Shown: positions 1-64,000 of the stretch, piece by piece
How the letters are laid out: the number at the start of each line of letters is the position of its first letter
Numbering within the stretch: the first letter of the stretch is position 1
Position numbers and translations under genes: made by a program
The notes under the pieces: model-generated
Database searches by the model: none
The model's input: only the letters and a program-made list of their open reading frames with translations
What the model was told of the DNA's origin: nothing
DNA from: a virus
Length of the DNA stretch: 64,000 nucleotides
IMG/VR virus record: IMGVR_UViG_3300026487_000003
Reading direction: 5' to 3' (one strand)

Positions 1-18
1 CCTGTGTAAAGTTAAAAA

Positions 19-267
19 CTACCCTTGACAAAGAATTTCCTCCGATCTAAAGCTCAGATATAAATCCTCCTCCGATCCGTGATCAGCTTCATGACAGTAA
101 TCTGCTGGACAAGTTTGTTCAAATTCATCTAGATAGGATGCACTGCCACAAAACTGGCACTTATAGGGTGGTTTAATATTTGATTGTTCCAAGTCTATCA
201 AAGTGATTTTCTCCTTTAAAAGTGGGTTGTAGTGCATAAACTGTTTTACTTTTATAGCAGGGGTCAT
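19..267 (-). CDS. hypothetical small Cys-rich protein (zinc-ribbon-like)
   Basis: 82-aa ORF co-directional with neighbours; KCQFCG and CPADYC motifs; start uncertain because it overlaps 173..541. Confidence 0.45.
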   Translation of the reverse strand: MTPAIKVKQFMHYNPLLKEKITLIDLEQSNIKPPYKCQFCGSASYLDEFEQTCPADYCHEADHGSEEDLYLSFRSEEILCQG

Positions 268-541
268 TGTCGTCAGGAGGATAATAGTTGTATAACTCCC
301 AAGAGCCGGAATAATTTTTATATAATCTTTTTGTTTCTTCTTGACTTCTTGGTTCCTTAGAATTCTTTAGTCGATCTAAATTTAATCTCTCACTATAACC
401 TTCAAATGAAAGCTTATAAAGCTTACATTCTTGTATAACAGATTCTATATTGACAACATCCTCAACTAAACCATTCCAGATAACAATATCAGGATTTCCT
501 GGTATTTTATTTAATAAATCAATAAGTTTATTCTTTCTCAT
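173..541 (-). CDS. hypothetical protein
   Basis: 122-aa ORF; ATGA start/stop coupling with upstream small ORF. Confidence 0.6.
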   Translation of the reverse strand: MRKNKLIDLLNKIPGNPDIVIWNGLVEDVVNIESVIQECKLYKLSFEGYSERLNLDRLKNSKEPRSQEETKRLYKNYSGSWELYNYYPPDDNDPCYKSKTVYALQPTFKGENHFDRLGTIKY

Positions 542-669
542 TCTGCATTACTCCACATGGATTTACGGTTTCGACGTTGACTGCGCATGTTCTTTGTCTG
601 CTTCTTGATAGCATCCTTTTCAGCACGGTATTCGTAGTCTTTGAATGCTTTAGGGTTTACAGCTTTCAT
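538..669 (-). CDS. hypothetical small basic protein (43 aa)
   Basis: Below the track cutoff. ATG at 669 overlaps the stop of 669..854 (TAATG) and its TGA overlaps the ATG at 541, so it is tightly coupled. Confidence 0.4.
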   Translation of the reverse strand: MKAVNPKAFKDYEYRAEKDAIKKQTKNMRSQRRNRKSMWSNAE

Positions 670-854
670 TATTCTTCCCCTACATAGATAACAGCTTCGC
701 CATCCGCTAGCTTATATGCGATCAGCAGATATCCGTTGTTATCGAAGAAGAATACGAGACCCTTTTCATTCACAGAGATAGTATCGCACAGGATTTCTTC
801 CCATGAACTTTTAGCTGTTCCGTTTACAGAGACAACCTGATAAATCTTGCTCAT
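669..854 (-). CDS. hypothetical protein
   Basis: 61-aa ORF in the co-directional block. Confidence 0.55.
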   Translation of the reverse strand: MSKIYQVVSVNGTAKSSWEEILCDTISVNEKGLVFFFDNNGYLLIAYKLADGEAVIYVGEE

Positions 855-970
855 TTCACATCTCCACAGTTAACTACTACAGTCCACTTACCATTGATTC
901 GGCTAACTTTGTGCTTAACCCCTTGTTGATAAAGTTCAAAGCTCCGGGTAAAAGCTTGTTTGCATGTCAT
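851..970 (-). CDS. hypothetical small protein (39 aa)
   Basis: ATGA-type overlaps at both ends (970/967 and 854/851) fill an otherwise empty gap. Confidence 0.4.
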   Translation of the reverse strand: MTCKQAFTRSFELYQQGVKHKVSRINGKWTVVVNCGDVK

Positions 971-1164
971 TTGTCTTTCACCATTTTAATTTCTACAAGG
1001 ATGACTTCAAAGTTTTCATCCATAAACCAATCTTCACCGAAGATATCTTCCATAGCCTTTAGTGTAACATCGCGAGTCTTATCAGCGGTAAACAAGTATA
1101 CATCATCTCCAGCTTTGTTATGCCCTACCCAATACTTGGGAGTATACTTTTGATCAGCTTTCAT
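967..1164 (-). CDS. hypothetical protein
   Basis: 65-aa ORF; packed 1 nt from the next gene. Confidence 0.6.
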   Translation of the reverse strand: MKADQKYTPKYWVGHNKAGDDVYLFTADKTRDVTLKAMEDIFGEDWFMDENFEVILVEIKMVKDK

Positions 1165-1165
1165 C

Positions 1166-1399
1166 TCAAGCCACCATCTTATTCAATTCAAAATACTTTT
1201 TCACTTCACGCTCCAGCAAAGGCCAGCCGATGAAGAATTCTACAACATCATTTGCATCCTCGATATCCTCGAACACTTGATCATCATAGGTTTGAACGAC
1301 TCGGTCAACTCCCCAACTATCAATGTGATCATTGACCCAAGCAATCGTCACTACACAGTTCAGGGCTTCGATGTTGATGTCTGCGAATTTAACGTTCAT
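1166..1399 (-). CDS. hypothetical acidic protein
   Basis: 77-aa ORF. Confidence 0.6.
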   Translation of the reverse strand: MNVKFADINIEALNCVVTIAWVNDHIDSWGVDRVVQTYDDQVFEDIEDANDVVEFFIGWPLLEREVKKYFELNKMVA

Positions 1400-1449
1400 T
1401 TTCTCTGTCTCTTGGTTTGTGAGCCGCTGTCTGCTTGCTCTGTGTGCTC

Positions 1450-1478
1450 AGTATCTCTCACAGTAGATACCCTGTCAA
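1450..1478 (-). promoter_or_regulatory. candidate sigma70-like promoter (TTGACA-17-GATACT)
   Basis: TTGACA is the reverse complement of 1473-1478 and GATACT of 1450-1455; it lies upstream of 1166..1399. Confidence 0.35.
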
Positions 1479-1574
1479 CACTATTTTCGTAAATCCTTTA
1501 CCGTTCGTCGCCATAGGCCAGCAAGAACATTCCTCATCAGATTTGTGGCAACGTGGACATATAAGAAGAAGCAT
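1458..1574 (-). CDS. hypothetical small Cys-rich protein (38 aa)
   Basis: AGGAG 6 nt upstream of the ATG at 1574; CPRCH...CSC motif. Confidence 0.35.
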   Translation of the reverse strand: MLLLICPRCHKSDEECSCWPMATNGKGFTKIVLTGYLL

Positions 1575-1587
1575 ATCTATCTCCTAA

Positions 1588-1767
1588 TTAAATTCCAAAC
1601 TCTTTGGCTGCTTTACTCATCAGGCAACCGAGTGCCTTATTCTGCATCACAACCTTATTCCTGTCAACAACTTGCCAGCAAGCTTCTTTCTCATTTTTGA
1701 TTACTTGGAATCCTGCTTGGGTAAGAGTTCGTTGGGTGGAAGAAGTGAAGGTGGTCCACTTGTGCAT
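1588..1767 (-). CDS. hypothetical protein (59 aa)
   Basis: ORF just under the track cutoff that fills the gap between 1574 and 1771. Confidence 0.45.
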   Translation of the reverse strand: MHKWTTFTSSTQRTLTQAGFQVIKNEKEACWQVVDRNKVVMQNKALGCLMSKAAKEFGI

Positions 1768-1770
1768 TTA

Positions 1771-1950
1771 TTAATCAATCCAAGTTAATTTAGCGATACG
1801 AGCATTCTTTACAAAAACACTTTGAAGGGCTTGATGCTTATTATCAAGGCACTCATCATAGGTAGAAGGTTGGGTTACATAGATTTCTGGTTCAAAACCA
1901 CACTCAAGCTGATGATATTCAACAAACAGCACAAAGTATTCAGTTTTCAT
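1771..1950 (-). CDS. hypothetical protein
   Basis: Track ORF 1771..1971. The internal ATG at 1950 (MKTEYF) is preceded by GAGGAGG and is the likelier start. Confidence 0.55.
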   Translation of the reverse strand: MKTEYFVLFVEYHQLECGFEPEIYVTQPSTYDECLDNKHQALQSVFVKNARIAKLTWID

Positions 1951-1951
1951 A

Positions 1952-2128
1952 TCACACCTCCTCAACAGCACGTTTAGCTATCATTGAATCCAGCTTAGGA
2001 ATGTACTCGAACATCTCACCAGTAGTCAAGCAGCGGGCAGTGTAGGATTCACAGTACATCTCGCCGTCCTCCTCAACAACGATTGCTTCAATTTCGTAGC
2101 CAAGGTATTCAAAGTTAACGATTGTCAT
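1952..2128 (-). CDS. hypothetical protein (58 aa)
   Basis: AGGAGA 6 nt upstream of the ATG at 2128; its stop lies 1 nt before the next ATG. Confidence 0.45.
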   Translation of the reverse strand: MTIVNFEYLGYEIEAIVVEEDGEMYCESYTARCLTTGEMFEYIPKLDSMIAKRAVEEV

Positions 2129-2351
2129 GGTATTTCTCCTGAAACTCTAGAATGAATTGCCGGTAATCTTTGTTCTCTTGAGACAGATTATGAAGCTCAT
2201 CCTCGGTTATGTCAACCCATGTCGCTATGAAATTATTCATTGCAATTTCTGATCGAAATTCAATAGCTGATAGCAAATCTATATGGGCACATTTACGGTC
2301 TTCGTTGTCGTTGGTTGGGATTGTGTCAAGCAAGTCTTTCAGAGAGTACAT
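2115..2351 (-). CDS. hypothetical protein
   Basis: Track ORF 2115..2402. The start at 2351 (MYSLKDLL) minimises overlap with the deaminase gene. Confidence 0.5.
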   Translation of the reverse strand: MYSLKDLLDTIPTNDNEDRKCAHIDLLSAIEFRSEIAMNNFIATWVDITEDELHNLSQENKDYRQFILEFQEKYHDNR

Positions 2352-2722
2352 TCTAGCACCTGTATGTTCTTCATTTTGAGTATCATGGCGCAGCTTGGGC
2401 ACGGATTACTAGGAAGCAAGTCACCTTTCCTACCAACTCTCACGATAGTGGCCCTATAAGCCTTGTGGTGAGGTTTTAGCTTGATGCAAGCACCTAGCTC
2501 AGCGTGGACATAACAACGCTCTGAATCGAATCCTGTGGCCTCTGAGAGACGTTTCTGCAAAGGGTGCGTACAAGTGTAGTCGTTAACACCTGTGGAAAGA
2601 ATCCTACCACGCTTATCCGATATAATACAAGCCACTCTCTGGAAGCCTTTGACGTTCGGAAGCTCAAGGGCAAGGGCTTTAGCACGGTCGATTAGTGTCT
2701 TCATTGCGTTTCGACTCGCCAT
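2339..2722 (-). CDS. cytidine/dCMP deaminase-like zinc enzyme
   Basis: HAE zinc/catalytic motif (CYVHAELGA) and downstream PCPSC motif at the spacing typical of the CDA fold. Confidence 0.7.
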   Translation of the reverse strand: MASRNAMKTLIDRAKALALELPNVKGFQRVACIISDKRGRILSTGVNDYTCTHPLQKRLSEATGFDSERCYVHAELGACIKLKPHHKAYRATIVRVGRKGDLLPSNPCPSCAMILKMKNIQVLECTL

Positions 2723-2927
2723 AAATCAGATTAGTAACTTCTGCCGACATAGCAGCCCACTCATCACCCCAATACTTCAGGATAGGGTAGGGTAGATCGC
2801 TGTAGCTAAGCGCTGAGATAAACCCCAAGAACTGCTGACAGATTGCGTCCTTAGCGTAGCTGTTTGTGTGCAAATCAAAATCACGACGGTATTGTTCGAG
2901 ACGGGCGATGACGGCTTCTGTGTTCAT
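2679..2927 (-). CDS. hypothetical protein
   Basis: Track ORF 2679..2987. The ATG at 2927 (MNTEAVI) is preceded by GAGGAA and avoids overlap with 2938..3423. Confidence 0.5.
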   Translation of the reverse strand: MNTEAVIARLEQYRRDFDLHTNSYAKDAICQQFLGFISALSYSDLPYPILKYWGDEWAAMSAEVTNLIYGESKRNEDTNRPC

Positions 2928-2937
2928 TTCAATTTCC

Positions 2938-3423
2938 TCAGACGATCTTCTTAAAGGTTGATTTGATGTTAGACTCAATCTCTTCACTTGTCAACAACCC
3001 ACTGAACCATTCTCCCACCAATCTTTGCTTTTTGAACAAAGAGTGAAGAGATTTTTCAATCTCTCTTGCAGGCTGGTTTACTTTCCATACAGACGCCAGC
3101 TTCACAGGCAGACCCATAGCACAAGAAATAGCAGCAGCACGGGTCTTAGGATTCTTGCTGATTCCAATTTTTGAATTACCTGTACTATCACAATGGATGA
3201 GATACAGAAACTGATTGTCGTCCTTGTAATCTTTGAATTTTGAAAACCTCGCAAGTAAGGAGTTAGCAAGGTTGGAATCAATGTCCTTTCTCTCGTTTTT
3301 CCTAGCCCAACCTTTGACATTCGTTATTCCAAAAGCAATAAATTCCTCATTAGTCATCGCAAATTTGATCCCACCGTCTGCGGTCAAGCCGTTGCGTGCT
3401 TTCATATAATCATCTAGCTTCAT
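2938..3423 (-). CDS. T5orf172 / GIY-YIG-like domain nuclease (putative free-standing homing endonuclease)
   Basis: FLYLIHC...SKIGIS...R...GEWF motif set typical of T5orf172; AAGGAG 7 nt upstream of the ATG at 3423. Confidence 0.7.
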   Translation of the reverse strand: MKLDDYMKARNGLTADGGIKFAMTNEEFIAFGITNVKGWARKNERKDIDSNLANSLLARFSKFKDYKDDNQFLYLIHCDSTGNSKIGISKNPKTRAAAISCAMGLPVKLASVWKVNQPAREIEKSLHSLFKKQRLVGEWFSGLLTSEEIESNIKSTFKKIV

Positions 3424-3862
3424 TACCAATCTCCTTTAAATGGTATTCAGATTTACATTCCACTGAGTTCTGAAATTAAGGTAAAAAGACCCCTAACCCG
3501 TGGCCATACGCTTCTTAAGAACCCTGCGGCTCTCTGCGCTTCGACCTAGGTCAGAGTCTATTCCTTTTAAGAACTCAGTGTCAACCCCATGGACTGAATT
3601 TCTTCAGCATTCCACTTGAGACTTCAACAAATCCTACGAAGCATGGGTACATTCATAGGCAAGGGGTTAGCACAGGTTTACAAGGCGGCTAACCTTCGGT
3701 ATCATTTTTACGACCTTGATCGCTGTCACTCAGTCCATACCTTTTCGACCAGACTGTGCTTTGTGGTGACTCCGTGGTAAGCTTTAAGTCTAAGGCGCCC
3801 GTTGCATTTCTGACCCCACCAAAGACCGAGCAAACAAGTACCATTGCTGTTAAATGTTCACG
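3424..3862 (-). ncRNA. structured ~430-nt leader RNA, copy A of a 3-member family
   Basis: No ORF of 60 aa or more in any frame. Shares motifs and compensatory helices with 34481-34891 and 63627-64000, and ends in GAACTCAGTGGAATG about 30 nt before the RBS. Confidence 0.55.
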
Positions 3863-3868
3863 ACACCA

Positions 3869-3896
3869 ATTATACTAGCTTTTCCCCAAACGTCTA
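3869..3896 (-). promoter_or_regulatory. sigma70-like promoter TAGACG-16-TATAAT for leader A / T5orf172
   Basis: TATAAT is the reverse complement of 3869-3874 and TAGACG of 3891-3896. Confidence 0.5.
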
Positions 3897-4021
3897 CACA
3901 ATTCTCTCTATAGCTCACCAACTCCTAATAAAATCTTTCAATCAAAATTCCCCTTGCATCCTCATCAGATCGTGGTAATTTAGACCTATCGAAAGCAAAT
4001 CAACCTGATGAGGTGAGTGAG

Positions 4022-4735
4022 ATGTCTTTTAATGTCGGAGAAATCATCAACATTGACGCCCCTTTGATGAGGCTTGAGCGTAAGCATCCAGGCTTTGAAG
4101 GCGCTATCAAGATCGGTAAGCGTGACTTCAAGAGCTACTTAACCTATCGCTTTGTAAAGGATTCTATCAGCTTTATTCCGATCAAGGACGTCAACGAATC
4201 TTTGACGGACGCATCTACTATGATCCGTGCGCCTATTCCTAAGACGGAAGAAGATTTCCTAGGTTACATCCATGAGCTGGGTCACTGTAAGGCTAAGCAG
4301 TATAGGTCTAGCCGACAATCCTTTATGGGTATGTACATCAGTGTTGACAAGGCTTGTGTAGAGAATGAAGTGAATGCTTGGCACTGGGGTTTGCGCTACT
4401 ACCGCCGGCTGGGCATGAAGCTGTCCGAGCAAGGTCGTAAACTTATCTGTAAGACTCTGGGTAGCTACCTGAAAATAGCGACTGACAAGGATCATGCCAA
4501 GTCTTGCTCTGAGAGGATCAAGAATTTGACAGGGTTGAGTTACGAAGATTACGTTCCTAAAGAGAAAGACAGAGTAACACCAAGCTTGACAATTACTATT
4601 GACTGGGGTGACATTAAGCCAGTCAATGACTACTGTCTACCAAAGAAAGAGGTTGTGCAGACTGTTGACAAGCGAAAGCCTTGGGTTAGACTGAAAGAAA
4701 AGCAACAGAAACGTCAGTGGAGAAATCAGAGATGA
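4022..4735 (+). CDS. putative zinc metallopeptidase (HExxH)
   Basis: IHELGH motif with downstream NEVNAW; GAGGTGAG upstream of the ATG at 4022 (track start 4013 is GTG). Confidence 0.55.
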   Translation: MSFNVGEIINIDAPLMRLERKHPGFEGAIKIGKRDFKSYLTYRFVKDSISFIPIKDVNESLTDASTMIRAPIPKTEEDFLGYIHELGHCKAKQYRSSRQSFMGMYISVDKACVENEVNAWHWGLRYYRRLGMKLSEQGRKLICKTLGSYLKIATDKDHAKSCSERIKNLTGLSYEDYVPKEKDRVTPSLTITIDWGDIKPVNDYCLPKKEVVQTVDKRKPWVRLKEKQQKRQWRNQR

Positions 4736-5112
4736 TCGTAGTAAAAGTAGAGAATGAATTTGGCAACTATTACAAGTGGGTAGACCACGGCTTTGATGTC
4801 CATTCCGATTACAACCACATCGATGCTTATTTTGAGATTAAAAACGCAGAGAATTGGTCATTCTGTCCTTGCTGCAAGCTTAAGCCTAAGGTTTGGATAT
4901 TCGACAATGGCCGTTCTACAGCTTGCGGGTGCTGGAATAGTCGTTACGAAATTTTCTCTGTCAAGGCTGAGTCGATAATGTCTGTCTACAAACGCACTGG
5001 CATGACTGCCGAGTACGATGCAGATGCTTTGCGAAAGAACTGGAACGAATACTGCGCTACTGAAATCAACTCTTGCAATCATGCAGACCTTTTGCTAGAA
5101 TCTAAATGGTAA
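4732..5112 (+). CDS. hypothetical Cys-rich protein
   Basis: CPCC...CGC motifs; the ATG at 4732 overlaps the previous stop (ATGA). Confidence 0.55.
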   Translation: MIVVKVENEFGNYYKWVDHGFDVHSDYNHIDAYFEIKNAENWSFCPCCKLKPKVWIFDNGRSTACGCWNSRYEIFSVKAESIMSVYKRTGMTAEYDADALRKNWNEYCATEINSCNHADLLLESKW

Positions 5113-5134
5113 GGTAATCAACCGGAGAGAAGTG

Positions 5135-5419
5135 ATGAGCATGTCCTGTGAAGCTAAGCGTAAAGCAATCCGTGACTACATCAGCAACATCGTGGACCAA
5201 GACTTTTATACGGTAGTATTCACCAAGAAAACCACTGGTGAGGTTCGGACCATGAACGCCCGGCAGAACGTTAAGAAGCACAGTCGTGGTGGTGTGAACC
5301 CTTGTGCCGGTAAGGACGATTTGCTACCCACCTTTGACGTGAAGATTGGCGCTTATCGGACGATCACCATTGACAACGTGATTGAAATCCGTCATAGTGG
5401 TTGTGTGATTAAATTCTGA
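5135..5419 (+). CDS. hypothetical protein
   Basis: 94-aa ORF; GGAGAGAA upstream. Confidence 0.55.
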   Translation: MSMSCEAKRKAIRDYISNIVDQDFYTVVFTKKTTGEVRTMNARQNVKKHSRGGVNPCAGKDDLLPTFDVKIGAYRTITIDNVIEIRHSGCVIKF

Positions 5420-5432
5420 TAGGAGATTTGAG

Positions 5433-5588
5433 ATGATTAGCAAAATTATAGGCCCTGTGGCTTTCATTACTGGAATAGCGTGTGTTTATATGGGAAACGT
5501 AGAAGACTCATTATCCTGGGCCCTTATGGGATTAGTTTTAACGAGCTTTGGAACAGGTTTTACTTATTACCACTGGAGTGATTCATGA
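5433..5588 (+). CDS. small membrane protein (51 aa, two hydrophobic segments)
   Basis: AGGAG 6 nt upstream of the ATG at 5433; its stop overlaps the next ATG (ATGA). Confidence 0.5.
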   Translation: MISKIIGPVAFITGIACVYMGNVEDSLSWALMGLVLTSFGTGFTYYHWSDS

Positions 5589-5773
5589 ACAGTAAAATGG
5601 ACAAAGACCTTATGACAATTCTTCGCTATATCGATTCGTGCTATCTACCATCGCACCATAAAATCTGTGTACGAATGGTGGAGCAATATGGTAAGCTTCA
5701 TGACATTGATGTATTCGGTCTGGCAATGTTGGTGGATGCTTTGGAAGCTAAAGGGGGATATGATGAAATCTAA
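5585..5773 (+). CDS. hypothetical protein
   Basis: 62-aa ORF. Confidence 0.55.
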   Translation: MNSKMDKDLMTILRYIDSCYLPSHHKICVRMVEQYGKLHDIDVFGLAMLVDALEAKGGYDEI

Positions 5774-5975
5774 TATCACTATCGGTGTTGAGTTTCTGGC
5801 TGGTACAAGTTTCATTACTGCGATTGAGGAAGCTAAACAAAAGGCTCAAGAGTGGAATGTTGCATTTGTTAAATTTGATTTTAACGGTCGCAAGATTTCA
5901 GTGAGTCAACATGCTGATCTTGAGCAACTTGCAGAAGATTGGAAAGACTGGTCTCGTAACTATTTGGTGGGGTGA
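5760..5975 (+). CDS. hypothetical protein
   Basis: Track ORF 5667..5975. The ATG ATG at 5760 is preceded by AAGGGGG; the W-rich N-terminal extension looks spurious. Confidence 0.5.
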   Translation: MMKSNITIGVEFLAGTSFITAIEEAKQKAQEWNVAFVKFDFNGRKISVSQHADLEQLAEDWKDWSRNYLVG

Positions 5976-5980
5976 ATAAA

Positions 5981-6157
5981 ATGACGCTTAATGAATTGGA
6001 TTTGCTGAATGCTGAGGAGCTGCTTGAGCTTGCTCGTGATAATGTCCTTGCAGTAGACGGCTATAATTTTTCAGAGATTGTGCTTAAGGTCGCAGACTAT
6101 CAGTATGAGATGGGTGAGTTTAATGGTAATTGTGCCAACGCTGGATACTGGTCATGA
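5981..6157 (+). CDS. hypothetical protein
   Basis: Track ORF 5972..6157; first ATG at 5981. Confidence 0.5.
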   Translation: MTLNELDLLNAEELLELARDNVLAVDGYNFSEIVLKVADYQYEMGEFNGNCANAGYWS

Positions 6158-6375
6158 ACCCTATCTACAAACCTCTAGATTTGCTCTCTGTGGCTGAAAG
6201 AGGTATCCTTGAGTACGAGGGTATCAACATCTCTGAAATCGTTATGGCAGCGCTCTCCGTGGCTTCTGTAGAGTTTCAAGATTCTCACCAGTCTAAGCTA
6301 GACGAAGCTTATGAACGAGGTTATGATGAAGGACAAGCTGACCAAGCAGCAGAGATTAGAGCAGTCATTGGTTGA
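6154..6375 (+). CDS. hypothetical protein
   Basis: Track ORF 6130..6375; the ATG at 6154 overlaps the previous stop (ATGA). Confidence 0.5.
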   Translation: MNPIYKPLDLLSVAERGILEYEGINISEIVMAALSVASVEFQDSHQSKLDEAYERGYDEGQADQAAEIRAVIG

Positions 6376-6535
6376 GATGTATGATGCTTGCAAATCAATC
6401 CTAGTGATGCTAGACTTCTACGAACAGATACAGCTTGGTGTGGAATTTTATCGGATAGACTCGCCTAGATTGATTCTGATTAGGCAAGCTGTGATTAATG
6501 CAGAAAGATTATTGAAGGAGATGAGTGATGAATAA
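6326..6535 (+). CDS. hypothetical protein
   Basis: Track ORF 6311..6535; start ambiguous (6311, 6323, 6326 or 6377). Confidence 0.4.
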   Translation: MKDKLTKQQRLEQSLVEMYDACKSILVMLDFYEQIQLGVEFYRIDSPRLILIRQAVINAERLLKEMSDE

Positions 6536-6710
6536 AGAATATGGCCTAAAAGAATATAAAGCTTTGTTGGAAAAGGCTTTTGAAAAGTATCAGAATCCTA
6601 TGTCAGTGCCTCCTGAGCTTGATCCTTACAAGGAAGGTGTTTTGTATAGAAATGCTAAACTTGAAATCTTGAATTGGGCGATTGAAATGTTGCCGGAGAT
6701 TGAAGAATGA
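6528..6710 (+). CDS. hypothetical protein
   Basis: AAGGAG upstream of the ATG at 6528. Confidence 0.55.
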   Translation: MNKEYGLKEYKALLEKAFEKYQNPMSVPPELDPYKEGVLYRNAKLEILNWAIEMLPEIEE

Positions 6711-6898
6711 ACAAACAATTTGAGCAACAATGCAATATCTTATACAAGGCCCTTGACGATATGCCTATTAGCTTTCTCAACGAGTTGGCGGAGAATCTTC
6801 CTGAGTATATAAAAGCTAGGAAGCTTAAGTGGGCGGATGAGTTGCTTGAGGGTAAGCAAAAGCAGATGCGGAGAAGTCATCTACGGGTGGTTAAGTAG
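6707..6898 (+). CDS. hypothetical protein
   Basis: ATGA coupling to the previous gene. Confidence 0.55.
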   Translation: MNKQFEQQCNILYKALDDMPISFLNELAENLPEYIKARKLKWADELLEGKQKQMRRSHLRVVK

Positions 6899-7093
6899 AT
6901 GAGTAGATATGGAATAGTAGAATTTATATGGGTATTTGGCATAGGATTTCTATGGGGATTCGCAATCTTTGTACCGGGTCGTGTTGAGCAGGATATTCTA
7001 GATAAAGCAAAACAAGTTGTTGCGGAATGTCAAAAAGACCTACCTCGCAGTAAAGTATGCGAACTGACGGCTAAAGTGAAGGAGGGCAAGTGA
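6899..7093 (+). CDS. small membrane protein
   Basis: Hydrophobic N-terminus IVEFIWVFGIGFLWGFAIFV. Confidence 0.55.
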   Translation: MSRYGIVEFIWVFGIGFLWGFAIFVPGRVEQDILDKAKQVVAECQKDLPRSKVCELTAKVKEGK

Positions 7094-7251
7094 TGAATAT
7101 GAAAAATGCTATTGTGGCTGCTTACGTATACGCCTATGAAGCAGCTATTATTAACTCTCGTGAAGAAATGCTTGAGAAGCTTGTTATTGAGCTAACCAAA
7201 CAGCTTGAGCGCATGGAACAGCAGGAAGCTCTGCGAGTAAGTAAAAAATGA
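7093..7251 (+). CDS. hypothetical small protein (52 aa)
   Basis: Fills the gap before the primase gene; overlapping start and stop on both sides. Confidence 0.4.
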   Translation: MNMKNAIVAAYVYAYEAAIINSREEMLEKLVIELTKQLERMEQQEALRVSKK

Positions 7252-7367
7252 CCACTATCGCCAGCTATATTTTGCTGAACTATTATGTAGGGACAACTTG
7301 GAGCGGATGGCTTATGGTATTGCCTGTGTTGCTGGATTTGGCGCTGATTGATAGGGTTAGTAAATGA
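7248..7367 (+). CDS. small hydrophobic protein (39 aa)
   Basis: ATGA coupling at both ends (7248 and 7364). Confidence 0.35.
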   Translation: MTTIASYILLNYYVGTTWSGWLMVLPVLLDLALIDRVSK

Positions 7368-9097
7368 AAGAAGGTACTCTACTGTTTCATACAAGCTGCC
7401 TGGAATGTGAATCTTCTGATGGGATGGCTGTCTATGAGAAAGAAAAAGAAGACGGAAGCACAGTTGTAGATTGCTGGTGCTTCGTCTGCAATAAATACTT
7501 TGGTCCAGATATTGCTAAGGAGGCTAAGTTGGAACCTGCTGAGAACTATAAAGCGCGTGAGCATGTAGAAACTGATTTTACTGATATTGAAGCTATCCCA
7601 TTTCGTGGGTGGAAAGCTCGTGGAATTGGACAACCTGTATCAGCTAAGTATGGGGTACACACTGAAGTTGAAGGTGAGTTTGATGTAAAGGCTCGATACT
7701 ACCCTTCAACTAAAGACGGTAAAATTGTAGGATTTAAGAAGCGCTCAACACCTAAAAGCTTTACTGGAATCGGTAGCACCAAAGCCACTAACGAACTCTT
7801 TGGGCAATCTGTATTTGAAGCTGGTCAGAAGTATCTTGTGATTACCACAGGCGAGGAAGACGCCCTCAGTTTTGCGCAAGCACTATACAGCAAGAAAGAT
7901 AGTGCAGAGTATTGGACGCCTTGTGTTAGCGTGACTTGTGGTGATGGAAGTATTATCAAGCAGTTCAAGGCTAACTTTGAATACTTGAATAGCTTTGAAA
8001 AGGTTGTCTTGGCATTTGATAACGATGACAATGCACAACAATACGTAGAACAGGCGGCACGACTACTTAGCCCTGGTAAAGTCTTTATTGCCAAGTTTCC
8101 TGCCGGCGTTAAAGACGCCTCGGATATGGTTAAAGCTGGTCGTTCCGCTGAGCTTAAGCAAATCTTCTGGAAGGCTGTACCATTTAGCCGCGTAGACGTT
8201 CTACACCTTAGCCAGATGTGGGATGATTTTGAGAGTGAAGATAATAATGTGAAGATTCCACTACCTAGCTCATGGTCTCATCTGAATGAGATGATGGGTG
8301 GTGGCATGGAAAAGGGTGAGATTACAATCATCGGAGCTTTGACCAGTATTGGTAAGTCCACTATTGTGAATAATGTGGTCTTCCACTTGATTGAGAATAC
8401 ACGTTTTAAAGTAGGTGCAATGTATCTTGAAGGGACGAAGCGTGAGGTTGTACGAGACTTGCTATCGCTTGATGCAGGGGTAAATCTTCGCACTACTGAT
8501 CGTTCCATGATTGATATTCAAGCGCTAAAGACTCGGTTCTTTGACAACTTGGTTAAGAAAGATCAATTTGTTTATGTTGACCATCAGGGTAGTATCTCTA
8601 CTACGGAGATTTTCGATAAGCTGAACTATCTGGCTAAGGCTGAAAGCTGTGATGTCATTATTATTGACCCTGTCCAAGCAGGTGTGAACAGTAGTGATAA
8701 TGGTGCAATCATTGAGTTCATGGACACGCTGCTTAAGTTTGCTAAGGAGACAGACACCTGTGTGATTGCGGTTAGCCATATGAAGAAACCTTCGGAGGAA
8801 AACCCACACGCTGTAACGGAATACCAGCTCATGGGCTCATCGAGTTTAAATCAAATTGCATTCAATACTATTTTGATTAGCCGTGATAAGATGAACCCAG
8901 ACCCTATCAAACGGTCAGCTACTAAGCTACAGCTTGTTAAGTGTCGTCGAACTGGTAACACAGGTGATGCTGGGTGGCTACGCTATGACAGCGCTACAAC
9001 GCACATGTTTGCTACGCCCGATCCGTATGTTGAGCAATCTCTTGAGCCACAACCTCAAGACTATAGTAATCGTGAAGAAGTTGTGGTAGACTTTTAA
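7364..9097 (+). CDS. bifunctional DNA primase / DnaB-like helicase (T7 gp4-like architecture)
   Basis: N-terminal Cys4 zinc finger (CLEC...CFVC), TOPRIM acidic motifs (TTGEEDA, FDNDD), Walker A GALTSIGKST and Walker B IIIDP. Confidence 0.9.
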   Translation: MKEGTLLFHTSCLECESSDGMAVYEKEKEDGSTVVDCWCFVCNKYFGPDIAKEAKLEPAENYKAREHVETDFTDIEAIPFRGWKARGIGQPVSAKYGVHTEVEGEFDVKARYYPSTKDGKIVGFKKRSTPKSFTGIGSTKATNELFGQSVFEAGQKYLVITTGEEDALSFAQALYSKKDSAEYWTPCVSVTCGDGSIIKQFKANFEYLNSFEKVVLAFDNDDNAQQYVEQAARLLSPGKVFIAKFPAGVKDASDMVKAGRSAELKQIFWKAVPFSRVDVLHLSQMWDDFESEDNNVKIPLPSSWSHLNEMMGGGMEKGEITIIGALTSIGKSTIVNNVVFHLIENTRFKVGAMYLEGTKREVVRDLLSLDAGVNLRTTDRSMIDIQALKTRFFDNLVKKDQFVYVDHQGSISTTEIFDKLNYLAKAESCDVIIIDPVQAGVNSSDNGAIIEFMDTLLKFAKETDTCVIAVSHMKKPSEENPHAVTEYQLMGSSSLNQIAFNTILISRDKMNPDPIKRSATKLQLVKCRRTGNTGDAGWLRYDSATTHMFATPDPYVEQSLEPQPQDYSNREEVVVDF

Positions 9098-9135
9098 TGG
9101 AGGGGGTAATTCCCTCCTACATTTAAGGAGGATAA

Positions 9136-11268
9136 ATGACTGACTTTATTAAGGGTGATTGGATTTTTGATATTGAAACTTACCCCAACGTGTTCACTTT
9201 CTGCGCCGTTTACGCTAATGGCAAGGGTGTTCGAGTATTTGAGGTAAGTGATCGTAAGAATGAAATTGAGCAAGTTCTGGATTTTCTACGCAAAGTTGTA
9301 TCTAACAAGCATCGCCTAGTCGGCTTTAACAACGTAGGTTTTGATTATCCAGTTCTGCATCACATTCTTGAGAAAGCACGCAAGGCATTTAAAGCAGGAA
9401 AGAAAGTAAAGATCACTGCTACTGAAATCTATGATGTGGCAATGAATCTTATTAACTCACAGAGAGATGAGAAGTTTGGTAATGCAATCAAACCTAAGGA
9501 TGTAATAATTCCGCAGGTTGATTTGTATAAGGTTCATCATTTTGATAACAAGGCTCGGGCAACTTCTCTTAAGATGCTTGAGTTTAATATGCGGTCAGAG
9601 ACAATTGAGGATTTACCTTTTCCAGTGGGAACAGAGCTAAACTCAATTCAGATTGATACTCTGATTCACTATAACAAACACGATGTCATGGAAACCCTGC
9701 GTTTCTACCATCACTCAGTTAAAGCTTTGAAGTTTCGTGAAGAACTAACACAGAAGTATGGGTTTGATTGCACTAACTTTAATGACACCAAGATTGGTAA
9801 GCAGTATTTTATCAATCGTCTTGAAAGTGAAATGCCAGGAAGCTGCTACAAGGTTGGTAAATATGGTCGTACAATCAATCAAACTAAGCGGGACGTGATC
9901 CATCTAAAGGATGCGATCCTACCTTACATTAAATACGAACGACCAGAGTTTAACGCTCTGCTAAATTGGTTCAAAAAGCAGAGTATCACTGAGACCAAAG
10001 GTGTCTTCACTGACATTTTGGAAAGCGATCTTGGTCCAGAGCTTGCACAGTATGCACAGCTACACACCAAACGTAAGAAGCTGTTTAAAGCCCCTACAGA
10101 GGCTCAGATTGAAGAGTTCAAGAAAGACAAACCTCTGTGTTGGGTTGAAGAGATTGAGCTTAAGGGAAAGGAAACAAAGGCTAATGGAGGCGGTCAGAAG
10201 AAAGCTTATTGGCTGTATTGGAATGTAGCAGAAACATTGAACGTGGTTGTAGATGGGTTTCGACTAGATTTTGGTACTGGTGGTATTCACGGTAGCGTAG
10301 AGTCAAGAATTGTGCGCTCTGATGAGCGTCAAGTTATTGACGATCGAGATGTTGCCAGCTACTACCCCAACCTTGCAATCTCGAATGATGTTTACCCTAA
10401 GCACTTGGGTAAGAACTTCTGTAAGATTTATAAGGACGTTTATGATGAGCGCAAGAGTTTTCCGAAAGGTAGCCCAGAAAATGCGGTAATGAAATTGGCA
10501 CTCAATGGGGTATATGGCGATAGCAACAGTGAGTTCAGTCCGTTCTTCGACGCACTCTACACTATGACTATCACAATCTCAGGTCAGCTTTCACTTTGTA
10601 TGTTGATTGAAAAGCTGTTGAAAGTTAAAGACTTAACAATGGTTCAAGCTAACACTGATGGTATTACTTTCAAGCACAACCGAAGTGATGATCTAGTAGT
10701 TGACAAGATTGTAAAAGACTGGGAGAATGTTACCAAGCTTGAGATGGAAAGGAATGACTACTCAATGATGGCTATTAGGGATGTAAATTCTTACACGGCG
10801 ATTTATGAAAAGGATGGGTCAGTTAAACGTAAAGGTGCCTATGAGTATGCTGGTTTGGACTGGAACAAAAATCACAGTTCTCTAGTAATCCCAATGGCTG
10901 CTGAGCACGAGATTCTAGGTAAAGGTAAGGCTGAAGACTTTATCAAAGGCCATAAGAATAAGTGGGATTTTCTCCTACGTACCAAGGTGCCTCGTAATTC
11001 CAGTCTCGTGCTTGTTATGGACGATGGTGAGGAACTAAAGCAGCAGAACATTTGTCGATACTATCCATCTGAGGAAGGTGGTAAGCTTGTAAAGCTAATG
11101 CCTGCGCTTGCTGGTAAAGAAGCTGAAGGTGATCGCAGGCTTTCTATTGATAGCGACTGGAAGGTTAAGACTTGCAACAAGATTGAACAGTTTGATTGGG
11201 ATGATCTAAACTATGATTACTACATTAAGGAAGCTCGCAAACTTATTGACCCATTGATTAAGGAGTAA
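9136..11268 (+). CDS. DNA polymerase with N-terminal 3'-5' exonuclease (family-B-like motifs)
   Basis: Exo motifs DIET, NNVGFD and YNKHD; polymerase motifs DVASYYPN, KLALNGVYG and NTDG. Confidence 0.85.
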   Translation: MTDFIKGDWIFDIETYPNVFTFCAVYANGKGVRVFEVSDRKNEIEQVLDFLRKVVSNKHRLVGFNNVGFDYPVLHHILEKARKAFKAGKKVKITATEIYDVAMNLINSQRDEKFGNAIKPKDVIIPQVDLYKVHHFDNKARATSLKMLEFNMRSETIEDLPFPVGTELNSIQIDTLIHYNKHDVMETLRFYHHSVKALKFREELTQKYGFDCTNFNDTKIGKQYFINRLESEMPGSCYKVGKYGRTINQTKRDVIHLKDAILPYIKYERPEFNALLNWFKKQSITETKGVFTDILESDLGPELAQYAQLHTKRKKLFKAPTEAQIEEFKKDKPLCWVEEIELKGKETKANGGGQKKAYWLYWNVAETLNVVVDGFRLDFGTGGIHGSVESRIVRSDERQVIDDRDVASYYPNLAISNDVYPKHLGKNFCKIYKDVYDERKSFPKGSPENAVMKLALNGVYGDSNSEFSPFFDALYTMTITISGQLSLCMLIEKLLKVKDLTMVQANTDGITFKHNRSDDLVVDKIVKDWENVTKLEMERNDYSMMAIRDVNSYTAIYEKDGSVKRKGAYEYAGLDWNKNHSSLVIPMAAEHEILGKGKAEDFIKGHKNKWDFLLRTKVPRNSSLVLVMDDGEELKQQNICRYYPSEEGGKLVKLMPALAGKEAEGDRRLSIDSDWKVKTCNKIEQFDWDDLNYDYYIKEARKLIDPLIKE

Positions 11269-11270
11269 AC

Positions 11271-11831
11271 GTGAAAGAGATTTGGAAACCGATTATTGAC
11301 GATCAAGTTCAGCCGCGTTATGCTGTTAGCAACTTTGGTCAAGTTATTGATCTAAAGAATAATAAGAAAATGCTTTGGCACGACAATGGTGCAGGATATA
11401 TGAGTGTAGGTTTACAAGGAAATGCGTTGGGCGTTAGGGTTCGCTATGTGCACAGGCTTGTAGCCAAAGCCTTTCTGGATAACCCAGACAACCTTCCACA
11501 AGTCGGGCACAAGGATCATACCCGTGCTAATAACACAGTAGACAACCTTTACTGGACTACGCAGAAGCAGAATACTCGGGATGGCATTGAAGCAGGTCGC
11601 ATTAACGCCAAGAAAAGACCTAATACTCAAAAACTGAGTAAGGCAAACATCTGTGAAGTCGCACTGCTGGACTCGAAAGGTTATGGGGTTAACGAAATTG
11701 CCTTGACTTTAGGTTTTCCACGCACTACAATCTCAAGCGTATTCAATGGTAGGAGTAATTGGGAGTTGTTTGAATTTGCACGAGAAGAAATCGCAAATCA
11801 ACTGTTGACTTCCCCTCAGAATGCTTTATAA
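11271..11831 (+). CDS. HNH homing endonuclease (NUMOD4-like N-terminus, HNH_3 core, C-terminal HTH)
   Basis: WKPI...YAVSNFGQV, HRLVAKAF and GHKDHTRANNTVDNLYWTTQKQN; GTG start after AAGGAG, directly downstream of the polymerase. Confidence 0.85.
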   Translation: MKEIWKPIIDDQVQPRYAVSNFGQVIDLKNNKKMLWHDNGAGYMSVGLQGNALGVRVRYVHRLVAKAFLDNPDNLPQVGHKDHTRANNTVDNLYWTTQKQNTRDGIEAGRINAKKRPNTQKLSKANICEVALLDSKGYGVNEIALTLGFPRTTISSVFNGRSNWELFEFAREEIANQLLTSPQNAL

Positions 11832-11832
11832 T
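11805..11832 (+). promoter_or_regulatory. sigma70-like promoter TTGACT-16-TATAAT
   Basis: Near-consensus hexamers; the -10 overlaps the stop codon of the HNH gene. Confidence 0.55.
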
Positions 11833-11873
11833 GTTTCCCACAAGAGTTTATCGTAAACGTTGAAAGGAGAGAA

Positions 11874-12092
11874 ATGATGAAAGTAGAAAGTAAAGTTAAT
11901 GAGTTCAACCCCGTAACCATCACGCTAGAGACTCAAGAGGAGCTGGACATTTTTACTGAAATCTTCCACCGAATTGGTGGGGACAGGTTCCGCAAAGTAT
12001 TTGGCAACACTTCTACCATCGTAAGCCATTTAAGTAAAAATGGTGGAGTTTACGAGGAACTGGATGTTGAAGGTTCTATCTACATTAACTAA
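11874..12092 (+). CDS. hypothetical protein, paralog of 12865..13089
   Basis: 72-aa ORF alignable end to end with 12865..13089 (ITL.(T/S)QEELD.FTE.F.R.GG.RFR). Confidence 0.6.
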   Translation: MMKVESKVNEFNPVTITLETQEELDIFTEIFHRIGGDRFRKVFGNTSTIVSHLSKNGGVYEELDVEGSIYIN

Positions 12093-12110
12093 TCAAAGGA
12101 GAATAACCAA

Positions 12111-12296
12111 ATGAAAACGCTAAATGGCTGGGCTGTAGTTGCTGATCAAGTTAAAACCTTCCACGGTATCAAGAAAGACTACATCCTAAGCGTCTGTGCT
12201 ACTCGGGCCGAAGCAAGGGAAGAAAAAGCCCTACATGGTGGAAAGGCCGATGGTATCCGCATTGTTAAACTAACTGGCAATCAAGAGGTTCGCTAA
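12111..12296 (+). CDS. hypothetical protein
   Basis: 61-aa ORF with AAGGAG upstream. Confidence 0.55.
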   Translation: MKTLNGWAVVADQVKTFHGIKKDYILSVCATRAEAREEKALHGGKADGIRIVKLTGNQEVR

Positions 12297-12297
12297 C

Positions 12298-12624
12298 ATG
12301 GGCTACGTAACAGTGACTGAATCCGTTGGTGAAATCACTAAAACCTATCACTTCTCATCCTACGATGACTTCAAGGATTGGGAGAATAAGGTTAGTGGTG
12401 TTGTGGTGAGTGCTGATGAGAAAGGTTGGATTGAGAACGACGGAGAATATCCACCTAAAGGTGTGGCGTGCTCTGATCAAGTAGCTGTCAAGTTTAAAAA
12501 TGGAGAGTTTGGCAGTGGATTTGTTGATGACTTCTACGGGTGGAACGTAGAAAAGAAAAACGAAGCGAATGTTGATGCCGAACAGACTGGTTACGACATC
12601 ACTCACTACCGGAAGCTAAGCTAA
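12298..12624 (+). CDS. hypothetical protein (N-terminus related to 14467..14667)
   Basis: 108-aa ORF; shared motif F.S.(D/E)DFK(D/E)WE.K. Confidence 0.55.
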   Translation: MGYVTVTESVGEITKTYHFSSYDDFKDWENKVSGVVVSADEKGWIENDGEYPPKGVACSDQVAVKFKNGEFGSGFVDDFYGWNVEKKNEANVDAEQTGYDITHYRKLS

Positions 12625-12851
12625 TGAAAACAACCCTAGCATTTATCTTTTTCATCTTCGCTATCCTTGGCTGGGCTTCAATGGGTCTTGCAACTGTTGG
12701 CTCAATCATCTATGCTATCTACTTGTTCGGTCCTGCTGGCCTAACTCTTGGAATGGCATTGTGGACAGCAGTGATTTTGTGGCTTAAAATGATGGTTGGC
12801 GGATTTGTTCTTCTGCTGATTGGTGTTATTGGTATTAAGTGTGTTGAATAA
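12624..12851 (+). CDS. small integral membrane protein
   Basis: 75 aa, almost entirely hydrophobic, 2-3 predicted TM segments. Confidence 0.6.
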   Translation: MKTTLAFIFFIFAILGWASMGLATVGSIIYAIYLFGPAGLTLGMALWTAVILWLKMMVGGFVLLLIGVIGIKCVE

Positions 12852-12864
12852 ATAGGGGAGAGAA

Positions 12865-13089
12865 ATGAAGATTGAAAGCGCAGACGAGTTTAAGCCGGTA
12901 ATTATTACACTGCAAAGTCAAGAGGAACTTGATCTGTTTACGGAGGTATTTTACCGCGTAGGTGGTCACCGGTTCCGTGATGGGTTTCAAGGCAGGACTT
13001 CAACAGTTGTTGAGCTACTACGTTCTAAAGGCGGCAATTGTGATCAGATGAATGCCAGCGGCAGCATTGATATTAACTACTTTAACTAA
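12865..13089 (+). CDS. hypothetical protein, paralog of 11874..12092
   Basis: See 11874..12092. Confidence 0.6.
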   Translation: MKIESADEFKPVIITLQSQEELDLFTEVFYRVGGHRFRDGFQGRTSTVVELLRSKGGNCDQMNASGSIDINYFN

Positions 13090-13110
13090 ACCAAACAGGA
13101 GAAATACTAT

Positions 13111-13845
13111 ATGACCAAGCAAGCTTCCAACGTTATCGTCAAAGCTCTACCAAAGAAAGGTGATCTAGAGAATTTTAACGTATACATCACCAACGTTCCG
13201 GTGTTCTATGCATCTGTGCAGGAACCTAAGCTTAAGTATCAGTCTCAAACTGAGAAAGAGTTTTCTGCAACCGTATTCGTTCCAGAAGATGTGAAAGATA
13301 AGCTCGATGATGAAGTAATGCTGAACAAGCAATTTGCTCAAGTAGGTGTTACCAAAACCACTAAGCCACCAAAGAAGATCAAGTATCCTCTTTCTTCACA
13401 GGTTGAAGAGGGTAAGGCGAACTATGACGCTGTTAAAGGTCTGTGGGGTTTCACTGTAGCGCGTCCAGAATTCAGTAAGGCAGGTAACCCACAACGAGTT
13501 AACGTGATTGACACTGAAGGTAATGCGTTTAACGAGCTTGTTGGTAATGGTTCTATCTGTACGCTAAAGCTGTTCGGTTATAAAAATAAGGATGGTCAGC
13601 TTGTTGTTACTCTGGATACTCTGCAAGTTGTTGAGCACTTGAGCTATGAGGGCAAGACTTCCTCAGACGAAGTGGAGGATGAAGTGCTGGGCAACTACAA
13701 GGTTAAGAAGGTGGAAGCCAAGCCTGCTGAGCAAGAACAAGCCCCTGCACGTAAACCAGCACCAGAACCCGCTGGTTCAATTGACGACTTCAGTGACGAC
13801 ATCCCCTTCATGCGGATCAGTGATCGTCTTCTGATGATCATCTAA
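13111..13845 (+). CDS. ssDNA-binding protein (phage gp2.5-like) with acidic DDIPF motif
   Basis: Position in the replication module and an acidic tail ending DDFSDDIPF; 11 extra residues follow the IPF. Confidence 0.6.
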   Translation: MTKQASNVIVKALPKKGDLENFNVYITNVPVFYASVQEPKLKYQSQTEKEFSATVFVPEDVKDKLDDEVMLNKQFAQVGVTKTTKPPKKIKYPLSSQVEEGKANYDAVKGLWGFTVARPEFSKAGNPQRVNVIDTEGNAFNELVGNGSICTLKLFGYKNKDGQLVVTLDTLQVVEHLSYEGKTSSDEVEDEVLGNYKVKKVEAKPAEQEQAPARKPAPEPAGSIDDFSDDIPFMRISDRLLMII

Positions 13846-13889
13846 ACTGACATAGGCTCAAGGATGAGCCAACATTAGGGGAGAAGAAA

Positions 13890-14189
13890 ATGGGAGTTGA
13901 ATGTACTGCCTATACTTATATAGGTTTATATGTAAAAGATGCAGAAGAATATCTTGTATCCAAAGGACTTCTTAAAGAAGGTGAGCTTGAAGAGGAGCAT
14001 TACGGGGATTTTGAATGCGCTAATCTTCCCCTAAATGTACGGCCTGTTAGTGGTTATACGAATGAGGGTTATTATGTAGGATTTGAAGTTCATCCGGCTG
14101 AGTATAAGAAGTTTGATAATCTGATCCGTGAGTTTAAAGAAATTACAGGTGATAATGCTGTAATTGAAACCTTCGAACATTGGCACTAA
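13890..14189 (+). CDS. hypothetical protein
   Basis: 99-aa ORF with GGGGAG upstream. Confidence 0.55.
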   Translation: MGVECTAYTYIGLYVKDAEEYLVSKGLLKEGELEEEHYGDFECANLPLNVRPVSGYTNEGYYVGFEVHPAEYKKFDNLIREFKEITGDNAVIETFEHWH

Positions 14190-14206
14190 CTAAAGGAGAA
14201 TAAGCT

Positions 14207-14470
14207 ATGACCCAACAAGACCTATACATCCGTGCAAAAGCTCTGTACAACGAACTAATCACCCTTGAGCAAGACATTGAAGCTTTGGCTAAAGAGTTTA
14301 CCTACGCTAAGGAAGAGAATGAAAGTGGTCTAGAAAAGAACATTGTAAAGACCACTATGAAAGCTGCCGAAGTGTATGTCCGCAATAACGTAGAAAAAAC
14401 CGAAGAGAAGATTGCTAAAGAGCAAGAGTTCCTTGAGACTTATCGTACACTATCTGGAGAATACGAATGA
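14207..14470 (+). CDS. hypothetical coiled-coil protein
   Basis: 87-aa ORF with AAGGAG upstream. Confidence 0.55.
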   Translation: MTQQDLYIRAKALYNELITLEQDIEALAKEFTYAKEENESGLEKNIVKTTMKAAEVYVRNNVEKTEEKIAKEQEFLETYRTLSGEYE

Positions 14471-14667
14471 TGAGTGTAGAATATTCACGAGAAGTTGGAG
14501 AACTTAAGGAAGTTTTTAAGTTTAAGTCTGTTGAAGATTTTAAAGAATGGGAAAAAGATAAGATTAAAGTTCTAGGTATCTATTCCAACGCCACGCTTCG
14601 AGAATGCGACGATGAAAGACCTTGCATAAACTGTTTTGCAGATAACGGCAATTGCTTAGGTAAATGA
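14467..14667 (+). CDS. hypothetical protein
   Basis: 66-aa ORF with ATGA coupling. Confidence 0.55.
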   Translation: MMSVEYSREVGELKEVFKFKSVEDFKEWEKDKIKVLGIYSNATLRECDDERPCINCFADNGNCLGK

Positions 14668-14675
14668 AATATATA

Positions 14676-14699
14676 GGGAGCTTCGGCTCCCTTCTTTTT
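14676..14699 (+). terminator. rho-independent terminator
   Basis: GGGAGC-TTCG-GCTCCC hairpin followed by TTCTTTTT. Confidence 0.75.
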
Positions 14700-14708
14700 A
14701 GGTGAAAT

Positions 14709-14894
14709 ATGAACAGTATTGATATTCGATTGTCATATCCTGATTGCACAGTAAGTTATCAGATTGATTTGGTTAAGCTTACGGCTAATGTTGTAAGTAC
14801 GATTGGCGATAAGCATTATTTGAGCACAGTGGAATATGATAAGTTGCCACCAAAGGTTAAATTAATGATTGAAGCAATGAGAGGTGAAAGTTGA
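14709..14894 (+). CDS. hypothetical protein
   Basis: 61-aa ORF. Confidence 0.5.
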   Translation: MNSIDIRLSYPDCTVSYQIDLVKLTANVVSTIGDKHYLSTVEYDKLPPKVKLMIEAMRGES

Positions 14895-15883
14895 GTGAAA
14901 TTGCTATCCTAGATTTAGATATGTTTCTTCACCACGCCGCTAACGCAGCAGAGAAGAAGTCAATTATTGTTAAACACAAGACAACAGGTTGGGAAAAAGC
15001 TTTTGAAACCCGGACCGATTTCTACGGACATTGGAAGAAGAAAGAAGGTGGGTGGTTAGCAAAGCTAAATAGTAGTCGCCCAGAAGATAGAAAAGTTAGT
15101 CCTGACAGTTTTGATATTATTGATGTGCAAACCCCACAACCTTTGGAGAATGCTCTAAATATTGCTAAGACAATGGTAAAGAAGGCCCTAGATGCTTGTG
15201 GAGCAAAGAGTTATAAAGCTTTCATGGGTAAAGGTGCAAGCTTTCGAGTTGAACGTTCTACACTGCTTGAGTACAAAGGGAATAGATCAAAAAACCTGAC
15301 GCCAATTTATAAGATGGAGGTAGCTGATTTTCTAGAACGAAAGTACAAAGCTGAGATCGTTTCAGGAATTGAGAGTGATGATGCGTGCACCATGGCAGCT
15401 TACAAACAACCCAATAAGTTTGTGGTCTGTGAGGATAAGGACTTCTGGAGCCAGCCTAACAAAGTATTCAACGTAAACAGTCCAGAACGCGGTATAGTGG
15501 ATTGTGACAAGTGGGGTAGCCTATGGCGTGACTCAAAGGGAAAAGTGCGTGGTGAGGGTCGTATACACCTTCTGTGGCAGACAGCTAGTCAGGACGACAT
15601 TGACAACTTTAAGGCTCATTGCTTTTCTGATCAGTCTTGGGGAGTGGTCAATGCCTACGAATGGCTTAAGGATTGCAAGGATGATAAAGAGGGATTCTTA
15701 AAGCTTAAGGAAATCTTCGACTATCTATACCCTGAACCGAAGGAAGTGGTTGGATGGCGTGGTGATAACCTTACCATTGACGCAAATTATGTCATGGACG
15801 AAATGTTTGACATGGCTCGGATGCTGCGGTATATTGGCGACGAGGTAGTCTGTTCTGAAGTGGTGGCTAAGTATGCAGCATAA
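14891..15883 (+). CDS. 5'-3' exonuclease / flap endonuclease-like (PIN-like)
   Basis: N-terminal ILDLD and internal GIESDDA acidic clusters resemble FEN/RNase H motifs; TTG start after GAGGTG. Confidence 0.5.
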   Translation: MSEIAILDLDMFLHHAANAAEKKSIIVKHKTTGWEKAFETRTDFYGHWKKKEGGWLAKLNSSRPEDRKVSPDSFDIIDVQTPQPLENALNIAKTMVKKALDACGAKSYKAFMGKGASFRVERSTLLEYKGNRSKNLTPIYKMEVADFLERKYKAEIVSGIESDDACTMAAYKQPNKFVVCEDKDFWSQPNKVFNVNSPERGIVDCDKWGSLWRDSKGKVRGEGRIHLLWQTASQDDIDNFKAHCFSDQSWGVVNAYEWLKDCKDDKEGFLKLKEIFDYLYPEPKEVVGWRGDNLTIDANYVMDEMFDMARMLRYIGDEVVCSEVVAKYAA

Positions 15884-16409
15884 AGAACCATGGGGACCGG
15901 GAACACCCTGGAAGAATTCTGTTGCGTGGTTCACGTACCTTAGAGGTTGTTTGAGAAAAGCTTGGTCTACTAACCCAATAAAATTAACTGTTTTAAAAAA
16001 TGGACGAAAGCAAATTCCCAACCCTAACCCAAAAGGAAACAAACCTACTGTATGGGGATTTGACTGTGAAATGTGTGGTAATACCTATCCAATCAAAGAG
16101 GGTCAAATTGACCACAAGATACCGGCGGGAAGTTTACAAAAGACAGAAGATATTCCAGGCTTTGTGATGCGTCTGCTATATATTAGGGAAGAGGACCTAA
16201 GACTTATTTGCAAAGGTTGTAACTCTGCATTAGCATATGCAGACAAAAACAAAATTAGCTTTGAAGAAGCCTTGATTGCTAAACAGATTATTGAGATTTG
16301 TAAGAACGGTAAAGAGAAAGCTTGGTTAGCTGAGAGGGGTGTTTCACCAGCAGCTAACGCTAAGCTTAGAAAGCAACAAGTGAAGGAGATATTAGAGAAT
16401 GAGATATAA
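15873..16409 (+). CDS. HNH (beta-beta-alpha-Me) nuclease
   Basis: CEMCG...DHKIP...CKGCN motif arrangement. Confidence 0.65.
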   Translation: MQHKEPWGPGTPWKNSVAWFTYLRGCLRKAWSTNPIKLTVLKNGRKQIPNPNPKGNKPTVWGFDCEMCGNTYPIKEGQIDHKIPAGSLQKTEDIPGFVMRLLYIREEDLRLICKGCNSALAYADKNKISFEEALIAKQIIEICKNGKEKAWLAERGVSPAANAKLRKQQVKEILENEI

Positions 16410-16581
16410 CTTCGCAAGAGATGACGATGGGCATTGGTTTCTAATCCCTACAGAACTTAACGCAGAATTCTATAAACTTCTTGAAGAAGGTGAAGACGAT
16501 CTTTGGACTGAGTTCAATAACAAGTTCGAAAAGTATACTAGTAATAATCCTTGCAGCTATACTTTTGAGAATCCAGAATGA
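16399..16581 (+). CDS. hypothetical protein
   Basis: 60-aa ORF. Confidence 0.5.
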   Translation: MRYNFARDDDGHWFLIPTELNAEFYKLLEEGEDDLWTEFNNKFEKYTSNNPCSYTFENPE

Positions 16582-16805
16582 GTAAGATAATTCAACTTCC
16601 CACACCACATAAAGTTGACTTGAAGAATCTCGATAAAGAGCAGATTAAGTTTTATAAAGATTCAATGATTAATCTTCTAAATTGCTGGGATACTTTGACG
16701 CCAGAAAAACAATATCAGATGTTTGAGAACGTCGTTGGTTATTCGTTTAGTCAACTGGATACGATTGTTAAATTGCAGAAGATGTTAGAGGAGAAGTTTA
16801 AATGA
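16578..16805 (+). CDS. hypothetical protein
   Basis: 75-aa ORF with ATGA coupling. Confidence 0.55.
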   Translation: MSKIIQLPTPHKVDLKNLDKEQIKFYKDSMINLLNCWDTLTPEKQYQMFENVVGYSFSQLDTIVKLQKMLEEKFK

Positions 16806-16963
16806 AGAAAGTTTATGTAGTGACTAACTCAGAGCTTGGCTGGGATTGCGTGGTAGGTGTATTTGACGGCGACGTAATCACAGAAGAAGAACTTGAAGAA
16901 CGTTTCCAAGGGTGTTATATTGACGAACGCGATATTGAAATTAATCTAGAGAAATGGGATTAA
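16802..16963 (+). CDS. hypothetical small acidic protein (53 aa)
   Basis: ATGA coupling to the previous ORF; fills the gap. Confidence 0.45.
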   Translation: MKKVYVVTNSELGWDCVVGVFDGDVITEEELEERFQGCYIDERDIEINLEKWD

Positions 16964-16973
16964 GGGGAATAAC

Positions 16974-17900
16974 TTGGAAGCTTGGAAAGTAGAAGCAATC
17001 GACCTACATGAAACGGGTGAATACTCTTGGCGTGAGATCGCTAAGCAACTTGGGAGGAGCAAGTCTACTGTATCAGATTATCTTCGTAAGTATATTCGCC
17101 AACAAGATGTTTACAATCAGAAGGAGGAATATAAAGGTCCAAAGATTCTATTTCTGGATATTGAGCTTAAACCAATCCTAGCTCAAGTATGGGCTCTATG
17201 GGATCAGAACGTAGGATTGAATCAGATTCAAGAAGATTGGAGCATCCTTTCATTCTGCGCTAAATGGAAACATAGCGATGAAGTGATTTACCATGACTTG
17301 TCTGGTCAAGCTGACTTTGAAGATGATTACAAGCTACTAGAGAAGTTGTGGGATTTGCTGAATGAAGCTGATGTGGTTGTAGGCCAGAACAGTAAGCGTT
17401 TTGATGTGAAGAAGATCAATGCTCGCCTAGTATTGAACGGTTTCCCTAAGCCTTCTACCTTCCGGCAAATTGACACACTGATCATAGCTAAGCAACAGTT
17501 CGGATTCACCAGTAATAAACTTGCCTATATGACAGATAAGCTTTGCACCAAGTATAAGAAGCTTGATCACGGTAAGTTTGCCGGTCATCTTCTCTGGTCC
17601 GAATGCATGAAGGGGAATGCAGAAGCTTGGGCAGAAATGAAAGAGTACAATATCTTAGACGTATTGAGTCTTGAAGAGCTTTATGATATTCTAAGCTCAT
17701 GGGACAACTCACTGCCTAACTTTGATGTTTACGTTGATGAGATTCTTGATATGGATGAGTGGGAGAAGGATGGATTCCACTACACTAACCTCGGCAAGTA
17801 TCAGCGCTATCGTAATAAAAAGACTGGAATCCAGCGTCGTAGCCGTGTAAACTTGCTCTCGAAAGAGAAGCGTGAGAATCTTCTTTCTAATATTGTTTGA
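16974..17900 (+). CDS. HTH domain fused to a DnaQ/RNase-T-like 3'-5' exonuclease
   Basis: WREIAKQLGRSKSTVSDYL helix-turn-helix; FLDIE, GQNSKRFD and YNILDV exonuclease motifs; TTG start. Confidence 0.6.
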   Translation: MEAWKVEAIDLHETGEYSWREIAKQLGRSKSTVSDYLRKYIRQQDVYNQKEEYKGPKILFLDIELKPILAQVWALWDQNVGLNQIQEDWSILSFCAKWKHSDEVIYHDLSGQADFEDDYKLLEKLWDLLNEADVVVGQNSKRFDVKKINARLVLNGFPKPSTFRQIDTLIIAKQQFGFTSNKLAYMTDKLCTKYKKLDHGKFAGHLLWSECMKGNAEAWAEMKEYNILDVLSLEELYDILSSWDNSLPNFDVYVDEILDMDEWEKDGFHYTNLGKYQRYRNKKTGIQRRSRVNLLSKEKRENLLSNIV

Positions 17901-17925
17901 CATCAAAACCAATTCATGAAATACT
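17897..17925 (+). promoter_or_regulatory. candidate sigma70-like promoter TTGACA-17-AATACT
   Basis: Hexamers read directly; followed by an 8-bp hairpin at 17926-17953. Confidence 0.4.
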
Positions 17926-17967
17926 AAGCTCAGTCAATCAAGGCTGAGCTTCATTAAGGAGAACAAA

Positions 17968-18462
17968 TTGTCTTTCAACGTAAAAGATTCATATGATAGC
18001 ACTGTAGACTTCAACCTAGTGGCTGGTAATCGTTATGTCCATTTTGACGATATCACTTTCTTGCAAACCGTTAAGAAGCAAGTAGCCCTTATCTCAGAAG
18101 AGTGCAAGGAACTAGAAGAGGCTGTCAAAGTCGAAGATTGGGTTGAAGTCTTAGATGCCGTTGCTGACATTAGGGTAGTTACCGATTGGCTACAAGAGCT
18201 TCTATACCAAGCTGGCTTTGATGTAGAATCTGCCATGCAACAAGTGGCTGAGAATAACCTATCCAAACTCTTTAAGACCTATAGTGAAGCACTTGCTACC
18301 AAAGAGTTTTACGAAGAAGAAAAAGGATTGAGTGTTTACGTTGAATCTAAATTTTATCAAGGTAAAGATTGGTTTGTTGTGAAGAACGCTGAAACGTCAA
18401 AGATTCTTAAACCAAAGAACTTTGTTCCCGTTGATCTAACAAGTTGTGTACCGGAGGTTTAA
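17968..18462 (+). CDS. MazG-like all-alpha NTP pyrophosphohydrolase
   Basis: EECKELEEA...LDAVADI acidic metal-binding pattern; TTG start after AAGGAG. Confidence 0.6.
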   Translation: MSFNVKDSYDSTVDFNLVAGNRYVHFDDITFLQTVKKQVALISEECKELEEAVKVEDWVEVLDAVADIRVVTDWLQELLYQAGFDVESAMQQVAENNLSKLFKTYSEALATKEFYEEEKGLSVYVESKFYQGKDWFVVKNAETSKILKPKNFVPVDLTSCVPEV

Positions 18463-18463
18463 G

Positions 18464-18808
18464 ATGAGTATCAAATCGATTCCTAATGCAGCTTCCCGTT
18501 TTAAAACAATTTATATCGCTGGCCCTATGACTGGTTATAAAGACCTAAACTTCCCAGCCTTCGACAAAGCTGCCGATGAGTTTCGTTTAAATGGTTGGAC
18601 CGTACTGAACCCTGCTGACCATGGTGTTATTGATGGAGCTACTTGGGAAGATTATCTCCGCTTCGATATTACAAAGCTAATTCAGTGTGACAGCATTTAC
18701 ATGCTTGAAGGTTGGCAAGACTCTAAAGGAGCTCAGCTTGAGTATCTTATTGCTGAACGACTCGAAATGAATATTCTTTATCAACAACGATTTGTGGAGG
18801 TGGCGTGA
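18464..18808 (+). CDS. nucleoside 2-deoxyribosyltransferase-like protein (DUF4406-like)
   Basis: IYIAGPMTG...NFP.F...LNP...W..S.GA..E pattern; GGAGG upstream of the ATG at 18464. Confidence 0.6.
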   Translation: MSIKSIPNAASRFKTIYIAGPMTGYKDLNFPAFDKAADEFRLNGWTVLNPADHGVIDGATWEDYLRFDITKLIQCDSIYMLEGWQDSKGAQLEYLIAERLEMNILYQQRFVEVA

Positions 18809-19251
18809 TGGGTCGTAAGTTTCGTGTCGATAGGCTTGATAAAGAAGATTCCAACTATGTTGAAGAGTTGGATAGCTATGTAGGTAAAGTTTTAGAACTT
18901 AACAGTGAAATCGGTACTGAAAAACACGTGGTACCTTTGTATACTCCATGTAAAGAGGATTGGTGGTATTTCAACAAAGATTGGGTCACAGAGGTAACTG
19001 AAGAAAACGAAACGCTAAATCTAGTGACAAAAGATGTATCTCCCCTAGAAAAACAAGTCTCTGGAACTCACTACAAAGACTGCGGTATTCAACCAATCGA
19101 ATACATCCATGCTAATGGTTTGAATTACTTTGAAGGGAATGCTGTCAAATACATCACACGTCATCGGAAGAAGAACGGGAAAGCCGATATTGAAAAGGCC
19201 ATTCACTATCTTGAACTGATGCTTGAGCTTGAATACAAGGAGTACAAATGA
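18808..19251 (+). CDS. DUF3310-like protein
   Basis: C-terminal HYK..GIQPIEYI...F..GNAVKYI.R pattern. Confidence 0.55.
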   Translation: MGRKFRVDRLDKEDSNYVEELDSYVGKVLELNSEIGTEKHVVPLYTPCKEDWWYFNKDWVTEVTEENETLNLVTKDVSPLEKQVSGTHYKDCGIQPIEYIHANGLNYFEGNAVKYITRHRKKNGKADIEKAIHYLELMLELEYKEYK

Positions 19252-19454
19252 TCTTATTTACGGCAAATTGGTGCAGCCAATGTGGTAACGTAAAGAAAAC
19301 ATTAGATGCTAAAGATTGCGTTTACGAGACAGTTGATGTAGACTCAGTCAACGGAATGGAGCTAGCAGCAAAGCACTGCATTCGTTCACTTCCATCAGCG
19401 TTGATTGACGGTAATGTTGTATCTGGTGCTCAGAATATTTTGAAAGCGATTTAA
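19248..19454 (+). CDS. glutaredoxin/NrdH-like redoxin
   Basis: 68 aa with N-terminal CSQC active-site motif; adjacent to thyX and nrdAB. Confidence 0.65.
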   Translation: MILFTANWCSQCGNVKKTLDAKDCVYETVDVDSVNGMELAAKHCIRSLPSALIDGNVVSGAQNILKAI

Positions 19455-19464
19455 GGAGAGAGAA

Positions 19465-20130
19465 TTGTTTGACTTTATTAAGGCTCGTGTTATTGGCGTG
19501 ACTCAACCAGTGGTAGACTTCATTCCAGACAGCGAGGGTATTCTTAGCTACGCAGCACGAGTCAGCAACCCTAGCAATCAGGAGAATTTTGACACTGCAA
19601 CTAAGCTGCTTAAATACTGCGTAGATCATAAACATTATTCTGTGTTTGAGACCTGTAACATTACAATGGAGATTGAAGCACCACGAGATATTGCTCGACA
19701 GATTCTAAGGCATCGCAGTTTCAGCTTCCAAGAGTTCAGTCAGCGTTATGCAGAATCTACAGATTTTATTACCCGTGAAGCCCGTAAGCAAGATACTAAG
19801 AATCGCCAGAACAGTTTGGAAGTTGAAGATAAAGAGCTTGATGATTGGTGGAGAGGTGTTCAAGAAGCTTACCTAGCCTATTCTAAGGTGGTGTATAAAT
19901 GGGCTCTTGATGCAGGTATCGCTAAAGAAGTTGCTCGTGTAGTGTTGCCGGAAGGGCTGACTATGAGTAAGATGTACATGAACGGGACAGTTCGTAGCTG
20001 GCTGCACTATGTTGACGTTCGTGATGACCTAGGTGTGACTCAGAAAGAACATGTTGATGTAGCTCGGAAAGCTAAAGTTGAAATTGTAAAGCACTTTCCT
20101 TTTCTTGAAGGTTTGATGAATAAGGAGTAA
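19465..20130 (+). CDS. thyX: flavin-dependent thymidylate synthase
   Basis: ThyX signature RHRSFSFQEFSQRY; TTG start 6 nt after AAGGAGAG. Confidence 0.9.
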   Translation: MFDFIKARVIGVTQPVVDFIPDSEGILSYAARVSNPSNQENFDTATKLLKYCVDHKHYSVFETCNITMEIEAPRDIARQILRHRSFSFQEFSQRYAESTDFITREARKQDTKNRQNSLEVEDKELDDWWRGVQEAYLAYSKVVYKWALDAGIAKEVARVVLPEGLTMSKMYMNGTVRSWLHYVDVRDDLGVTQKEHVDVARKAKVEIVKHFPFLEGLMNKE

Positions 20131-20135
20131 ATAAA

Positions 20136-20345
20136 ATGCCAGTCTTCACCAATGCGGAAGAGTATCCTATTTCCCAATGGCTGTATGACGTTGTTGATTT
20201 GATTAAGATCAAAGAGATGATTAGCCGTAAAGAAGCTCAGAATCGTTTCTTTGACAATGCAGAAGAATACCTTGCATACTACTGGCTGTGCTTAACTCCA
20301 GAAGATGCTTTTAAAACGTTTTGGAAAGAAGGAGTAAAGCTGTAA
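20136..20345 (+). CDS. hypothetical protein
   Basis: 69-aa ORF. Confidence 0.55.
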   Translation: MPVFTNAEEYPISQWLYDVVDLIKIKEMISRKEAQNRFFDNAEEYLAYYWLCLTPEDAFKTFWKEGVKL

Positions 20346-20803
20346 TGGTTGACTACGATAAAGAAAACAGTGGCGTACCCTATCACCTAAGCCTCAGTGA
20401 TCTATACCTTATTGACAATTTCAAAGAAGTGTTTGATAGTCTTCCACGAAATCCTGTACATTGGCCTGATGGTAAAGACAAAGAGTTTGTACTAAAAACT
20501 CTGTTCGAGAATGGAATGATCCCTCAGAATATTGAGGTAAGTGAGCCTGTGCAGCACCGTAATCTGCGGAATGAAGTTGTGCTGTGTAGTCGTATTGAAG
20601 CGTACGAGCGATGTGATGAAGCTTGGCTGCGAAGTGGTTGTGCAAGTTTGAATGCTGTGATTGCAGGTTGCCGAGATGCAAGTCTCCGGGCAGAACTAAA
20701 AGCTCACAGTCGTACAAGTTGCGATAAGAGTACAGAAGATATGCTAGAACGGGCTGCTCATAGTGAGGCTCGGAAAGTGGCAATGAACGTTAAGGAGGAT
20801 TAA
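20345..20803 (+). CDS. hypothetical protein
   Basis: Track ORF 20321..20803; the ATG at 20345 overlaps the previous stop (TAATG). Confidence 0.55.
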   Translation: MVDYDKENSGVPYHLSLSDLYLIDNFKEVFDSLPRNPVHWPDGKDKEFVLKTLFENGMIPQNIEVSEPVQHRNLRNEVVLCSRIEAYERCDEAWLRSGCASLNAVIAGCRDASLRAELKAHSRTSCDKSTEDMLERAAHSEARKVAMNVKED

Positions 20804-22654
20804 GTGGAAGAGGATAAAGTAACAGATTATCTTGGTATCGTTATTGACTATAACCGAGACAATAACCTACCGGAGCAAGGTAAGGCCATGTTAACCCGTA
20901 AGGGTTTCTATAAGAAAGACTACGAGAATAGTCCACAAGAAAGCTTTGCTCGTGCTGCCACTTGTTACAGCTTTGGTGATTACGACTTTGCACAGCGTAT
21001 CTACGATGCAGCCAGTAAGCAGTGGTTTACCTTTGCAAGCCCTGTGCTAAGCAATGCTGTAGATGTTAATTGGCCCAACTTCGAGAAAGATCAATTTGAA
21101 GATGCCGGTGAGTGGCTAGAAGAAAATGTTGTAGCTGATGGTATGCCCATCTCTTGCTTCTTGGTCAAAGTACCTGATAGCAAGAAAGGTCTTGTAGAGG
21201 CCCGGAGCGAGTCTGAGTGGCTTTCTATGATGGGTGGTGGTGTAGGGGTCTGGTTTGCTAACCGTGCTCCTGATGAGAAGTCTACGGGTGTTATGGCTCA
21301 TGCTGCTGGATATGATGCTGATACTCTAGCCTACAAACAAACTAAATCACGTCGTGGTTCAATCGCAGGTTATCTAGACATTGATCACCCTGAGATTAAG
21401 AACTTTATTGAAATGCGTAACCCTGTTGGTGGTGATCCAAACAAGAAATGCTTCAACCTCAACAATGCGGTAAACATTCCTGACTCGTTTATGGAAGCTG
21501 TAATCAAGGGTGAAGAATATGAACTGATTGATCCTAAGCATGGTCCTACTGGTCGCTTCCTAGATGCTCGTGAGGTATGGGAAGAGATTATGGAACTACG
21601 CAAGGATACTGGTGAGCCCTACTTGTTATTCCGAGATACCGTGAACCGTAATATTCCTAAGTGGATTAAACGTCCTCTGTACGAAGTGAGTCAGTCTAAC
21701 TTGTGTAGTGAAATTACACTGATGACATCTGAGAAGCGTACTGCTGTTTGTTGCCTGAGCAGTCTTAACTTGGAGAAGTATGATGAGTGGAAAGATTCTG
21801 GCTTGGTCGCGGACCTTATCCGACTTCTAGATAACGTACTGGAGTATTTCATTCGTCTAGCTCCACCAGAGCTTTATAAGGCTGTGTATTCGGCAAGTAA
21901 AGAGCGGGCACTGGGTCTTGGGACTCTTGGGTTTGCGTCCTACCTTCATAGCAAGATGATTCCTTTTGAGTCTGGTGGTTTTAACAGTGCTGCGCAACAC
22001 AACGTACTGATTTATTCAAATTTACAGAAGCAAGCGATTGAGGAGAGTAAACGACTAGCAGAGGAGCGTGGTGAAGCTCCAGATACACAAGGTAGCGGTA
22101 TGCGTAATAGTCACTTGTTTGCCATTGCGCCAAACGCTAGTAGCTCCAGCCTTGTTGGTACGAGCCCCAGTATTGAACCTCCTGCTGGTATGGCTTACAA
22201 TGCTCAAGGTCGTGCAGGTAGCTTCCTAATCAAGAACGTTTATCTTGAGAAGCTTCTGGAAGAGAAAGGTTTTAACACTCCCCAGATTTGGAAGTCTGTG
22301 ATTGAAAATGATGGTAGTGTGCAACATCTTGACTGCTTGACTGAAGATGAGAAAAAGGTGTTTAAGACTGCCTATGAGATTGACCCAATGTGGATTGTTG
22401 AACACGCTGCTATGCGTCAACCCTACATCTGCCAATCTCAGAGCCTGAACATTTTTGTACCAAATGACATTACTGCGCATGAAATGACAAGCATCCACAT
22501 GAAGGCGTGGGCGTCAGGAGTCAAGAGTATGTACTACTGCCGGACGAAAGCTGCTGTAAAAGCTTCTGTTGGTACTGGTGGTGAAAAACCCTTGAACTCT
22601 GTTCCTGTTCGCCGTACAATTGAATACGCTGAGTGTCGCGCATGCGAGGGTTGA
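20804..22654 (+). CDS. nrdA: ribonucleotide reductase large subunit (no ATP-cone)
   Basis: Active-site motifs SNLCSEI and CCLSSLNL with a C-terminal CRAC redox pair; GTG start after AAGGAGG. Confidence 0.9.
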   Translation: MEEDKVTDYLGIVIDYNRDNNLPEQGKAMLTRKGFYKKDYENSPQESFARAATCYSFGDYDFAQRIYDAASKQWFTFASPVLSNAVDVNWPNFEKDQFEDAGEWLEENVVADGMPISCFLVKVPDSKKGLVEARSESEWLSMMGGGVGVWFANRAPDEKSTGVMAHAAGYDADTLAYKQTKSRRGSIAGYLDIDHPEIKNFIEMRNPVGGDPNKKCFNLNNAVNIPDSFMEAVIKGEEYELIDPKHGPTGRFLDAREVWEEIMELRKDTGEPYLLFRDTVNRNIPKWIKRPLYEVSQSNLCSEITLMTSEKRTAVCCLSSLNLEKYDEWKDSGLVADLIRLLDNVLEYFIRLAPPELYKAVYSASKERALGLGTLGFASYLHSKMIPFESGGFNSAAQHNVLIYSNLQKQAIEESKRLAEERGEAPDTQGSGMRNSHLFAIAPNASSSSLVGTSPSIEPPAGMAYNAQGRAGSFLIKNVYLEKLLEEKGFNTPQIWKSVIENDGSVQHLDCLTEDEKKVFKTAYEIDPMWIVEHAAMRQPYICQSQSLNIFVPNDITAHEMTSIHMKAWASGVKSMYYCRTKAAVKASVGTGGEKPLNSVPVRRTIEYAECRACEG

Positions 22655-22681
22655 TCCCCTCGCTTTACTAAGGAGATAGAA

Positions 22682-23692
22682 TTGAGTATTTTTGAAGAGA
22701 GTAAATCCTACCGGCCCTTTACCTATGCTTGGGCTGCTGAAGCTGAGCAACGTCATGACATTGACATGTATTGGTCAAGTCATCAGATCAATCTACAAGA
22801 TGACGTACAGCAGTATTTCAGTAAAGATGGTTTGAAGACTTCTAATGTAAGTCATGAGCAGAACAAGAACATCATTGACCGGACCTTGTGCTTGTTTACT
22901 GAGATGGATCGGACTGTAGGCGAAGGCTACACTGACCTGCTACCGATGATCCGTAACAACGAAGTTCGTAATATGCTGCTTCGTTTTGCATCCCGTGAGA
23001 TTACCCATCAACGTGCATATGCTCTATGTGCAGAGACCTTTGGTTTTTCTGATAAAGATTGGCGAGCATTCAACGACTATGTTGAGATGGTTGAAAAGCT
23101 AGAAGTCATGAGTTCAGATATGGTGCCTGAAGGTGCTTCTGTTAAACTCCAGGCCGGCATTAAGCTTGCTCAGATTCTGCTTGGTGAGGGCATCGGTCTG
23201 TTTGCTGCCTTTGCCACGCTTCTCAATATGAAGCGTCATGGTCTGCTAATTGGCTTCAATGATGTGAACGAATGGTCGTTAAAAGATGAGTCCGAGCATG
23301 TTAATAACAACATCAAAGTGTTGTTTGAGATTCGTAAGGAGCTAAGTGAGCTTGAGAACACTGTCCTAAATAAGATCATCGTTAACTTTGTAAAGTCATA
23401 TCAGAAGGCTGAACATAAGTTTATTGATCTTGTGTTTGAAATGGGCGGTGCTGAAGGCTTGACTGCCGAAGATATGAAATCCTATATCGACTATCTTTGC
23501 TCATTCCGACTGTTTCAGCTAGACCTCATGGACTACAGTGAAGTACCAGGAAATAATCTTGAGTGGATGGAGTGGATTCTATCTGGCGCCAAGCATGATA
23601 ACTTCTTTGAGAAGAAGGTGGTTGAATACTCCCACGGCGGTATGTCTGGCAAAGTAGACTACAAGCAGTTCATGCATATCTTGGATAAGTAG
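22682..23692 (+). CDS. nrdB: ribonucleotide reductase small subunit
   Basis: Di-iron/tyrosyl-type ferritin-like helices (EITHQRAY, EGIGLFA, ESEHV); TTG start after AAGGAG. Confidence 0.85.
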   Translation: MSIFEESKSYRPFTYAWAAEAEQRHDIDMYWSSHQINLQDDVQQYFSKDGLKTSNVSHEQNKNIIDRTLCLFTEMDRTVGEGYTDLLPMIRNNEVRNMLLRFASREITHQRAYALCAETFGFSDKDWRAFNDYVEMVEKLEVMSSDMVPEGASVKLQAGIKLAQILLGEGIGLFAAFATLLNMKRHGLLIGFNDVNEWSLKDESEHVNNNIKVLFEIRKELSELENTVLNKIIVNFVKSYQKAEHKFIDLVFEMGGAEGLTAEDMKSYIDYLCSFRLFQLDLMDYSEVPGNNLEWMEWILSGAKHDNFFEKKVVEYSHGGMSGKVDYKQFMHILDK

Positions 23693-23791
23693 GTCCGACA
23701 AACGGTAGTGGACTCCTTCACGGGGTCTGCTATCATTCACCTCAGACAGCAAGCAATCGTCTAAACCAATCAAAACTTTAGGAGAACCAAA

Positions 23792-24574
23792 ATGAAAGCA
23801 GCACTACTAACCGCCCTAGCTCTAGCGGTATCCGTCAACGCATTTGCTACCGACAATATCTATGAAGGTCGTGGTAACATCTACAAGACGCACGCAACCC
23901 TAGCTGACCTACAATCTGAAGCTACCCGACTCAACACCTATACCCACGGTAACTCAGTTGCCCTGCAAATCCACGATGGTCAAATCAAAGACCTGCAAGC
24001 TAACAAGGCTGATCGCTCAGAAGTCCAAGTAGTAGACAAGCGTGTTACCCAAGTGAATACTCAAATCAACACGCGTATCGACACTACTAACAAGCAAGTA
24101 GACAAGAATACCAAAGAGACTGTACGTCTTGAGAATGTGAAGGCTGATAAGAGTGCTCTGAAAGCTACCGATGAACGTGTTATTGCTAACACCACTGTAA
24201 TCAATCAGCACACTAATACATTGAACGAATACGGTAGCAAGCTTGACAGCTACGGCTCTGCTCACGATGCTCTAGCCTCTAACATGGCTCAGTATCAGAA
24301 TCGTACAGATAGTCGTCTAGATACACTAGAGAGCGATGTACGACAAGCTAAAGAGGCTGCTGCTGTAGCTCTGGCTGTGGCAGGGCACCAATTCTGTACT
24401 GATCTAAATTGTGGTGTACAGGCTGCTGTATCAGGCTCCACAATCGCTGGTAAGCAAGCCCTTGCAGTAGGTGTTGGTGGTGCAGTTTCGGAGAACCTGT
24501 TCTTCAACGCAGCATTTAGCCAATCTGGTTCTACTCGTGGTGGTGTTGTCTCAGCTACCTATCGACTCAAGTAA
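23792..24574 (+). CDS. YadA-anchor-like trimeric autotransporter-type outer-membrane protein
   Basis: Signal peptide MKAALLTALALAVSVNAFA, a long coiled-coil stalk, and a C-terminus (AAVALAVAG...GVGG...AAFSQSG...VSATYRLK) resembling a 4-strand YadA membrane anchor. Confidence 0.6.
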   Translation: MKAALLTALALAVSVNAFATDNIYEGRGNIYKTHATLADLQSEATRLNTYTHGNSVALQIHDGQIKDLQANKADRSEVQVVDKRVTQVNTQINTRIDTTNKQVDKNTKETVRLENVKADKSALKATDERVIANTTVINQHTNTLNEYGSKLDSYGSAHDALASNMAQYQNRTDSRLDTLESDVRQAKEAAAVALAVAGHQFCTDLNCGVQAAVSGSTIAGKQALAVGVGGAVSENLFFNAAFSQSGSTRGGVVSATYRLK

Positions 24575-24582
24575 TTCAATCA

Positions 24583-24612
24583 AGCCTCTGCCTTAATCGG
24601 TGGAGGCTTTTT
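24583..24612 (+). terminator. rho-independent terminator
   Basis: AGCCTC...GAGGCT hairpin followed by TTTTT. Confidence 0.65.
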
Positions 24613-24645
24613 CACATCTGTCAGAAAATAAGTTTGAAAATGTTG

Positions 24646-24674
24646 TTGACAGCTTGGTTCAGATAGATCAAAAT
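24646..24674 (+). promoter_or_regulatory. candidate promoter TTGACA-17-CAAAAT
   Basis: Consensus -35, weak -10. Confidence 0.35.
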
Positions 24675-24719
24675 AAACACACAGAAGCAGAGAGCTTCAC
24701 AATTCAAGGAGATTGAGCT

Positions 24720-24851
24720 TTGAGTAATGAGCAAAAGCTTGAACATTTTTCCTGCCTACTACGATTCGCAGAATATTTTAAAAATGATTTGCTAATCAAC
24801 TTGTACCAGCGTAAGATTGAATTGATCAACAAGGAGCTAGATAAGCCATGA
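24720..24851 (+). CDS. hypothetical small protein (43 aa, TTG start)
   Basis: AAGGAG 8 nt upstream of TTG; its stop overlaps the ATG at 24848 (ATGA). Confidence 0.35.
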   Translation: MSNEQKLEHFSCLLRFAEYFKNDLLINLYQRKIELINKELDKP

Positions 24852-25183
24852 AAACCAAACTGAAACTGATAACCGCTGCAATGTGTACCTTCCTGACCTT
24901 TGGCGCTGTAGCTGCAAATGATACTCTGACCATTCCTGGCAAGGTTCGTCCTACAGTAAGCTTCTGCAAAGAGTATGCTTCTGCTGTCTATCAGATTGCA
25001 CGAGTACGTAACGTGAATACCATCGAAGAGATTGTTGAACTGATTGAGTCTACCGGAGCAGAACCAAGGGCACAGATTCTAATGATCAAGAGTGCTGCTC
25101 ACGTCTATGACTACAAAATGTTCACTGCCACTGAGCACAAGAATAAAGCTTTCAGTGAGTGCCTAGTTGAGATGGTGAAATAA
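24848..25183 (+). CDS. secreted/periplasmic protein
   Basis: Signal peptide MKTKLKLITAAMCTFLTFGAVAA. Confidence 0.6.
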   Translation: MKTKLKLITAAMCTFLTFGAVAANDTLTIPGKVRPTVSFCKEYASAVYQIARVRNVNTIEEIVELIESTGAEPRAQILMIKSAAHVYDYKMFTATEHKNKAFSECLVEMVK

Positions 25184-25308
25184 TCTTCACACTCTTGCGG
25201 ATTCAACCTAATAAAAGCCTTTAAAACACATAATCCGTAAGATCATGCGGACAGCGGGGGATTTTAAAATAGACCATAAAGTAGTCTTTGATTTAAATTT
25301 CCAAGCAA

Positions 25309-25345
25309 CAAAAAGCCCCCAACCGCAAGGAAGGGGGCTTAATTA
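25309..25345. terminator. bidirectional terminator between convergent units
   Basis: AGCCCCC...GGGGGCT hairpin flanked by an A-run and a T-rich stretch. Confidence 0.65.
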
Positions 25346-25371
25346 TAATTATTGTATGACATCTTTTCTTC

Positions 25372-25731
25372 TTATTGTTCTTGGTCTCTATGCCTTACTT
25401 GACTTCCATTGTTAGCATTAGAGCTATTGTAAATCACCATGTTCTGCTGAGACCTTACGTCTCTAACTTGTTTCTCCAGAGCATCTAACCTATCACCAAA
25501 TACCCTGGCCCTACTTTCTCTTGCGGATTGGTAGGTATCAAGGTTCTGTTGAACGCGGTTAGTCTTCTCCTCTAAGTAGCGTCTATCGTCTTCTAGTCGA
25601 TTATTTACGCGCCTTTCAAAAGCTTCCATACTATTATCAAAATTTTCTTTTTTAGTCATAACAAATACAAGCACTACAGCAAGTAATATAATGACCACAT
25701 TAGCGAGGGCGGATACTACTTTTAACCACAT
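25372..25731 (-). CDS. N-terminal TM plus coiled-coil protein
   Basis: TM segment VVSALANVVIILLAVVLVFV followed by a heptad-rich, charged region. Confidence 0.6.
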   Translation of the reverse strand: MWLKVVSALANVVIILLAVVLVFVMTKKENFDNSMEAFERRVNNRLEDDRRYLEEKTNRVQQNLDTYQSARESRARVFGDRLDALEKQVRDVRSQQNMVIYNSSNANNGSQVRHRDQEQ

Positions 25732-25792
25732 GGGTGTGTTTCCCTAAGCTATGTATCTTCCTTGAAAGGTGGGCGCTAACCTTTAATAACGC

Positions 25793-26065
25793 TTATTTTT
25801 TATTATTCTCTTGCACCAATTTAAGCACCAAATCAAGACGGTTACTTACATCATTCATGCGAATCTCAATACTCTTACTGATCCTGTCTTCCAAAGCAGA
25901 AGCTTTAGCATCAGTGAAAGAACTCCCTTGAATGGCATATACGCGATCTTCGAGCTTGGACATACTAGAATACTGCCAACCGAGAAGAACGAATAGTAGT
26001 CCAATAAGGGCACTCTTAACAGACTCAAATGTTTTATCTTTATGGTCTCTTAGTTCATCAGGCAT
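25793..26065 (-). CDS. TM plus coiled-coil protein
   Basis: TM segment ALIGLLFVLLGW. Confidence 0.55.
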   Translation of the reverse strand: MPDELRDHKDKTFESVKSALIGLLFVLLGWQYSSMSKLEDRVYAIQGSSFTDAKASALEDRISKSIEIRMNDVSNRLDLVLKLVQENNKK

Positions 26066-26338
26066 TTATTTCTCCTTACCAAAACGTTCCAACTGCACCT
26101 GCTTCCATGTCTGAATCATCTTCATTCTCTGGGAACACTTACCTAAGTTAGCTGTCTGGTTAATCCATGCCTGAGACAAAACCAACTTGTCCTTTTCTGC
26201 ATTTCCAGTAAGCTTAGGGGGCTGATTGATAGCACAGTCTGCAATTAAAGAGTCACTAGGAGTCAAGACGATAGGTTTTTGAAACCCGCTACAAGAGGCT
26301 AATACTAAGCAAGATACCAAAATACAGAGATGTTTCAT
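26066..26338 (-). CDS. lipoprotein, paralog of o-spanin 26887..27162
   Basis: Lipobox LASC; mature part aligns with the other lipoprotein (conserved Cys pair, RM...WK motif). Confidence 0.6.
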   Translation of the reverse strand: MKHLCILVSCLVLASCSGFQKPIVLTPSDSLIADCAINQPPKLTGNAEKDKLVLSQAWINQTANLGKCSQRMKMIQTWKQVQLERFGKEK

Positions 26339-26820
26339 CTGGCACCTTTCTTACACTTATTGTCTTGTGGATTGGCAGAACAAAAGCTGTCGAGCATACT
26401 TTGTTCAAGTTCTCGATCTAGCTTAATATTCTTCTCAACTACCGTGTACTCTTTAATTGTTTTTATTTCTTTGGTAGGAGGCTTGATTAGATTGTCTTGA
26501 ACTTTATCTAGTTTTGTTTTAACTTTATCAGTTACAGTTTCAAGTCTCTGCTCTACCTTACTTGGAGGTACGACTGCTTTTTGCTTAATAGTGCTAAGCT
26601 CAGTTCTTAAAGAAGAGATTTCGTTGTCTTTATAAAGCATTTGGGTATTCAAGGACTGAATTTCAGTTAACAACTTTTGGGTCTTTTCTGATTCTTGGTG
26701 CAAGAAGTACAGTAAGAGTGCGCCTGCTATAACAGACAAGGCGCCTAACCAAAGATGTAGGTCATGTTCGAAATACCAATCCTTGAATCTTTGTAAATAA
26801 CTTTGCTGTTCTTCTTCCAT
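26335..26820 (-). CDS. i-spanin-like TM plus coiled-coil protein (second copy)
   Basis: Track ORF 26335..26877, probable start MEEEQQ at 26820; TM segment LWLGALSVIAGALLLYF; coupled by ATGA to the downstream lipoprotein gene. Confidence 0.5.
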   Translation of the reverse strand: MEEEQQSYLQRFKDWYFEHDLHLWLGALSVIAGALLLYFLHQESEKTQKLLTEIQSLNTQMLYKDNEISSLRTELSTIKQKAVVPPSKVEQRLETVTDKVKTKLDKVQDNLIKPPTKEIKTIKEYTVVEKNIKLDRELEQSMLDSFCSANPQDNKCKKGAR

Positions 26821-26886
26821 AACGTATTGCCTTAAAATAGAATTAGCGCCAATTAAAATCCTGCATCCATTTAGCACAATGTCCTA

Positions 26887-27162
26887 TTACTTCTTATACA
26901 AAGCTTCCTGCTCAACCTTCCATTTACGTAGACTCTCCATACGTCCTTCAAACTGATGTAGGCAGCCTGTATTAGCTACATAACCCTCAGCTAGCGTACT
27001 CACCGTATCGCCTGCCTCAGTAGCCTTGCAGGGGCTTACAAGAAGGTTATTTGGAGGGCTGACTAACACCACTTCCTTTGTAGGCGTTGTCGAGCTGCAA
27101 CCTGAGAGAGTCAGAAAGCTCAAGGTCAGAACCATCAGACTCACATGCTTGATTTGATCCAT
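26887..27162 (-). CDS. o-spanin (outer-membrane lipoprotein), overlapped architecture
   Basis: Lipobox LSGC; the gene starts inside the i-spanin gene in another frame and extends past its end. Confidence 0.7.
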   Translation of the reverse strand: MDQIKHVSLMVLTLSFLTLSGCSSTTPTKEVVLVSPPNNLLVSPCKATEAGDTVSTLAEGYVANTGCLHQFEGRMESLRKWKVEQEALYKK

Positions 27163-27475
27163 TTGCTTTCTTCTTCAAAATGTCATTAGATGATTTGAGC
27201 TTAGCGATAGTCTTGTTAAGCTGAGTCACTTGTTCCTGAATCTCTTGTTGCTTCAAACTATCAGCCTCACTAATCCTAGCATTCCCCTCAACCGTAGCCT
27301 CTAACCGATCCTTATCAACCTCAGCTTGTTTAAGGCTCCTAGTAAGCTCGCCATTCAACGTTTCAAGACGCCCTACCTCAGCTACTTGTCCACGATAAGC
27401 GAACCACAGAGAGCCTAATAGGACGACTAGAACCACTCCTAAGATTAGCTTCCAATACTTTAGCAATGCAATCAT
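27047..27475 (-). CDS. i-spanin (Rz-like)
   Basis: N-terminal TM segment ILGVVLVVLLGSLWF followed by coiled coil; position after the holin. Confidence 0.7.
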   Translation of the reverse strand: MIALLKYWKLILGVVLVVLLGSLWFAYRGQVAEVGRLETLNGELTRSLKQAEVDKDRLEATVEGNARISEADSLKQQEIQEQVTQLNKTIAKLKSSNDILKKKANGSNQACESDGSDLELSDSLRLQLDNAYKGSGVSQPSK

Positions 27476-27783
27476 TTAGGAACCTCCCTGTCTTGATCAT
27501 ATTGCCACAAGCTCTTCTGCTTGATGAACCGTGAGAAGACACCAAGACCGTTCAAGATAAACATCAGGATTGCATAAGTCTGAGTTGTCATGGTGGGCTC
27601 AAGCATGCCAACAAAGGGAAGAATCTGTTCAATGAAGGTCAACACAACTGATCCACAGTGGAACCAAAAGCTCCAAGTGTAAAGAACAGATTTCCAATTC
27701 GGGACAATTTGTAGGTTCTTAGGCTTGATGGACTGATCAATTACCGCTTCTACTTCTGTTTTTTCAATGATCGGGTCAGACAT
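27472..27783 (-). CDS. putative holin
   Basis: 103 aa with two TM segments and a charged C-terminus; lies between the endolysin and spanin genes. Confidence 0.6.
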   Translation of the reverse strand: MSDPIIEKTEVEAVIDQSIKPKNLQIVPNWKSVLYTWSFWFHCGSVVLTFIEQILPFVGMLEPTMTTQTYAILMFILNGLGVFSRFIKQKSLWQYDQDREVPK

Positions 27784-27790
27784 ACTTCAC

Positions 27791-28219
27791 CTACGAAAGA
27801 AACAGAGCTTTCTCAGCTTCACGTCGACGAGTCAATCCAGCTAGAACTTGACCACCAGCACGATTCCACTTAGTGAACTCATTAGCCGCTCCTGCATAAT
27901 CCTTTACATTAAGCTTTTTAAGTAGCGTTGAGCTAGCTAGATTGCCACAACCAAGGTTAAATGCGAAGCTAACCAATGCGTCAAATTGATTCTGTGATAG
28001 CGGTACGCTGACTTGCTTAGTAACACAAGCTTCGAATCGACTTACATCATCACGCAGTAAATCTTCAGCTTGCTTTGCAGTGATCATCATTCCTGGCTTT
28101 ACATGAGGTCCAGTGGAACCGAAACCCACAGTCCACACTCCAACAACATCTTGATAAGCCTTCAGCTTCAACCCTTCAAAGGATTTAATAAGATCAAGAC
28201 CTGTTTGAGAAATCTTCAT
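27791..28219 (-). CDS. endolysin, GH24 lysozyme
   Basis: LIKSFEG...AYQD...WTVGFG catalytic E/D/T pattern of T4/lambda-type lysozymes. Confidence 0.85.
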   Translation of the reverse strand: MKISQTGLDLIKSFEGLKLKAYQDVVGVWTVGFGSTGPHVKPGMMITAKQAEDLLRDDVSRFEACVTKQVSVPLSQNQFDALVSFAFNLGCGNLASSTLLKKLNVKDYAGAANEFTKWNRAGGQVLAGLTRRREAEKALFLS

Positions 28220-28260
28220 AGTATTCTCCTAAAAATAGCACATCCTTGTGGCTATATAAA

Positions 28261-30279
28261 TCAACCAGTCTGAGTACCAACTACAGTTCCATCAGTTGCA
28301 GAGGTAGGTGCTCCATTTTTGATACGAAGCAAACCACCACCATCAACCCAAATACGGTAGTTACCTAGGCGAAGAGGTTCATTGAATAAACCAGTACCAG
28401 CCATTACCTCACCACCAGAGGGGTTAATGAAGAAAGGTTTCTTACCTACTCCAGCATTAATAGATTGAGCTACGAAGGCATCATTTACTGGATCATAACC
28501 CATAGCTGCACGTTTGGTTGGTGTAGCAAAATCTTCAATGAAGAAAGTGCCGTTATCGGCAGAATCACCAAAAACAGCAGTTAGATATGAAGAGTTTGCA
28601 GAAGGAGCGCCCGCACGCAACCTGCCTAGGATATCAAATTCCATACCAGCAGCTTCTTTGTTAATGGCAAATTTCTTACCGCCCGCCACGTCATATAAGA
28701 AGCTACCAATATTGTAAGTTCCCCGGTTGATTTTTGCAGAGCTGCCAGTAATAGATCCAGTGACATGAGCATTAATGGTGTTGGAACCAGTAACATTCAC
28801 ACCATAGCGGTGGTTGGTGCCTGTGGTTTGCAGGTCAAGAATAAGTTCAGTAATAGCGCCGGCAGAAGAGTCAATCAACACAGCATCGTAAAGACCTGCT
28901 TGTGCAAAGCCTGCTCCTTTAACTCGGAAGTTCGCTTTTACTTGACCTTTCTTAATGAATACACCTTCTTTCTGTGGTATATAAGCCGCGCAGTTAGTGA
29001 ATTCATTTCCAGGAGCGTCAATCCACCAACCACGGTATCCCGATCCTACTGAATAGCAGTTAACAAAGCTACTTTCACTAGAACCTGCATAAAACCCGTA
29101 ACCAGAACCGTTTAGTGGGTTAGCTGAATCAAGCGTGGTGTACCAAGCAACACAGTTGCTGAATTGACATTGTGCACCTGCCCCCACGTCTAGAATAAAC
29201 CCTAGATAGCTTTGGAAGTCCACACAGTCACTTACTGTCCAAGCTGATGCCGAACCAACATCCACGCCAGCGCCGATTTTGCCAGGAGTTAGTCCGGCAT
29301 GAACACCAGTACCGCAACCCCTTGTTTTTATATTTCTAAAACAGCCGTACTTAGGTGAGCCTGCCGTCTCAGCACCAGTGGTCAGATTTAGCTTAACGGC
29401 TGATATGCCATTATCCCAGGCGTTTACAATTTCCCATCCGTCGACTGAAGACCAATCTCCTTGGACTAGTACAGCACTTCCTGAAATAACATTACCGTTA
29501 TAAACGGTTGGAGGAGTGTAAGACTTAGTATTGGCTTTGTGATCAATATAAAATCTACCAACAGAGTTGACAGTATCTCTGAAATCTACAACAGGTTTTA
29601 CAGGGCTACTAGCATCAAAGTTAGCTTCAATAACTACACCACCTTGACTAAACCAACTTTGCTTAAGATCACAAGAGATTGTGTCTGAAGTAATGTATTT
29701 ACCCTTTGGAAAGAAAAGAGGAAACCCAGAAGTGATTGCTTTATTAAGTGCAGCAAGATCATCACTAGCACCATCACCTTTTACACCAAAATCCTTTACA
29801 CTAACCCAATCACGGGATTTAGCTAGGAGAGTTCTTGAGGTGGCTGATGAAACGTCTTGAATGAAGCCTATATTACTTGAGCCTGATACACTAGCAAGAT
29901 CAGAAATAATCTTTGAAGTGGTTGTGCTGGTCTGGCTGATGATCGACGAAACATCAATCTCTGAGGGAAGTGTAATTACAGCACTACCATCATAGATACG
30001 CTTTTGGCCTGAAGTTTTGAGCTTAAAAGTAAACCACTTGGGACAAGGCGAAGAGTAGTAAGTTCCATCTACTACAAAGTAGAATCGATTATCAGTTGTG
30101 AGGTAATATGAAGCTCCGTTAACAGGTGTTTGAGGTAGAGAGTTTACCACTCCGTCAACACCATTATCAAGCATAAATGCAAACTTTATAAAGTTCTCAT
30201 CTGCTCCGGTGTTCCACCCTGATTCGCCTAAATTCCAACCATACTTTGACTCAATGAAAGGTGATGTTTTCTGTACCAT
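28261..30279 (-). CDS. tailspike with pectate-lyase-like beta-helix (putative polysaccharide depolymerase)
   Basis: VKDFGVKGDGASDDLAALNKAI motif; Gly/Ser/Thr-rich beta-helix-like repeats; N-terminal WNLGESGWN adaptor-like region. Confidence 0.7.
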   Translation of the reverse strand: MVQKTSPFIESKYGWNLGESGWNTGADENFIKFAFMLDNGVDGVVNSLPQTPVNGASYYLTTDNRFYFVVDGTYYSSPCPKWFTFKLKTSGQKRIYDGSAVITLPSEIDVSSIISQTSTTTSKIISDLASVSGSSNIGFIQDVSSATSRTLLAKSRDWVSVKDFGVKGDGASDDLAALNKAITSGFPLFFPKGKYITSDTISCDLKQSWFSQGGVVIEANFDASSPVKPVVDFRDTVNSVGRFYIDHKANTKSYTPPTVYNGNVISGSAVLVQGDWSSVDGWEIVNAWDNGISAVKLNLTTGAETAGSPKYGCFRNIKTRGCGTGVHAGLTPGKIGAGVDVGSASAWTVSDCVDFQSYLGFILDVGAGAQCQFSNCVAWYTTLDSANPLNGSGYGFYAGSSESSFVNCYSVGSGYRGWWIDAPGNEFTNCAAYIPQKEGVFIKKGQVKANFRVKGAGFAQAGLYDAVLIDSSAGAITELILDLQTTGTNHRYGVNVTGSNTINAHVTGSITGSSAKINRGTYNIGSFLYDVAGGKKFAINKEAAGMEFDILGRLRAGAPSANSSYLTAVFGDSADNGTFFIEDFATPTKRAAMGYDPVNDAFVAQSINAGVGKKPFFINPSGGEVMAGTGLFNEPLRLGNYRIWVDGGGLLRIKNGAPTSATDGTVVGTQTG

Positions 30280-30280
30280 G

Positions 30281-31057
30281 TTAGAATCCTATTGCTAGGT
30301 AGCGATAACCTACAGTACCGGCTACCGGGGTATTACCCGCTGATGCGCCAGTTGAATAAATGGGTAAACCGGTACGAGCCAGAGTACCTGTGGTAATAAC
30401 GTAGGTTTGAGGGGACGTGTTACCAGTGTTGGTTGGGCTAGCAATTACTTGCAGGCAGGCGTTAGGGAATGCAATTGGGAATGTGATAGTGCCAGTGCCA
30501 TTTGAAGCAGTGCTACCTTCACCCCACTGTAAAATTAACCCGTTAGGTCCACCAAACCGCTGAAAACCGTTGGTACCAAGTGACCTGTTGCTTACTCCCT
30601 GGAATGATTGGCCAAGTAGTAGAGGAGTGATTAGGCTATTGTTATCGGTATAGGCCTGGGCTTGTCCGGTAGTAGCTTTAGCAGTCTTATTATCAATTTC
30701 TGTCTTGGTATAAGTGTCTACAGCAGCAGGAATAGCTTCGGTCCAATAAGTACCACTGGTATCATTTACAGGGTTCTGATTAACGCTAGTCTGAACACAC
30801 TTATAGAGCTTACCATTAGAACCTTGGGTAAAACTGGTTACTGCTTGGTATTCAGTGACTGCATCCCAAATAGCAATACCATGTTGATTGATGTGGGCCA
30901 GACCTTGATCTTGTTTATTATCAATGTAGTTGAACCATTGACGAGGAGGAATTTCAGCACTCCAACCCTGAGCAATCTTTGAATCTGAAGGTTTTAGAAT
31001 ATCACCAGCACTAGACCAAATAATATTGAGTCCGCTAGGTTTTGCGATGTCTGCCAT
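30281..31057 (-). CDS. tail fibre protein
   Basis: N-terminal PPRQWFNY...GIAIWD motif and C-terminal LILQWG...FPIAFPN motif common in short fibres. Confidence 0.65.
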   Translation of the reverse strand: MADIAKPSGLNIIWSSAGDILKPSDSKIAQGWSAEIPPRQWFNYIDNKQDQGLAHINQHGIAIWDAVTEYQAVTSFTQGSNGKLYKCVQTSVNQNPVNDTSGTYWTEAIPAAVDTYTKTEIDNKTAKATTGQAQAYTDNNSLITPLLLGQSFQGVSNRSLGTNGFQRFGGPNGLILQWGEGSTASNGTGTITFPIAFPNACLQVIASPTNTGNTSPQTYVITTGTLARTGLPIYSTGASAGNTPVAGTVGYRYLAIGF

Positions 31058-31071
31058 TTATAACTCCTAAA

Positions 31072-31872
31072 TTAAATTAACGAGGCGAATACACCGCCGT
31101 CACCTAAACCGTAATCTGATTGACCATAATTGAGACCGTAGCCCAAACCATAGCCATATGTACCACTAATCTCACCAAACCCTTTAGCGCCGGGTGAATC
31201 ATTAAATCCAAAATAGCCCTCTGAAATAAACTCACCAAACCCTAGACCAACGCCAACAGTCTTTGGAATTAGACGGGCAGGATATCCAGCAGAGTTAGAG
31301 ATATAAGTTAGAAGGACTTTTTCAAAGTTACTTAACTGTTTACCAATGTAGACATAAGCATTAGCATTTCCTGTCTCAACCAGTGCAATTTGATCTACAC
31401 TCAAGATCATCTTAACTGCTTGAATAAATTCTTCTGGCGTAGAGGAAGTGCTATTTTTATAAATCTTTGATTTGATAAAAAGTCTATAAAGATCATCATC
31501 AAGGGCGACGTTTCCGCCCATATCAGTGCCATATGAGAAGAAGTATCCACCTACTGACGGATCGTTGCTATCACCCATTGGATAGGCATTCAAAGCGCCC
31601 TGCATACCGAAGAAATCATAGAGGTCGGCAGCAATAAGCTCTCTGTCTTGACCTACGATATTACCGATGATATCTAGCTGAGCGCCTGTTGCCGTATCTA
31701 CGCTGCGAAGCTTCATCAAAGCATCAAAGATTTCTTGAGCTTCTTGAAACCCCGAGATAAGTAGTTGGAGATACTTATCAAATATAGGGGCACCGTCTAG
31801 CTTAAATTGCTCTGTTGTTCTTGTTCTTGCAATTGCGAGATAATCTTCTACGTCAAACTCATTCGTAGCCAT
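31072..31872 (-). CDS. baseplate protein (DUF2612-like)
   Basis: DTATGAQLDIIGNIVGQDR motif; position after the J-like gene. Confidence 0.6.
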   Translation of the reverse strand: MATNEFDVEDYLAIARTRTTEQFKLDGAPIFDKYLQLLISGFQEAQEIFDALMKLRSVDTATGAQLDIIGNIVGQDRELIAADLYDFFGMQGALNAYPMGDSNDPSVGGYFFSYGTDMGGNVALDDDLYRLFIKSKIYKNSTSSTPEEFIQAVKMILSVDQIALVETGNANAYVYIGKQLSNFEKVLLTYISNSAGYPARLIPKTVGVGLGFGEFISEGYFGFNDSPGAKGFGEISGTYGYGLGYGLNYGQSDYGLGDGGVFASLI

Positions 31873-31881
31873 ATTATCTCC

Positions 31882-33333
31882 TTATGATTTGGTGATTATA
31901 ATATTCGCAGTAGAAAGACTAGCGATTTGATTAAATGCAATTGTAATATTACCAGCGCCGGTAGGATTAGGTGAAGTACCAACAGTAAGACTGTTAACCT
32001 GATGGCCCGCTACATTATTGATTGGTGTGTATAGACGGCTGTAAATAATATCATCACCAATACCAAAATTATCCCTGAAATAAGAAATAAGATTGGTCTT
32101 AATAGTGTCATCACCCGATTCTGGGTAGTTACTATTTGTTGTAATATTCATACTAATGTAAATAGGAACAGGCACAGGACGTTCAAAACCAATATTATGT
32201 GCAAAACCTTGGCTATCATAAATCGTGTAGCTAGTGTTTCCATAGGATAGAATACCCATAGGTTTTCTTTTCCAAATTGTGCTAGCTACATCTGAATCTA
32301 GACCACCAAGAACAATGGGCATAAAGCTGTGTGCTGGAATACCGTTCGAGTCTGTTGAGTCAGTGTCATTCTCATAAATCTGAACTTCTTGCACGTTGCT
32401 AAGAGAGATTAGTGAAGAATAGAGGGACTCTAGGATGTTTGAAGCTCGAAGATATTTCGATTCGCGAAAGCGTTCACGAAGCTCCGTATCTGTTTCTTCA
32501 TTACTTCCGAGCGTAGCAGCTAAAGGGTTAGTCACACTATCCCAACCAAGCACAGGGGTTTGAATCTGGGTAATAGTGTTAGCTTCTTGAGCAATAGGAC
32601 CAGTGTTTACAGCCTGTACGCTACTGATATTTGAAGACTTGTTTATCCCGAGGTTGGTACTTGAAGTCCAATTGTATGAGCTTGTTTGATCAGCGACAGT
32701 GACATACAAGATATTATTGGAAATTGAGGTGTCAAGCAGTGGGTGACTGCTATTAATTACTCCTGCAATACCAGATAGAATGCTTGCTCTTGATGAGGAA
32801 GTTGGGCTGGTGTAGCTAATAGTGGTTGAGCTGCTGCTATTAGAATAAGTTAGGGTGTAGGTGGCATTGTCTGCAACTGTAGAAGGTGATACTCCCACCC
32901 CTACAGCACTATTAGCTGACAAAGTTACGCTTGTGGTGTTACGGAAATCATTAGTGCTGGTGGTTGCTCGAATAGTTTGACCAGCAGGAATAAGTGTTCC
33001 TACATCACCGGTGAAAATTGCCTGAGCAGTTGAGTAGGTTGGGTCTTCGCGAGTAAGGCCAGACAAGAATACTAAGTTATCTAAGGCAATACCTGTAGCT
33101 GAGTTTGGATTAAAGGCGTCATACACCTCTTGAGCAGCTTCCCACACGTCAGCTTCGGCAGGAGAGATAATACCAATCAATCGACCCAAAATTGAGCTAT
33201 CAGATGTATCTACAACATCTCCTGGCTGAACTAAGTCTTGAAACAGAGTTACAGCCCGTGCTCTATCACTGTTCAGAATCTCAGTCAAACGCTTTACAAC
33301 AAAACCAGTATCCAATACGCCATAGTCTGCCAT
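31882..33333 (-). CDS. baseplate J-like protein
   Basis: Size, position, and an N-terminal region typical of the gpJ / T4 gp6-like family. Confidence 0.6.
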   Translation of the reverse strand: MADYGVLDTGFVVKRLTEILNSDRARAVTLFQDLVQPGDVVDTSDSSILGRLIGIISPAEADVWEAAQEVYDAFNPNSATGIALDNLVFLSGLTREDPTYSTAQAIFTGDVGTLIPAGQTIRATTSTNDFRNTTSVTLSANSAVGVGVSPSTVADNATYTLTYSNSSSSTTISYTSPTSSSRASILSGIAGVINSSHPLLDTSISNNILYVTVADQTSSYNWTSSTNLGINKSSNISSVQAVNTGPIAQEANTITQIQTPVLGWDSVTNPLAATLGSNEETDTELRERFRESKYLRASNILESLYSSLISLSNVQEVQIYENDTDSTDSNGIPAHSFMPIVLGGLDSDVASTIWKRKPMGILSYGNTSYTIYDSQGFAHNIGFERPVPVPIYISMNITTNSNYPESGDDTIKTNLISYFRDNFGIGDDIIYSRLYTPINNVAGHQVNSLTVGTSPNPTGAGNITIAFNQIASLSTANIIITKS

Positions 33334-33348
33334 ATAAAATCTCTCTTT

Positions 33349-33711
33349 TTAGACAGAAACGGTAACTGGTTGTGATGTTCCGCTTGCTGTTTTAACTTGA
33401 AATGAACAAGAATAGCTTCTAGCTGCTGCATTAAAATTTGATGAGAACGATTTAATCTCAAGGACTCCAGCTTCTTCTAGAATCTGCTCTCTTAAAATAT
33501 TATCAACGGTAGTTTTATTAACACCTTTACGAAGAATCCTTTCAAAGTAAGGAACTCCATATGTAGTGTTGATAAACCATTCCCCCAAAAACGTTCTCAA
33601 TCTAATAGTTAGACGTTGAGCTACGACATTAGCTTGGTCTGCAACTATCATCGAGCGAATATCAGGACCATTTACGAATGTAGCATCATAGCCGTTTAAC
33701 TTAATATCCAT
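33349..33711 (-). CDS. baseplate wedge protein (gp25/W-like)
   Basis: 120 aa with a GEWF...YGVPY motif; located between the spike and J-like genes. Confidence 0.5.
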   Translation of the reverse strand: MDIKLNGYDATFVNGPDIRSMIVADQANVVAQRLTIRLRTFLGEWFINTTYGVPYFERILRKGVNKTTVDNILREQILEEAGVLEIKSFSSNFNAAARSYSCSFQVKTASGTSQPVTVSV

Positions 33712-33714
33712 AAA

Positions 33715-34416
33715 CTATCCTTTAACAGGAGGACCTGAAACAGAGGGGCCTGATTGGACACCTGAATGAACGTGGGCATCAAGGATTACACCATTGCTCA
33801 CAACCATGCCTGTGTTGATGAAAGCTCCATTGTGGGTAATATCACCTGTCCAAGTAGTCTCAGGGGCATTTACCTCAACGGCTACATCTGTATTGATTAT
33901 AAGCTTCCCAGATTCGCTCAGACGCAATTCTACCTCTACCCCACTACCTAGGTTATGGGCTACCACCAAATCGTGTGTAGAGTGGGGCCAGCGGCGTTTA
34001 GCGGGGTTGTTTGGAGCGCGTCCTACCGGGAAAACACCAGGGATTGCAACACAGTCTTTAATATCAAACATTCGATAGTCTGTAGGAGTAGACGCATAAC
34101 CATTACTACCTTTCCAGGCTGTCAGACCACGTTGACTGAATACAAGCAATACAGGATCACCAGGATTGAGCGGAAAGGTGATAGCACTAGTAGATGATGC
34201 AGGAAACACTACAGGTACATTCAGGATAGGAGGACGTTCTTGTGAGCTGCCATCATAGCCCTTGAAATTAATAGCAATCTGAACATCTACCTGCTGCCCT
34301 TGTAAGTCATTGATTGTACGAATTACAAAGCCAGGAACACAGGTATTCATCTGCTCAAGGTGATGCTCTACAGCAGATTGCAACGTCTCCTGAAGTGATA
34401 TCTCTTGATCTGCCAC
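33715..34416 (-). CDS. baseplate central spike (gpV / Gp138-N-like)
   Basis: PGFV...VDVQ N-terminal OB-like motif and C-terminal HVHSG...GP motif. GTG at 34416 lies 6 nt after AGGAGA; the track start 34455 is unlikely. Confidence 0.65.
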   Translation of the reverse strand: MADQEISLQETLQSAVEHHLEQMNTCVPGFVIRTINDLQGQQVDVQIAINFKGYDGSSQERPPILNVPVVFPASSTSAITFPLNPGDPVLLVFSQRGLTAWKGSNGYASTPTDYRMFDIKDCVAIPGVFPVGRAPNNPAKRRWPHSTHDLVVAHNLGSGVEVELRLSESGKLIINTDVAVEVNAPETTWTGDITHNGAFINTGMVVSNGVILDAHVHSGVQSGPSVSGPPVKG

Positions 34417-34445
34417 ACAGTTTCTCCTAAAGGTGTTGACAGGAG

Positions 34446-34474
34446 AGAAATTCACCTGTACAATGGTTAATACA
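34446..34474 (+). promoter_or_regulatory. near-consensus sigma70 promoter TTGACA-17-TACAAT
   Basis: TTGACA at 34446-34451, 17-nt spacer, TACAAT at 34469-34474; points away from the spike gene into leader B. Confidence 0.65.
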
Positions 34475-34480
34475 TTTTGA

Positions 34481-34891
34481 AAGTCTAACGGAAAACGACA
34501 TTCTTTCGAATCGGTGTTGGATGGGGGCTAACTGTACACAGCGTCCAGCACTTAAAGCATACTGGGAGAGCTACTAACAATGCAGTCTCTAGTCGAAAGA
34601 AGGAAGAGACGGTAGCAGCGTGTGAGAACGTATAAAAGTCCTTCAACTAAGGTAATCTCATTAAACCCTTAGCTCGGCATAGACGTACCCGTGCGATCTA
34701 TGTTAACCTTAAGTCTCAAGTGGAATGGCAGATAATCTGCTTCTCACGGGGGAGTTCTGGAATCGAGATTGACCGAAGCTTAGGTCTTAGGCTGATTAAG
34801 TTCAGTATGGCCTTTGCTTAGGAGTAATCTATCTCGAATTCTTAGAACTCAGTGGAATGATTAAATACTAAATAACTTAAGGAGAGTGATT
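34481..34891 (+). ncRNA. structured ~405-nt leader RNA, copy B of a 3-member family
   Basis: No ORF of 60 aa or more. Long-range helix 34762-34779 with 34841-34860; hairpins at 34595-34620 and 34738-34750; a 28-nt block at 34794-34821 is identical to 63721-63748 on the opposite strand. Confidence 0.6.
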
Positions 34892-43825: not shown

Positions 43826-44368
43826 TTATCCTATGTTTTCTGGGATGTAGTAAGTTCTTTTATTTTCATATGTCTCATCTACAACAATGACTTGTTCGAT
43901 GGGATCAATATTTTCTTGCGTGACGTAAGCGTAGGCAAACACAACGTCAATGTTAAAACCATCTACCCATCGCGTCTCTCTCTTCTGAGGTAAGTACCTG
44001 ATCTGAGAAGTACGCATTTTGGAAAGATTGTTTTGATTTAAAAATTCCCAGAAAATAGGGGAATTTAATCTTTGCTTAAACAAGTGAGCTAAATCACCTG
44101 ATTGACTACCCCTAAAGCTGAACTGAACAGTTGCTTCATAGGTGTTTAGTGTTGAATATACAATAACATCACCTGACGCATCATATCCCCAAGTATTTGT
44201 TTCTCGACCTTGCTCTTCTAGCTTAATGATAAACATTGAAAGATAAGAAGATTCAGGCTCAAGGTTATCCATGTTTCCCCAAAGGATTGCACCAGAAGCG
44301 TCTAATGCAGGAAACATAGGAGCAATACTATCGTAAATAGCATCTTGTAATTCTGTATAAGCTCCCAT
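43826..44368 (-). CDS. neck/tail-completion protein
   Basis: 180-aa ORF; positional call. Confidence 0.4.
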   Translation of the reverse strand: MGAYTELQDAIYDSIAPMFPALDASGAILWGNMDNLEPESSYLSMFIIKLEEQGRETNTWGYDASGDVIVYSTLNTYEATVQFSFRGSQSGDLAHLFKQRLNSPIFWEFLNQNNLSKMRTSQIRYLPQKRETRWVDGFNIDVVFAYAYVTQENIDPIEQVIVVDETYENKRTYYIPENIG

Positions 44369-44377
44369 GGAAACCTC

Positions 44378-44752
44378 TTATTTTGCGGATATAATCTCAC
44401 GAGATGCAATAGCGTGCGTTTGATCCAAAATACCCATTCGGTAACTACGAACACGCATTACCTTGTAACGTTGACCGTCATATACAACTTCATCTGCCTG
44501 ATAGCCATCTGAACCTTCACGGGCAGTACGAATCAAGCCAGGAGTAGCCATATAAAGCTTGATCCACTCTTTAGTACGATCAGATTCAGGTAGAAGTTGC
44601 AAGTCTTTAAAGTTAAACGGCTGAACGTTTGCCTGGATAGTAAATTCAATCTCAGGTCCAGGAACAGGACGACCTTTGACAACGGTAGGTTTGCCTTCTC
44701 GGAAGACCTGAACTGGAATAGTTTTAGTTAGAGTGAAGCTGGGTAAACTCAT
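44378..44752 (-). CDS. head-closure / head-tail joining protein
   Basis: 124-aa ORF; positional call. Confidence 0.4.
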   Translation of the reverse strand: MSLPSFTLTKTIPVQVFREGKPTVVKGRPVPGPEIEFTIQANVQPFNFKDLQLLPESDRTKEWIKLYMATPGLIRTAREGSDGYQADEVVYDGQRYKVMRVRSYRMGILDQTHAIASREIISAK

Positions 44753-45204
44753 TATCTTCCCTCCACTTTAACTTGAATACTATCTCGTAGTTCGCCAGTG
44801 TCAATCAATGGGTTGTTAAAGCCTTTATCAGCCACTGTACGCGGTGCGTTAGGGGGACTGGACCATTCGCTCATGATCTTCTTTAACATCGCCACAAACG
44901 CAGGAGAAGCAGTTTTAGCCGCACTTAAAGCTGATTTACCTGATGCCACTGATTGGATCATCATAGCAAAAGCTTTAGTATCAGTTTTCAACTCTTGCTT
45001 GAGGCCAACACGCATGAATGGACGAGGAGGAATTTTCTCACTACCCTCTTCCTGCAATGCGGCAACATAGGCGTGAGGTAAGTTGTCGTTCTCTGAACTG
45101 TAGTGAGAATCGAACCAACCAAGCTGTAGCTTGATACGATCTAGCTGTTGTAAGTCTTTCTTGAGCTTATCCCACTTCTTAGTATCAACTGTAAGTGTGA
45201 TCAT
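44752..45204 (-). CDS. HK97 gp10-like tail-component protein
   Basis: Track ORF 44752..45279, ATG at 45204 (ATGA coupling); C-terminal IDTGELRDSI motif. Confidence 0.55.
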   Translation of the reverse strand: MITLTVDTKKWDKLKKDLQQLDRIKLQLGWFDSHYSSENDNLPHAYVAALQEEGSEKIPPRPFMRVGLKQELKTDTKAFAMMIQSVASGKSALSAAKTASPAFVAMLKKIMSEWSSPPNAPRTVADKGFNNPLIDTGELRDSIQVKVEGR

Positions 45205-45659
45205 ATTGGAACCACAACCCAACGGGGTAGCTCGGGCATTCCATATTGAAACTTGTGTAGGCAGTTGAAAACACCACAATCGGTTTTAGGAATGTTAGCT
45301 CGATTAACTGACAAATCCATATCGTTAGCCAGTACATCGCAGCGATCAATGCCAGCGGCATACGGCATCAGAGTACCAAGACCAAGTGTTGGGTTAGAGT
45401 TGAAGCTGCCTAGTAGAAGCTTATACCAATCAATGGCGTTACTCCAAACCTCAATATCACCAGTGGTCTCACGATAAATTGATTTGTTCTTAGCCAAATC
45501 TCCAATTATTGCATACAATGCCAAGATAGATGCTTGACGTACAGAGTTGCCAGACATATCAAGGAAATATTGAATGTCTTCGTCGGAGAAGGTGTATGGT
45601 TCAGTGCGATCAGAGATAAAGAGGCGTACAGCCTGGATGTTAGATAGAGCCATATTCAC
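45201..45659 (-). CDS. head-tail connector/adaptor protein
   Basis: 152-aa ORF downstream of the capsid genes; positional call. Confidence 0.4.
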   Translation of the reverse strand: MNMALSNIQAVRLFISDRTEPYTFSDEDIQYFLDMSGNSVRQASILALYAIIGDLAKNKSIYRETTGDIEVWSNAIDWYKLLLGSFNSNPTLGLGTLMPYAAGIDRCDVLANDMDLSVNRANIPKTDCGVFNCLHKFQYGMPELPRWVVVPI

Positions 45660-45675
45660 CGCCTCTTATAAATTG

Positions 45676-45888
45676 TTAGCCTTTAAGGGCCTGAAGAATT
45701 TCATTTAGTTTAGCAGCTACATCCTTTACGGTTAGCTTGCTCTCAGTGTCTAGCTCTTCAACATCTTTGAATTTAGCGAATGATTCATCGCCAGCTTTAG
45801 GAACACGGACTTTACCGAGTTGTTCGTAAAGACTGTCAACTTGTGCTTGGGTGCTAAGGAAGCGACCTTCAGGCTTCTTGATGTTCAT
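45676..45888 (-). CDS. hypothetical head-module protein
   Basis: 70-aa ORF. Confidence 0.5.
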   Translation of the reverse strand: MNIKKPEGRFLSTQAQVDSLYEQLGKVRVPKAGDESFAKFKDVEELDTESKLTVKDVAAKLNEILQALKG

Positions 45889-45919
45889 TACAAACCTCTT
45901 TAGAATTTGGGAATGGGAA

Positions 45920-45935
45920 GGGGACCGAAGTCCCC
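45920..45935 (-). terminator. UUCG-tetraloop hairpin after the major capsid gene
   Basis: GGGGAC-TTCG-GTCCCC hairpin followed by a pyrimidine-rich tract. Confidence 0.4.
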
Positions 45936-45952
45936 ATATCCCGAACTAGCAA

Positions 45953-47026
45953 TTAAGCCAGGTGTAGGCGGATAATAGCCTGGGGGCGAAGAACAGCGTT
46001 TAGCATGTTGGATTCAGACATGATTTCAATCTTGTCCATCTTGCCAGACATTTCTTCGAAGTAGTACTGGGACTGACCAACAGTGTTAACAGTATCAAAC
46101 CGTAGCGCAGGAGCGAAGTAGGTTTGGAACATGTCAGTTACACCTAGGGGGAATGCATAAGCATCGCCAGCAGGGATGAAGCGCTGAACAACACCATTCT
46201 GATCGGTGTAAGTACCACGGTACTCAATGAAGCTAACGCCACCGAAGTTAAACACTTGATAACGAGCATCAAGAGGCATACCCTGGACACCAAGACGGGT
46301 GGTGAGTGGGTCTTGCTCACGACGGTAGTACTTGTACACTTCAGTGATATAGGGGTTAGTGATTAGGGCCTGGAAGTACTCAGGAGAGCACACAACCACG
46401 AAATCACTAACAACTTGACCATTGAGTAGTCCATCTTGGACACCGGCAATGATTTGACCGGTGTAGCTTAGTGGGTCAACGTTGCTGTTAGCTAGGTCAG
46501 TGGTAATCTCGGTACGGGTAACGCCGAACTCGTTGTAGTAGTTTACGGTAGGGCCGTAAGCACGAGCTAGGGTGCCGGAAGGAGCATACACAGTACCGCT
46601 GGTGATGATTTGCATACGAGCGACTTCTGCTAGTTGAGCATAACGACGACGTAGAGCATCCATCTTGCGAGCACGGACGTTAGCAGCGCTTTCAAGGTCT
46701 AGGTTCTGAGCAAAGTTTTCCCAAGAGATAATACCCTGTAGATCACGGGGTAGAATAGCGGTGTCTAGTGGGAAGTGGGGGATTGGAAAGGTGTAGATAC
46801 CACGGCTGGTGGGCTTGATGGTGCTGTTACGCTCATCCCAGTTACGATCAACTGGTAGACCATCAACTTCAGTCATGGAACTTACAGCAACGGTATCCTG
46901 GGTAACACCCTGCTCATTGAACAGACCCATGGAGTTGATAAGACCCCACTGGTTGGGGATGGTAACTAGTTGGTTAGTAAGTTCTAGTACGCGACCAGTG
47001 TTGTTGGGTTGAAAAGCAATAGCCAT
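45953..47026 (-). CDS. major capsid protein (lambda gpE-like)
   Basis: 357 aa; C-terminus ...AIIRLHLA resembles the gpE end; sits after the protease and decoration genes. Confidence 0.75.
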   Translation of the reverse strand: MAIAFQPNNTGRVLELTNQLVTIPNQWGLINSMGLFNEQGVTQDTVAVSSMTEVDGLPVDRNWDERNSTIKPTSRGIYTFPIPHFPLDTAILPRDLQGIISWENFAQNLDLESAANVRARKMDALRRRYAQLAEVARMQIITSGTVYAPSGTLARAYGPTVNYYNEFGVTRTEITTDLANSNVDPLSYTGQIIAGVQDGLLNGQVVSDFVVVCSPEYFQALITNPYITEVYKYYRREQDPLTTRLGVQGMPLDARYQVFNFGGVSFIEYRGTYTDQNGVVQRFIPAGDAYAFPLGVTDMFQTYFAPALRFDTVNTVGQSQYYFEEMSGKMDKIEIMSESNMLNAVLRPQAIIRLHLA

Positions 47027-47066
47027 ATTAATTATACTCCAGATTGATATATTTTAAGAGAGGCGC

Positions 47067-47495
47067 TTAGCAAGCGATCTCAACTAGAACGCCCTGCTCT
47101 TCGAGCTTACCCTTTAGGGTCTCAATCTGAGCAGCATTGAATTGGGTGTTAACTTGCTTGATAAGGTAGTCAGAAAGAATTACTTCATCACGAACGAAAG
47201 CAACAGCTTTAGCGTCCTGACCAGCAGTCATAGCGAAAGAAGGCTTCCAGCTAAAACGATCACCGAAGACAACGGCAAACTTGGTGCCAGCGGTGGTTAG
47301 GTCAGCAGCTACAGCTTTGTGGTAAGTGGTGTCAGCAGCAGCTTTAGCAACTACAGTGCCCATGACAACAGCAGAAGCATCACCAGCAGCAGCGAAGTTT
47401 AGGGTGATTACTTTACGAGCGTAACCAACACTGGGATCAAGTTCGTGAACAACTAGGTCGCCAAGGGTGCGGTAGGTTAGGTCAAGAATAGCCAT
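47067..47495 (-). CDS. head decoration protein-like
   Basis: 142 aa, Ala/Val-rich, between the protease and capsid genes as in lambda C-D-E order. Confidence 0.5.
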   Translation of the reverse strand: MAILDLTYRTLGDLVVHELDPSVGYARKVITLNFAAAGDASAVVMGTVVAKAAADTTYHKAVAADLTTAGTKFAVVFGDRFSWKPSFAMTAGQDAKAVAFVRDEVILSDYLIKQVNTQFNAAQIETLKGKLEEQGVLVEIAC

Positions 47496-47512
47496 TAGAT
47501 ATAGTCCTCGAA

Positions 47513-48862
47513 TTACTTAGTTTTGTATTGTTTTTTGATTGCAGCAGCGAGAGCTTCTTCCATAGAGGGATTAGTCTCAACCTTGGTATCCGCACCCATC
47601 TCACTGAAAAGGGCAGATTGTTTTTCACCTACAGAGGCGAATTCTAGAGCACCAACCATTGCTTCAAATAGAGCATCGTCAGCGCCTTCAAACTTAGCGG
47701 AAAGTTCAGCAGCTTTCTCAGTACCAACAGCAGCGGTTAGCTTATCAAGACGGGCTTGAGCAACAGCTTGTTTGGCAGCTAGTTCAGCAGCTTCTTTTTC
47801 AGCTTGGAATACAGCTAGTTTAGCTTGGGCTTCTTCATAGGAAGCTTTAAGAGTTACAGCATCTTCTAGGGCAGCTTGAAGTTCAACATCTTTGGCTGAA
47901 AGCAGAGCTTGCACTTCGGATAGTTGTTCTTTAGCTAGTTCAAGTTCTTTCATTTCAACCTCGCTAACACTGTCTTGCGACATATTAAACATCTTGGATT
48001 TAAGTTTGAGCATGGTGTTCTCTTTTTGAGCTACGTCTGCTAAATGTGTATAAAACTCTTCATGAGTCATAACGGCATCTGCTAGACCTAGGCTCAGTGC
48101 TTCTTTTGGCAAGAAAGTCTTAGCTTCAGTCGATCTAACAGTTTCTACTGAGATGTTGCGTTGTTCTGCAACAAACCCGGTAAAGCTTTCATAAAGTGCA
48201 TCTACTTTACTTTGAATGTCTGAGATGAAGTCAGCACGGAAACTGCCATCTTCTGCAAACGGAACCTTACTCCCACCAGCGTAAACAAAGGTGCGTTCCA
48301 TACCAGCTTGTTCTAATGCTTTAGAATCATTCATTAGCCGGACAACAACACCAATGCTACCAACCTCAGCTTGAGGGTTAACAATGATTTGATCTGATAC
48401 AGAAGTAAGAGCATAAGCAGCAGAAGCAGAAAGACCGTCGACGTAAGAGATAATCTTAACGCCATGTTCATTAGCTACATCGCGTAGATATCGGGCAGTC
48501 TCAAAAGCCATATAAGCTTCGCCACCACCGCTGTCTACGTTAAGAACTAGCGTCTTCATCCCCTTGCTTACAAGAGAATCCATATCTGATTTCATTGATT
48601 GGTAATTAGCACCACCACAATCAAAACCCATAACAGTCATAGGTTTATAAGTGAGGGGGCCTTCTACTGAAAGCATACCGACCAAGGTATCTGGATTGAA
48701 CATCAGATTAGAACGTTGCTCTTTGTCGCCTTCTGAATCAACAAGCATTTGACCAGCATTACGATGATCAAGATAGCTCATGATAGCTTCAAAGCTTTTA
48801 GCCTCCATTAGATGAGGCTGATTGTATAGCTTCTGAGTAAGAAGCCTTAGAGCGTGTGCCAT
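47513..48862 (-). CDS. S49 (SppA/ClpP-fold) prohead protease with C-terminal scaffold-like coiled coil
   Basis: VDSGGGE and GLSASAAY...GSIGV motifs; Ala/Glu/Lys-rich C-terminal third. Confidence 0.8.
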   Translation of the reverse strand: MAHALRLLTQKLYNQPHLMEAKSFEAIMSYLDHRNAGQMLVDSEGDKEQRSNLMFNPDTLVGMLSVEGPLTYKPMTVMGFDCGGANYQSMKSDMDSLVSKGMKTLVLNVDSGGGEAYMAFETARYLRDVANEHGVKIISYVDGLSASAAYALTSVSDQIIVNPQAEVGSIGVVVRLMNDSKALEQAGMERTFVYAGGSKVPFAEDGSFRADFISDIQSKVDALYESFTGFVAEQRNISVETVRSTEAKTFLPKEALSLGLADAVMTHEEFYTHLADVAQKENTMLKLKSKMFNMSQDSVSEVEMKELELAKEQLSEVQALLSAKDVELQAALEDAVTLKASYEEAQAKLAVFQAEKEAAELAAKQAVAQARLDKLTAAVGTEKAAELSAKFEGADDALFEAMVGALEFASVGEKQSALFSEMGADTKVETNPSMEEALAAAIKKQYKTK

Positions 48863-48871
48863 AAAGGCTCC

Positions 48872-50341
48872 TTAGTTTTCTTTATTACTTGTTGAGCTGT
48901 CACCAGAACTTCCATCAGCAGAACCAGTTCCAGAGGATAGGCCCTCTTTCATCCCACTACCAGATGCTGAAGTCATTTGACCAAGAAGCTCATTAAGATC
49001 ATCTTGACTCATGTTCTCATCAACCCGATCAGGGAGACCAAGTTGCTCGGCAACATAGTTAATGTTACGAGGAGTAGGAGCCACTAGACCAGTCGCTTTA
49101 GTACGCTGTAGTGCAGAGGACAGTACATCAATATCCCGTTCATCAATATCACCATAGACAAGCTTTGGCATATCAACAGGATTCCAACCATTCAACTGAG
49201 CAAGCTGCTTGATAAGATCGTTATTGAATTGATCTTGAATTTCCATTAGAGCAGCTTCAATTCGAGTGGCAATGATTGAAGTCTTACTATCAGCTAGAGA
49301 GTAGCTACCAGATGCACCCTGACCAAGCTTAAGAACGTCAGCAAAGAATGACATAAGGATTTCATTACTGTAACGGTTGATGATGTCACCAACGTTATAG
49401 CTCTTACTGCCTGTCACACCAGCTAGTTCAAACTCAAATAGCTTATTGCCGGTATCGTCTCTTACGCCAGGAAGAATCAAACCTTCTTGTTCATCACGAT
49501 GCACGTTTCGAATAACACGTTTGAGATATTCATAAACGGCTTTATCAGCTTCAGAAGCACCATCTGACATATACTGTGCAGGGATGGTTAGGATCGGAAG
49601 ACCGCGTAAGTCTTTAGCAACACCAACAGCTTCAGATTCTTCAAGGGCTTTCTTGAACTTCCAGCTTTCCCAGCAGTATACTAGAGGGCTAGTACCGGTG
49701 GGTGAATTACGGCGAGAGTTAGCACGGAACAACATGAACTTTTCACGAGGGATAAGTTTGCCAGGAGCAATCTCAAACTCGTTCACAGCACCATTGTTTT
49801 TACGATACCACTGACGGACACCAGTAAGCTCACGGTTATCTTCATCGTACTCCCACTTAGCAATAGTCTCTTGGGCACGAGGAGTGATCTTCTTGATGCC
49901 TACAAGACCATCATTGTAGTAGGAGCCTTGTGAACGTAGACGGCGACGAAACACCTTCTCCATCACACAGAAACCGTAAGTGTTAAAGCTACTAATCTCT
50001 TTGATTACTTCAAGAAGAGAGCAATCCATGTCTTGGATAACTTCTTCAAGGTATTGTTTTTTACGCTTAAGATCATCTGAGGCATCGTGTGGAATTTGAA
50101 CTTTCCACTTCACCTTAGAGATCATAGTCTCAAGAAGTTGAATGGCACTGCTGATCGTTGCATCACGACGCATTTTGTCAAATGTGTAAATGCACTGAGG
50201 CCATTGAAGTTCATACTGACAGGATTCAAGGACACTACCACCAAGGACAGTAAGACCGGGCTGGCCTACTTCACCAAGGCGCAATCTAGGGATTGCAACA
50301 TCAGTCCCTTGAGTGAGGGGAGCCTGTTCTGTATCAGCCAT
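48872..50341 (-). CDS. portal protein
   Basis: 489 aa located between TerL and the protease; acidic/Ser-Gly-rich C-terminus. Confidence 0.7.
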   Translation of the reverse strand: MADTEQAPLTQGTDVAIPRLRLGEVGQPGLTVLGGSVLESCQYELQWPQCIYTFDKMRRDATISSAIQLLETMISKVKWKVQIPHDASDDLKRKKQYLEEVIQDMDCSLLEVIKEISSFNTYGFCVMEKVFRRRLRSQGSYYNDGLVGIKKITPRAQETIAKWEYDEDNRELTGVRQWYRKNNGAVNEFEIAPGKLIPREKFMLFRANSRRNSPTGTSPLVYCWESWKFKKALEESEAVGVAKDLRGLPILTIPAQYMSDGASEADKAVYEYLKRVIRNVHRDEQEGLILPGVRDDTGNKLFEFELAGVTGSKSYNVGDIINRYSNEILMSFFADVLKLGQGASGSYSLADSKTSIIATRIEAALMEIQDQFNNDLIKQLAQLNGWNPVDMPKLVYGDIDERDIDVLSSALQRTKATGLVAPTPRNINYVAEQLGLPDRVDENMSQDDLNELLGQMTSASGSGMKEGLSSGTGSADGSSGDSSTSNKEN

Positions 50342-50350
50342 AGAGGCTCC

Positions 50351-51814
50351 TTATCGTATAGAAGTTAGTGGATTCTTTACTTGTTCAAAACCAAAGCCAG
50401 TCATTCCGGGGAGGAAGTTTGGGATGTAGACGTTTTTACGAAGGACCTCGTAAGTATCGCTGATTGCGTCGAGCATATCGTCCTTTACGTTTCTACTACC
50501 GTCATATTCCTCAAGCTCATCAAAGAATGTATCATTATTGGCTAAGATATTGTTCTCAAGGTCATCACAACAACGTTTTACTATCTTGACCATTCCAGCT
50601 TGAGCTACAGAAGCAAAAGGACCGAAACGGTTCATTTTAGTACCACGTCCTGCCGATCTAACCATCTTCGCAGTAAAGCCGTTTTCACTTAGCACCTTAA
50701 CAAGATGCTTTGCATAAGCTTCACCGCCAGGACCTGGGTCCCATGGAATACCTACAACAACGTCTGGACCATCTTGACGCGCTAGTTTTAGAATCTGCTC
50801 TTGTACGTCACCATGTACACCTCGGAATCTGAATACATGTTCAATGATGTATTCGCCATCTTTTGTACGGGACATTAAAGTAGATGCTGTGTAGTCAGGA
50901 TTGTGGTTCTTTTCGGATTTCTTACTAGAAGCAAGGTCCCAACATCTAACCCTTTGACAAGGTTTCTGTTGAGGCCAGTCAACTTGTTCTAACCAGTTAC
51001 GATCAAAAACAGAAGCTGATTGTTCTTTTGCATACCAAGACCCGAGGTAAAGTCGCTCCATCTCTACGCGGGGCATGTTTTTCAGTCGAAATACATAAGA
51101 AGGGTCGCGTTCAAGAAGCACAGGATTATCATGGCAAGTTGCTGGATAAAACGTGAAGGACATAGGTCCACACTCTTTCCCGTAACGCTCTTCTAGCTCT
51201 TCTCTGGTTTCTGCCCAACGCATCGTATTACCTTGACGAATAAACCACATTCGCTTACCATCACGGTCTTTACGAGGTAAACCTCTTTCATCTAGATAAC
51301 CTGCATCCTCCAACCACTTACGCAAAAAACTTGAGTAGTCGGGGTTTGCTGTCATTAGCATTTGAGGCTTCATCGGGGCTGCTGTACGCATACGAGAGAT
51401 GAAGTATACAACTTGCGACTCTTCAAACTGCTGGGCCTCATCCACTAGGAAAGTGGACACCTGCCAACCTTGGAAGTTATGCTTGTCTTTCTCCTGCTCA
51501 CAACCCTTACAAACTACAGTTGCCCCTTGTGGAAATATAAACTTGCATTCTTTAGATTTGAATTTCGCACCAAACTCTGAATATAATTCTTGTGCTGTTT
51601 CAGCTACACCACCAGGGCCAGTTACTTGTACCATGGTACGTCGAACAATTACACCACGAAAGTCTTTCATATCTGGTCTAGTGGCCCATTTAAGCATTGC
51701 CATCACACCTAGATATGACTTCCCGCTACCTGCCGCACCACCGAATAATACAATGTCGGAGTCATCATTTAAAAATGCCTCCTGTTTAGGGGAGGCAGGT
51801 CCTATAGCACTCAT
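50351..51814 (-). CDS. terL: terminase large subunit
   Basis: Walker A GGAAGSGKS, Walker B LVDEAQ, C-terminal nuclease-like acidic residues. Confidence 0.9.
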   Translation of the reverse strand: MSAIGPASPKQEAFLNDDSDIVLFGGAAGSGKSYLGVMAMLKWATRPDMKDFRGVIVRRTMVQVTGPGGVAETAQELYSEFGAKFKSKECKFIFPQGATVVCKGCEQEKDKHNFQGWQVSTFLVDEAQQFEESQVVYFISRMRTAAPMKPQMLMTANPDYSSFLRKWLEDAGYLDERGLPRKDRDGKRMWFIRQGNTMRWAETREELEERYGKECGPMSFTFYPATCHDNPVLLERDPSYVFRLKNMPRVEMERLYLGSWYAKEQSASVFDRNWLEQVDWPQQKPCQRVRCWDLASSKKSEKNHNPDYTASTLMSRTKDGEYIIEHVFRFRGVHGDVQEQILKLARQDGPDVVVGIPWDPGPGGEAYAKHLVKVLSENGFTAKMVRSAGRGTKMNRFGPFASVAQAGMVKIVKRCCDDLENNILANNDTFFDELEEYDGSRNVKDDMLDAISDTYEVLRKNVYIPNFLPGMTGFGFEQVKNPLTSIR

Positions 51815-51817
51815 TTA

Positions 51818-52687
51818 TTATCCTAAATATTCTCTAGAAAATTTTAACCACTTAGAATCTTCTTTTGGTATCCAGCCTTCTTTGAACTTTTCTACACTCC
51901 CTCTGAAATAATCTTGATGCAAATCATCGCAATATATTTCGTTGTAAATGGTCCTTAGTTTTCTTCTAGAAGGTTTATCAAAGGTTAACCAAAGTTCATA
52001 GTGAATATCTGAAAGAGCCCACCTAAGTAAATCTTTTGGGTTTTGAGCCAAGCCAATTTCCCAAGGCTTTATATCTCGCTCTAAACGAGCTTTAGATATC
52101 TTACTTTTTGTCTCTGTAGAGTGTAGTTTTCCATAAAAGGGATTTAACTCTCCTACAACACTATTTCTATATTCGACAGAAAGACAGCCACAAGACCTAG
52201 TATTTCCAGAAGAAATTGTGTTAGAAGGAAGTTCTATAAAATTACCACATTCACATTTACACAGCCATTTTGAAAGTCTGGAAGAATTCCTTTGAACCCA
52301 ACCTACATTTTCTATTACTGTTAGCCTTCCAAAAACTGAACCTGTAATATCCTTAAAATAATTTTCCATCCTTTCTATATTATGTTGTCTACATAACTCT
52401 TTTAGAACTTTGTACTGATGAGAATTTATCTTAAAATTCTTAGTGTCTGCCATTAACATAACAGCAACAGCTAGACCTTTATGCTCAGGATTAGCTTTCC
52501 ACAAAAGAAGATGAGCAACGAAGTGTTCTCTGGCACTAAACATCACCAGATTGCTTTCTTCATTACCTCCACCCAAACAACGCGGTACGATATGATGAAT
52601 CTCTGTATAATAGTCTACAGATTTCTTATCTAAACCTCGTGGCTTGCATTTATCTACAAGCTGATTGTATATCTTTTCATAGTTCAT
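51818..52687 (-). CDS. HNH endonuclease adjacent to terminase
   Basis: EIHHIVPRCLGGGNEESNLV...REH HNH motif and C-terminal CKCECG...CGC zinc motif. Track ORF 51818..52789; the ATG at 52687 (MNYEKIY) is preferred. Confidence 0.8.
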   Translation of the reverse strand: MNYEKIYNQLVDKCKPRGLDKKSVDYYTEIHHIVPRCLGGGNEESNLVMFSAREHFVAHLLLWKANPEHKGLAVAVMLMADTKNFKINSHQYKVLKELCRQHNIERMENYFKDITGSVFGRLTVIENVGWVQRNSSRLSKWLCKCECGNFIELPSNTISSGNTRSCGCLSVEYRNSVVGELNPFYGKLHSTETKSKISKARLERDIKPWEIGLAQNPKDLLRWALSDIHYELWLTFDKPSRRKLRTIYNEIYCDDLHQDYFRGSVEKFKEGWIPKEDSKWLKFSREYLG

Positions 52688-52892
52688 GAAAATCTTCAGT
52701 ATCCTATTCAATAAAAGATACCGAGGCTCATCCCGAGCAGTCGTTAAAGTGGGCGTGTCTCCCGACAAGGCCCTAATAAAAACCAACACCTTTCTTTACA
52801 GATGCTGGAAAAAGGATTAATAGCATTTCGCTTTTTATTTGTTCAATCCTTCTTATTAACTTTTTGAAATCTTTGCTCGACTTCATAATTGA

Positions 52893-52922
52893 AGTATACA
52901 CGACACTTTGTCTACACGTCAA
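52893..52922 (-). promoter_or_regulatory. sigma70-like promoter TTGACG-18-TATACT
   Basis: Hexamers are the reverse complement of 52917-52922 and 52893-52898, about 200 nt upstream of the HNH ATG. Confidence 0.45.
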
Positions 52923-52940
52923 TAGCCTAATAGTATTTTT

Positions 52941-53579
52941 CTATCGAAATTCGTAAAATAATTGATTTTCACTAATCTCTTTTTCAAATACTGATCTATT
53001 CTGGTCGATATACCAATTCTTTTCTTCTTGACTCATGTTCTGTTGAGTAACACAATGGAGGACGTCTTCGGCTTTGATCCAAGTTATAAGCTTAATAGGG
53101 CTAGGAAAGCCGTTGTCACCAACCAAGCCTGACTTGTGTACTCTCCATTGGTAACCAGCGTCTTCATAGCCATACCGATTATAAGCAGTGTTGTAACCAC
53201 CAACAGTTTCAAGGATAGCTTTTGAGTAGAAGGAAAAAGCACCTATAAGATTGTTCCAATAGATTACTTCTCCCTCTACCCTAATAACTTCATCCCTAAA
53301 TGGATCAGGAATACCGAACCAGTGACAACCAGATTTAAGATGTTGATCTACTATATAATCGATCCAGCCTGCGCGAATAGGGTAGGTATCGTCATCAAAC
53401 AGAACTATAAAATCACAATCAGAAAACTTAGCAAGGCACTTGTTACGCATCTTGCCAGGACCCTCAAGTTTTTCATCCAACTGGATATGAAATTCTACTT
53501 GATGTCTATCTGATTGAATATGGTAATCTTGTATCTTACGAATACCAGCTGTGATTACACTAACACCTACCTTACTCAT
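52941..53579 (-). CDS. glycosyltransferase (GT2-like, DxD)
   Basis: N-terminal VSVIT Rossmann start and FIVLFDDDTYP motif. Confidence 0.55.
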   Translation of the reverse strand: MSKVGVSVITAGIRKIQDYHIQSDRHQVEFHIQLDEKLEGPGKMRNKCLAKFSDCDFIVLFDDDTYPIRAGWIDYIVDQHLKSGCHWFGIPDPFRDEVIRVEGEVIYWNNLIGAFSFYSKAILETVGGYNTAYNRYGYEDAGYQWRVHKSGLVGDNGFPSPIKLITWIKAEDVLHCVTQQNMSQEEKNWYIDQNRSVFEKEISENQLFYEFR

Positions 53580-54535
53580 AGTGACTCGATTATCTGACGA
53601 CGAATCTTATTAGCATCAGTCAACTGATAGTGTTTACGAACATGCTCAGAAAGCTCTTGAGCTTTATCCTTTCGATACTCACCGTCTTTTAGAAGCTTCT
53701 GTACAGCACTACGCCAACTATGTTCACTATTCCCGTAAACTACGACATCTTTATCAATATCATTTAGATAAGGATGTACACGAGAGCAGACAATTGGCAG
53801 TCCTTTTGCTCCAGCTTCAAGTACTTTTAGATTGCTCTTGCAAGCATTAAAGTTGTTCTTCTCAAGGGGAGCTAATGCAATCTTATGGCCTTCGTAAAGG
53901 TTCATGTAGCTGTCTAACGTAGCCTGGGGTTTGGTTGATACGCCTGCAAAGCGTTTAGTCACCTCATTCCAGACTTGGCAATCTTTGTTAACCCCTCCAA
54001 TAGTAAGCTCGTTCAAAGGAACAGCTTTACGGATGAGTTCCAAATCATGCAAGTGCGTGTTTCCGCCTACATAACAAAGAGGTGTACCAGAATCAAAATC
54101 TTCATTGACAGAAAATTGACCTTTGTCAAAATTTAATGCATTTGGCACCACAACAATTTCAGCTTTTGTGAAAGGTGCAAGCTGTGTGGCTAGGTAGTTG
54201 TTAGTCACAGTCACAACGTCAGCAATCTCAAGCAGAGCTTTGAATCGTTCTACCATGCCTTGTTTACGATACATCTCTTTAAGGACGTGATTAGACGACA
54301 AGATAAAATGATCGTCTTCGTCCATTATAATCTTGATGCCGTTAGCTTTGTATTCACGAAGCTTATCAATCGGGATAGCTGACAGTCGGCTGAACCAGAT
54401 TGTCGTATTCTTAGGCTTCGGAATGTCTTCACCAAAAGCTTCTAGAGGCTGTCCAATTCGATGATAGAAACAACCAGATGTAGGGCGATGCTCTACAAGC
54501 AAATCGCCGTATTGAATCAATTCTACTTGTGACAT
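53576..54535 (-). CDS. glycosyltransferase (GT-B / GT1-4-like)
   Basis: C-terminal KSNLKVLEAGAKGLPIVCS motif resembling the E..G nucleotide-sugar binding region. Confidence 0.5.
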   Translation of the reverse strand: MSQVELIQYGDLLVEHRPTSGCFYHRIGQPLEAFGEDIPKPKNTTIWFSRLSAIPIDKLREYKANGIKIIMDEDDHFILSSNHVLKEMYRKQGMVERFKALLEIADVVTVTNNYLATQLAPFTKAEIVVVPNALNFDKGQFSVNEDFDSGTPLCYVGGNTHLHDLELIRKAVPLNELTIGGVNKDCQVWNEVTKRFAGVSTKPQATLDSYMNLYEGHKIALAPLEKNNFNACKSNLKVLEAGAKGLPIVCSRVHPYLNDIDKDVVVYGNSEHSWRSAVQKLLKDGEYRKDKAQELSEHVRKHYQLTDANKIRRQIIESL

Positions 54536-54559
54536 TATTTGTCTCCTATGTAAACTTAC

Positions 54560-54589
54560 ATTCTAATAGGAGAACTCTATTTCTGTCAA
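54560..54589 (-). promoter_or_regulatory. sigma70-like promoter TTGACA-18-TAGAAT for the glycosyltransferase pair
   Basis: Hexamers are the reverse complement of 54584-54589 and 54560-54565; preceded by two hairpins downstream of the fibre gene. Confidence 0.55.
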
Positions 54590-54732
54590 GACTTTTTCAG
54601 ATAAAATCTATTAAGATGGTATTTGAAAAAGTGCTAGCTGCTTACACCGGGCTAGCCTCGGTAGGAGATCCAGTAAGCTTGGGTAAGGCTACTACAGGAA
54701 AAGGTTAGTAGCCTCAAATCACCTATTTAAAA

Positions 54733-55773
54733 TTACTTGCCTTCAACTCTCAGTCTTACAACTGTAGCCGGGACAAGCTGTAACGTGTTAGCACCTGCTG
54801 TAATTAGCAAGCTGGTGATAGTGTTATTACCATAAGTCAGTCCACTAAAACTCTTGGTCGAAGAGGTGTAGGCATTTAAGGAGCATTGCCTAATACCTGC
54901 AATTGTATTAGCTACGCTCACCGGCTGCACCTGAACATCATAGACTTCTGCAAAGTCAGTACCTATATTCACTGTCCAAACAGAAGAAACATCTGAGGTT
55001 GCCGTGTAGTATCTTACCTTAGCAACACCAGAGCTATCAGCTTTACTAGCGATAACAGCAGCTAAGCCCGAGACATCTGAAATCTGATGGCTGTGAGTAA
55101 TAGCTGCTGCATTAACATCAGAAGCATTCAACACTACAGCTCCTGTTTTGGCATTCACACTGTTAACAGGGTAATTTAAAGTAGGAATCTCAGACTTCTT
55201 AGCATATCCCGATGCGTCACTAAGCTGAGCAACACTGTTTGGAATGCTAGGTTTATTTGTCAAATCAGAATAATTACCTGACTTAGCCACCGCCGCGACA
55301 GCAGATGCGTCTACCTTGCTCGCAAGCATTTGAGCTAAGCCTGTAACTTTACTGTTGTCAATGCTGGAACTTGCATCAAGCTTTGCGCTAAGGCTGTTAG
55401 AAAGGCCTGTAACGCGATCTAAACCAATCTGGCTACTCGCGTCCATCTTAGAAGAGATCGTTGATTGCAGGCTGTCTACAGAGGATTTTAGAGCATATTG
55501 AGCAAGAGAGCTGGCATCAGCTTTCATCGCAAGAGAAGATGAATCTGCCTTACGCAAAACTTCAGATTCTGTGCTTGCAATCATACTTGGAAAATTGGCA
55601 TTTACAAGATTTACAATGCTGCTTACATCAACACCAATACCTTGCATTTGGTTCTGAGCATTCTTGACGAATAATCCATTCAGAGGTATCTCTGATAAGA
55701 ACTCATCAAGGCGAGGGTCTTTATTAGTGGTTGTTCCACTTCCAGTAGAAGGACGAGTAGGACCTAAACCCAT
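54733..55773 (-). CDS. tail fibre-like protein with Ser/Ala-rich repeats
   Basis: Repeated K.DASS/L..K.DAS units and an SGNYSDLTNKPSIP motif common in fibres; the ATG at 55773 follows GGAGG. Confidence 0.6.
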   Translation of the reverse strand: MGLGPTRPSTGSGTTTNKDPRLDEFLSEIPLNGLFVKNAQNQMQGIGVDVSSIVNLVNANFPSMIASTESEVLRKADSSSLAMKADASSLAQYALKSSVDSLQSTISSKMDASSQIGLDRVTGLSNSLSAKLDASSSIDNSKVTGLAQMLASKVDASAVAAVAKSGNYSDLTNKPSIPNSVAQLSDASGYAKKSEIPTLNYPVNSVNAKTGAVVLNASDVNAAAITHSHQISDVSGLAAVIASKADSSGVAKVRYYTATSDVSSVWTVNIGTDFAEVYDVQVQPVSVANTIAGIRQCSLNAYTSSTKSFSGLTYGNNTITSLLITAGANTLQLVPATVVRLRVEGK

Positions 55774-55777
55774 TTTA

Positions 55778-56053
55778 TCAACCTCCGTTAACAATCACTA
55801 CAATACGACCGGCCGTGGTACAGCGAATCCATACGCCGGCAGGAGAGTCGTAGACGTAAGTAGTTGCAGAGGAAGCTAACGCGTAGCCATCTACAGTACT
55901 AGGCGGTTGATCAGAACGTAGTTGGATAAGGCAGCCAGCACTTATTTTATTTTGGATAGTCAAAGCTGAACCGGTAGGAATCCCAAGGGATGAATAAATT
56001 TCTACCCAAGTACCAGCAGGGAGTTGAAGGTCTTGATACCATTGTGATGCCAT
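55778..56053 (-). CDS. hypothetical structural-module protein
   Basis: 91-aa ORF. Confidence 0.5.
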   Translation of the reverse strand: MASQWYQDLQLPAGTWVEIYSSLGIPTGSALTIQNKISAGCLIQLRSDQPPSTVDGYALASSATTYVYDSPAGVWIRCTTAGRIVVIVNGG

Positions 56054-56375
56054 ATTTCTAACACCTATATTATTAACTACTTATGTTTAGGTGCTTTAAG
56101 ATTTATAGTGCTAAAGCTACACTTCAAAATCTCGCTTCCATGCTGACTAAAAGGAAGGGTTAAAAAGTGTATAAAGAATTGGTGAAGACTGACCACGCTA
56201 CCTATGTCGTCTTCTCGCAAGGCCATTCTGCCCGCCTCTCCGCACCTGACTTTGCGTCAGGAAGTTTTCTTCTCTTTAATTCGAGCCTCTGCTTTGCGCA
56301 AAAGACAGAGAAGTTTGATTTTGAAACAAGTATAGTGGTAGTAGTATTTTGAACGTTTGGCTTTTTCTAAGACGT

Positions 56376-56543
56376 TCACCACCATCTCCGGCCTGAAGGT
56401 CCGGCATAGTTTAGAATGATCACAACCAATAGAACCACAAACAATACTTTAACAATAGTCAGAGCTGTCCCGGCAAGAGCACCTAGGCCGAGAAGTGGTG
56501 CTAGTAAAGCAACTAGCAGGAAAATCAGGATAAGGTTAATCAT
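56376..56543 (-). CDS. small membrane protein (55 aa)
   Basis: AAGGAA upstream of the ATG at 56543; two hydrophobic segments. Confidence 0.4.
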   Translation of the reverse strand: MINLILIFLLVALLAPLLGLGALAGTALTIVKVLFVVLLVVIILNYAGPSGRRWW

Positions 56544-56618
56544 TTTTATTTCCTTCTATCTTGGAAATCCCTATCTCTTTATTTTATCCTTTCCTAAAAA
56601 TACTTAAAAACACTCTTA

Positions 56619-56645
56619 GGAAAAGATGAGCCCGTTCGTGGGCTC
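56619..56645 (-). terminator. rho-independent terminator after the AP2 gene
   Basis: GAGCCC-ACGAAC-GGGCTC hairpin followed by ATCTTTTCC. Confidence 0.6.
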
Positions 56646-56700
56646 AGACGGATTGTAGTCAATCACCCATCAGCCGAAAGGAGAGGAACGACTGAATTCT

Positions 56701-57309
56701 TCAAGACTTGTAATTTTGGTAACGAAGAATTAAAGCTTCAGCAACTCTACCGTCCGTTTGCTCAGAAGCTAAAATAATAGCTTGGGAAAGTTTGTAAGTG
56801 AGCCATGCCTCATGCGCTTCTTCGGGAGTATCAAAAAGTCCTAAATATTTACGCTTCGCGCCGTTTACACTTCGACAATAAGCTTGGAACTTGCGATCCC
56901 TTTTATGGAAACTTACACCAATCGGCCATTCACCTCTTTCAGAGTCCCTTTCTACTAAAAAGATGTTAACTTTCTCATCTAAAAATACACAAGTCTCTGG
57001 TCCGTAGACTTTATTGCCTGGAATAAGCAAATCTTTATCTAGCTGTTTACCTTGCCAATCCTGTTTTATCATCCACTCACGGAATGCCATGAAATAGTGC
57101 CATTCAGGAGCAACAATCGAAGCGGCATAACTCAGATTGGTCTTACTTTGATTGTTGCAATAACATCTCCTGATCATATCATTCCATTTAGTATAGTAAG
57201 GGCATCTCCATATAGTTTTATAACTGCCGTCTATAAACTCCCTTGTGTGAACAACATAATCTGCGTCATTTACACCAATACCATACACCAAAGCTCTCTT
57301 GCGGCCCAT
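56701..57309 (-). CDS. AP2-domain DNA-binding protein (homing-endonuclease-related; no nuclease motif seen)
   Basis: PIGVSFHKRDRKFQAYC...LGLFDTPEEAHEAW AP2/ERF-like motif; the ATG at 57309 follows GGAGG. Confidence 0.65.
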   Translation of the reverse strand: MGRKRALVYGIGVNDADYVVHTREFIDGSYKTIWRCPYYTKWNDMIRRCYCNNQSKTNLSYAASIVAPEWHYFMAFREWMIKQDWQGKQLDKDLLIPGNKVYGPETCVFLDEKVNIFLVERDSERGEWPIGVSFHKRDRKFQAYCRSVNGAKRKYLGLFDTPEEAHEAWLTYKLSQAIILASEQTDGRVAEALILRYQNYKS

Positions 57310-57340
57310 AAAAACCTCCAAAATATAGAATCGAAAATCT

Positions 57341-57369
57341 AGTATAGAGGAGGTTTTCAGGGATGTCAA
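57341..57369 (-). promoter_or_regulatory. sigma70 promoter TTGACA-17-TATACT
   Basis: The -35 overlaps the stop codon region of the fibre gene 57366..57899. Confidence 0.6.
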
Positions 57370-57899
57370 GACAACCTAATCACCTTGACTCGGTAAGGTA
57401 GGTTATCCAAATTACCACTATAAGTGGTGTTTGGATTCAGAGTATTATAAGGGCTTGTGGCAATGGCAGCACTACCAGACATAATCACGATTAAATCACC
57501 AAACTGACGGGCTACACAACCATAACCACCTGATGCGTATATATAGCCAATTTCGCTCCACATTCCATTAATCTTCAATTCCAAAATAGGCCAGAATTGA
57601 CTACCAGCAGGAAATGGGGAAGGTACTTCAATACGCTGACCTTTGGTCAAAGTAGCTGGAGCAGCTTCAGTTCCGTTAGGGTACAGCATAACGAAAGCAT
57701 TGTTGGTAAATCCGCTATCGTTTTGTAGCTGAGAGGTCTTGGTTACAGTAGAGACGTCTGCTTGTGTAATGAAGCCTGCATCATTAACAAGCTCGGATGC
57801 TTTGGTCACACTTGGACCTGAGCTACCTGATACATCAAAAGCACCAGCTTGCAAAGCTCCAACTAAACCAACTCTGGATACTAATGCTACTTTATCCAT
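57366..57899 (-). CDS. tail fibre/receptor-binding protein
   Basis: N-terminal SRVGLVGALQAGAFDVS shared with 57902..59278; repeated T(K/S)(A/T)S(E/Q)L.ND.GF(I)T motif. Confidence 0.55.
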   Translation of the reverse strand: MDKVALVSRVGLVGALQAGAFDVSGSSGPSVTKASELVNDAGFITQADVSTVTKTSQLQNDSGFTNNAFVMLYPNGTEAAPATLTKGQRIEVPSPFPAGSQFWPILELKINGMWSEIGYIYASGGYGCVARQFGDLIVIMSGSAAIATSPYNTLNPNTTYSGNLDNLPYRVKVIRLS

Positions 57900-57901
57900 A
57901 A

Positions 57902-59278
57902 CTAGCCCCCGAACAGGAGTGGCTTAATCACCGCTGCCAGCTTATCGTAACCAGCACGATTCGGGTGAACACCATCTGTAGTCAAAGCAGAATCAAGCTG
58001 AACCTGTCCGCTAACAGTTGCTCCTGAAACAGCTTGAGCATAACCAACAGCTGGAGTAAACCCAGTGAAGCTTGATAGCCAAGTATTATAAGCTACCCGC
58101 TTAGCATCACCAGCACCAGTATTTCGACCTGCTGTGGTGGTAGGTAAACCTTCAGCCATAACTACTTTGACAGGAGATTTGTAGTTAGCCAAATAACCCA
58201 TAACCATACTCAGAGCTTGACGTGAACGCATCAAAGCATCATCTTGAATGCCACCTGCTGCAACATCGTTACCCGACCAAGGAGAGTAGAAGAGGTGGGT
58301 AGGGTTGACTACAGGAAGCAGATCAGCAATCCGAGGGGTATAGGTCAGAGGAACTTGAGCGTGCAGAGCACCATTCCAATAATCAACAGGATTATCTACA
58401 GTGCTAGTGGTCAAAGCAGCTTGCTGAGCAGCGCCATAACAAGTAGGAGTTGAACCAATACCTTCAAGAGTTGAGTCAGCAACAATAAGTAGCTGACGAC
58501 CAGCTTTGGTAGAATAATACTGAATTGCTGGACAGATGGTAGAAGCTTCAGTGTTGGCAAGCTGAGTGAATGCAGACTTGTTAGTAACACCAGCAACTGC
58601 TTGCTTACTAGTACGGAAATAACGAGGAGCTTGATCACCACGCCAGTTGTACGTCTGGTTATATGGGCGAGTCATAATAGATCCGTTAGGAAGCTCAACC
58701 CGAACCATAATAATTGGACGTACACCACCATCAGTACGAGGAATGGATTGTAGGGGAACAATATCCGTCCAAGTTACTGAAGTACGTTCAGCAGCAATAC
58801 GAGGAGCAAGAGTACCACTTACATTGCCGTCGAACGTACAGTCAATCCAAGTACCACCTGATAGTTGATACTCCGCAGCCCAGCGAGCATCATTGTTGTC
58901 ATACTCAAGCTTATCACGAACAGCAACGCAAACCCTAACACCTGGAACAGCAGCAGTATGGATATTATGCAAACCAATTCGTAGGCCAGTAAAAGGAGCT
59001 TCAAGGTCCATAACAATGTTAGTGGTATGAACCGTGCTCAACACTTCTGAGTCAAAACGACCAAACATATTCTTGCTTAGGACGTTAGTCTTCTCAGAAC
59101 TTGAAACGTTTTTTAGTGCCGCTTGCATTGCGGTGTTGATTTCAGACTTTGCAGCATTGACAGCAACACCTGCAACTTCAGCGGCATCTTCACGAACAGA
59201 CGCATCAAGAGCGCCCGACTTCAAAGCGCCTTGCAGGCCAACCCTGCTAATAAGCCTTGCTAACTCTTGATCAGTCAT
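57902..59278 (-). CDS. virion-associated SGNH/GDSL-type esterase
   Basis: IVADSTLEG (block I-like), SGNDV (block III) and DGVHPN (block V); N-terminal fibre-adaptor motif. Confidence 0.6.
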   Translation of the reverse strand: MTDQELARLISRVGLQGALKSGALDASVREDAAEVAGVAVNAAKSEINTAMQAALKNVSSSEKTNVLSKNMFGRFDSEVLSTVHTTNIVMDLEAPFTGLRIGLHNIHTAAVPGVRVCVAVRDKLEYDNNDARWAAEYQLSGGTWIDCTFDGNVSGTLAPRIAAERTSVTWTDIVPLQSIPRTDGGVRPIIMVRVELPNGSIMTRPYNQTYNWRGDQAPRYFRTSKQAVAGVTNKSAFTQLANTEASTICPAIQYYSTKAGRQLLIVADSTLEGIGSTPTCYGAAQQAALTTSTVDNPVDYWNGALHAQVPLTYTPRIADLLPVVNPTHLFYSPWSGNDVAAGGIQDDALMRSRQALSMVMGYLANYKSPVKVVMAEGLPTTTAGRNTGAGDAKRVAYNTWLSSFTGFTPAVGYAQAVSGATVSGQVQLDSALTTDGVHPNRAGYDKLAAVIKPLLFGG

Positions 59279-59305
59279 TGATGTACCTTATATTTATTTT
59301 TAGTT

Positions 59306-61849
59306 TTAAACGTTATAAATCTTAGCCTTCGCTTTTACCACGTTTAAGGTGTTAGTGTTGTCAAGCTTACCACCAGAAAGCGCATTGGTCGTTTCTAGGT
59401 TATGTTCACTAGCTTTATCAATACTATCACCAACTGCGAAGACATAGACGGTTACGCCGTTATCAAGCAGATAGGTAAGTAACTCATCAAAAGCTTTCAG
59501 GAACAGAGGTAGGTTGCCAGGAACAACGGTTTCACCGACGCTAACGTTGAAGTTCTTTTTGATAGACCATTCAACAAAACCCTTGGCACGGCTTGCTACA
59601 AGAGTCTCCCACGTTTCGCCAGAGGCGAGCAACTGATCAGCTTCATTTATTACGCCATCTTTGTTTTCATCAAAGTAGCCGTCTTTGCCCCGATCAAGAT
59701 AACCGTGAGCAGAGAACTCGATGTAAGCACGACCATTTGGGTGACTTAGGTTATCAAACGAATCACCAACCAACTCAGCCCAACGGCTCATTGAGCTGTA
59801 TGCTGGACCTTCGAAGACGTAGATCAGGTCAGTACCGGTTAGAGGTCCGCAACGATCAAGAAGCTTCTGGTAAGCAGCAGCAAGGAACTTAGCATCATGC
59901 TCAGCCATATAAGGCTCATTGATAACATCGTAACGCTTGATTGCACTCCAAGCCTTGGTGTTACCCTTGAGGAGCTTCAAAAGCTGATACTGACGTTCCA
60001 CCCACATGTCAACTGTGTTACCTGTTGAACCAAGTAGAGCCTTGTTAGGTGCTCCATTGGAAGGGAAGTAACCGTAGCTGTGATTATCTAGCATGATTGT
60101 CATGCCACGATCAGCAGCCTGCTCACCAATACGAATCAGGTGGTCCAGAGTCATTGTACGACCCCAGCTTGGCTGAGTTACGTCATTACCTTGCCAGTAT
60201 TTGAGAGGGTTAGCAGCTTCCGGGAAAATACGACCTTCAAGGAATCCAAGGCGAATATCTGTGATACCGTAGCTCTTGATACGATCCATCTCGGATGTTT
60301 TAAGCATCGTGTAGTTGGTAGATTCAATGCCTGGAATGACATGATCTGCACCAGCGCCTACAGCACCATTTACAGCAACCTTGCCTTTCTTACGACGAAC
60401 AAACCCTTGGGGTACATCTACCTTAGCCAGGGCAAACTCAGTCACTACATCCCAAAGAGGCTTCTTGGTAGCAAGATTGGTACGAATACCGAAGTGTGCT
60501 TCCTGACCTTCCATATTAGGTTCATCAAGAAATTCATAAACGTTGATTTCTTGGATGTAGTCTTTGTATTTCTGAGCTTCGTTCAGAAATTGGCGTAGGC
60601 TGTTAGCAGTAGAGGCTTCATTCCCTGTAGTACCTGCCTTGTAGATTTCGCCAGCATTCATCTCATTGAAGAATACTTTAGCCCCATACATCTTGGAGAT
60701 AGCGACAATCTGACCAAAGTACAGATCATACCAACTACCTAGCTCACCAATGTATGCGTAGTAGTGGAAGCTTACGTAGTCGAAATTGAAACCAGCAGCT
60801 TTAGCTTGCTCAAGGAACCAGATGTCTCCACGCTTGTCGCCGTAGCAAGTGGCACCAGAATAATTCGAGTTGCAAGCTGTTACGTTGATGGTAAACTTAA
60901 GGTTAAGACCTAGCTCATCGCTAGCCCGCTTCATACCTTTGTAGGTGGCTACCATCTCAGCTATCAAACCAGCAGCGGCAGCTTTACCTTTTAGGTTTAC
61001 TTCGTTACCAATCTCCCACACCTTAACCCGATCACCATAAGCCTTTGCGTATTTATAGGCATTAGCTTCTGTGGTTGGGTAGATCATGGGACGAAGAGTT
61101 ACGCCATACTTTTGACAAAGACCAATAAGACGGTTCATCTCTGTGGTGTTGTCAAGATAGCCTGTACCAACGTCAGTACGATAACTTTTCAGATTGTTAT
61201 CTGCCAGAAGCTTGATACGAGCTTCCATCTCAGCTTTAGGATAACTGATCTCACGTCCTTCATGACCATTAACACCCAAAGGGATGTTTTTGTACTCAGC
61301 AGAAGGCTGAGGATTTGGCGTAGGCGTTGGATCAGGGGTAGGTTCTGGTGTAGGAGTAGGGACAGTAGCCATACCATACAGAGTGACGCTACCAGGGGCT
61401 CCTAGGGCTTCTGTAAGGTTGATAGCACCAACCACCACCTTAGCAAGAGTAACGCCTGCAATCACAATAGGCTCATTGCTTACAATGATTGAACCTTGAC
61501 CATTCTTAAAACGAAGCTTAAGACCGGCTTTGACGGCTTGTGCTGGACGAAGCAATACAGCATTGTCTTTTACGCTAATACCCTTAACAAAGTTGCCACC
61601 GCTGTAATCTACGATTTGGTAGACAGTATCTGTATCGGCGATAGTGGGTAGCGTAGGAGCAGTCTCTGCTGGAGGAGTGATAACAGGGGGAAGCTCTGGA
61701 GTTCCTGAACCATCAACCGGAGGATTACCACTTGCATCTGGTGGAATAACAATACCAGAATAATCAGCTAAGATAGCTGCAACGTATTCTGCAATAGGGT
61801 CTGCAAGAATACCAACTTTTGACTTCAACACATCAATAGGGGATGCCAT
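59306..61849 (-). CDS. large tail-associated glycoside hydrolase with two TIM-barrel-like domains (C-terminal GH5-like)
   Basis: VWEIGNEVN and FFNEMN in domain 1; DNHSYGYF, VINEPY, SAHGY and VGETV in domain 2; PT-rich linkers (PTPTPEPTPDPTPTPNP). Confidence 0.6.
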   Translation of the reverse strand: MASPIDVLKSKVGILADPIAEYVAAILADYSGIVIPPDASGNPPVDGSGTPELPPVITPPAETAPTLPTIADTDTVYQIVDYSGGNFVKGISVKDNAVLLRPAQAVKAGLKLRFKNGQGSIIVSNEPIVIAGVTLAKVVVGAINLTEALGAPGSVTLYGMATVPTPTPEPTPDPTPTPNPQPSAEYKNIPLGVNGHEGREISYPKAEMEARIKLLADNNLKSYRTDVGTGYLDNTTEMNRLIGLCQKYGVTLRPMIYPTTEANAYKYAKAYGDRVKVWEIGNEVNLKGKAAAAGLIAEMVATYKGMKRASDELGLNLKFTINVTACNSNYSGATCYGDKRGDIWFLEQAKAAGFNFDYVSFHYYAYIGELGSWYDLYFGQIVAISKMYGAKVFFNEMNAGEIYKAGTTGNEASTANSLRQFLNEAQKYKDYIQEINVYEFLDEPNMEGQEAHFGIRTNLATKKPLWDVVTEFALAKVDVPQGFVRRKKGKVAVNGAVGAGADHVIPGIESTNYTMLKTSEMDRIKSYGITDIRLGFLEGRIFPEAANPLKYWQGNDVTQPSWGRTMTLDHLIRIGEQAADRGMTIMLDNHSYGYFPSNGAPNKALLGSTGNTVDMWVERQYQLLKLLKGNTKAWSAIKRYDVINEPYMAEHDAKFLAAAYQKLLDRCGPLTGTDLIYVFEGPAYSSMSRWAELVGDSFDNLSHPNGRAYIEFSAHGYLDRGKDGYFDENKDGVINEADQLLASGETWETLVASRAKGFVEWSIKKNFNVSVGETVVPGNLPLFLKAFDELLTYLLDNGVTVYVFAVGDSIDKASEHNLETTNALSGGKLDNTNTLNVVKAKAKIYNV

Positions 61850-61928
61850 CAGTTATTACCTTTAATATGTAAAGAATAACCAGACTACAGAACAATTATG
61901 TTCACTTGGCTTTGCGTGTATTCGTGTT

Positions 61929-62270
61929 TCAGTCTTTCTTTGGAGGAACAGTGAGAGAGAGGCGAGGTTTGATGTCTACTACTTCGGCTTTCTCTTCGGA
62001 GTCTTCTGAAGTGCCATCGTCTTCAGGGGTGAGAATCTTCTCAATAAGTTCTTGAGCTTTCTCGGTCACGAATTTGGCCGCGATTAGCCTCGTCTGACCC
62101 TTCTCATTCTTATCCCGCATAACTTCAATCATTACATCCATTGCTTCAGCAATGTGCGGCTCGACGAAAGCTAAAATTTTCAGCTTAAGGGCCCGTTGTT
62201 TAGATGACTGGCGGGATACGCTGCCCTTGGGCCTGCCGCCAGCTTTGCGTTCTTCTGGCAGTTTAGCCAT
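61929..62270 (-). CDS. small basic-then-acidic protein, possible DNA-binding / small-terminase candidate
   Basis: N-terminal KAGGRPKG motif; own strong promoter; the functional call is weak. Confidence 0.3.
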   Translation of the reverse strand: MAKLPEERKAGGRPKGSVSRQSSKQRALKLKILAFVEPHIAEAMDVMIEVMRDKNEKGQTRLIAAKFVTEKAQELIEKILTPEDDGTSEDSEEKAEVVDIKPRLSLTVPPKKD

Positions 62271-62319
62271 TACCAATCTCTCTTTTAATTTTAATATACA
62301 TTTTACGCATTTCCCAGTA

Positions 62320-62348
62320 ATTATAACATTAATTTATTAAATATGCAA
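62320..62348 (-). promoter_or_regulatory. sigma70 promoter TTGCAT-17-TATAAT
   Basis: Hexamers are the reverse complement of 62343-62348 and 62320-62325, in an AT-rich spacer. Confidence 0.55.
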
Positions 62349-62351
62349 TAG

Positions 62352-62567
62352 TTATAGACTATCACTATCTCTTTTCCTTGGAGTTACTGCATATGGGAAG
62401 GGAATCTCAGTTAAATCTGAAAATTGGTATGCAGAAGCTTCGCACCGTTCTGGGTGATAAGCAATACCGAGACAATACATGCACAGGTCTTCTTCTTTAC
62501 CATCTTCTTGGTAGACCATCACATCTCGGCTTGAGAGGTGAACATTACAGCAACGACAGCGGCTCAT
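62352..62567 (-). CDS. small zinc-ribbon protein
   Basis: CRCC...CMYC motif. Confidence 0.5.
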   Translation of the reverse strand: MSRCRCCNVHLSSRDVMVYQEDGKEEDLCMYCLGIAYHPERCEASAYQFSDLTEIPFPYAVTPRKRDSDSL

Positions 62568-62875
62568 AATTTAACTCCCGATTTAAAAAATTCTCTATTA
62601 AGTCTTGCTTCTCGCAAAGACGGCCAACGTCCGAACAGAATCTTAAACCTAACCCAACTAACAGCTTCTTTTATGGTAATCTTATTACTGCCTATAAGAA
62701 GTCTGCCTGGAATATATTGTTGAAAGTCGGAAAGAAGTGGGAAAGCTTTTAACACATCAATATCTTCCGTTGTCAGGCGACTGCTGCTTTGCATTTCCAT
62801 AAACCATTCAACTTTCATAGGTTTTCTATCACGCCAAAGATTCCGAATCATGGCTTTTTTCTTCGTGGAACGCAA
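62564..62875 (-). CDS. hypothetical protein
   Basis: 103-aa ORF with ATGA coupling. Confidence 0.5.
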   Translation of the reverse strand: MRSTKKKAMIRNLWRDRKPMKVEWFMEMQSSSRLTTEDIDVLKAFPLLSDFQQYIPGRLLIGSNKITIKEAVSWVRFKILFGRWPSLREARLNREFFKSGVKL

Positions 62876-63045
62876 ACATTCTTATTGCCCGGTTCAATAT
62901 AGAGCACTGTGCCCTTCTCTTCGCAGTTCTTAGTTTCTTGCTGAATCTGCTTGAAGTGAATCTTGTCTTGCCTGCTACCTTCAATAGAGTTAAAAGCTAT
63001 GACAAATACAACAAAAGCAAGCACAAGGAAAATATAGTTTTTCAT
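62848..63045 (-). CDS. small membrane/secreted protein
   Basis: N-terminal hydrophobic segment IFLVLAFVVFVIAF. Confidence 0.5.
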   Translation of the reverse strand: MKNYIFLVLAFVVFVIAFNSIEGSRQDKIHFKQIQQETKNCEEKGTVLYIEPGNKNVCVPRRKKP

Positions 63046-63248
63046 TTAATCAATCCTCTCTGTTTACACCATTCATAATCGAAGTGTCCTTTATTTGGTT
63101 CATCTTTGTCAACTACCAAGTTAAGGTAATCCTCAAATGCCTCAATTGGACTATCACCTAACCCAAGCCAGATAGCTTCTTCATGGAGTAGTTCACACCT
63201 CCAATAAGGACCATCATCATCTGTCTCATACTTGATTTTCAATTTCAT
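63042..63248 (-). CDS. hypothetical acidic protein
   Basis: 68-aa ORF. Confidence 0.5.
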   Translation of the reverse strand: MKLKIKYETDDDGPYWRCELLHEEAIWLGLGDSPIEAFEDYLNLVVDKDEPNKGHFDYEWCKQRGLIK

Positions 63249-63257
63249 TGTTTACCC

Positions 63258-63626
63258 TCAATTATTCAAAATACCAACTTTCAACAGGAAGGATTCTAAT
63301 GATTTAGAATGGTAATATTTATTTTTACCAGCTTGTCCCCATTTACCAGTACCTGGATAATAGTGAAACTTTCCTTTAATCAGCCACATTCCCATTCTAA
63401 GCAACTCACTATCTCCTATACCTAAATCTACTGCTTTGACAGCAAAGCCATAATCTGCTTTAGCCGTCTTACGCCAAGCCATTGAATGATTTCCTGTTGC
63501 TAAGGCTGATGATACCATCTCATCATTTATGTATGTTATTAGTTCCTCACCCATGGTAATTAAATCAAATGCAATCCAATTACCCGTCTTATTCATTACT
63601 TCCTTTTGAAGACTGTTTACTTTCAT
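63258..63626 (-). CDS. hypothetical protein downstream of leader copy C
   Basis: 122-aa ORF with AGGAG 7 nt upstream; no recognisable motif. Confidence 0.55.
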   Translation of the reverse strand: MKVNSLQKEVMNKTGNWIAFDLITMGEELITYINDEMVSSALATGNHSMAWRKTAKADYGFAVKAVDLGIGDSELLRMGMWLIKGKFHYYPGTGKWGQAGKNKYYHSKSLESFLLKVGILNN

Positions 63627-64000
63627 CTCTTAACTCCTATGTTTATTTATTTCTTAATTCTTTATATCTCTTATCATACTGAGAGTTCTGTGTAGGAAGG
63701 ATAGAGAAGTCCCTATACCCGCCATACTGAACTTAATCAGCCTAAGACGAGTATAGCGCTCTATCCTTCTCAATGCAACACATCATACTGATGAGACTGC
63801 GTTAGGCCGTCAATGTGGACGGAACGGATGGTTGTCATTCCACCATTTCTGGTGTAGCCTCTGACGCTATAACAACCTTCGAGATCAGCTTGGGCTTGTC
63901 AGAACCTATCTTCATACCCTTTAAGTAGCAGCCGGTGAGTGAATGCTTTCGCTGACATATCTCTCTGCTACCGATTAGCCTTACGCTAAAAATCATACTC
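63627..64000 (-). ncRNA. structured leader RNA, copy C (5' part beyond the window)
   Basis: 28-nt block 63721-63748 identical to 34794-34821; a perfect 11-bp helix 63696-63706 with 63759-63769 encloses it; no ORF of 60 aa or more. Confidence 0.55.

What the first reader, a model, noticed from the sequence alone, without database searches (positions are those of the whole stretch)
3424..3896. Leader copy A upstream of a T5orf172 nuclease: compensatory base changes relative to copy B
On the minus strand, a TAGACG-16-TATAAT promoter (3869-3896) is followed by about 430 nt without ORFs, then AAGGAG and the ATG (3423) of a T5orf172/GIY-YIG-like protein.

Compared with copy B, the order of elements is the same but helix sequences differ in a compensatory way:
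1. A hairpin around the shared loop motif GTCGAAA(R)G is CAGTC/GACTG in A (3731-3756) and GTCTCT/AGAGAC in B (34595-34620).
2. The hairpin after the internal motif GTCTCAAGTGGAATG is CTGAA-GAAA-TTCAG in A (3594-3607) and GCAGA-TAA-TCTGC in B (34738-34750).
3. The outer helix GAGTTC/GAACTC is identical (A: 3571-3576 with 3465-3470).
4. The inner continuation differs: A has TTAAAAGG/CCTTAA (3563-3570 with 3476-3481), whereas B has GAATCGAGAT/ATCTCGAATTC.

Shared unpaired motifs are ACTTAAAGC, GTACCC(A/G)TGC, GTATGGCC and TAGG. Both copies end with GAACTCAGTGGAATG about 25-30 nt before the SD.

This pattern of conserved architecture with co-varying stems is what a functional structured RNA looks like. 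Here it is attached to a different nuclease family than in copy B.
Basis: seen in the sequence. Interest (0 to 1): 0.8.

Follow-up and report, generated by a model that had tools for sequence, protein, structure and literature searches.

The report
New structured RNA family in phages
The "nuclease leader" is one copy of an undescribed, roughly 330-430-nt structured RNA gene that sits just downstream of sigma-70-type promoters, mostly at the head of gene runs, in many Pseudomonas-type lytic phages; the nuclease genes beside it look like later insertions, and its function is unknown.

Summary
Copy A (window 3456-3862, minus strand) and copy B (34471-34859, plus) are homologous RNAs whose helices differ by compensatory changes. 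A third copy, C, is cut by the window end.

With homologues from IMG/VR, metagenomes and GenBank:
- 24 pairs of the 5' domain are 91% paired, against 29-46% when the partner is slid.
- 37 pairs of the 3' hairpin "rod" are 83% paired, against 31-49%.
- No shuffle out of 500 reaches the observed values.
- G-U cells outnumber A-C cells 4-6 fold, which fixes the strand.
- A pseudoknot also covaries.

The interpretation needs revision. The RNA is not tied to nucleases:
- In four relatives it stands alone, antisense between baseplate genes.
- Elsewhere it precedes non-nuclease ORFs.
- In Pakpunavirus genomes it fills a divergent intergenic gap.
- Copy A and its T5orf172 gene are absent from near-identical relatives.

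No Rfam family matches, and 158 GenBank Pseudomonas phage records carry it unannotated or under "hypothetical protein" calls.

Its hallmark is unexplained. Two 7-13-nt direct repeats (M1 and M2) flank the rod. They differ between lineages but are identical within each RNA.

My best guess is a cis-acting operon-leader RNA. Function remains inferred.

The parts
3869..3896 (-). Sigma-70-type promoter of copy A (TAGACG-16-TATAAT)
   Evidence: Homologues carry TTGACA-17-TACAAT/TATAAT/TAGAAT at the same place.
3456..3862 (-). Copy A of the structured RNA, from the inferred start about 7 nt after the -10 element to the end of repeat M2
   Evidence: Homology to B, C and more than 20 external members. 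Covariation. Transcript ends are inferred, not mapped.
3631..3862 (-). 5' domain of A. Helices: H1 3859-3855/3836-3832; H2 3826-3817/3797-3788; junction UUAAAG 3787-3782; H3 3782-3779/3761-3758; H4 3756-3752/3735-3731; H5 3723-3719/3714-3710; H6 3694-3688/3671-3665; H7 3659-3652/3640-3633
   Evidence: Arm test. Model R1 alignment (H2-H5): 91.4% paired, 14 of 24 pairs with changes on both sides.
3586..3647 (-). Span of the pseudoknot: H7 loop CCCATG (3647-3642) pairs with CATGGG (3591-3586). It encloses M1 and hairpin H8 (3607-3594).
   Evidence: Four covarying versions, all fully complementary.
3608..3616 (-). Direct repeat M1 (AGTGGAATG), preceded by TCTCA
3461..3580 (-). 3' rod: a long irregular hairpin (CACTGAGTTC...GAACTCAGTG) with conserved internal-loop motifs CCTAGG, GTATGG and TAGGG
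   Evidence: Model R2: 83.3% paired, 31 of 37 pairs with changes on both sides.
3456..3464 (-). Direct repeat M2 (AGTGGAATG), preceded by AACTC, about 20 nt before the SD of the next ORF
2938..3423 (-). T5orf172/MUG113 (GIY-YIG-like) ORF downstream of copy A; read as a secondary insertion
   Evidence: Pfam. Window 2173-3907 has no counterpart in close relatives L106 and L107.
34436..34464 (+). Promoter of copy B (TTGACA-17-TACAAT)
34471..34859 (+). Copy B of the RNA (M1 34719-34727, rod 34752-34850, M2 34851-34859), antisense between the baseplate spike gene (33715-34455) and hub gene (35442-36335)
34892..35450 (+). Frameshifted ORF downstream of B, read as an inserted HNH/AP2-type homing-endonuclease gene
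   Evidence: The Pfam matches are weak and below the curated cut-offs: HNH_3 at 18 bits against 24.8, AP2 at 15.5 against 33.3. No ORF is present at the syntenic site of L002, L093, L094 or L099.
63673..64000 (-). Copy C (type II architecture), cut at its 5' end by the window edge. M1 63791-63782 and M2 63682-63673 (TCAGTATGAT). The ORFs of at least 150 aa between about 26.3 and 63.6 kb all lie downstream on the same strand, apart from two overlapping + strand ORFs.

Best explanation
Copy A is one of three paralogous genes in this window for a previously undescribed, two-domain structured RNA of about 330-430 nt.

Anatomy:
- The sequence indicates transcription by the host sigma-70 RNA polymerase from a near-consensus promoter.
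- The 5' domain is a multi-helix, pseudoknotted fold.
- The 3' domain is a long hairpin 'rod' with conserved internal loops (CYUAGG / GUAUGG / UAGGG).
- The rod is flanked by two short direct repeats, M1 and M2, which are identical within each RNA and differ between lineages.

What is shown:
- The RNA is the resident element. It sits right after sigma-70-type promoters, mostly at the head of transcription units, or points antisense into the late structural genes.
- The T5orf172 and HNH/AP2-like genes are homing-endonuclease-type insertions. They landed just downstream of M2 and use the RNA as their 5' leader and its promoter for expression.

Most likely mechanism (inferred, roughly 35-40% on its own): the RNA acts in cis on its own transcript or transcription complex. 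It would be an operon-leader element that secures long read-through, or that stabilises or processes the downstream message. The rod and its M1/M2 flanks would be the site where the leader is separated from, or coupled to, the message.
For: Structure:
- Compensatory changes in every helix.
- Model-based alignments: 91.4% and 83.3% of cells paired, against 29-49% when the partner is slid; 14 of 24 and 31 of 37 pairs changed on both sides; 0 of 500 shuffles reach the observed values.
- Model R2 recovers non-seed members.
- G-U cells exceed A-C cells 96:26 and 23:4, so the fold belongs to this strand.

Resident gene rather than nuclease leader:
- Stand-alone copies in L002, L093, L094 and L099.
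- Variable neighbours.
- Copy A plus its nuclease absent from close relatives.
- Different ORFs joined at the same point after AACTTAAG in B and L101.

Leader position:
- Near-consensus promoters directly upstream in all members.
- No terminator-like site in 2800-4200.
- The RNA sits in divergent promoter regions ahead of long gene runs in phiPMW, SYP and Pakpunavirus genomes. In the window this holds for copy A, which has the + strand ORF 4013-4735 upstream; what lies upstream of copy C is outside the window.
- Three copies in one window, two of them (A and C) heading leftward gene runs.

M1 = M2 in 17 distinct lineage versions.
Against: - No transcript data were available here. The start, the end and any processing are inferred.
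- In Pakpunavirus genomes a second sigma-70-type promoter follows M2. The RNA may therefore be a separate trans-acting product there.
- Stand-alone copies also fit a trans-acting RNA.
- The cis-leader model does not explain why M1 and M2 must be identical.
- No complement of M was found in the RNA, in the held loci, or in the complete 103-kb phiPMW genome.
- Known processive antitermination RNAs are several-fold smaller (my own knowledge).
- The whole-molecule folding z-score is only -1.9.
Confidence: 0.5

Rival explanations
1. Trans-acting structured non-coding RNA. It would be an abundant early phage RNA working as a decoy, sponge or scaffold, for example against a host defence or RNA-metabolism factor. 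It could also be a large ornate RNA of the GOLLD/ROOL kind. Downstream ORFs would simply read through.
For: - Stand-alone genes with their own promoter and no ORF.
- A second promoter after M2 in Pakpunavirus genomes.
- Size, a pseudoknot, GNRA loops and a tetraloop-receptor-like CCUAAG...UAUGG, exact in L003.
- Several paralogues per genome.
Against: - No terminator-like site in the one region scanned, around copy A.
- Most members are followed within 10-50 nt by a ribosome-binding site.
- No Rfam match to GOLLD, ROOL or any other family.
- No partner has been identified.
Confidence: 0.27
2. Self-processing or mobile RNA element: a ribozyme or template in which the identical M1 and M2 mark equivalent reaction sites. 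Possible reactions are excision or circularisation of the rod, or polymerase template-jumping between M1 and M2.
For: - M1 = M2 is kept through 17 different sequences, including a single G/A change present in both copies in L094 versus L095 and L099.
- The rod's base helix brings M1 and M2 together.
- Frequent association with homing-endonuclease-like genes.
- Copy A is present or absent among near relatives.
- RNA ligase genes lie in the same phages.
Against: - No match to intron or ribozyme families even at E <= 10.
- No flanking exons; the RNA has its own promoter and is intergenic.
- No reverse transcriptase is annotated in phiPMW.
- The M1-to-M2 spacing is not a multiple of three, and no repeat-unit ORF exists.
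- No internal guide complementary to M was found.
Confidence: 0.12
3. Nuclease-specific regulatory leader: a 5' UTR that controls translation or stability of the homing-endonuclease mRNA.
For: - A, B, L001, L124 and L135 are followed by nuclease-like ORFs with an SD 10-50 nt after M2.
- No terminator-like site lies between the RNA and the ORF.
Against: - Four ORF-less copies, non-nuclease ORFs in other members, and an ORF upstream of the RNA in L095.
- The same M and a near-identical RNA precede unrelated ORFs in B and L101.
- Conservation in 158 GenBank phage records; in the Pakpunavirus (EPA1, phiMK, PAK_P4), SYP and phiPMW loci inspected, no annotated nuclease gene lies next to the RNA.
Confidence: 0.05
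4. DNA-level element. The rod would be a MITE-like palindromic insertion, with terminal inverted repeats and M as a target-site duplication. Alternatively the repeats are substrates for slippage or deletion, and there is no RNA function.
For: - Direct repeats flank an inverted repeat.
- PaP1- and PAK_P1-like genomes carry an extra M - AT-rich palindrome - M at the M1 site.
- B and C share an identical 28-nt rod apex.
Against: - M1 and M2 sit at homologous positions in all members, yet their sequence changes in concert. A single old duplication would decay independently.
- Conserved unpaired motifs lie inside the rod.
- Compensatory change runs along the whole rod with a 96:26 excess of G-U over A-C, which is specific to the RNA strand.
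- No rod-less family member was found.
Confidence: 0.06

Closest known systems
Processive antitermination leader RNAs (HK022 putL/putR; EAR-type elements)
   Same: Sits immediately downstream of phage promoters of the host-polymerase type, in more than one copy per genome, mostly at the head of a transcription unit. No protein-coding role. Covarying stems.
   Different: From my own knowledge, put is about 70 nt with two stem-loops and EAR about 120 nt. This RNA is 330-430 nt with a pseudoknot and a rod flanked by co-evolving repeats. No sequence or Rfam similarity. Antitermination activity is untested.
Large ornate phage-associated RNAs (GOLLD, ROOL)
   Same: Large, highly structured, phage-encoded, intergenic, function unknown.
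   Different: No covariance-model match. It is smaller. It is tied to promoter-proximal positions and usually followed by an ORF. No tRNA lies nearby in the window.
Group I introns and the GIR1 lariat-capping ribozyme upstream of homing-endonuclease ORFs
   Same: A structured, pseudoknotted RNA of similar size next to homing-endonuclease genes in phages. GNRA loops and a receptor-like motif.
   Different: No exons, its own promoter, an intergenic position, and no Rfam Intron_gpI or GIR1 match even at E <= 10. Many members have no nuclease gene.
Template RNAs with repeated ends (retroviral R regions; DRT2 non-coding RNA for rolling-circle reverse transcription)
   Same: Identical short sequences at both ends of a segment whose ends are brought together by a stem.
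   Different: No reverse transcriptase in the neighbourhood or in the phiPMW annotation. The repeat unit is not in frame. Comparison with DRT2 rests on my own knowledge.
Early antisense RNAs over structural genes of PAK_P3 and PAK_P4 (PMC4933390, PMC5563952)
   Same: Copy B and its stand-alone homologues are promoter-driven units pointing antisense into the baseplate and structural module. This matches the reported early antisense transcription in related Pseudomonas myoviruses.
   Different: Those papers describe transcripts, not a conserved structured RNA. The Pakpunavirus homologue lies in the divergent intergenic gap, which is unannotated in PAK_P4.

Membership tests
Group I intron (Rfam RF00028) | Match to the family covariance model | tested here: not met
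   Nothing at gathering score in the window or in 10 loci. Nothing at E <= 10 in 3000-4300.
Group I intron (Rfam RF00028) | Interrupts a host gene whose exons join into one reading frame or RNA | tested here: not met
   The RNA starts at its own promoter. It is intergenic or antisense between complete genes.
HEARO / IscB-TnpB omega RNA | Covariance-model match and an adjacent IscB or TnpB gene | tested here: not met
   No Rfam hit. Neighbours are T5orf172, HNH/AP2-like, PcfJ-like, CapR-domain, small ORFs or nothing.
GOLLD / ROOL large phage RNAs | Covariance-model match | tested here: not met
put-type processive antitermination RNA | Lies directly downstream of a host-type promoter at the head of an operon | tested here: met
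put-type processive antitermination RNA | About 70 nt with two stem-loops; suppresses downstream terminators in cis | tested here: not met
   The structure is 330-430 nt with a different architecture. This row's 'not met' rests on size and architecture only; the antitermination activity cannot be tested with these tools.
Rolling-circle or strand-transfer template RNA (DRT2-like, retroelement R repeats) | Associated reverse transcriptase | tested here: not met
   No reverse transcriptase among the nine window ORFs scanned (the ORFs flanking copies A, B and C, plus the primase-helicase and DNA polymerase). None annotated in the complete phiPMW genome. The remaining window ORFs were not scanned.
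Rolling-circle or strand-transfer template RNA (DRT2-like, retroelement R repeats) | Identical sequences at both template ends, brought together by a stem | tested here: met
   This is a resemblance only.
Type III toxin-antitoxin RNA (ToxI-like) | Tandem 34-36-nt repeats upstream of one conserved endoribonuclease toxin | tested here: not met
   Only two 7-13-nt repeats, 70-170 nt apart. Downstream ORFs are unrelated to each other.
MITE or insertion sequence with target-site duplication | Terminal inverted repeats flanked by a duplication made at insertion; empty sites exist | tested here: inconclusive
   The geometry fits. Against it: no rod-less allele was found, the repeats evolve in concert, and the rod shows strand-specific G-U pairing.
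Known riboswitch or cis-regulatory leader classes | Match to an Rfam family | tested here: not met

The most novel reading that the evidence does not exclude
The RNA may be a new kind of catalytic or polymerase-directing RNA module. The requirement that M1 and M2 be identical would reflect a reaction using both sites equivalently. Candidates are RNA-level excision or circularisation of the rod, a splicing-like joining of the 5' domain to the downstream message, or template-jumping of a polymerase across the rod base. The module would be spread among phages together with homing endonucleases.
Probability: 0.15. Interest if true: 0.92.

Novelty: categorically new. Interest (0 to 1): 0.78.

Why it matters
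- The family is present in at least 158 GenBank Pseudomonas phage records. These include the Pakpunavirus phages (PAK_P1, PAK_P4, JG004, PaP1 and others), which I know as candidates for phage therapy. It is either unannotated or covered by spurious 'hypothetical protein' calls.
- If it governs early transcription units, or antisense silencing of late genes, it is a central and overlooked regulator of a major phage group.
- The M1/M2 repeats that co-evolve around a covarying hairpin fit no mechanism I could match to a known RNA class. They give a sharp, testable handle: mutate one repeat, then restore identity.
- The family also shows how free-standing homing endonucleases settle next to a conserved RNA gene and borrow its promoter.
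- Cultured carriers (phiPMW, SYP, Pakpunavirus phages) make all of this directly testable.

Tried and rejected
1. Rfam at gathering score on the window and 10 loci, and at E <= 10 on 3000-4300: nothing but noise.
2. BLAST of A and B against GenBank phages: no match. Only type II queries reached GenBank.
3. Exact 15-mer scans of IMG/VR gave about 90 chance loci and only 3 real ones. Three of the six metagenome pattern hits, and all but one of the 97 bacterial-genome hits, were chance.
4. The third AGTGGAATG at 5851-5859 lies in coding sequence and is not a copy.
5. Search for a complement of M, with four negative results:
   - RNAduplex within each RNA gave no conserved site.
   - The held loci contain none.
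   - The whole phiPMW genome contains none.
   - Candidate pairings with the H3 'ACCAC' pair, the H2 loop or the 5' end did not hold across lineages.
6. The idea that the M1-M2 unit encodes a repeat ORF was rejected, because the spacing is not a multiple of three.
7. Resemblances of M to tRNA D- or T-arm sequences, 16S rRNA, SD sequences, GGA (CsrA) motifs or start codons were inconsistent across members and were dropped.
8. MAFFT alignments were not structure-aware, and RNAalifold on them failed for the rod. They were replaced by covariance-model alignments.
9. Model R1 did not find the diverged L093-L099 5' domains with default filters.
10. The papers on phiPMW, PAK_P3 and PAK_P4 and the ONT-cappable-seq study do not describe this RNA. 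The 'sRNA' feature in phage YS35 is a 13-nt automatic call.

Full report
**1. What is at the coordinates**

On the minus strand, TAGACG-16-TATAAT (3896-3869) is followed by about 410 nt. Then come AAGGAG, an ATG at 3423, and a 162-aa ORF that matches MUG113/T5orf172. The B sequences are right, but two of the B coordinate ranges are about 10 nt too high. A 51-aa ORF (3689-3844) lies inside the region.

A profile built from A and B finds exactly three copies in the window:
- A, 3425-3896 (-).
- B, 34441-34891 (+).
- C, about 63650-64000 (-), which is cut by the window edge.

**2. Related sequences**

GenBank phages gave nothing with A or B as query, and Rfam gave nothing. Three kinds of search then collected more than 20 distinct members:
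- Pattern scans of IMG/VR and metagenomes.
- Synteny fetches using the baseplate hub and the primase-helicase.
- Iterative nhmmer and covariance-model searches.

Two architectures emerged:
- Type I: A, B, L001-L003, L093-L095, L099, L101 and L135. L128, found only with the rod model, also carries the type I H1 motif.
- Type II: C, L124, L156-L165, L177 and L186.

Type II queries reached cultured phages:
- vB_PpS_SYP and phiPMW.
- 124 Pakpunavirus records by megablast.
- 158 Pseudomonas phage records by blastn, including P. syringae phages.

In these records the region is unannotated or carries short 'hypothetical protein' calls. Of 97 bacterial-genome pattern hits, only one contig is real, and it is probably mis-binned.

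**3. Is it a structured RNA?**

Yes.
- RNAalifold on five sequences already gave 37 pairs with changes on both sides.
- For nine helices, including the pseudoknot between the H7 loop and the stretch after H8, each lineage's 5' arm pairs with its own 3' arm far better than with other lineages' arms. Those arms were picked by eye, so I repeated the test with covariance-model alignments.
- Model R1 (H2-H5): 91.4% of cells paired, against 29-46% when the partner is slid; 14 of 24 pairs changed on both sides; 0 of 500 shuffles reach the observed values.
- Model R2 (the 3' rod) recovered non-seed members. On 16 distinct sequences it gives 83.3% paired against 31-49% slid; 31 of 37 pairs changed on both sides; 0 of 500 shuffles.
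- G-U cells outnumber A-C cells 96:26 in the rod and 23:4 in the 5' domain. The fold therefore belongs to the strand read from the promoter, not to the opposite strand or to a DNA cruciform.
- The single-sequence folding z-score is only -1.9. The evidence is comparative, not thermodynamic.

**4. Anatomy**

- Type I 5' domain: H1 (with the conserved UCUAAC-GNRA-GACAU inner part), H2, the junction UUAAAG, H3, H4 (loop GUCGAAA), H5, H6 and H7.
- The H7 loop forms the pseudoknot.
- Then come repeat M1, hairpin H8 and the pseudoknot's 3' strand.
- The 3' domain is a rod of 60-130 nt that folds the same way in every member. It keeps the conserved internal-loop motifs CYUAGG, GUAUGG and UAGGG. In L003 these read exactly as the 11-nt GAAA-tetraloop receptor, CCUAAG...UAUGG; that identification is from my own knowledge.
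- Repeat M2 follows the rod directly.
- Types I and II share H2 with UUAAAG, the GUCGAA loop, and the rod with M1 and M2.

**5. The unexplained hallmark**

In every member, a 7-13-nt sequence just 5' of the rod region (M1) is repeated exactly at the rod's 3' base (M2), 70-170 nt away. The sequence differs between lineages:

| Member(s) | Repeat |
|---|---|
| A, B, L001-L003, L101 | AGTGGAATG |
| L135 | AGTTTGGATGG |
| L094 | AGTAGCAAG |
| L095, L099 | AGTGGCAAG |
| L128 | ATTAGGAAG |
| C | TCAGTATGAT |
| L124 | AACACAATG |
| L156 | TGAGCATGA |
| SYP | AGTGAGAC |
| phiPMW | CCATTGAGCATAT |
| L177 | TCTGAGCATATT |
| Pakpunavirus genomes | ATCTGCATA |
| L186 | ATCTACGAG |

For the 9-13-nt repeats, 0 to 8 of 300 shuffles per sequence give a repeat as long. 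For the 7-8-nt repeats (L093, L157, L158, SYP) that per-sequence test is not informative. The case rests on the positions being homologous in all members.

L094 differs from L095 and L099 by one G/A change that is present in both copies. No complement or further copy of M occurs in the RNA, in the held loci, or in the complete phiPMW genome. The spacing is not in frame. I could not explain this feature.

**6. Relation to the nucleases**

- At the hub-spike locus, L002, L093, L094 and L099 carry the RNA alone. It is antisense, and nothing lies downstream.
- L095 has a 210-aa ORF upstream of the RNA.
- B has a frameshifted HNH/AP2-like ORF downstream (the Pfam matches are below cut-off). L101 has an unrelated 99-aa ORF joined at the same point.
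- Other downstream ORFs are T5orf172 (A), an unassigned 216-aa ORF (L001), PcfJ-like (L003), a 134-aa ORF with CxxC/HH motifs but no Pfam match (L135), CapR-domain with a weak MUG113 match (L124), or small proteins (type II).
- Window 2173-3907, which holds copy A and its nuclease, has no counterpart in L106 or L107, whose primase-helicase is 98% identical.

The RNA is the constant element and the nuclease genes are variable add-ons. This matches the way free-standing homing endonucleases settle beside conserved sequences (my own knowledge of T4 seg and mob genes).

**7. Position in genomes**

- All members have near-consensus sigma-70 promoters.
- No terminator-like site follows copy A.
- In phiPMW, SYP and Pakpunavirus genomes the RNA sits in the divergent promoter region. 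In phiPMW it precedes the rightward run that contains the primase-helicase and DNA polymerase genes.
- In the window, A heads a leftward run of small ORFs. C heads the leftward run from 63.6 to about 26 kb.
- B points antisense into that run. This recalls the early antisense transcripts over structural genes reported for PAK_P3 and PAK_P4 (PMC4933390, PMC5563952).
- In Pakpunavirus genomes a second promoter follows M2.

**8. Interpretation**

Shown:
- A new, widespread, strand-specific structured RNA family with its own promoter.
- The nucleases are secondary.

Inferred: it most likely acts in cis as an operon leader, through read-through, antitermination, or message processing or stabilisation at the rod.

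Rivals:
- A trans-acting decoy or scaffold RNA.
- A self-processing or template RNA that uses M1 and M2.
- A nuclease-specific leader, largely refuted.
- A DNA-level palindromic insertion, disfavoured by the G-U bias and by the concerted change of M.

**9. Comparison with known systems**

It works most like a put-type leader in position. In size it resembles GOLLD, ROOL or group I RNAs. It fails every membership test I could run. I found no description of it in the literature searched.

Noticed in passing
L106 6985-7520 (minus strand), syntenic to window 3424-3900: Close relatives lack copy A at this locus. They have instead a different ORF-free stretch of about 540 nt, ahead of a gene that looks like denV (pyrimidine-dimer glycosylase) by eye from its N-terminal translation. 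This may be another non-coding RNA.
   Followed up: no
window 34779-34806 and 63749-63722: Copies B and C share an identical 28-nt rod apex (GTCTTAGGCTGATTAAGTTCAGTATGGC), although the rest of the two RNAs and their M repeats differ. This suggests recent exchange between paralogues within one genome.
   Followed up: partly
L171 and L187 (loci from contigs the length of PaP1 and PAK_P1), at the M1 site: M1 is duplicated with an AT-rich palindrome between the two copies, for example ATCTGCATA-TACATATATGTAT-ATCTGCAT. It looks like a small new 'repeat - palindrome - repeat' unit arising at the same spot as the rod.
   Followed up: partly
window 34892-35450: The HNH/AP2-like ORF after copy B is split by a frameshift (34892-35164 and 35139/35220-35450). 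It is a pseudogene or a sequencing error.
   Followed up: partly
window 26335-63626: Apart from two overlapping + strand ORFs (51399-51911 and 60140-60598), every ORF of at least 150 aa here is on the minus strand, downstream of copy C. Copy B is the only evident plus-strand unit inside this block.
   Followed up: partly
GenBank: OQ183418.1 47461-47706 (vBPpSSYP_113), KU862660.1 82178-82567 (PMW_181), NC_073609.1 54404-54511 (QE328_gp131): Annotated 'hypothetical protein' genes lie over the RNA and are probably spurious. The YS35 record carries a 13-nt 'sRNA' feature inside it.
   Followed up: partly
L260 1499-1781 (contig JAHFOH010000003.1, labelled a Thaumarchaeota MAG): This is the only 'cellular' contig with a family member. 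It is most likely a phage contig binned with an archaeal genome.
   Followed up: no
window 5851-5859: A fifth AGTGGAATG lies inside a plus-strand ORF. It has no surrounding similarity to the RNA and is taken as chance.
   Followed up: yes
L094, L095 and L099, H2 region (for example L094 about 7200-7225, minus strand): These members have an extra hairpin (CCTCTTGTTATAGGGAGG) inserted in the H2 loop. Its loop is complementary to their own M with G-U pairs (-7 kcal/mol). No equivalent exists in other lineages.
   Followed up: partly

Follow-up and report, generated by a model that had tools for sequence, protein, structure and literature searches.

Three copies (A, B, and C) of a large intergenic element in the 64,000-nt viral DNA analyzed here (IMG/VR record IMGVR_UViG_3300026487_000003; the window), together with their relatives, constitute a family of structured RNAs that had not been catalogued before. 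About 19 distinct members, with RNA lengths of ~340–470 nt, were found in uncultured myovirus-like phages belonging to two clades. Their architecture runs from a sigma-70-like promoter through a UCG-H2-UUAAAG module and a 3′ hairpin domain located between two identical motifs of 8–13 nt (the twin motif) to an AU-rich spacer and a ribosome-binding site (RBS), and was assigned to A, B, C, L005, L012, L032, L043, L064–L067, L072, L074, L078, L083, L086, L087, and L090. Copy C has every one of these elements, and L012 carries neither an RBS nor an ORF. As to function, the reading that we favor, with a probability of roughly 40 %, is that of a conserved structured RNA that acts in cis as an expression leader and whose twin motif may bind one partner in trans.

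Immediately upstream of each member is a sigma-70-type promoter close to consensus, whose −35 and −10 boxes are visible in the sequences read, the usual location being a junction of divergent genes; homology with close relatives stops at the −35 box of the leader or a few bases before it (slots A and C). No Rfam family credibly matched the whole window at gathering score, nor B, C, L015, or L065 at E≤10, and “distant” blastn searches of 50,697 cultured phage records, with A and B as queries, returned no match. Hits of exact or degenerate DNA patterns of A and B in IMG/VR were mostly due to chance and located in coding sequence (L004, L006–L008, L075, L077, L079–L081); these were discarded.

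Copy C, which is complete within the window and ~360 nt long, is composed of the following parts, listed together with the ORF behind it:

63640..63997, minus strand: leader RNA copy C, supported by the promoter in the contig extension L001, the folding z-score, and covariation
63919..63989, minus strand: universal 5′ module, present in every family member found
63989–63975, minus strand: H1 hairpin of the 5′ module, followed by AUCGG
63972–63965, minus strand: 5′ strand of H2, GGUAGCAG, which pairs with CUGCUACU
63931–63924, minus strand: 3′ strand of H2, CUGCUACU, which pairs with GGUAGCAG
63924–63919, minus strand: UUAAAG of the 5′ module, after H2
63834..63854, minus strand: GAAA-capped hairpin CACCA-GAAA-UGGUG, then conserved GAAUGA; contains GGTGGAATGAC
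63782..63799, minus strand: internal twin-motif copy UCAGUAUGAU (63791–63782) with its 5′ flank CAGUCUCA
63696..63769, minus strand: 3′ hairpin domain, predicted helices with compensatory changes
63769–63759 with 63706–63696, minus strand: outer 11-bp helix of the 3′ domain, GAAGGATAGAG/CTCTATCCTTC, perfectly paired
63756–63751 with 63718–63713, minus strand: helix Hb of the 3′ domain, CUAUAC/GUAUAG
63749–63746 with 63723–63720, minus strand: helix Hc of the 3′ domain, CGUC/GGCG
within the 3′ domain, minus strand: UUAGG/UAU internal loop and apical CUGA/UCAG hairpin
63748–63721, minus strand: 28-nt block identical to B, GTCTTAGGCTGATTAAGTTCAGTATGGC, inside the 3′ domain
63673..63688, minus strand: GAACUC flank (63688–63683) and 3′ twin-motif copy UCAGUAUGAU (63682–63673)
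63627..63672, minus strand: AU-rich spacer with the Shine-Dalgarno sequence AGGAG (63638–63634)
63258..63626, minus strand: 122-aa cargo ORF of a small phage protein family

A preliminary description of this region had placed the 5′ part of C and its promoter beyond the window edge. The sequence past position 64000 indeed contains a predicted promoter, TTGACG-17-TGTATAAT, in L001 at the would-be coordinates 64031–64004; transcription would consequently start at ~63997, as judged from the promoter consensus, and of the whole element only the promoter is missing from the window. The structured part terminates at the 3′ twin motif (63673), from where the AU-rich tail runs to the RBS. None of 100 shuffles was as stable as copy C, whose folding z-score is −3.0 (A, B, and C span −2.4 to −3.3). 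The region does not represent the 3′ end of a coding gene: the gene upstream of C (L001 9153–9491) is divergent, being encoded on the opposite strand, and none of the six frames stays open for more than 74 codons. ARAGORN detected neither tRNA nor tmRNA genes in the window.

That the 28-mer GTCTTAGGCTGATTAAGTTCAGTATGGC occurs twice in the window (0 expected) was borne out, as was its position in C (63721–63748, minus strand), whereas the partner was found at 34784–34811 of the plus strand and not at 34794–34821. Identity with B is confined to these 28 nt and is not part of a larger duplication. Equally reproducible were the perfect 11-bp helix that encloses the core (63696–63706 with 63759–63769) and the GAACTC at 63683–63688, 45 nt before AGGAG, with the ATG at 63626. 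The proposed homology of C to A and B also holds, the conserved core within a closing helix of different sequence being a case of genuine helix covariation; its restriction to the 3′ domain proved too cautious, since C also possesses H1, AUCGG, H2 (GGUAGCAG/CUGCUACU), and UUAAAG. A correction is needed for GGTGGAATGAC, which lies at 63834–63844 instead of 63847–63857, and for the motif GGUGGAAUGAC, which had been likened to the internal AGUGGAAUG of A and B but rather comprises the 3′ strand of a hairpin that covaries and is capped by a GNRA loop, together with the conserved GAAUGA; L083 has CAUGC-UGUAA-GCAUG and GAAUGA at the same place, that is, compensatory changes with respect to C. The true counterpart of AGUGGAAUG in copy C is its own twin motif, UCAGUAUGAU.

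The two paralogs of copy C in the window are:

3430..3866, minus strand: paralog A, twin motif AGUGGAAUG at 3616–3608 and 3464–3456
34470..34892, plus strand: paralog B, twin motif AGUGGAAUG at 34719 and 34851

Paralog A has a divergent gene upstream (4013–4735, plus strand) and is followed by a T5orf172/MUG113 ORF (3429–2938, 163 aa), while B is flanked by a divergent gene (33715–34455, minus strand) and a frameshifted HNH_3 gene (34893–35450). A 22-base structured pattern had exactly three matches in the window, namely A, B, and C, with 0 expected.

Common to the members are the covarying helices of the 5′ module (UCG-H2-UUAAAG), of a central domain, to which the A/B type adds a pseudoknot, and of the 3′ hairpin domain; the UAGG/UAU internal loop of the latter is similar to an 11-nt tetraloop receptor. 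In a MAFFT alignment of all types together the 3′ half was out of register, and subfamily alignments and a hand-curated helix table were therefore used instead. All 194 of 194 pairs in the hand-curated helices are canonical within RNAs, as compared to 60.5 % with strands crossed between RNAs. Compensatory changes were found in 19/51, 21/36, and 13/60 RNAalifold pairs; paired cells amounted to 94.4 % versus 79.7 % in shuffles (0/500) and double-change pairs to 21 versus 8.2 (0/500), while slid controls were 31–45 % paired, all of these covariation statistics being based on 4–7 sequences and on structures partly taken from the same alignments. In H2, both sides have changed in 7 of 8 pairs and 100 % of the cells are paired; Hc occurs as GGUC/GGCC, CGUC/GGCG, AGUC/GGCU, and UGUC/GGCA in different RNAs. 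Consistent pairing to the Shine-Dalgarno sequence was absent, the one 4-bp RNAalifold helix to GAGA being judged unreliable.

The most unusual trait is the twin motif itself. Every RNA carries one single-stranded motif of 8–13 nt in two copies, which closely flank the 3′ domain on either side, and the 11 variants all occupy the same two structural positions. The sequence varies between RNAs and both copies change in concert: C has UCAGUAUGAU at 63791–63782 and 63682–63673, its closest relative L083 has UCAGAAUGAG in both places, and L032 and L087, which are 97 % identical, differ by the same C→G exchange in both copies. AUG is enriched (7/11 variants, P∼3×10⁻⁴), and in L066 and L067 the 3′ copy contains the start codon. 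Short ORFs starting from the AUG of the motif are not conserved, however, and substitutions follow RNA pairing, and the idea that the motif opens a conserved leader peptide was dismissed. The same applies to a target-site duplication around an inserted 3′ domain, as the pseudoknot and helices cross the insert boundary with covariation and no member is devoid of the domain. A cis anti-motif was sought by complement scans and RNAduplex, with no significant result versus shuffles, and pairing between the two copies as quasi-palindromes was not significant either (mean z −0.33). The motif seems rather to avoid pairing in cis, for which B and L032 are even depleted, and no target was found on either strand of the 64-kb window or of the related loci collected. 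Covariation by identity between two unpaired segments implies a specific partner or reaction.

What follows the RNA varies considerably. A-type leaders precede T5orf172 or HNH genes, B-type leaders an HNH pseudogene (in the window), a 99-aa secreted-type ORF (L005), or nothing (L012), and C-type leaders the 122-aa ORF or a 27-aa ORF (L083). An HNH or T5orf172-type gene is located within ~1 kb of 7/9 clade-1 RNA loci, with HNH genes of the family phrog_953 occurring on both sides of the RNA, after it in L078 and before it in L012, while the cargo genes of clade-2 RNAs are not endonucleases. In the gene-swapped pairs A/L078 and B/L005, similarity persists through the AU-rich tail to the Shine-Dalgarno region. 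The 122-aa ORF (63258–63626) had been described as non-nuclease-looking and free of recognizable motifs, which our searches confirm: Pfam, PDB sequences, and Foldseek against the PDB gave no match, and no nuclease-like fold was detected in the confident model obtained from 8 sequences (pLDDT 88; the single-sequence AlphaFold model, with a pLDDT of 46.8, was unusable). A match to ExoX-like_C was set aside as irrelevant to this ORF, as it sits in the C-terminal extension of one homolog only. Regarding the RNA as the leader of the 122-aa ORF was too narrow, since leaders of one type are found in front of various ORFs or of none and a homolog of the ORF resides in an operon without any leader; the two therefore do not form a unit. 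The downstream gene appears to be interchangeable cargo and not a part of the element.

In the reading that we favor, the element would work as an RNA and in cis, namely as a portable promoter–leader–RBS expression module for early phage genes, with the 122-aa ORF as exchangeable cargo. The twin motif would then provide two identical docking sites for one trans-acting partner, be it RNA or protein, and occupancy of the 3′ copy (beside the RBS) versus the internal copy (inside the fold) might determine how the first cistron is translated, processed, or stabilized. Homing endonuclease genes may have settled beside the RNA repeatedly because it is conserved and well expressed. Several points argue against a leader acting in cis, however: the fold is far more elaborate than an mRNA stabilizer or translational enhancer requires, no strong intrinsic terminators that would call for antitermination are present downstream (terminator-like sites are no more common than in shuffles), a partner of the twin motif was found neither in the 64-kb window nor in related loci, and paralog B drives a pseudogene only. 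Furthermore, L012 has no ORF behind it, and the RNA can hence exist without a cistron to control. This, as well as cargo that is unrelated from case to case, would be easier to reconcile with a stand-alone noncoding RNA that acts in trans once the 5′ part of the transcript has been set free, for instance through a cut within the AU-rich tail, and whose promoter is merely exploited by downstream ORFs. Its two exposed motifs would represent bivalent seeds or sponge sites for host or phage RNA in host takeover or anti-defence, which would suit a motif that is single-stranded, shuns cis pairing, and evolves fast, yet is identical in both copies, as well as genomes that hold several paralogs differing in their motif (A/B versus C) and the tertiary-structure features typical of stable RNAs. 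We nevertheless consider this scenario unlikely, if worth pursuing, because neither a terminator after the RNA nor a defined 3′ end is visible and the phage sequence searched contains no target of the motif, while the similarity up to the RBS in the two swapped pairs and the overlap of motif and start codon in L066/L067 indicate coupling with translation.

Identical sequences at both boundaries of one domain could also be the two reaction sites (at the junction of CUCA and the motif) of a self-processing ribozyme that precedes selfish or early genes and is analogous to GIR1 or splicing-like. A length of 340–470 nt, a pseudoknot, GNRA loops, and a receptor-like UAGG/UAU loop are all typical of such RNAs, and the fact that homing endonuclease genes (HNH or T5orf172) often lie next to it in phages is reminiscent of group I introns. 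By this analogy, a ribozyme is conceivable but improbable, given that Rfam models of group I/II introns, GIR1, and small self-cleavers gave no match at E≤10, that the element lies outside any gene with divergent genes or promoters upstream in 3/3 window copies, that an internal guide complementary to the motif is absent, and that cargo genes in the second clade are not endonucleases. Still less credible is a HEARO-like mobile unit of RNA and endonuclease, in which the RNA would serve the nuclease as guide, as repair template, or in expression control and C would be a decayed, nuclease-less copy. The nuclease genes near 7/9 clade-1 loci are compatible with it, as is phrog_953 in L078 and L012, but an HNH gene on either side fits an RNA gene used as homing site better than an RNA used as nuclease cofactor; moreover, what follows one RNA type ranges from nucleases of three unrelated families to ORFs of other kinds or no ORF at all, clade-2 RNAs come without endonuclease, and the nucleases in question are ordinary small DNA-binding homing enzymes that lack RuvC or any other guide-RNA-using domain. 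Least plausible of all, and very improbable in our view, is an element that functions at the DNA level as replication origin, as recombination site with target-site duplications or att cores, or as MITE-like insertion. Direct repeats of 8–13 bp do bracket a hairpin-forming segment, an AT-rich tract follows a strong promoter, the phage encodes a T7-type primase-helicase and PolA, and recombination mechanisms enforce identical cores; on the other hand, the many G-U pairs in the helices correspond to C-A mismatches in the complementary strand, the terminal helices are not the same from copy to copy as the ends of a transposon would be, and neither a family member without the 3′ domain nor an associated recombinase was found. 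The pseudoknot of A and B additionally joins sequence inside the putative insert to sequence outside and covaries, and both parts must accordingly have co-evolved for long.

Comparison with known systems yields partial likenesses throughout. HEARO RNA and the IscB omega-RNA are likewise large structured RNAs just 5′ of an often HNH-type ORF, mobile, and found in patchy contexts. However, the Rfam HEARO model did not match, no RuvC/IscB protein (RuvC plus HNH, ~400–500 aa) is present here, the ORFs of the family encode small homing endonucleases of three families or unrelated proteins or are absent, and the RNA is preceded by a sigma-70 promoter of its own and is not bordered by transposon ends. 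Phage group I introns with HNH/GIY-YIG genes and GIR1, a lariat-capping ribozyme that lies upstream of a homing-endonuclease ORF and acts on the 5′ end of its mRNA, share the size of ~400 nt, the pseudoknot, GNRA loops and a receptor-like motif, and homing endonuclease neighbors, but the element is not inside a gene, has no exons, and starts at a promoter in each window copy, and many members precede non-endonuclease genes. Rfam Intron_gpI gave no match at E≤10 (B, C, and a clade-2 member) nor at gathering score (window), a weak negative as this model misses some subgroups; the element also has no match to the GIR1 model and lies outside any intron.

Cis-acting RNAs right after the early promoters of divergent operons, in several copies per genome, are further known from putL/putR of HK022 and nutL/nutR of lambda. 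In contrast to put, which spans ~70 nt with two stem-loops, the present element is five times larger, and the terminator-like sites downstream of it, being no more frequent than in shuffles, do not point to antitermination; we know of no twin motif in put. The P4 CI RNA and P1 c4, both immunity leaders, are leader-encoded structured RNAs flanked by short duplicates (seqA, seqC) that act via base pairing; the P4 duplicates pair with an internal seqB, however, whereas a complementary segment in cis is lacking here. ROOL and GOLLD are large, highly structured phage-borne RNAs with patchy distribution as well, but the element is smaller, is placed as a leader in front of an RBS, and is not beside tRNA genes; Rfam gave no match to ROOL, GOLLD, or OLE. 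Riboswitch and T-box leaders likewise had no Rfam match, no terminator follows the RNA, and no consistent Shine-Dalgarno-sequestering pairing was observed.

Large conserved multi-helix RNAs without an assigned role are rare and have repeatedly yielded new biochemistry, including ribozymes, guide RNAs, and RNA cages. The family stands out by several paralogs per phage genome, its presence in at least two phage clades, and a promoter–RNA–RBS cassette that moves and attracts homing endonucleases. Speculatively, and with a doubtful chance of being right, it may even represent a twin-address RNA class: a ribozyme-sized scaffold with two selection-matched copies of a fast-evolving specificity sequence of 8–13 nt, which would be either a bivalent regulator that is guided by RNA and programmable, or an RNA that processes itself at two matched reaction sites, and which would head early operons and serve as homing platform for several endonuclease families. 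On the practical side, the promoter–leader–RBS module could serve as a compact expression part. For annotation, such intergenic regions of ~400–500 nt should not be regarded as empty and ORFs inside them should not be called; one source annotation lists a 68-aa gene inside copy C.

The window represents an uncultured myovirus-like phage with genes for a T7-type primase-helicase, PolA, ribonucleotide reductase, terminase, portal, capsid, and baseplate proteins; its TerL shares no more than about 46 % identity with proteins of Pseudomonas phages. Its three paralogous non-coding stretches, the leaders A, B, and C, are the sole places in the window that match a structured pattern of 22 bases; each lies directly behind a strong predicted sigma-70-like promoter and exceeds its shuffled controls in folding stability (z-scores from -2.4 to -3.3).

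Leader A: 3866 to 3430, minus strand, paralogous non-coding stretch
Leader B: 34470 to 34892, plus strand, paralogous non-coding stretch
Leader C: 63997 to 63640, minus strand, paralogous non-coding stretch

Neither the gathering score nor a cut-off of E≤10 gave any Rfam match for these RNAs. Relatives were recovered by following neighbouring proteins to related phage contigs and then by nhmmer, motif scans, and one IMG/VR pattern scan. About 19 distinct loci were found, comprising A-like L078, B-like L005 and L012, the third-type L043, C-like L083, L032, and L087 (plus identical copies of L087), the very divergent L074, which occupies the C slot in a relative with a 95 % identical 458-aa protein, and a second clade (L064-L067, L072, L073, L086, L090, L093) from phages of about 104 kb with a primase only 30 % identical. 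Blastn detected none among 50,697 cultured-phage records; the leader sequences are all metagenomic and the alignments are small.

The leader RNAs possess a real, conserved, and complex fold. What all members share is a 5' hairpin (H1) followed by (A/C)UCG, then the helix H2, and, directly after H2, an invariant UUAAAG; H2 itself is very different in sequence from RNA to RNA (GGUCU/AGACU in A, GGUGU/GCACU in B, GGUAG/CUACU in C, ACCUU/AAGGU in L012, and GCACUG/CAGUGU in clade 2). The A/B/L043 type has the additional helices H3-H8, with at least three sequence solutions each, and a pseudoknot of the H7 loop with the strand after H8 (CCCAUG/CAUGGG, CCCGUG/CACGGG, CCUGUG/CACAGG). Within the 3' domain, which takes the form of one long hairpin, the innermost closing helix covaries (GGUC/GGCC, CGUC/GGCG, AGUC/GGCU, UGUC/GGCA) and surrounds an asymmetric, conserved loop, 5'-U(U)AGG/UAU-3', similar to the 11-nt receptor of GNRA tetraloops (CCUAAG/UAUGG); GAAA loops occur elsewhere in the RNAs. 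Within an RNA, 194 of 194 pairs in hand-curated helices are canonical, as compared to 60.5 % when the 5' and 3' strands are taken from different RNAs, and RNAalifold reported compensatory changes in 19/51, 21/36, and 13/60 predicted pairs of three alignments. For the seven C-type RNAs, scored on a structure derived from that very alignment, 94.4 % of the cells are paired versus 79.7 % in shuffles (0/500), double-change pairs number 21 versus 8.2 (0/500), and pairing falls to 31-45 % when partners are slid by 1-3 columns. Moreover, the leader of L032 (1888 to 1800, minus strand) corresponds to that of L087 (97 % identical) with an additional inserted module, a second A/B-type UCGG-H2-UUAAAG unit with a hairpin, so that leaders appear to grow via module insertion or duplication.

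Leader C displays the full family architecture, and several of its specific helices are supported by compensatory changes relative to its closest relative L083 (84 % identical): H2 changes from GGUAGCAG/CUGCUACU to GGACACAG/CUGUGUCU, a GNRA-capped hairpin from CACCA/UGGUG to CAUGC/GCAUG (the next hairpin is likewise compensatory), and Hb from CUAUAC/GUAUAG to CCAAGG/CCUUGG. As the apical hairpin of the 3' domain also changes (CUGA/UCAG to CAGA/UCUG), the 28-nt block shared by B and C is not universally fixed. This block, GTCTTAGGCTGATTAAGTTCAGTATGGC, indeed occurs in two exact copies in the window, with none expected by chance, at 63721-63748 (minus strand) and at 34784-34811; the latter lies on the plus strand and 10 nt away from the position assigned in the preliminary description. 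Identity stops at 28 nt and is not part of a larger duplication; the 28/28 match within a single genome is suggestive of short-patch gene conversion or of selection specific to this genome. The perfect 11-bp helix (63759-63769 with 63696-63706), GAACTC at 63683-63688, 45 nt ahead of AGGAG (63634-63638), the ATG at 63626, and the 122-aa ORF (63258-63626) were all found as described. GGTGGAATGAC, in turn, had been placed at 63847-63857 and is located at 63834-63844, and GGUGGAAUGAC, which had been noted to recall the internal motif of A and B, is a hairpin strand plus the conserved GAAUGA and not the twin motif discussed below.

The exact 122-aa protein is encoded by eight public contigs, among them L001, which overlaps the window at 100 % identity and continues beyond position 64000. 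There, TTGACG-17-TGTATAAT ends 4 nt outside the window edge, from which the RNA start is inferred at about 63997; of the promoter and 5' part that had been thought to lie beyond the edge, only the promoter does, and the RNA itself is essentially complete inside. A divergent 112-aa gene is situated further upstream of this predicted promoter. That the region might be the 3' end of a coding gene is contradicted by its longest open stretch of 74 codons in six frames. In the source annotation of contig L002, a 68-aa gene is called at 9586-9792 (corresponding to about 64041-63835 of the window, minus strand), with its start upstream of the -10 box and its frame extending across the 5' half of leader C; in view of how the RNA covaries in this part, the call is very probably spurious.

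Every leader RNA contains an identical 8-13-nt sequence twice, 71-152 nt apart: one copy shortly before the 3' domain, preceded by a flank such as AGUCUCA, and the other shortly behind that domain, preceded by GAACUC(A).

Twin motifs of the leader RNAs
A, B: AGUGGAAUG
L012: AGUGGCAAG
L043: AGUUUGGAUGG
C: UCAGUAUGAU
L083: (A)UCAGAAUGAG
L032: AACACAAUG
L087: AACAGAAU
L074: CCAGUGUGCAGAG
L064: UGAGCAUGA
L086: UCUGAGCAUAUU
L066, L067: GUGUAUGGA

When compared with shuffles, individual repeats reach p-values of about 0.007-0.13. Between C and L083, both motif copies have undergone the same two substitutions, and two of the 10 differences in 327 nt between L032 and L087 are the same C-to-G change at the equivalent position of each copy (rough chance estimate of about 0.003). 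The constant structural position and these two cases of concerted change render a chance origin untenable: two unpaired segments covary by identity. The complement of the motif is absent in cis (in some RNAs even depleted), the two copies show no complementarity to each other, and a search of the window and related loci for a complement or further copy elsewhere returned none. AUG is found near the 3' end in 7 of 11 variants (P of about 3e-4, the variants not being independent), and the downstream ORF of L066/L067 uses the AUG of the 3' copy as its start codon. A full-text literature search found no precedent for covariation by identity, and the twin motif is a new feature of these RNAs. An extra AGTGGAATG (the A/B motif, same sense) at 5851-5859 (plus strand), inside the plus-strand ORF 5667-5975, is probably due to chance (about 0.24 occurrences expected per strand). 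A partial third copy of the C motif (AGUAUGAU; 63999-63992, minus strand) coincides with the extreme 5' end of the predicted transcript and is not seen at the equivalent place in L083 or A/B.

Cargo genes adjoining the leaders
B-type, window: frameshifted HNH_3 gene follows
B-type, L005: 99-aa protein with signal-peptide-like N-terminus follows; 92 % DNA identity as far as the start codon
B-type, L012: nothing follows; phrog_953 HNH gene upstream instead
A-type, window: T5orf172/MUG113 follows
A-type, L078: phrog_953 HNH follows
C-type, window: 122-aa ORF follows
C-type, L083: 27-aa ORF follows
C-type, L032 and L087: phrog_681 endonuclease follows
Clade 2: small non-nuclease ORFs follow

The cargo is exchangeable. 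In close relatives, homology at slots A and C ends at the -35 box of the leader or a few bases upstream, beyond which a different leader and different genes are found. Promoter-RNA-RBS units and cargo genes exchange modularly, the RNA following immediately after the predicted promoter and with no terminator between it and the RBS. The HNH_3/AP2-like gene after leader B (34893-35450, plus strand) is split over two frames near an A7 run (...CAGATAAAAAAATACACC...) and could reflect a pseudogene, an assembly error, or programmed slippage. About 100 nt past the L083 leader, its 27-aa ORF is followed by a second strong predicted promoter (TTGACA-17-TAGAAT) before the next gene, which suggests tandem early promoters.

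For the 122-aa protein, a word-indexed search of 5.8 billion proteins returned no homologs and full HMMER seven remote ones, one of which sits within an operon without a leader. An AlphaFold model built with these homologs (pLDDT 88.2) has a helical N-terminal half and a small beta-sheet; Foldseek found no neighbour in the PDB (best E of 1.4) and only two matches in BFVD, both uncharacterised phage proteins, and PDB-sequence and Pfam profile searches gave nothing relevant. These searches thus provided no evidence for a cryptic nuclease. In one remote homolog, P0004, the C-terminus is extended by an ExoX-like_C motif (GKYKGKS...YYAWVL; Pfam E=2e-4), which the protein of the window lacks.

Five readings of the function were ranked in order of preference. 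At a probability of roughly 0.4, we favour a cis-acting expression leader, in which one trans partner would bind the twin motif and would couple the RNA fold to how the first cistron is translated or processed. Two leader pairs with swapped downstream genes were examined, and in both the similarity runs on from the RNA to the Shine-Dalgarno region; the 3' motif copy abuts or overlaps regions of initiation, and the motif is enriched in AUG. Second and less likely is a trans-acting RNA that stands alone and carries bivalent seeds, a reading supported by the L012 copy without an ORF; a ribozyme that processes itself appears improbable. Homing endonuclease genes of three families adjoin the leaders often but not universally, with the same HNH family found on either side of the RNA; that the RNA serves these nucleases is rated as more improbable still, and they probably gather there since a conserved and well-expressed RNA gene offers them a landing site. 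An element acting at the DNA level is the most doubtful reading, considering the abundant G-U pairs and a structure that extends across the supposed insert.

Compared with known systems, the cis-acting leaders proposed here are somewhat like HK022 put and lambda nut in position, like P4 CI-type leaders in short duplicated sequences around a leader RNA, like HEARO and group I/GIR1 RNAs as a large RNA adjoining endonuclease genes, and like ROOL and GOLLD as ornate phage RNA. However, they fail the testable defining features of each and are hence considered a new structured-RNA family of phage leaders, with covariation by identity as its hallmark.

Other regions were noticed as well. A stretch of about 650 nt that is poor in ORFs (56060-56700, minus strand) follows a good terminator-like hairpin (56646-56627) and contains an unlisted, membrane-protein-like ORF of about 55 aa (MINLILIFLLVALL...) and then about 330 nt with hairpins, without resemblance to the leader family. 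The leftward operon behind leader A (1-4200, minus strand) holds 16 predicted near-consensus TTGACA-17-xAxxxT promoters versus 8.4 expected, at least five with TTGACA, an unusual richness that is typical of a host-RNAP-dependent early region. Finally, in relatives whose primase is 98-100 % identical at the protein level, the slot of leader A is occupied by a conserved ORF-free stretch of about 550 nt (L015, about 7680 to 7105; L014, about 7550 to 6985; L057, about 3670 to 3095; all minus strand) that looks unrelated to leader A, has no Rfam match at E≤1, and is nearly identical among the three, although the first genes after it differ (DenV-like, or a Cys-rich ORF). With its loosely repeated CAACAA(A)CCA..UAU motif, it may represent a second class of large leader RNA.
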